A stretch of DNA of 18,437 nucleotides from an uncultured Methanosarcinaceae archaeon (GTDB lineage Archaea; Halobacteriota; Methanosarcinia; Methanosarcinales; Methanosarcinaceae), in NCBI GenBank assembly GCA_963727895.1, contig CAVSHT010000001.1:1-18437 (forward strand), read 5' to 3'. The notes below the pieces were generated by a model. That model saw only the letters and a list, made by a program, of their open reading frames with translations. It was not told the DNA's origin and did not search any database. The position numbers and the translations under genes are program-made. Positions 1-18,437 of this stretch are shown here, piece by piece (position 1 is the stretch's first letter; the number at the start of each line of letters is the position of its first letter).

Positions 1-278
1 AAAACTACTCTGGGAAAAAGTGAAGAAAAAAGAGATTGGAGAAGTGATGACAGATCACTGGAGAGCATATGCAGAGTTTCTTCCAGAAAAGAGTCATACT
101 CAATCAAAAGCAGAAACGTATACTGTTGAAGGATATAACAGCATATTGAGGCATTTTCTAGCAAGATTGAGAAGAAAGACAAAGTGTTATACGAAGAGTA
201 TTGAAATGCTAAAGTACTCGGTTCTTCTATTGATGAAATAAAGAAATAAAGAACTAGATATATTTAAGTAACAATACC
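1..278 (+). mobile_element. IS1-family insertion sequence, right end (partial, runs off window start)
   Basis: Frame open from base 2: KLLWEKVKKKEIGEVMTDHWRAYAEFL...TYTVEGYNSILRHFLARLRRKTKCYTKS, the InsB-like DDE C-terminus (TDxWxAY; ExxNxxLRHxLARLxRKT). Followed by ...TAAGTAACAATACC (ends 278), whose reverse complement starts GGTATTG, like IS1-type termini. Confidence 0.85.
2..271 (+). pseudogene. IS1-family transposase C-terminal part, probable premature stop at 239-241
   Basis: Reads ...KYSVLLLMK*RNKELDIFK*. The second stop (269-271) lies in the terminal repeat region, so TAA 239-241 may be a nonsense change. Confidence 0.6.
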
Positions 279-561
279 TAACATTTTATATATTCTTCTT
301 TCTCTGCATGATACCTAAGATTTCATCAGAAAAAATCGCTTACTCTATATGGAATAAGAATGACGCTAATTAGAAATCATTTGTATTCGGTTAAGGAATC
401 TGTTAACGTTATGATGACTACTGCAATAATCTATGCATCTCGATTTACAGTTATAGGTTTACAGAAATGGCAACAAAGATAACACATTTTTTATAGATCG
501 TATCTTAACCGATGACCAATGAATTAGAAATATCAACAAAATTAGAACAAAATAATAGTAT

Positions 562-647
562 CTAGTATATCGATTTCAAACTATACTCATATGCAAGACA
601 ATAAATTTCCACTAAATAATAAATTTTTTCTGAAATCGATATACTAG
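562..647. repeat. Perfect 17-bp inverted repeat with 52-bp spacer
   Basis: CTAGTATATCGATTTCA (562-578) and its exact reverse complement TGAAATCGATATACTAG (631-647). Confidence 0.9.
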
Positions 648-696
648 TTTTTAATGTACTAGTTTTTATCACTCATATATTGAAATCGGGCTATTC

Positions 697-1035
697 TCAC
701 AAAGTCTTGCATTGATCTACGAACTTTGTTATTTCCTTATCTGCGGTGCCACAGCTAATAAAGAAAGGTTTTTTCGTAATTCTAAGAGTCAGATCGGATT
801 TTCCGTCCCATTCAAAACTTCCAGTAATCCCTTTTCCCGAAAGTTCCCCTTTGTTTCCTGGTGGTACATTGATACCATAGTCTTGAAGCTTTTTCTTCAT
901 GCACTCAAAAGTGTCAGGTGTAACACCAGATACCTTTACGGGATCACAACTATTTCTCCATGTCTGCGCTTGAGCAGATCCAAGAGAAAGCACTAAAAAC
1001 ACCAATACTAGAGAAACTATTAATTTCCTATTCAT
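697..1035 (-). CDS. Small secreted hypothetical protein with four Cys (112 aa)
   Basis: ATG at 1035 preceded by purine-rich AAGGGGGCAAAGG. Sec-type signal peptide MNRKLIVSLVLVFLVLSLGSAQA with AQA cleavage site; four Cys in the mature part. Confidence 0.8.
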   Translation of the reverse strand: MNRKLIVSLVLVFLVLSLGSAQAQTWRNSCDPVKVSGVTPDTFECMKKKLQDYGINVPPGNKGELSGKGITGSFEWDGKSDLTLRITKKPFFISCGTADKEITKFVDQCKTL

Positions 1036-1306
1036 CCTTTGCCCCCTTTTCAAACTTGGCTATATATCCAATTGGATATGCTGTATAATATAAAAAATCA
1101 CATATAAATATATTCTATTCTACTATATTATCTAATTTTGAATGTTTCTTTTTGACATTTTTCCCGTTTGATCAAATTCCAAAATTTTTATAAAAATTGA
1201 GAAGTTCATAGACATACTTGTTTAACACTAAATTTTTGTACACATCAGTATATCAAAGGACATATTTGCATCAGAAACTCACTAATTATTCAATTTGGTG
1301 GATAAA

Positions 1307-2103
1307 ATGGATTACGTACACGGATATTCTAACAGGGAAAATTCTCGACTTTATGATCAGGCAAATACACTCACTGAGTTATTACATCATGATACTATCT
1401 ATCCTCCTGAAAGTAAATTGCTTGAGGTCGGTTGCGGTGTGGGTGCACAGACAATTATACTGAGCAGAAACATTCCTGAGGCTAGCATTACATCAATTGA
1501 TATTTCAGGCGAATCTATTGAAAAAGCAAGACAATTGGCTAAAAAAGAGGCGTTAAAGAATGTTGAGTTTCAGGTGGCAAATATCTTCGATTTACCCTAT
1601 AAAGATGGGGCTTTTGATCATATCTTCATATGTTTTGTACTTGAACACCTTAAAAATCCTCTTGATGCCTTATTGTCGGCTAAAAGAGTACTCAAAAAAA
1701 GAAGCACAATAACTGTCATAGAGGGAGATCATGGTTCAAACTATTTTTACCCCAGGAGTGATGAAGCTATGAAAGCAATAAATTGCCTGATTAATATCCA
1801 GGAACTTTTGGGAGGTAATTCCCTCATAGGTAGAGAAATTTATCCTCTATTGAATCGGGCTGGCTTTAAAAACGTGAGAGTTTCCCCCAGAATCGTATAT
1901 GTTGATTCGAGTAAGCCCAATCTGGTAACAGGATTTACGAAAAATACTTTCATTTCAATGGTCGAAGGTGTCAGAAAGCAAGCACTAGAATTAAAAATGA
2001 TAGATGAAAAAACGTGGAATAAGGGTATTAGCGACCTTTACCGTACGGCCGAGAAAGAAGGCACTTTTTGTTACACTTTTTTAAGGGTACAGCCTTTAAA
2101 TAA
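1307..2103 (+). pseudogene. Class I SAM-dependent methyltransferase; frameshift near the 3' end makes the ORF run on to 2221
   Basis: Motif I LLEVGCGVG, acidic motif II SIDIS, FDHIFICFVLEHL; ATG 1307 after GGTGGA. One extra T in the T6 run (2077-2082) gives ...GTFCYTFFKGTAFK* ending at TAA 2101-2103. Confidence 0.75.
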
Positions 2104-2371
2104 TTTCCTCTATGTTTGTATTTTCCCAGCTTTAGAAAGAACGAAATTTGAATTCCATTCTTTATCAAAAAGTGGTCCTTTTATAGTTCTGCCTGGGAAC
2201 TTCTCATATTTATACTTTTAGGGGATTATTTAAAAGAGACTTTTACCAATAGAATATGTCAATCTTGGTTTTTCGTATAAGCTATTTATACAACTAAATA
2301 AAGGCAGAAAGAAAAATAACGAGATTCAGGAGACATCTTTTTGTTAATTGATGTATTATTCTACAGAGATA

Positions 2372-2384
2372 TTCTTATATAGAA
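2372..2384 (+). promoter_or_regulatory. Candidate TATA box of the thermosome gene
   Basis: TTATATA inside TTCT-TATAT-AGAA, ~105 nt upstream of the start. AGGAGA RBS precedes TTG 2487. Confidence 0.4.
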
Positions 2385-2486
2385 GTGCTTGCATTAAGAA
2401 TAGGATTATACGCACAAAGATAACGTGCTCAAACATACGATTAATAAAATTCATAGAAATTCATATCATTAAAAGGAGATTAAAGC

Positions 2487-4106
2487 TTGGCAGCACAACC
2501 GATCTTTATTTTAAAAGAAGGTAGCAAGAGGACCCGTGGTTCCGATGCTCAGCACAACAATATTATGGCCGCAAAGGCTGTTGCTGAAGCGGTAAGGACA
2601 ACTCTTGGACCTAAAGGTATGGACAAGATGCTTGTAGACTCCATGGGTGATGTTGTTATCACCAACGATGGAGCAACAATCCTAAAAGAAATGGACATCG
2701 AGCACCCAGGTGCAAAGATGATCGTAGAAGTGGCCAAGACTCAGGATGCCGAAGTTGGGGATGGAACCACAACAGCAGCCGTACTTGCAGGGGAGCTACT
2801 AACAACAGCAGAAGACCTGCTGGAAAGCGGAGTTCATCCTACAATAATTGCAAGTGGTTACAGACTTGCAGCAGAGCAGGCTACAAAGATCATTGATACC
2901 ATTACTATCAGTGTATCTCCTGAGGATATCGAAACTCTTGAAAAGATTGCAGCCACAGCCATAACAGGGAAGGGTGCAGAGGCTCAAAAAGAACATCTCT
3001 CCAGTCTTGCAGTTAAGGCCGTTAAGTCAGTTGCTGAAAAAGGCGAAGACGGAAAAATCACTGTAGATATCGAGGATATCAAAGTTGAGAAAAGACCTGG
3101 TGGAAGCATTAAGGATTCCGAAATTGTTGAAGGTGTAATTGTCGATAAAGAGCGTGTCCATCCAGCGATGCCAGAAGTTGTGGAGAACGCAAAAGTTCTG
3201 CTTTTAAGTGTGCCTATAGAACTTAAAAAGACAGAGACCAAAGCCGAAATAAAGATTACAAATCCTGATCAAATGCAGCTCTTCTTAGACCAGGAAGAAG
3301 CAATGCTCAAGGAAATTGTAGACAAGGTAATCAACACAGGTGCAAACGTTGTTTTCTGTCAGAAAGGAATCGATGACCTTGCCCAGTATTACCTGACAAA
3401 AGCAGGAATCTTTGGCATGCGCAGGGTGAAGAAGAGTGATATGGACAAACTTTCCCGTGCAACAGGCGCAAAAATTATCACTAGCCTTGATGAGATTGAC
3501 GAATCTGACCTTGGATATGCTGGGCTTGTAGAGGAAAAAGACGTTACAGGCTCAAGAATGACCTTTGTTACAGGTTGTAAGGACAGCAAAGCTACTTCTA
3601 TTCTTCTGCGCGGTGGAACTGAGCATGTGGTTGAAGGAATTGAAAAAGCACTTGAAGATGCTCTCAGAGTAGTGGGCGTTGCTCTTGAAGACCAGAAAAT
3701 TGTAGTAGGTGGCGGCTCACCTGAAGTTGAACTGTCCCTCAGGCTCAAGGAATATGCAGCAACCCTGAAAGGTAGGGAGCAGCTTGCAGTAACGAAATTC
3801 GCTGAGTCTCTCGAGGTTATTCCTAAAACTCTTGCAGAGAATGCGGGACTTGATCCAATAGACATGCTTGTGGAAATGCGTTCACAGCACGAGAAAGGAA
3901 ACAAACGCGCTGGACTCAACGTATACACTGGCAAGATCGAGGACATGTTCGAAAACAACGTTGTCGAACCGCTCAGAATTAAGACACAGGCAATCAATGC
4001 AGCTACCGAAGCCGCAATCATGATTCTTAGAATCGATGATGTAATTGCTTCATCCAGTGCTAAAGCAGGTCCAGTTCCAGGCGGTATGCCTGAAGATATG
4101 ATGTAA
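2487..4106 (+). CDS. thsA: Thermosome subunit (group II chaperonin)
   Basis: [31 protein letters not shown]-binding motif, [11 protein letters not shown], Gly/Met-rich tail; 539 aa. Exact subunit/paralog identity cannot be fixed from sequence alone. Confidence 0.96.
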
Positions 4107-4126
4107 AATTCTGAAGTATAAATCCA

Positions 4127-4166
4127 GGATTGCCGGAAATTTCCAGCATTCCCAAATCTTTTTTTT
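4127..4166 (+). terminator. Imperfect hairpin plus T-tract after thermosome gene
   Basis: GGATTGCCGGAAA/TTTCCAGCATTCC imperfect palindrome followed by a T8 run. Confidence 0.55.
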
Positions 4167-4495
4167 AATTTAATAATGTTTATTCGGAAAATTTTCACGA
4201 ATTTTTTAGAATTTGTTTTCAACAATTGGGAACCGATACCAAAATTTTTATTCAAAGTCCCCCTCTAAAACTTTTTTCAGCTATTCTTCTTTCCATATTA
4301 AAAGTCAATTTCTCATCTATGAAACGACGAAGATCTTTCAAAAATAGGAGACTAAGGCTTATAGGGGATCGGAAATTTTTAGACTGCAATTTTAGATTTC
4401 CAAGCTAAGAAAACTAAAAAATTAGAAAAAACATTTTTAATTTTTTTATTAACTCTTACTAAATTGCTAAAACTAAATCTCAGGAATGAAAGCTA

Positions 4496-4885
4496 TTATC
4501 TAGCTTCATAGCAGGAAATTTCCCTTGCCTCTACTCGAACTGGTTTTCCAAGTTCGTTTGAAATAACATTTCTTATCCTTGCCATGCACCTGCATTCAAG
4601 CTGAATACGGGCTGACATAGCTTCTCTTTCTTCAATGTAGAAATCGTTCGAACTTACAATTGAATGAACCGAAATTTGTTTCTTTACAACCTTTGCTATG
4701 AGACCAGAAGTCCCATCCGTTACGTCCTGAAGACTGGTAGATGTCAGGAGAACGCTATCTTCTGCATTGAGCTTGAGCACTCCTACAAAATTTTGTGGGC
4801 TCCGAATCTCAAGAGTCCTTGGATAATGTTTTTTCAGGACCTCGATAAGAGAATCAGCAATTCCTGTTAACGCTATGTACTCCAT
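4496..4885 (-). CDS. DUF473 family protein
   Basis: MEYIALTGI...RTLEIRSPQN signature of this archaeal family; ATG 4885 lies 4 nt after the PAC2 gene stop with GGGTGA RBS. Confidence 0.75.
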   Translation of the reverse strand: MEYIALTGIADSLIEVLKKHYPRTLEIRSPQNFVGVLKLNAEDSVLLTSTSLQDVTDGTSGLIAKVVKKQISVHSIVSSNDFYIEEREAMSARIQLECRCMARIRNVISNELGKPVRVEAREISCYEAR

Positions 4886-4889
4886 AGGA

Positions 4890-5636
4890 TCACCCATACA
4901 TTGGGAACTCCTTCTTTACTTCTCCTTTCTGTTCCGTAGTCTGAACATCTTCGGCAAGCCTCTGGAGTTCGGTTTCTATGCGTTCTGCCTGTTCTATAAG
5001 CCTATCTGTACTTATCGAAAGTCCATATAGCTCGTTTAAAACATCAATAACAGCAGAAGCAGCTCTTGGGTCTGGATTCTGGGTTTTGGTAGCACCAAGC
5101 AGACTAAATGCAGGAACTCCACGCAGAAGACATTCAGCCATTACGCTGCCAGAAATTCCGGAGATAGTTCCCATCTGGAAAACCTCAACTTTTTCCTTGA
5201 TTTTATCAAGCATCTCTGGTGTTGTGGCTGCTCCAAAGACTTTATGTCCTCCGTCCATTATGGCAATTCCTGCAATGGAAGCAATTTCTCTTACGTTGAT
5301 AGACTCAGCCCAGTCCACCAGAGCACTACTAACATCGTAAGAGACAGTGTGACTGATTGGAATATCCGAGATTACAACAATCAAGTTATGTTCCGCACTC
5401 TCATAGATCCTAACAGGCATATTTATAAGCCCTTCATACAGCACTGCAATTGAAGGGAAATACCTGGAATCAATAGAGCCAATGTATTCCATTTTTAATT
5501 CTTCTATCATATGCTGGCTTGCAATATTCCCCACAAGCCCAATGCCAGGAAAACCTTCAATCAAAATGGGATTTTTTGACTGTACAGGTTTAGTAATTAT
5601 CTTCACATCATTATTTTCATAGTCTGCATTTGACAA
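4890..5636 (-). CDS. Proteasome assembly chaperone, PAC2 family (PbaA/PbaB-like)
   Basis: LIEGFPGIGLVGNIA, GTISGISG, PDPRAA motifs; C-terminal MYG fits the HbYX motif; TTG start after GAGGTGG. Confidence 0.9.
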   Translation of the reverse strand: MSNADYENNDVKIITKPVQSKNPILIEGFPGIGLVGNIASQHMIEELKMEYIGSIDSRYFPSIAVLYEGLINMPVRIYESAEHNLIVVISDIPISHTVSYDVSSALVDWAESINVREIASIAGIAIMDGGHKVFGAATTPEMLDKIKEKVEVFQMGTISGISGSVMAECLLRGVPAFSLLGATKTQNPDPRAASAVIDVLNELYGLSISTDRLIEQAERIETELQRLAEDVQTTEQKGEVKKEFPMYG

Positions 5637-6034
5637 ATAACCACCTCAGAGAAATACAACCCCTAGGACTATATCTTACCTAATCCTAGATAAACAAATT
5701 TCTCAGCAACCCGGGCCCTACATTGTTTTCGTATGTGTATTAACAAAAAAATATACACTGGACTCAAGTTTCCGACCACTATAACCCTCTTTTTGATAAA
5801 AAAAGAATCTTTTTAATATATATCTTTTCTCATGACTGGAATAAATAATTCAGATGATAATATTATGCAGATTTAGATTTAAATTTAGCTTTTATTCTTA
5901 TTGAAAGCCTATAACAGAAACCTGATATATAAATTATTATAAAATCTGGAAAACCAGATAGAAACTTATAATAAAAAAGGGAAACCGTAACAGAGTTTAT
6001 AGAAAGTAAATCCCAATACAGGAGGACAACATTT

Positions 6035-6622
6035 ATGGGAAAATCTATTCTTTATTTTGACAAAGTAGGGGAAACAAACACTAATGCTGTTATTGAAGCA
6101 GCAGCAAAAAGAGCAGCGGAACTTCAGATCGCCCATATTGTGGTTGCAAGTACCAGCGGAAAAACTGCACTAAAAATGGCAGAAGCAGTAAAAGATACCG
6201 GTATAAAGGTTATTGGAATAAGCCACCAGTACGGGCAGGATAAGAAAGGCGAATGGGAAGTGGAAGAGGAATACAAAAAGGAGCTCGAAGAGCTTGGGGC
6301 GGTAATAACCACTCAATCTCATATATTCTCAGGAGTCGAACGTTCAATCACAAAGAAATTTGGAGGATATTCCAGACTGGAAGTAATTTCTGATACTCTC
6401 AGATCTTTATTTGGAAAAGGATTTAAGGTAGCTATTGAAGTTGCAATTATGGCAGCCGATTCAGGTCATATACCTGTTTCTGATAATACGGAAATTATAG
6501 CCATAGGTGGCACAAGACATGGTGCAGATGTAGCTCTTGTGCTCAGACCAGCCCACAGCGGAGATTTCTTTTCTTTGCAAGTTCGGGAAATTATTGCCAT
6601 GCCACGGGCTAAAGAAGATTAA
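6035..6622 (+). CDS. Standalone pyruvate kinase C-terminal (alpha/beta) domain protein, MTH1675/COG1751-like
   Basis: YFDKVGETNT, HIVVASTSGKTA, SHIFSGVERS, GFKVAIEVAIMAADSG, IAIGGTRHGADVA motifs; AGGAGG RBS. Confidence 0.85.
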   Translation: MGKSILYFDKVGETNTNAVIEAAAKRAAELQIAHIVVASTSGKTALKMAEAVKDTGIKVIGISHQYGQDKKGEWEVEEEYKKELEELGAVITTQSHIFSGVERSITKKFGGYSRLEVISDTLRSLFGKGFKVAIEVAIMAADSGHIPVSDNTEIIAIGGTRHGADVALVLRPAHSGDFFSLQVREIIAMPRAKED

Positions 6623-6690
6623 GGCAACGTAAACCCATAACAAAATAAATTCCCTTGATACAGGTATTTAACTTTCATTTGCAATTAATG

Positions 6691-6730
6691 GGGAAGCTCA
6701 GGTGATTTACTTGAATTACCTTTGCTTCTC
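6691..6730 (+). terminator. Strong hairpin between the PK_C gene and tgtA
   Basis: GGGAAGC..AGGTGATTT-ACTT-GAATTACCT..GCTTCTC; the G-U pairs form on the + strand. Confidence 0.5.
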
Positions 6731-6739
6731 GCTATTTCC

Positions 6740-6754
6740 CAAAGATAAATATAT
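6740..6754 (+). promoter_or_regulatory. Candidate BRE/TATA of tgtA (short-leader or leaderless)
   Basis: CAAAG-ATAAATATA ending ~25 nt before ATG 6779; no SD-like sequence in between. Confidence 0.5.
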
Positions 6755-6778
6755 CTGAGAGACATCTATACCGCCGGC

Positions 6779-8248
6779 ATGTCAGCAATATTCGAAATTC
6801 TCGATAAGGATGCAGGCGGCAGGATCGGACGTCTCAGGACTCCGCATGGGACTGTTGAGACCCCCACCGTTATGCCTGTAATTAATCCAAATATTCAGCT
6901 TATCCCTCCGAGAGAAATGCGAAATTTCGGGGCAGATATTCTGATTACCAATTCCTATATTATTTATCGCAAGGAAGAGTTGAAAAATGTCGCCCTGGAA
7001 AAAGGGTTGCATGGGCTTCTTGGTTTTGACGGACCCATCATGACAGATTCAGGTTCTTTCCAGCTTTCTGTGTATGGGTCTGTGGAAGTTACGAATGAGG
7101 AAATTCTCGGGTTCCAGCAAAAGATAGGAAGTGACATTATTGTCCCGCTGGATATTCCTACGCCCCCCGATGTTCACTACAGAAGGGCTGAAGAAGAACT
7201 TGCGGTCACAGCTGAACGTCTAGAAGCTGCCCGTAAGTTTATCCAAGGAGAGCAACTTCTTGCAGGGCCTGTTCAGGGCTCGACTTATCCTGAACTGAGG
7301 GAAAAAGCTGCTTCTCATCTAAAAGATCTTAATTTTGAGGTTTATCCCCTTGGAGCAGTTGTCCCTCTCATGGAAACCTATCGCTACGCAGAACTTGTTG
7401 ACGTGATTGCAGCAGCCAAAAAAGGGCTTTCTCCATCTTCTCCAGTTCATCTTTTTGGAGCTGGGCACCCGATGATGTTTGCTCTTGCAGTAGCTCTGGG
7501 CTGTGACCTTTTTGATTCGGCAGCTTATGCTCTTTATGCCAAGGACGGGCGCTATATTGCTGTAAACGGGACTTATCATGTTGAAAAACTAAATTATCTA
7601 CCCTGCTCCTGTCCGATCTGTTCAAAGTACACAGCAGAAAAATTGAAAAAGGCCGCTAATAGGGACGAACTTCTTGGAAGGCACAATCTATATGCGACTT
7701 TTGCTGAGATTCGGCTTATCAAGCAATGTATAAAAGATGGTAAATTACTTGAGCTTGTGGAACAGCGTTGCCGTGCTCACCCAAAACTTCTTGATGGGTT
7801 GAAAAAACTTTATACTCATTCTCCCTGGCTTGAGACGCTTGATCCGGCTACAAAAGGTACTTATTTTTACTGTGGACCAGAATCTTCTTCCCGTCCAGAA
7901 GTCTTGCGTTTTGAAAAACGGCTGGATAGATTTAGCCTTCAAGGCTCGGTGATCATTCGTACAGGCCCGGTAAAAGGAGAAAAAGATTACGATCAGATTC
8001 TCATTTTCAAGGCGCCTTTTGGAGCATTTCCTGCTGAAATGGAAGAAGTGTATCCTTTCAATGCGGAAGTCCCGAAATTTCCGGATTACGAATCACTCAA
8101 TACAGCCCTTTCAAATACTCTTAAACTTATGGATCTTAATCCGGAAGCTGAATATACTTTTGTTTGTGAAAAGGAATTCAGTCATCCTCTAATTGAAGAA
8201 ATCGGAAAAAGAGCAAAATTGGTATACAGAGAAAACTGGAATAAATAA
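6779..8248 (+). CDS. tgtA: tRNA-guanine(15) transglycosylase (archaeosine TGT), short form without PUA domain
   Basis: GRIGRLRTPHGTVETPTVMPV, catalytic MTDSGSFQ, PVHLFGAGHP, GCDLFDSAAY, Zn site CSCPIC...HNL; 489 aa. Confidence 0.95.
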   Translation: MSAIFEILDKDAGGRIGRLRTPHGTVETPTVMPVINPNIQLIPPREMRNFGADILITNSYIIYRKEELKNVALEKGLHGLLGFDGPIMTDSGSFQLSVYGSVEVTNEEILGFQQKIGSDIIVPLDIPTPPDVHYRRAEEELAVTAERLEAARKFIQGEQLLAGPVQGSTYPELREKAASHLKDLNFEVYPLGAVVPLMETYRYAELVDVIAAAKKGLSPSSPVHLFGAGHPMMFALAVALGCDLFDSAAYALYAKDGRYIAVNGTYHVEKLNYLPCSCPICSKYTAEKLKKAANRDELLGRHNLYATFAEIRLIKQCIKDGKLLELVEQRCRAHPKLLDGLKKLYTHSPWLETLDPATKGTYFYCGPESSSRPEVLRFEKRLDRFSLQGSVIIRTGPVKGEKDYDQILIFKAPFGAFPAEMEEVYPFNAEVPKFPDYESLNTALSNTLKLMDLNPEAEYTFVCEKEFSHPLIEEIGKRAKLVYRENWNK

Positions 8249-8254
8249 TAATTT

Positions 8255-8286
8255 TGAGGAGCTTATTCACAGCTTCTCATTTATTA
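8255..8286 (+). terminator. Hairpin terminator after tgtA
   Basis: TGAGGAGCT-TATTCAC-AGCTTCTCA followed by TTTATT. Confidence 0.55.
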
Positions 8287-8424
8287 TAAGTTCTTCATAT
8301 CTTAAATAATCAAAACTTACACAATCAGAACTTGCCTCAAAAAATATAAAAAGAAAACTTTTTTGAAGTGCAAACCTTTAAAGTTACCTGCAAAGAACCC
8401 TCTAAATAGGGAAAGAGCTTAAGT

Positions 8425-8438
8425 GGAAAGTTTATACA
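8425..8438 (+). promoter_or_regulatory. BRE/TATA of the UbiA-reductase-radical SAM operon
   Basis: GGAAAG-TTTATACA, ~60 nt upstream of the start. Confidence 0.55.
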
Positions 8439-8497
8439 AAGACTTTCAAGTTCATACAGAAATTTTCGTACAAACTAGAAAAGTATAGGTGAAACTA

Positions 8498-9439
8498 GTG
8501 TCCCTTACAGCAAGAATCGGTGAACTCAGTCCTTATCTGCGGCTGCTGAGACCCGAACTTTACTACATGGACCTTACCCTACCTGCCTCAAGTGCAATCC
8601 TTGCTTCCTATTTGGCAACAGGAAGGCTTCCTGAATTTCTTCCTTTCTTGATCGCGGTAATAGGTGGCTTTGCAGCCATTACAAGTTCATACGTTTTCAA
8701 CGATTGCTGTGATATAGATATAGATACAATCAACTTGCCTGGTCGCCCCCTTCCCTCTTCTAAATTATCAAAGAACTCTGCGCTTACTTATTGTGTATTT
8801 TTATTACTAATCGCGGGGACAGCTGCTGCTTACCTGAACCCTGAGTCTCTTGTAACTCTTATTATTGCGGCTGGAACCATCACCATTTACTCAATCTTTG
8901 CAAAGAGAAACACTTTTCTCAGCTTCTTGCCAGTAGGTATCTCTTACGGCTTAGTGCCTATTGGTATCTGGCTTGCTTTTGACCCTGCAGGAATCCTGAA
9001 AGGTAGTGATGGAGTTATTCTCCCTTTGCCAGCTATTTGCTTTGGGCTAATGATATGCGTTACGGACTGGGCTTTTACCCTTGGAGGAGTTTCCAGAGAT
9101 GTGGAAGGAGACAGAATGAAGGGTGCTCCAACAATGCCTGTAACGTTTGGAATCCCATTTACTGCCAAATTCGTTACATTCTGGTGGATTGTTGGAGTCT
9201 TAGCTTCATTAATTATAGGCTGGTCAGCTCGCCTTGGACCTGTATACTTTGCAGGAGCCATGGTGTCAGGACTCTGGATGCTTAATCAATGTCTTGATTT
9301 TATCAAACATCCTACCCCCGAAAGGGGTGGTAAGCTCTTTCTTAATGGTTCAAATTATAGAGCGATTATGTTTGGATCTATGATTCTTGATGTAATCCTG
9401 TGTATTTATGCAGGAGGCTATACTTCCATTTTCTGGTAA
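8498..9439 (+). CDS. UbiA-family prenyltransferase (membrane protein)
   Basis: First Asp-rich motif NDCCDIDID followed by NLPGRPLPS; second motif RDVEGDRMKG; many hydrophobic helices. GTG 8498 follows AGGTGA (8487-8492); the track starts at 8489. Confidence 0.92.
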   Translation: MSLTARIGELSPYLRLLRPELYYMDLTLPASSAILASYLATGRLPEFLPFLIAVIGGFAAITSSYVFNDCCDIDIDTINLPGRPLPSSKLSKNSALTYCVFLLLIAGTAAAYLNPESLVTLIIAAGTITIYSIFAKRNTFLSFLPVGISYGLVPIGIWLAFDPAGILKGSDGVILPLPAICFGLMICVTDWAFTLGGVSRDVEGDRMKGAPTMPVTFGIPFTAKFVTFWWIVGVLASLIIGWSARLGPVYFAGAMVSGLWMLNQCLDFIKHPTPERGGKLFLNGSNYRAIMFGSMILDVILCIYAGGYTSIFW

Positions 9440-9454
9440 AACAGGTAGAGAAAA

Positions 9455-10612
9455 ATGGATGCGGATATTATTGTAATAGGGGCATCTCCTGCAGGACTAA
9501 TGGCTGCAAGGAATGCCTGTGAAAAAGGTGCAGAAGTCCTTTTACTGGAAAAAAAAGAAGAGATCGGGAATCCTCCTCATCCTGCAAACTCCTTTTTTAA
9601 AGGAATGTTAGATAAATGCGGGGAAAAGGTGGACCCTTCTTATGTTGTGCATTACCTGAAAGGCATGAAGATTATTTCCCCTTCAGGAAGGACGGTTGAG
9701 GTTGAAACGCCTGGATATGCTATAGATAAGACCAAATTCGACAAGTTTTATGCGAATAAGGTAATGAAAACTGGTGTTGATCTTTGGAAAGGAGTAAATG
9801 TACAGAATATTCACAGGGAAGGAAGAAATTTTACTGTTAATACTTCTGCTGGGGTATTCACTTCAAAACTGGTAATTATTTCAGATGGCATAAATTCAAA
9901 AATGGCTTCCCTTCTGGGTCTGAAGACAATGAAGCATCCTGAAGATATTGCCTGGGGAATTGAACTGGACATCAAGAGTCCTGGACTTGGGAAACCTGAG
10001 ATGTTTGAGTATTATGTAGGAAATCATGCTCCAGGCTGGAAAACCACATATTCTCCAAGAGGGGGCGACAATGCTGCAATTGGAGCTTATGTGAGGCGAT
10101 GTGGAACCGATGCAACGCCTTACCTGAATGCCTGGGTTGAATATTTTAAAAAACTTAAAGGGCTTGAAGAGTTTGAGGTTGTAAGAAAACTTTCAGGTGG
10201 AGACCCTATAGTGACAATTCCAAATGAGTACGTAACAGACGGAATAATGGTCACTGGAGGGGCAGCAGGTCAGTCCGGAATAGGCTATGCAATGAGATCG
10301 GGACAAATCTGTGGAGATGTTGCTGCAGATGCCATAAGAAAAGGAGATGTCTCTAAATCTTCCCTGTTAGAGTATCGAAAGATCTGGGAAAAAGAATTTA
10401 TGGCTGAACACTACCTGGGGCGAATAGGGCTTGAAACTCTCCGAAAAATGACGGATAAGGAAATCGATGAGATGACCAGGGTTTTTGAAAATGAAGACCT
10501 TTCATTTATTCATGGAAGTTCAGTTCAGCAGGCTATGCAGGTTTTTGCGTTCATGCTAAAGAAAAAACCCTCTGCAATTTTAAAGTGCAGTGCACTTTTC
10601 AGGAACAAGTGA
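9455..10612 (+). CDS. Geranylgeranyl-reductase-like FAD-dependent oxidoreductase (atypical motifs)
   Basis: DIIVIGASPAGLMAA...LLEKKEEIG dinucleotide fold, GYAIDKTKFDK, IISDGINS, GYAMRSGQICG; overall GGR-family layout and size (385 aa). Confidence 0.85.
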   Translation: MDADIIVIGASPAGLMAARNACEKGAEVLLLEKKEEIGNPPHPANSFFKGMLDKCGEKVDPSYVVHYLKGMKIISPSGRTVEVETPGYAIDKTKFDKFYANKVMKTGVDLWKGVNVQNIHREGRNFTVNTSAGVFTSKLVIISDGINSKMASLLGLKTMKHPEDIAWGIELDIKSPGLGKPEMFEYYVGNHAPGWKTTYSPRGGDNAAIGAYVRRCGTDATPYLNAWVEYFKKLKGLEEFEVVRKLSGGDPIVTIPNEYVTDGIMVTGGAAGQSGIGYAMRSGQICGDVAADAIRKGDVSKSSLLEYRKIWEKEFMAEHYLGRIGLETLRKMTDKEIDEMTRVFENEDLSFIHGSSVQQAMQVFAFMLKKKPSAILKCSALFRNK

Positions 10613-10630
10613 AACTTAGGAACAAGTGAA
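10601..10630 (+). repeat. 13-bp direct repeat spanning the reductase stop codon
   Basis: AGGAACAAGTGAA at 10601-10613 and 10618-10630. Confidence 0.85.
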
Positions 10631-10672
10631 CTGAAATTTAAAAAAGAACACCGATAAGGACGCTATTATCAG

Positions 10673-11833
10673 ATGTCAGGCAAAGGACAAAAGATGCAAT
10701 ACGACTTCCATAAAAGCCCTTTTCTCAGAGTTTATGCTGAAATTATAGATGGACGTATGAAGATGAAATCCAGTGGGGCTGCTTCCATCCTTATGAGAAA
10801 AACTCTCGAGAAAAACCTTTCACTTTTTGAAGGCGAAAAACCTGCAAAAATCGAGGCTGATATACTCATCTGTTCTACCTGGATGCCACCAGTACCAAGC
10901 CAGGGTTTTAACCGCCTGGTAAAAAGTCAGCTTTTGTCCAGTATGGGAAAAATGATTCCTGACCAGGTGACTATATCTATTACTGAAGAATGTCCTAATA
11001 ACTGTATTCACTGTGCTTTGCCTGATACGAAAAATCGGAAAAAACTTTCTCCTGAAATCATAAAATCTACGATTGATCAGGTGCTTGAGATGGGCACGAC
11101 CTTTGTGATTTTTGATGGGGGGGAACCACTTACTTATTCAGGCTTAGAAGATCTTATTACATATGTGAATCCTGAAAAAGCCATTGCAGGTATGTTCACT
11201 TCAGGTGTAGGATTGTCTGAAGAACGAGCCAGAAGATTGAAAGAAGCGGGCCTTTATTCTCTTACTGTCAGCTTTGACAGCGCATACGAATATAAACATG
11301 ACTATGTAAGGGGCAGGAAAGGAGTGTTTAAAAGCGCGGTTGAAGCTGTCAAAAATGGAATTCAGGCAGGTCTGCTTGTAAATATCTATGTAGTTCTTTC
11401 CAGAGACAACGTAAACGAGCTCGAAGAATTATATGCGCTTGCATCGGAACTTGGGGTCCATGAACTCTCTTTTTATGAAATAGTTCCCACTGGCAGGTGG
11501 ATGGATCATGCTTCTGAAATCCTGACTCCAAAGGACCTGAAAAAATTTGATAATTTCGTATCAAGAGCCAGGGAGAAAAAAGGTCCCAGAGTATTTCCTA
11601 TCCCGCAAGTCATGAAAACCACAGGCTGCATGGCAGGCAGGAAGTGGCTTCATATTACTCCAGAAGGAAATATTCTTCCCTGCGCCTGTATCCCTATTTT
11701 CTATGGAAATGTCCATAGAGATAGGATAAAAGATGTCTGGAAAAAGATCAGAGAGGACCCTGCATATAATGCAAAGTGCTGCCTTATGAGGAACCCTGAG
11801 TTCAGGGAGAAATACCTTAAACTTTCAGAGTAA
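10673..11833 (+). CDS. Radical SAM protein with C-terminal SPASM/Twitch-like domain
   Basis: CPNNCIHC (CxxxCxxC), GGEP motif, HDYVRG; GCMAGRKWLHITPEGNILPCAC...GNV...CCLMR. Start may be ATG 10694. Confidence 0.92.
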   Translation: MSGKGQKMQYDFHKSPFLRVYAEIIDGRMKMKSSGAASILMRKTLEKNLSLFEGEKPAKIEADILICSTWMPPVPSQGFNRLVKSQLLSSMGKMIPDQVTISITEECPNNCIHCALPDTKNRKKLSPEIIKSTIDQVLEMGTTFVIFDGGEPLTYSGLEDLITYVNPEKAIAGMFTSGVGLSEERARRLKEAGLYSLTVSFDSAYEYKHDYVRGRKGVFKSAVEAVKNGIQAGLLVNIYVVLSRDNVNELEELYALASELGVHELSFYEIVPTGRWMDHASEILTPKDLKKFDNFVSRAREKKGPRVFPIPQVMKTTGCMAGRKWLHITPEGNILPCACIPIFYGNVHRDRIKDVWKKIREDPAYNAKCCLMRNPEFREKYLKLSE

Positions 11834-11953
11834 ACTGGGACCAATTATTAAATGAGTCTCTCTTGAAATTCAAATTATTTCTACATTATTTATATAAACA
11901 GAGTTGCGAATGAATTAGCAAAGCTTATATTATATTTCTTATTAGGCAAAGAT

Positions 11954-12562
11954 ATGCCTGAAAAATTTGATAGAAAGCAAGTTGAAATAAGTTTCAGAAA
12001 ATTTAAGGATTACTCGGACGATGTTGTTTCTGCCAACAATATTTTATTTCATACAAAATTTAATATATTTATTGATCATTGTGAAAATGATCCAGTAATG
12101 TCCTTTATTTGCAAGCAGCTAAAAAATATAGATATTAACTCTGATGAGTGGTTGAGAAAAGGTCAGAGTACAGGTGGATCAATGGTAGGAAGCTGCCAGT
12201 TTGATTTACCTGTAGATGAGAAAACAAGAGACGCTCTCTTATATCAATTGTGCCTAAAAGTAAACAAACACGAAATTGACTTATTTAAGTTTTGCCTTGT
12301 TTTATTTAGATCTAATAGTCTCAATAAGGCTGTATATGATTTCAACGAAGCTATTATAAAACCTATGGTTAGATCAATAGGCTATAAATTAGAAGAAATT
12401 ATGTATGATATTGAGACTGACCTCCGAAACGAGCGATATATTCCTATAACAGTATTTAATGTCTATCAGGATTTTAGTACGACTGTTAATGGTGATATTA
12501 ATACAAAAGGTGACGCAGCTATAGGTGAAGGTGCAAGTATTGAAAAGAAATCAATCATCTGA
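11954..12562 (+). CDS. Hypothetical protein (AT-rich accessory gene) with C-terminal Gly/Asp repeat
   Basis: 202-aa ORF; ~30% GC in the lines I counted; ends VNGDINTKGDAAIGEGASIEKKSII. Confidence 0.75.
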   Translation: MPEKFDRKQVEISFRKFKDYSDDVVSANNILFHTKFNIFIDHCENDPVMSFICKQLKNIDINSDEWLRKGQSTGGSMVGSCQFDLPVDEKTRDALLYQLCLKVNKHEIDLFKFCLVLFRSNSLNKAVYDFNEAIIKPMVRSIGYKLEEIMYDIETDLRNERYIPITVFNVYQDFSTTVNGDINTKGDAAIGEGASIEKKSII

Positions 12563-12743
12563 TTCTCCAGTTTCCATAAAAGGTGATGTGAGTATTGGAG
12601 GAGATGGTGCAATCGGTAGCAATGCAAAAATAGTAAAAACGATTAATGAAAACAAAAGACTTAGTTTATTTGAGATTTTAATTGGATTAGTAACTGTGAT
12701 TGCTGGTCTCATAGAAATTTACAAATATTACACTGGAAAATAG
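12540..12743 (+). CDS. Small membrane protein with N-terminal copy of the same repeat (or frameshifted 3' end of the upstream gene)
   Basis: TTG 12540 lies 6 nt after AGGTG; IKGDVSIGGDGAIGSNAKIVK is followed by a hydrophobic helix LFEILIGLVTVIAGLIEIY. The track starts at GTG 12525. Confidence 0.65.
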   Translation: MKRNQSSDSPVSIKGDVSIGGDGAIGSNAKIVKTINENKRLSLFEILIGLVTVIAGLIEIYKYYTGK

Positions 12744-12895
12744 AAACTTAAGAATTTAAGTAGATTTCACATTCATGTTAGCATTTTGAATTAGGTTTAT
12801 CTATTAATTCTCATTTTTTAACTCAATTCTATAATCTCATTGGGGTCTTGTCATTAAGGCTTTCATGTGGTCTAATTGATATACTTCCATATCTA

Positions 12896-13168
12896 AGAGC
12901 GTGTCTTAAAATTTAATTTGGTTCTTAATTAGGATAAGACTTGTACACTTGAAATGAAGAACAGCAGCATTAAACAGTTAAATGTCTAAAATGTAAATTC
13001 AAACCATGGTGCTTAATGTATTTTATTTGATACGTCGGGTTCGTAACTCATACGGGAAAACATAAGATCGATATGTAGCTGAGTTCCTTAAATATTTACG
13101 ATATGAGTTTAGAGCTAATATTGCTTAGTCCCCAACTGTATGAATTAGTTGAATTTTAATGCCCCTCT
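12896..13168. mobile_element. Probable degenerate MITE (IS5-like ends), non-coding, ~273 bp
   Basis: Left end AGAGCGTGTCTTAAAATTTAA; right end read on the - strand AGAGGGGCATTAAAATTCAA (imperfect terminal inverted repeats); no ORF >=60 aa inside. Confidence 0.45.
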
Positions 13169-13315
13169 TCAAATCTCTTGTTTTATAATTTCTTAAACTG
13201 AATAGGGCTAACTACCAAATATTTAATTGTTTGGAATATAGAACATTGGAATAGAGAACAGTCAATTGAATAAAGCAGAACCAGTAACAGGTACAAATAA
13301 AACAGAAAATGAGGA

Positions 13316-13336
13316 TGCAGGTTAAATATACCTGCA
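13316..13336 (-). terminator. Hairpin after the coiled-coil gene
   Basis: TGCAGGT-7nt-ACCTGCA followed on the - strand by T-rich CATTTTCTGTTTTATTT. Confidence 0.5.
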
Positions 13337-13381
13337 ACGTAAATTAAGGCTTTTCAGCCAGAATTGTTTTGTAATATGAAA

Positions 13382-14239
13382 TTAGACTAAGCCCGATCTC
13401 TGAAGAGTCATAAGGTCTTCGGTGGTGAGTTTTGCTCCGCCTTTGAACTTTTCGAAGATAGATTTTGCATCTTTCTGAAGCTCGGACTTGACAACACGGG
13501 ATTTTCCTTCTTTGTCTTTCTTCTTAAGCTTGAAGATTTCTTTGTCAAGATCCCGAATTTCCTTCTGAGCATTGATGAAAGCTTTGTGCTGCTCGTCAGC
13601 TGCTTCCTGAGCTTTTACAAATTCCCTGTGAGCTACGTCAGACTCTGCCCTGGTTTTGTCTGCCTCTTTAAAAGCAGCAATCATCTTCTCATGATATTCC
13701 TGAGCTTGCTTGGCGTACTCAGCTAGTTGAGCATGAAACTCTGACGCCTCATCTCGGATTTTCTGAGCTTCGTCCAGAAGATCCTTTAGTTCGGAGTTGC
13801 TCTCTAGCTGGACTTTTTTGACATGATACTGTTTTTGAAGCTGAGTGATCTTGCCAACGAGTTCTCTTTCCTTACTTGCGCTGAGGACTTCAGTCTGCTG
13901 AGCAAATTCAAGGCGATCAATGTCTTTCCTCAGAGCTTTGATTGATGGGCCTCCCAGGTTGCTCTGCTTTCGGATGGAATCGGCCTTTGCAAAAAGCTCA
14001 TTTGCCTTGGAATTTGTGTCATCGCGCTTGTTCTTGTATTCGCTTACTTTCTCGTTTATTTCGTCCCTGAGAACTTTTAATTCCTGGGCTTCGTTGATAA
14101 GGTCTTTTGTCTTCTTATTAAGGTCGTTACGCTTTGCAGCAAGAGTACTGGCCTCTGCATTTAACGTATTTCTTTTTTCCTTCGCTTCTTCAGAAATGTC
14201 TTTCAATTCTGATCTTTTTTTCTGTAGTTCTTTTAGCAT
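13382..14239 (-). CDS. Conserved archaeal coiled-coil protein (COG1340-like)
   Basis: Heptad-rich K/E/A/Q helical sequence; LEFAQQTEVLS...ERELV and terminal KFKGGAKLTTEDL motifs; GGGAGG RBS. Confidence 0.85.
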   Translation of the reverse strand: MLKELQKKRSELKDISEEAKEKRNTLNAEASTLAAKRNDLNKKTKDLINEAQELKVLRDEINEKVSEYKNKRDDTNSKANELFAKADSIRKQSNLGGPSIKALRKDIDRLEFAQQTEVLSASKERELVGKITQLQKQYHVKKVQLESNSELKDLLDEAQKIRDEASEFHAQLAEYAKQAQEYHEKMIAAFKEADKTRAESDVAHREFVKAQEAADEQHKAFINAQKEIRDLDKEIFKLKKKDKEGKSRVVKSELQKDAKSIFEKFKGGAKLTTEDLMTLQRSGLV

Positions 14240-14288
14240 CTCTTATTGTGCCTCCCGGTCCAGCAAAAAAGCTGGCATTTTAGTAGCT

Positions 14289-14993
14289 CTACTGTTCGAT
14301 GTCGACATGCTGTGCCTGATTACAACATTGATAAGAAAGAGATTCAATAACAGGAATTACGGCTCTAAGATCTTTTTTAGTTATAACTACGTCCGCATAT
14401 TCCCTCAAAATGGGTTTGGGATTGAAAGCTATAGCAAAACCTGCCTTCTCAAAAACACAGGCATCGTTTGCGCCGTCTCCGACAACTACACATTGCTCTG
14501 GGCTGACTCCATTTTGTCGGGTCAGTTCCTCGAATACCTTTGCTTTGGAGTAGCTCTGTATGATGGGACCGACAACTTTGCCTGTAAGGCAGCCGTCTTC
14601 CACAAGCAGTTCGTTAGAAACAACGAAATCGATACCAAGCACTTTACCTATTGTATCGGCGGAAATAGTAAATCCACCAGAGATCATTGCAGTTTTATAG
14701 CCTCTACTTTTTACATAGAGAATAAGTTCTGCTGCTCCCGGCATTAGATCAATCTTATTTACCGCATCAAGGGCAGTTTCTACAGGAAGTCCCTTAAGAA
14801 GTTTTACCCTTTCAACAAGTGCTTGCTCGAAGTCAAAGTCTCCATACATCGCTTTCTTCGTAATCTCCTCTACTTTGCTTACAACACCTGCGGCCCTGGC
14901 GAGCTCATCGATAGTTTCAGCGTCTATAAGGGTGCTATCCATATCAAAAACAATCATTTTGTTTTCATTAAAATTATTTATAGGACAATTCAC
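14289..14993 (-). CDS. serB: Phosphoserine phosphatase (HAD family)
   Basis: FDMDSTLIDAETIDELA (motif I), ISGGF (II), KAKV (III), VGDGAND (IV), IAFNPKPIL. Confidence 0.93.
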   Translation of the reverse strand: MNCPINNFNENKMIVFDMDSTLIDAETIDELARAAGVVSKVEEITKKAMYGDFDFEQALVERVKLLKGLPVETALDAVNKIDLMPGAAELILYVKSRGYKTAMISGGFTISADTIGKVLGIDFVVSNELLVEDGCLTGKVVGPIIQSYSKAKVFEELTRQNGVSPEQCVVVGDGANDACVFEKAGFAIAFNPKPILREYADVVITKKDLRAVIPVIESLSYQCCNQAQHVDIEQ

Positions 14994-15045
14994 TCAATCA
15001 AAACCTAGACCTGAATAACTATTAGATGTATCTAGATAACTTCTG

Positions 15046-15117
15046 AAAAAGGGCATGATGCTTGGTATACCTTCTTCAGGGGTACCCCCGCAACTTAGTA
15101 TAATGCATTTGCCCTGA
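15046..15117 (-). ncRNA. Candidate ~70-nt structured RNA / attenuator upstream of serB
   Basis: Four nested stems on the - strand followed by a U5 tract; candidate BRE/TATA GAAAACTTTATCC at 15148-15136 (-). Confidence 0.4.
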
Positions 15118-15161
15118 CATTAAAAGCCCACCAACGGATAAAGTTTTCAAATTATAATGCG

Positions 15162-15180
15162 GGTTCTATAAAATAGAACC
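15162..15180. promoter_or_regulatory. Perfect palindrome, candidate operator in the serB/mtd divergent region
   Basis: GGTTCTAT-AAA-ATAGAACC. Confidence 0.5.
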
Positions 15181-15328
15181 ACAAAACAACAGCATTGATG
15201 TCAACGTTTTTGAGTGAAATAAATCACATCCTTTTTAAGCTTTTCGGAGGGATAAGTAAATATCCCGATTAATAATTATAAATAATATTTATATTTATAA
15301 AATACGGTTGATATGGATAGGAATTTGC

Positions 15329-15343
15329 CAAAAGGATTATAAA
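15329..15343 (+). promoter_or_regulatory. BRE/TATA of mtd
   Basis: CAAAAGG-ATTATAAA, ~55 nt upstream of ATG 15398. Confidence 0.55.
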
Positions 15344-15397
15344 CTCTTTAGGAATTCCCTTATTGAAGAAATTGGTTAACACAGGATTTTGAGAAAA

Positions 15398-16228
15398 ATG
15401 GTCAACATAGGTTTTATAAAAATGGGAAACCTGGGAATGAGCCAGGTTATTAATCTGATCCAGGATGAAATTGCAGCGCGAGAGGGAATTACAGTACGCG
15501 TATTTGGTACAGGTGCTAAGATGAGCCCTGCAGAAGCCGCAAGTACTGAAAGTTTCAAAGAGTGGAAAGCAGATTTCGTAATAATGATCAGCCCTAACGC
15601 AGCAGCTCCAGGTCCTACCGCAGCTCGTGAAATCTGGAAAGATGTTCCATGCATCGTAGTTTCAGATGGCCCAACAAAGAAGGACGCCAGAGAGGCTCTT
15701 GAACAAGCAGGATTTGGATACATCATTCTCCCAGTAGACCCACTTATTGGAGCAAAAAGAGAGTTTCTTGATCCTGTAGAGATGGCATCCTTCAATTCCG
15801 ATGCAATGAAAGTGCTATCTGTTTGTGGTGTTGTTAGGCTCATTCAGGAAGTACTGGACACGGTAACCGAGCAGGTTGCTTCCGGCAAATCAGGAAAGGA
15901 ATTGGAGCTTCCACATATTTTTGCAAAACCAGAAAAATGCATTGAGTATGCAGGCTTTGCAAACCCCTATGCAAAAGCAAAGGCTCTTGGAGCTCTTCAC
16001 ATGGCTGAAAAAGTAGCACAGGTTAACTTCCCCGCATGTTTCATGCTAAAGGAAATCGACCAGGTTTGCCTGACAGCCGCAGCTGGACACGAGATAATGG
16101 GAGCTGCTGCACAGCTTGCATCACAGGCCAGAGAAATAGAAAAATCCAATGATACGGTATTCAGACAGCCTCATGCAAAGAACGGTACCCTGCTGAAAAA
16201 AGTAAAATTATACCAGAAACCAGAATAA
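15398..16228 (+). CDS. mtd: F420-dependent methylenetetrahydromethanopterin dehydrogenase
   Basis: IGFIKMGNLG, DEIAAREGI, GTGAKM, SPNAAAPGP, DPLIGAKREFLDPVEMASFN, FANPYAKAKA, AREIEKSND motifs; ATG 15398 (the track starts at TTG 15389). Confidence 0.96.
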   Translation: MVNIGFIKMGNLGMSQVINLIQDEIAAREGITVRVFGTGAKMSPAEAASTESFKEWKADFVIMISPNAAAPGPTAAREIWKDVPCIVVSDGPTKKDAREALEQAGFGYIILPVDPLIGAKREFLDPVEMASFNSDAMKVLSVCGVVRLIQEVLDTVTEQVASGKSGKELELPHIFAKPEKCIEYAGFANPYAKAKALGALHMAEKVAQVNFPACFMLKEIDQVCLTAAAGHEIMGAAAQLASQAREIEKSNDTVFRQPHAKNGTLLKKVKLYQKPE

Positions 16229-16265
16229 AAATTTTATAATATTTAATTTTGAAACCGAAAGCTCA

Positions 16266-16362
16266 ATTGGAGGAGCAAAAATATTCCTGGAAAATAATCA
16301 GGTATATCCTCCAATAACTACTTTTTTCAATTCATAATTTCAGAATGCAGGATCATTCTGAA
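16266..16362. terminator. Pair of hairpins between convergent mtd and DUF2111 genes
   Basis: ATTGGAGGA (16266-74)/TCCTCCAAT (16307-15) followed by T6; TTCAGAATG-CAGGAT-CATTCTGAA (16339-62). Confidence 0.55.
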
Positions 16363-16377
16363 GTAGTCTTGTCAATT

Positions 16378-16758
16378 TTAGTTCTTTGCATCTTCTACTT
16401 CTTGCAATACTGACATGTATTCCTGAAAAACAGATGGGAGATCTATAATAGCCAGTATGTCAACGATCCCAAGAGCTGCAATGATTTTTCCATCTTTTGA
16501 GTTAATGGGAGCAACAACAACGTGTTTACCCTTATATACACCTTCTGTTGGAACCTCATGGGTAACTTTATTTGTTTTCAGTACTTCTTCAAGCACGGGT
16601 CCTGTGTAATCCCTATCAAGGATTTGACCTTTTTCCAGACGAAGTCCTTTTCGCTTGAGACTGCGAATAGTAGTAGGAAGTCCAATAACAGAGTGTACTG
16701 CGACTGCTATTGCTTCAAGGTCTTCGGGTCCTGAATCTTCAGAGATATTTAGATACAT
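16378..16758 (-). CDS. DUF2111 family protein
   Basis: LEAIAVAVH...LPTTIRS...DYTGPVLEEVL...GVYKG..VVVAPI...IAALGIVD motifs; ATG 16758 after GGGGTGA. Confidence 0.75.
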   Translation of the reverse strand: MYLNISEDSGPEDLEAIAVAVHSVIGLPTTIRSLKRKGLRLEKGQILDRDYTGPVLEEVLKTNKVTHEVPTEGVYKGKHVVVAPINSKDGKIIAALGIVDILAIIDLPSVFQEYMSVLQEVEDAKN

Positions 16759-16881
16759 AATTATTTTCACCCCCATTGATTATGGAGACCGAGCAGAAAA
16801 TAAGTAAAGCTTTACATAAATGAAAAGTTTGGTCCTACTTTTTGGCCATGTTTAAAATATCTTTTTTCAATGAATATATAG

Positions 16882-17544
16882 TCACTTCTTATTTTCAAGG
16901 GATTTTATAAATGCCTGCTTGTGCAGTTCCCCTGATTCATGGATGCCTCCGAGGTCGCCGCGTGTCGCACGGCATGGATAATGCTGTATCAACAGTCCGG
17001 CTTTTGGAGGTGCATCTTTTATATCTGTTCCAATTATTTCTTTTGCCATATACCAGGTACTCCCACATGGAGCACCTTTTATTACTTTAACATCAGCAAT
17101 TTTTCCGTTTTCTGTTTTTACCTCTAATATAGGGGATCCAAAGATTTCTGCAAACGGCTTGTTAAAAGCGTTGGATTCAAGACTGCAGCAGATTTCATCT
17201 ACCTCTATATCTATGCCCGAAATTTTGGAGATATTTTTGAGTTCGGGAATTGAAGCTCTGGATGTCCCGCCAGGAACTATAAGTGAGCGCACACCAGCTT
17301 CTGCCGCAAGCTTTGCAATTGCAGATGTCAGGTCTGGATGCAAAGAATAAGTGATCACAATTTCGGCAGAAAAAACACTTCTATCAAAATTAAGAGATTC
17401 CAGAAATTCATCTGGCTCCTCTATAAATACAGGCACGAACTCAGGTAGATCAGCAGTTACGACTGAATTATTACTGTGTTCTTTTACAGTCTCAATCAAA
17501 CGGTGACCGTATTTGCCTCGTGTAATAACTCCTATTACAGTCAT
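16882..17544 (-). CDS. DUF166 family protein
   Basis: GKYGHR, YSLHPDL, EICCSL, GAPCGSTWYMA, HYPCRA, IHESGELH motifs. Confidence 0.8.
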   Translation of the reverse strand: MTVIGVITRGKYGHRLIETVKEHSNNSVVTADLPEFVPVFIEEPDEFLESLNFDRSVFSAEIVITYSLHPDLTSAIAKLAAEAGVRSLIVPGGTSRASIPELKNISKISGIDIEVDEICCSLESNAFNKPFAEIFGSPILEVKTENGKIADVKVIKGAPCGSTWYMAKEIIGTDIKDAPPKAGLLIQHYPCRATRGDLGGIHESGELHKQAFIKSLENKK

Positions 17545-17719
17545 TACTCTAAGTTATTTTTAATATTGCATAAATAGATGCTTATTTTATCTGGAGTTCA
17601 TAACCTTATTAATCAGCTACAAAGGGATTGTAGTTCTACCATGAACTCTAATCTCCTGTAGAATATAAATATAGATAGCGCATTTCACTAAAATCTCTAA
17701 AGAAAAAAAGACGATATTT

Positions 17720-17962
17720 ATGAGAGGTAAACTAATCACACTTGAAGGTATTGACGGTTCAGGCAAAAGTACAGTTGCAGAAAAGCTTCAGAATAATCCT
17801 GATATTAAAGCCTTTAAACCTGTTTTTACTAGGGAGCCAACAAGAGGTACTTTGACTGGAAATGCCGTTGAAAAAGCTATTCAGTCGGATACCGACCAAC
17901 TTGCCGAACTGTTCCTTTTTACAGCTGACCATGCCGAACATCTTTCAAAACTTGTAAAACCT
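17720..17962 (+). pseudogene. tmk: Thymidylate (dTMP) kinase, N-terminal 81 codons only
   Basis: LITLEGIDGSGKST P-loop, FTREPT, ELFLFTADHAEH. Similarity stops at KLVKP, before the expected DR(Y/F) motif; the ORF continues 18 unrelated codons to TGA 18019. Confidence 0.9.
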
Positions 17963-18011
17963 TCCGATTTGAAGCTCGCGGCCAACCTTCTGGAGGAGCA
18001 AAACGAAAGCC

Positions 18012-18437
18012 ATGACTGAGGAAGTCTTTACGAGCGACAGCTTTCAAATCTAGATAGTAAGCCTTCCACCATCATGGAAGAGCTTCTTGACCCCGAAGGT
18101 CACCGACATCATGGTAAACCCAGGAGGAACCTCTGGGTGAAGAAGTTCGGATTGCCAACTGCCTTCACCGGCGGGTCATCGAGCGAGGAGGCGATCCTAC
18201 CGGATCATCATGTCCACCGCCGCTCTGATCGAGAAGCGGGTCACTAAGGACCAATGGAACCTGACGGGGTGATCCCCAGAGTCCGAACGCCAGGATCGAG
18301 GCTTTCATCGAGCCCACGGTCACCTCCCCTACCTTCTGCCTTCGTAAGCCTCCACGCCTTTTCTCACCCTGTCACTTGAGGATTACGTGAAAGAGCACCT
18401 CTCGCCAGCTCACCGTCAGGCGATAAGCGATACGTTG
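18012..18437 (+). pseudogene. trbB: Multiply frameshifted N-terminal part of a TrbB/VirB11-type conjugative transfer ATPase (foreign, ~55% GC, runs off window end)
   Basis: Stitching + frames gives EELLDPE/VTDIMVNPGG/NLWVKKFG...YRIIMSTAALIEKRV...NARIEAFIEPTVTSPTFCLRKP...SLEDYVKEHLSPAHRQAI. This follows the P-type TrbB pattern DPxVxEIMxNPDGxLW...RIIxxVA...RFEGLLPPVVxxPTFAIRKP...TLDDYV. GGAGGAG precedes ATG 18012. Confidence 0.75.

Follow-up and report, generated by a model that had tools for sequence, protein, structure and literature searches.

The window, that is, the whole stretch of 18,437 nucleotides analysed here, carries three co-oriented genes on the forward strand in the order UbiA, GGR-like flavoprotein and radical SAM enzyme. 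The genes are separated by 15 nt and 60 nt, and the ORF coordinates bear out the arrangement described in the first-pass annotation. The features of the locus are as follows:

8359..8364, + strand: T6 run in the tgtA-UbiA spacer, a possible archaeal termination signal for tgtA
8425..8438, + strand: BRE/TATA-like element GGAAAG-TTTATACA, 51-60 nt upstream of both candidate UbiA starts
8489..9439, + strand: UbiA-superfamily membrane prenyltransferase, 316 aa with a GTG start (313 aa from GTG 8498)
9455..10612, + strand: FAD protein with the GGR fold, from a divergent subfamily; 385 aa
10673..11833, + strand: radical SAM enzyme, here rSAM1, 386 aa
11889-11897: TTTATATAA, ahead of the next ORF after rSAM1

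The flanking signals (the T6 run, the BRE/TATA-like element and TTTATATAA) were read from the sequence by eye, and the element at 8425..8438 was named for its resemblance to the BRE/TATA consensus. The tgtA gene ends at position 8248, leaving a spacer of 240 nt before the UbiA gene. Translation of the latter may begin at either of two in-frame GTG codons. The start at 8498 annotated previously is indeed an in-frame GTG, the second one, with an AGGTGA-like stretch just upstream (8487-8492), and many UbiA orthologues are 313 aa long, but the ORF opens earlier, at GTG 8489. Contigs from RNA libraries (four runs, three studies), 90-99% identical to the locus, together cover all three genes, and one of them bridges the junction between the UbiA and GGR-like genes; these contigs are weak evidence that the trio is transcribed.

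The distribution of the trio was profiled in 301 genomes of the class Methanosarcinia. The families are designated f1 (Methanosarcinaceae), f3 and f6 (ANME-2-type), f7 (Methanothrix), f8 (Methermicoccus) and f2, f4 and f5 (Methanoperedens-type). The numbers of genomes with a match were:

UbiA: 259/301 (f1 133/133, f3 12/12, f6 11/12, f7 99/105, f8 3/3, f2 0/32, f4 0/2, f5 0/1)
GGR-like: 252/301 (f1 133/133, f3 12/12, f6 12/12, f7 91/105, f8 3/3, f2 0/32, f4 0/2, f5 0/1)
rSAM: 266/301 (f1 133/133, f3 12/12, f6 12/12, f7 105/105, f8 3/3, f2 0/32, f4 0/2, f5 0/1)

The UbiA and GGR-like genes gave a single match in each of the 259 and 252 genomes, respectively. Gaps within carrier families were confined to UbiA, not found in 6/105 genomes of f7 and 1/12 of f6, and to the GGR-like gene, not found at E<=1e-40 in 14/105 genomes of the Methanothrix family, two of which (G060 and G078) have a listed completeness of 97-99%. 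The source labels of carriers include Methanothrix, Methermicoccus shengliensis and 'ANME-2 cluster archaeon', and those of non-carriers read 'Ca. Methanoperedenaceae/Methanoperedens'. In the three Methanoperedens-type families, the trio was found in 0/35 genomes. MqnA/D (PF02621) showed the complementary pattern, being present in 32/32 genomes of f2, 2/2 of f4 and 1/1 of f5 and in 0/266 of the other genomes, so that the trio and the futalosine (menaquinone) genes are mutually exclusive across the 301 genomes. The carriers are related to each other, and this complementarity may therefore stem from a small number of evolutionary events.

The first-pass annotation had expected the trio in cytochrome-containing Methanosarcinales. 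The profile agrees with this as far as lineages using methanophenazine (MP) are concerned, since these carry the trio and the futalosine-bearing families do not, but the expectation was worded too broadly, because Methanoperedens has cytochromes without the trio. Methanoperedens enrichments are described in Timmers 2017 (PMC5244752) as being without methanophenazine and encoding the mqn pathway. The futalosine pathway also makes a lipophilic membrane electron carrier and also employs radical SAM enzymes and a UbiA-type prenyltransferase, and it would occupy the same functional niche as the trio; nevertheless, the two gene sets have no orthologous genes in common, and the Mqn pathway yields a naphthoquinone instead of a phenazine ether.

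In a sample of the whole phylum, UbiA was detected in 78/401 genomes. Outside the class, it was present in 3/4 genomes of family f11 (source label 'Methanocellales archaeon'), in 2/2 of family f33 and in 0/320 of the other 30 families. All five outside-class carriers also had the GGR-like and rSAM genes (5/5), and none had Mqn genes (0/5). MP has never been reported in f11 or f33, and the occurrence of the gene set there counts against a role in MP biosynthesis.

Neighbour pairs among the three genes shift between lineages. The contiguous full trio is typical of most Methanosarcinaceae; UbiA adjoins the GGR-like gene in ANME-2 and rSAM1 in Methermicoccus, the GGR-like gene adjoins rSAM in genus g9 and in f11, and the order in f33 is UbiA-rSAM-GGR-like. 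These observations bear on whether the three genes might have unrelated functions, with their adjacency in Methanosarcina being an inherited accident of order next to tgtA. The order tgtA-UbiA-GGR-like-rSAM is kept in Methanosarcinaceae together with unrelated neighbours such as serB and mtd, and gene order is common to close relatives by descent. However, in lineages with a split trio, some of them outside the class, different pairs adjoin, and all three genes have one family-level presence/absence pattern in common, which makes an accident of order very improbable.

A possible link between the trio and geranylfarnesyl-diphosphate (GFPP) synthase runs via a paralogue, rSAM2, and not via the window genes. 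Three radical SAM orthogroups (rSAM1, rSAM2 and rSAM3) were distinguished; rSAM2 is the closest paralogue of rSAM1 (41% identical), and the third paralogue is cysteine-less. Five rSAM2 loci were compared. In the source genome, the GFPP synthase gene (contig 12; NF040627, 597 bits) is followed 131 nt downstream by the start of rSAM2, and the two genes abut in one Methanothrix genome. GFPP synthase was not within 1.5 kb of rSAM2 in the ANME-2 genome or the Methermicoccus genome examined, and the f6 locus starts at a contig end. No orthologue-grade GFPP synthase was found in the ANME-2 family f3, where 12/12 genomes had a single, paralogue-grade match (best E 1e-33 to 1e-36), and 8/105 genomes of the Methanothrix family likewise had a paralogue-grade match only. 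Among enzymes, only the Methanosarcina GFPP synthase (MM0789 family) has so far been linked to MP by experiment (Ogawa 2010, as cited in PMC3017947, PMC8546582 and PMC9478090). The enzyme (NF040627) is encoded outside the window and yields the side-chain precursor, not the coupled product.

It seems that the three genes are strong candidates for the missing steps of MP biosynthesis. In the reading that we regard as probable, the trio encodes late steps, namely O-prenylation, reduction of the first isoprene unit and an oxygen-independent step on the head group. The UbiA protein would attach the C25 geranylfarnesyl chain, with GFPP as the donor, to the hydroxyl group of a precursor or of 2-hydroxyphenazine itself, giving an aryl-O-prenyl ether. 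The GGR-fold flavoprotein would then saturate C2'=C3' of the first isoprene unit, the one unit of MP that is saturated; reduction is placed after prenyl transfer because UbiA chemistry requires an allylic diphosphate. If this is true, the trio would supply the steps still missing on the way to MP, which carries electrons in the membranes of these methanogens. The literature check proposed in the first-pass annotation found no paper assigning these three genes, and all the computational checks proposed there favoured its interpretation, the support being comparative throughout.

The UbiA protein scored 132.8 bits against PF01040 (gathering cut-off 34.2) and thus belongs to the superfamily, whose hallmark is two Asp-rich motifs, NDxxDxxxD and DxxxD. 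The corresponding residues, N71-D72-x2-D75-x-D77-x-D79 and D204/D208, were invariant or nearly so in 14 aligned sequences. No NCBIfam equivalog matched the protein at its cut-off. The first-pass annotation had named identity with the housekeeping digeranylgeranylglyceryl phosphate (DGGGP) synthase among the outcomes that would refute its proposal, and this identity can be rejected: the score was 83.8 bits against a cut-off of 296 for NF009521 and 68.2 against 353 for NF009522, while a separate paralogue on contig 13 reached 400.3 bits with NF009521 and is the true DGGGP synthase. The two proteins gave a local BLASTP match of 45 aa only; in the sequence alignment, they are 22% identical. Distribution contradicts the identity as well, since no orthologue of the window UbiA turned up in three families belonging to the same order (0/32, 0/2 and 0/1 genomes) or in 30 further families within the phylum (0/320); DGGGP synthase is a general archaeal lipid enzyme, to be expected wherever archaea make diether lipids, whereas the window UbiA is limited to some lineages of one class and two outside families. 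Quinone-type aromatic prenyltransferases (UbiA, MenA, MqnP) were also rejected (TIGR01474, 52.5 bits vs 275; MqnP models, 39-51 bits vs 375-430). Judging from these comparisons, the window UbiA represents an orthogroup distinct from DGGGP synthase.

DGGGP synthase (PDB 6m31; NF009521) is nevertheless the best solved sequence relative of the window protein (E 1e-12). The two share the membrane UbiA fold and the two Asp-rich motifs, and the chemistry of DGGGP synthase, formation of a prenyl ether by O-prenylation from an allylic diphosphate, is that proposed for the window UbiA. Two Streptomyces enzymes are similar by description. Mpz10 is reported to be a membrane UbiA-type enzyme prenylating dihydroxyphenazine (PMC4044012), and CnqPT1 is listed as a bacterial UbiA O-prenyltransferase (10.1101/2020.07.07.192757). 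The likeness lies in the superfamily and in the prenylation of hydroxyphenazines, so that the proposed chemistry has a precedent among UbiA proteins. Mpz10 and CnqPT1 differ from the window UbiA in belonging to bacterial secondary metabolism, in using short prenyl donors and in being encoded in clusters with phz genes.

The top profile matches of the second protein were geranylgeranyl reductases, below the cut-off (TIGR02032, 110.8 bits vs 158.8). Ta-GGR (3oz2), with the FAD-binding GGR fold, matched residues 4-360 with E 5e-32, and the GxGxxG FAD motif is present as VIGASPAG at residues 7-14, with G9, P12 and G14 invariant. GGRs have a conserved Cys near the flavin and a YxWxFP motif, whose roles come from GGR structure papers. 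In the flavoprotein, the column of the Ta-GGR Cys holds Pro (motif PHPAN), YxWxFP is replaced by APGWKxTYSP, with YIWVFP of Ta-GGR aligned to KTTYSP, and six residues are deleted beside the GGAAGQ motif. These changes, with PHPAN, recur in the in-class orthologues (n=5) and are seen in 0/5 canonical paralogues; the f33 orthologue, a looser match, has SEPAN. The canonical Cys and YxWxFP are kept in 5/5 canonical paralogues and absent from 6/6 GGR-like orthologues. The source genome encodes five canonical GGRs elsewhere (TIGR02032, 217-292 bits), and the window protein is not one of them. The earlier description of a prenyl reductase-like flavoprotein thus stands with regard to the GGR fold and the distinctness from housekeeping GGRs, but the canonical Cys and YxWxFP are gone, and because of this loss reductase activity is not assured. 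The menaquinone reductase MenJ, from the GGR family, saturates a single isoprene unit in the tail of a respiratory quinone, a reaction of the kind proposed for the window flavoprotein.

The third protein, rSAM1, matched PF04055 with 78.9 bits (cut-off 29.5). Its cluster motif CPNNCIHC at residues 107-114 follows the CxxxCxxC pattern, and C107, C111 and C114 are nearly invariant. The SPASM subfamily has two auxiliary 4Fe-4S clusters and a seven-Cys motif. The match of rSAM1 to PF13186 was partial (27.8 bits, residues 319-358, profile positions 1-45 of 67), with C319, C338, C340 and C370 as the auxiliary-cluster cysteines; rSAM2 has three. With 3-4 conserved auxiliary cysteines instead of seven, a full SPASM domain is rejected and the auxiliary-cluster domain is predicted to be twitch-like, so that of the radical SAM/SPASM assignment in the first-pass annotation only the radical SAM part was retained. 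The best NCBIfam matches were NirJ2, AhbD and PqqE (about 112-123 bits), far below all equivalog cut-offs (381-650 bits). The identities of AhbD, NirJ and PqqE were rejected (123.3, 121.4 and 112.4 bits vs 500, 500 and 381).

The AF2 model of rSAM1 (pLDDT 95.6) was closest in fold to SkfB (6efn; Z 27.2, rmsd 3.4, 288 residues aligned), followed by BlsE (7vob; Z 24.7) and SuiB. SkfB, BlsE, SuiB, MoaA, PqqE and AhbD/NirJ share with rSAM1 the CxxxCxxC motif, a partial TIM barrel and a C-terminal auxiliary-cluster domain. rSAM1 differs from twitch/SPASM enzymes in its 3-4 auxiliary cysteines and in its own N-terminal domain of ~95 aa, which is family-specific and has invariant S68, W70, P72, P73, P75 and R81. 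This domain had no Pfam match and no PqqD match; modelled alone (pLDDT 81), it reached a best Z of 4.2 among 48,161 chains, and Foldseek returned no match at E<=0.001.

Fold matches also included the tetraether synthase GDGT-MAS (Z 20.9). This touches on another explanation, that the trio tailors a lineage-specific membrane lipid or polyprenol and not a redox carrier. The product might, for instance, be an unusual derivative of archaeol, a polyprenyl carrier with partial saturation or a lipid with extended chains; UbiA would then use a phosphate or a glycerol-type compound as acceptor, and the chains would be modified by the flavoprotein and the radical SAM enzyme. The nearest solved relatives of the first two proteins, DGGGPS 6m31 and Ta-GGR 3oz2, are lipid enzymes, one distant fused relative has an acyl-reductase-type NAD_binding_4 domain, and archaeal lipid modification often uses radical SAM enzymes. 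Nevertheless, GDGT-MAS is not the top fold match and the N-terminal domain of rSAM1 differs, the genome already holds a housekeeping DGGGPS and five GGRs, and lipid tailoring leaves the exact exclusion with menaquinone genes and the rSAM2-GFPP synthase adjacency unexplained. We consider it unlikely.

The best folds, the peptide-modifying maturases SkfB, SuiB and CteB, fit the possibility that the trio makes another, undescribed prenylated redox cofactor beside MP, with MP coming from other genes. Such a cofactor could resemble PQQ or mycofactocin in being derived from an amino acid or a ribosomal peptide, and its existence would be compatible with the gene set in f11 and f33, from which no MP has been reported. 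However, none of the 89 small ORFs next to rSAM or UbiA genes was conserved across genera in loci L028-L061 as an adjacent precursor peptide gene would be, though a precursor may be encoded further away, and the N-terminal domain alone matched no RRE or other fold and had no PqqD match. We know of no second lipophilic carrier in Methanosarcina, and the possible GFPP synthase link would favour MP. A separate cofactor is quite doubtful.

Within MP biosynthesis, rSAM1 would act without oxygen on the head group or on a precursor of it, which is a guess, and might well partner two paralogues encoded elsewhere in the genome, rSAM3 and the GFPP synthase neighbour rSAM2. PhzA/B (PF03284) had no match in the source genome, and the canonical phenazine head-group route is not evident; this absence is weak evidence, because the genome is 84% complete. 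A PhzF-family gene is present in the source genome, and the PhzF family was also matched in 10/14 control genomes.

The three genes of the trio lie in a Methanosarcina genome (G000, 3.67 Mb, 84% complete), Methanosarcina-labelled homologues of which are 85-95% identical. The region contains the following features, the promoter-like and terminator-like signals among them having been judged by eye, without a scan tool.

6779-8248, + strand: tgtA, upstream of the trio
8359-8364, + strand: T6 run in the 240-nt spacer after tgtA (by-eye reading only)
8425-8438, + strand: GGAAAG-TTTATACA element in the same 240-nt spacer (by-eye reading only)
8489-9439, + strand: gene 1, ORF of 316 aa, UbiA superfamily
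9455-10612, + strand: gene 2, ORF of 385 aa, GGR-like flavoprotein
10673-11833, + strand: gene 3, ORF of 386 aa, radical SAM protein rSAM1
11889-11897, + strand: TTTATATAA, TATA-like box ahead of the next ORF (by-eye reading only)
11954-12562, + strand: ORF of 202 aa with its own TATA-like box

The ORF coordinates bear out the gaps of 15 and 60 nt between the co-oriented genes described in the first-pass annotation. The start of the UbiA gene proposed there, 8498, is an in-frame second GTG, preceded by an AGGTGA-like stretch and giving a product of 313 aa as in many orthologues, while the ORF itself opens at 8489. RNA-library contigs (four runs, three studies), 90-99% identical, were found over all three genes, and the UbiA/GGR-like junction and the second spacer are bridged by contigs spanning 9121-9545 and 10237-10698, respectively; such contigs do not prove a single transcript, and DNA carry-over is possible. 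The 202-aa ORF belongs to no Pfam or NCBIfam family, has no tblastn match in the loci of other genera and no RNA-contig cover in the four runs, and is left out of the cluster. Possibly the gene is confined to the genus, or the frame is no gene.

The product of gene 1 belongs to the UbiA superfamily (PF01040, 132.8 bits) and possesses both Asp-rich motifs, but scores below every NCBIfam equivalog cut-off. Six UbiA-family matches are present in G000, and the DGGGP synthase is the paralogue on contig 13 (NF009521, 400.3 bits with a cut-off of 296). The window protein reaches 83.8 bits with this model and shares with the contig 13 enzyme a local match of 45 residues only, so it is distinct from the housekeeping synthase, an identity that the first-pass annotation had named as one that would refute its reading. 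UbiA-type prenylation of a hydroxyphenazine, the same type of reaction as proposed for the window UbiA, is represented in Streptomyces by Mpz10 (PMC4044012) and by CnqPT1, entered as a bacterial UbiA O-prenyltransferase (10.1101/2020.07.07.192757).

The product of gene 2 is a GGR-fold protein (E 5e-32 to Ta-GGR 3oz2 over residues 4-360) and scores 110.8 bits with TIGR02032, under the cut-off of 158.8; the five canonical GGRs elsewhere in G000 score 217-292 bits. According to the alignment, the canonical paralogues retain the Cys and the (Y/F)xW(I/V/T)(F/V)P motif, the functional meaning of which is known from GGR structure papers, whereas the GGR-like orthologues have lost both. Pro stands at the Cys column in 6/6 GGR-like orthologues, five of them from the class (PHPAN) and the sixth from the outside family f33 (SEPAN), APGWKxTYSP replaces YxWxFP, and a six-residue deletion is located beside GGAAGQ; the f33 protein matches these features more loosely. 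The word 'methanophenazine' occurs 0 times in a review of GGRs (PMC10821996). Beside a canonical GGR gene, a further GGR-family frame (G000:C9:301986-302856; loci L012 and L014) is split into two matches covering profile positions 1-182 and 190-297, with one in-frame TAG in the second. In Methanosarcina, this could be either a pseudogene or a frame with a pyrrolysine codon.

The first-pass annotation had proposed a phylogenetic profile of the trio, which was obtained from a class-wide sample of 301 genomes that includes G000.

Genomes with a match, in total and by family, for the trio genes and for MqnA/D of the futalosine (menaquinone) pathway
UbiA (E<=1e-20): 259 total; f1 133/133, f3 12/12, f6 11/12, f7 99/105, f8 3/3, f2 0/32, f4 0/2, f5 0/1
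GGR-like (E<=1e-40): 252 total; f1 133/133, f3 12/12, f6 12/12, f7 91/105, f8 3/3, f2 0/32, f4 0/2, f5 0/1
Radical SAM (E<=1e-40): 266 total; f1 133/133, f3 12/12, f6 12/12, f7 105/105, f8 3/3, f2 0/32, f4 0/2, f5 0/1
MqnA/D, PF02621 (E<=1e-10): 35 total; f1 0/133, f3 0/12, f6 0/12, f7 0/105, f8 0/3, f2 32/32, f4 2/2, f5 1/1

The family labels are based on exact protein look-ups and homologue names. Those of f1 include Methanosarcina, Methanolobus, Methanohalophilus, Methanosalsum and Methanohalobium; f7 corresponds to Methanothrix, f8 to Methermicoccus shengliensis, f3 to 'ANME-2 cluster archaeon', f6 to 'Methanosarcinales archaeon', f2 to 'Ca. Methanoperedenaceae/Methanoperedens' and f4 to 'Ca. 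Methanoperedenaceae archaeon'. A genome has one UbiA match, one GGR-like match and usually three radical SAM matches. The trio was found in f1, f3, f6, f7 and f8 and in 0/35 genomes of f2, f4 and f5, which carry MqnA/D; no MqnA/D was detected in G000, and smaller checks are consistent with this. The misses in f7 are partly incomplete genomes, but also G060 (97% complete) and G078 (99%), which have no GGR-like match at E<=1e-40. The mutual exclusion with menaquinone genes indicates that the product occupies the niche of a membrane electron carrier. A different prenylated cofactor as the product seems decidedly unlikely. A lineage-specific modification of lipids or polyprenols is also considered unlikely.

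Timmers 2017 (PMC5244752) attributes the futalosine pathway to Ca. M. nitroreducens, reports that no methanophenazines were seen in enrichments of this archaeon, and considers the use of methanophenazine likely for ANME-2a. For ANME-2a/b/c and ANME-3, its use has been argued from Fpo phylogeny (Chadwick 2022, PMC9012536). At the level of the phylum, a search of 401 genomes, at least 80% complete, gave UbiA matches at E<=1e-25 in 78. Outside-class matches occurred only in families f11 (3/4 genomes, 64% identity; one labelled 'Methanocellales archaeon') and f33 (2/2, 45-47%; 'Halobacteriota archaeon'), with 0/320 in 30 other families. GGR-like and radical SAM genes accompany UbiA in 5/5 of these carriers, with three radical SAM paralogues in f11 and one in f33, and Mqn genes were found in 0/5.

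In most Methanosarcinaceae, the match coordinates place the three genes side by side, with tgtA upstream in loci L038 and L039 too. Elsewhere, the arrangement varies. GGR-like and rSAM1 genes stand together in genus g9, with UbiA elsewhere; UbiA and GGR-like adjoin in f3, where rSAM1 is on a separate contig; and the genes of f6 are separate, or separated by 3.7 kb. In Methermicoccus UbiA is directly followed by rSAM1, and in the Methanothrix thermoacetophila-type genome G007 both lie on the same strand, 7.4 kb apart. GGR-like adjoins a radical SAM gene in f11. The trio might consist of unrelated genes that are neighbours by inheritance, as its contiguity within one family would allow, but the adjacent pairs differ between lineages, which speaks for a function in common and against mere inheritance of gene order; this explanation is highly improbable. 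In the f33 locus L037, UbiA is followed by the radical SAM gene and then by GGR-like; directly after this trio (L037:12163-14308) stand a radical SAM gene of the ThiC family (PF01964, 567.7 bits) and a divergent second UbiA, an arrangement seen in one genome, G512. As relatives of ThiC produce hydroxybenzimidazole elsewhere, a head-group role for this ThiC-family gene is conceivable.

The first isoprene unit of methanophenazine is saturated. The compound consists of 2-hydroxyphenazine joined to a C25 chain by an ether bond (PMC3017947). It is fairly probable that the trio represents methanophenazine biosynthesis genes. The UbiA enzyme would transfer the prenyl chain to hydroxyphenazine or a precursor, and the GGR-like flavoprotein would act as a single-site reductase paired with it. 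As a UbiA enzyme requires an allylic diphosphate, transfer must precede saturation of the first unit, an order with which the pairing of the two enzymes agrees.

The radical SAM enzyme encoded by gene 3 has its CPNNCIHC motif in residues 107-114. The only cysteines of its C-terminal domain are C319, C338, C340 and C370, so the domain is twitch-like; the earlier description as a radical SAM/SPASM enzyme holds in its first part, and a full SPASM domain is not present. In the AF2 model (84 sequences, pLDDT 95.6), the fold closest to the core (residues about 75-378) is that of SkfB (Z 27.2, rmsd 3.4, 288 aligned), followed by BlsE (Z 24.7), SuiB (Z 24.5) and then by viperin, PqqE, anSME, MoaA and GDGT-MAS. 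An N-terminal domain of ~95 residues with invariant S68, W70, P72, P73, P75 and R81 is common to all three radical SAM paralogue groups. It has no Pfam match and, modelled alone (pLDDT 81), gave a best Z of 4.2 among 48,161 chains and no Foldseek match at E<=0.001. The rSAM1 family comprises 189 clusters at E<=1e-30 among 1.84 billion representatives, and the protein atlas contains only unnamed archaeal radical SAM clusters for it. The idea that the domain is an RRE and the substrate a peptide was not supported: RRE-bearing maturases are the best whole-model matches, yet the alignment is confined to the core, the domain alone has no fold match, no PqqD or other Pfam match appears even at E<=10, and no conserved small ORF was found beside the rSAM and UbiA genes.

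The paralogues rSAM2 (G000 contig 12; 41% identity to rSAM1, E 1e-103) and rSAM3 (36%, E 3e-59) form separate orthogroups, each of them represented in ANME-2, f6, Methanothrix and Methermicoccus.

G000 contig 9, L026:9494-10735, + strand: rSAM3 (also in loci L057, L058 and L059)

In Methanosarcina-type genera (G000, two other g1 genomes and one g7 genome), rSAM3 lacks any Fe-S cysteine: a QNSSRYQPG-like sequence replaces CxxxCxxC, and the auxiliary cysteines are also gone. Its reading frame is nevertheless unbroken, with 72-78% identity, and this suggests that a role without catalysis is conserved. Orthologues from genera g5 and g6, ANME-2, f6, Methanothrix and Methermicoccus have kept the cysteines; where the SAM-binding motif FDGGEP would be expected, every rSAM3 protein shows FTE(G/N)DP.

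In G000, rSAM2 starts 131 nt downstream of a putative geranylfarnesyl diphosphate (GFPP) synthase gene (597.0 bits with NF040627, the Methanosarcina model, just below the cut-off of 600). The two genes abut in Methanothrix G007 and were not found within 1.5 kb of each other in a genome of ANME-2 and another of Methermicoccus. The rSAM2 locus of f6 starts at a contig end, which places its upstream side outside the comparison. GFPP synthase is the sole enzyme tied to methanophenazine, according to Ogawa 2010 as cited in PMC3017947, PMC8546582 and PMC9478090. Orthologue-grade protein matches (best E<=1e-42) were found in f1 (133/133), f6 (9/12), f7 (97/105) and f8 (3/3), and paralogue-grade matches only (1e-31 to 1e-37) in f2, f4, f5 and f3 (12/12). 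Upstream of the synthase gene, a short patch (L025 about 6394-6582, L032 3617-3704) is conserved at the nucleotide level with an f6 genome and matches in several frames on both strands. The patch is probably the sign of an RNA gene within a stretch of 2.5 kb (5534-8007) that is devoid of ORFs of 90 aa or more.

It is possible, although rather doubtful, that methanophenazine is made by a self-contained six-gene route without oxygen or bacterial phz genes. It would comprise GFPP synthase, the UbiA enzyme, the GGR-fold flavoprotein with its altered motifs and the three twitch-type radical SAM paralogues, which, with their novel common N-terminal domain, would build the hydroxyphenazine head group. 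CofG/CofH, which build the F420 deazaflavin, offer an analogy. In Methanosarcina, rSAM3 would be a cysteine-less non-catalytic partner. PhzA/B were not found in G000 (84% complete), which has a gene of the widespread PhzF family. Timmers 2017 (PMC5244752) notes that some methanophenazine-containing methanogens lack it. The f3 genomes (e.g. G067, G095, G173) possess members of each of the three radical SAM orthogroups together with UbiA and GGR-like genes, but their single match to the Methanosarcina GFPP synthase is paralogue-grade (E 1e-33 to 1e-36), which is inconsistent with a strict six-gene set. These archaea may use a different chain-length enzyme or have a side chain of another length. 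If the six-gene route is true, the modules of f11 and f33 would imply methanophenazine-like carriers outside Methanosarcinia.

A literature check, which the first-pass annotation had advised, found no paper assigning the trio genes; with supplements and most subscription journals outside its scope, a printed assignment is possible. The gene mtd is, as we assume, MA4430; the tags MA4423-MA4428, guessed from it and possibly wrong, occur in no paper searched, supplements excluded. Holmes 2018 (PMC6315138) and the Gupta/Nayak preprint (10.1101/2022.07.20.500911) go no further than speculation on unspecified UbiA genes for methanophenazine synthesis; the preprint also reports a UbiA gene as down-regulated in the rnf mutant, which may or may not be the window UbiA. 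In papers of 2010-2022, the pathway is still called unknown, with GFPP synthase as the sole marker (PMC3017947, PMC6315138, PMC8546582, PMC9478090). Much of the biological methane turnover is due to methanogens and ANME-2 methanotrophs whose membrane electron carrier is methanophenazine, and a defined gene set would make the pathway question directly testable in genetically tractable Methanosarcina. It would also provide genomic markers predicting methanophenazine versus menaquinone in uncultured archaea, which matters because their redox potentials differ (-165 mV versus -80 mV; PMC5244752). New enzyme chemistry would be indicated as well: aryl O-prenylation from a C25 donor, a GGR-fold enzyme devoid of the usual catalytic motifs, and perhaps oxygen-free phenazine construction by radical SAM enzymes.

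Among the fused relatives of rSAM1 are one joined to an acyl reductase, several with a doubled radical SAM part and others joined to a glycosyltransferase or TusA, none of them decisive. In the protein P0175 (800 aa), a distant rSAM1 relative, including part of the N-terminal domain, is located behind NAD_binding_4, a domain of the acyl/carboxylate reductase type.
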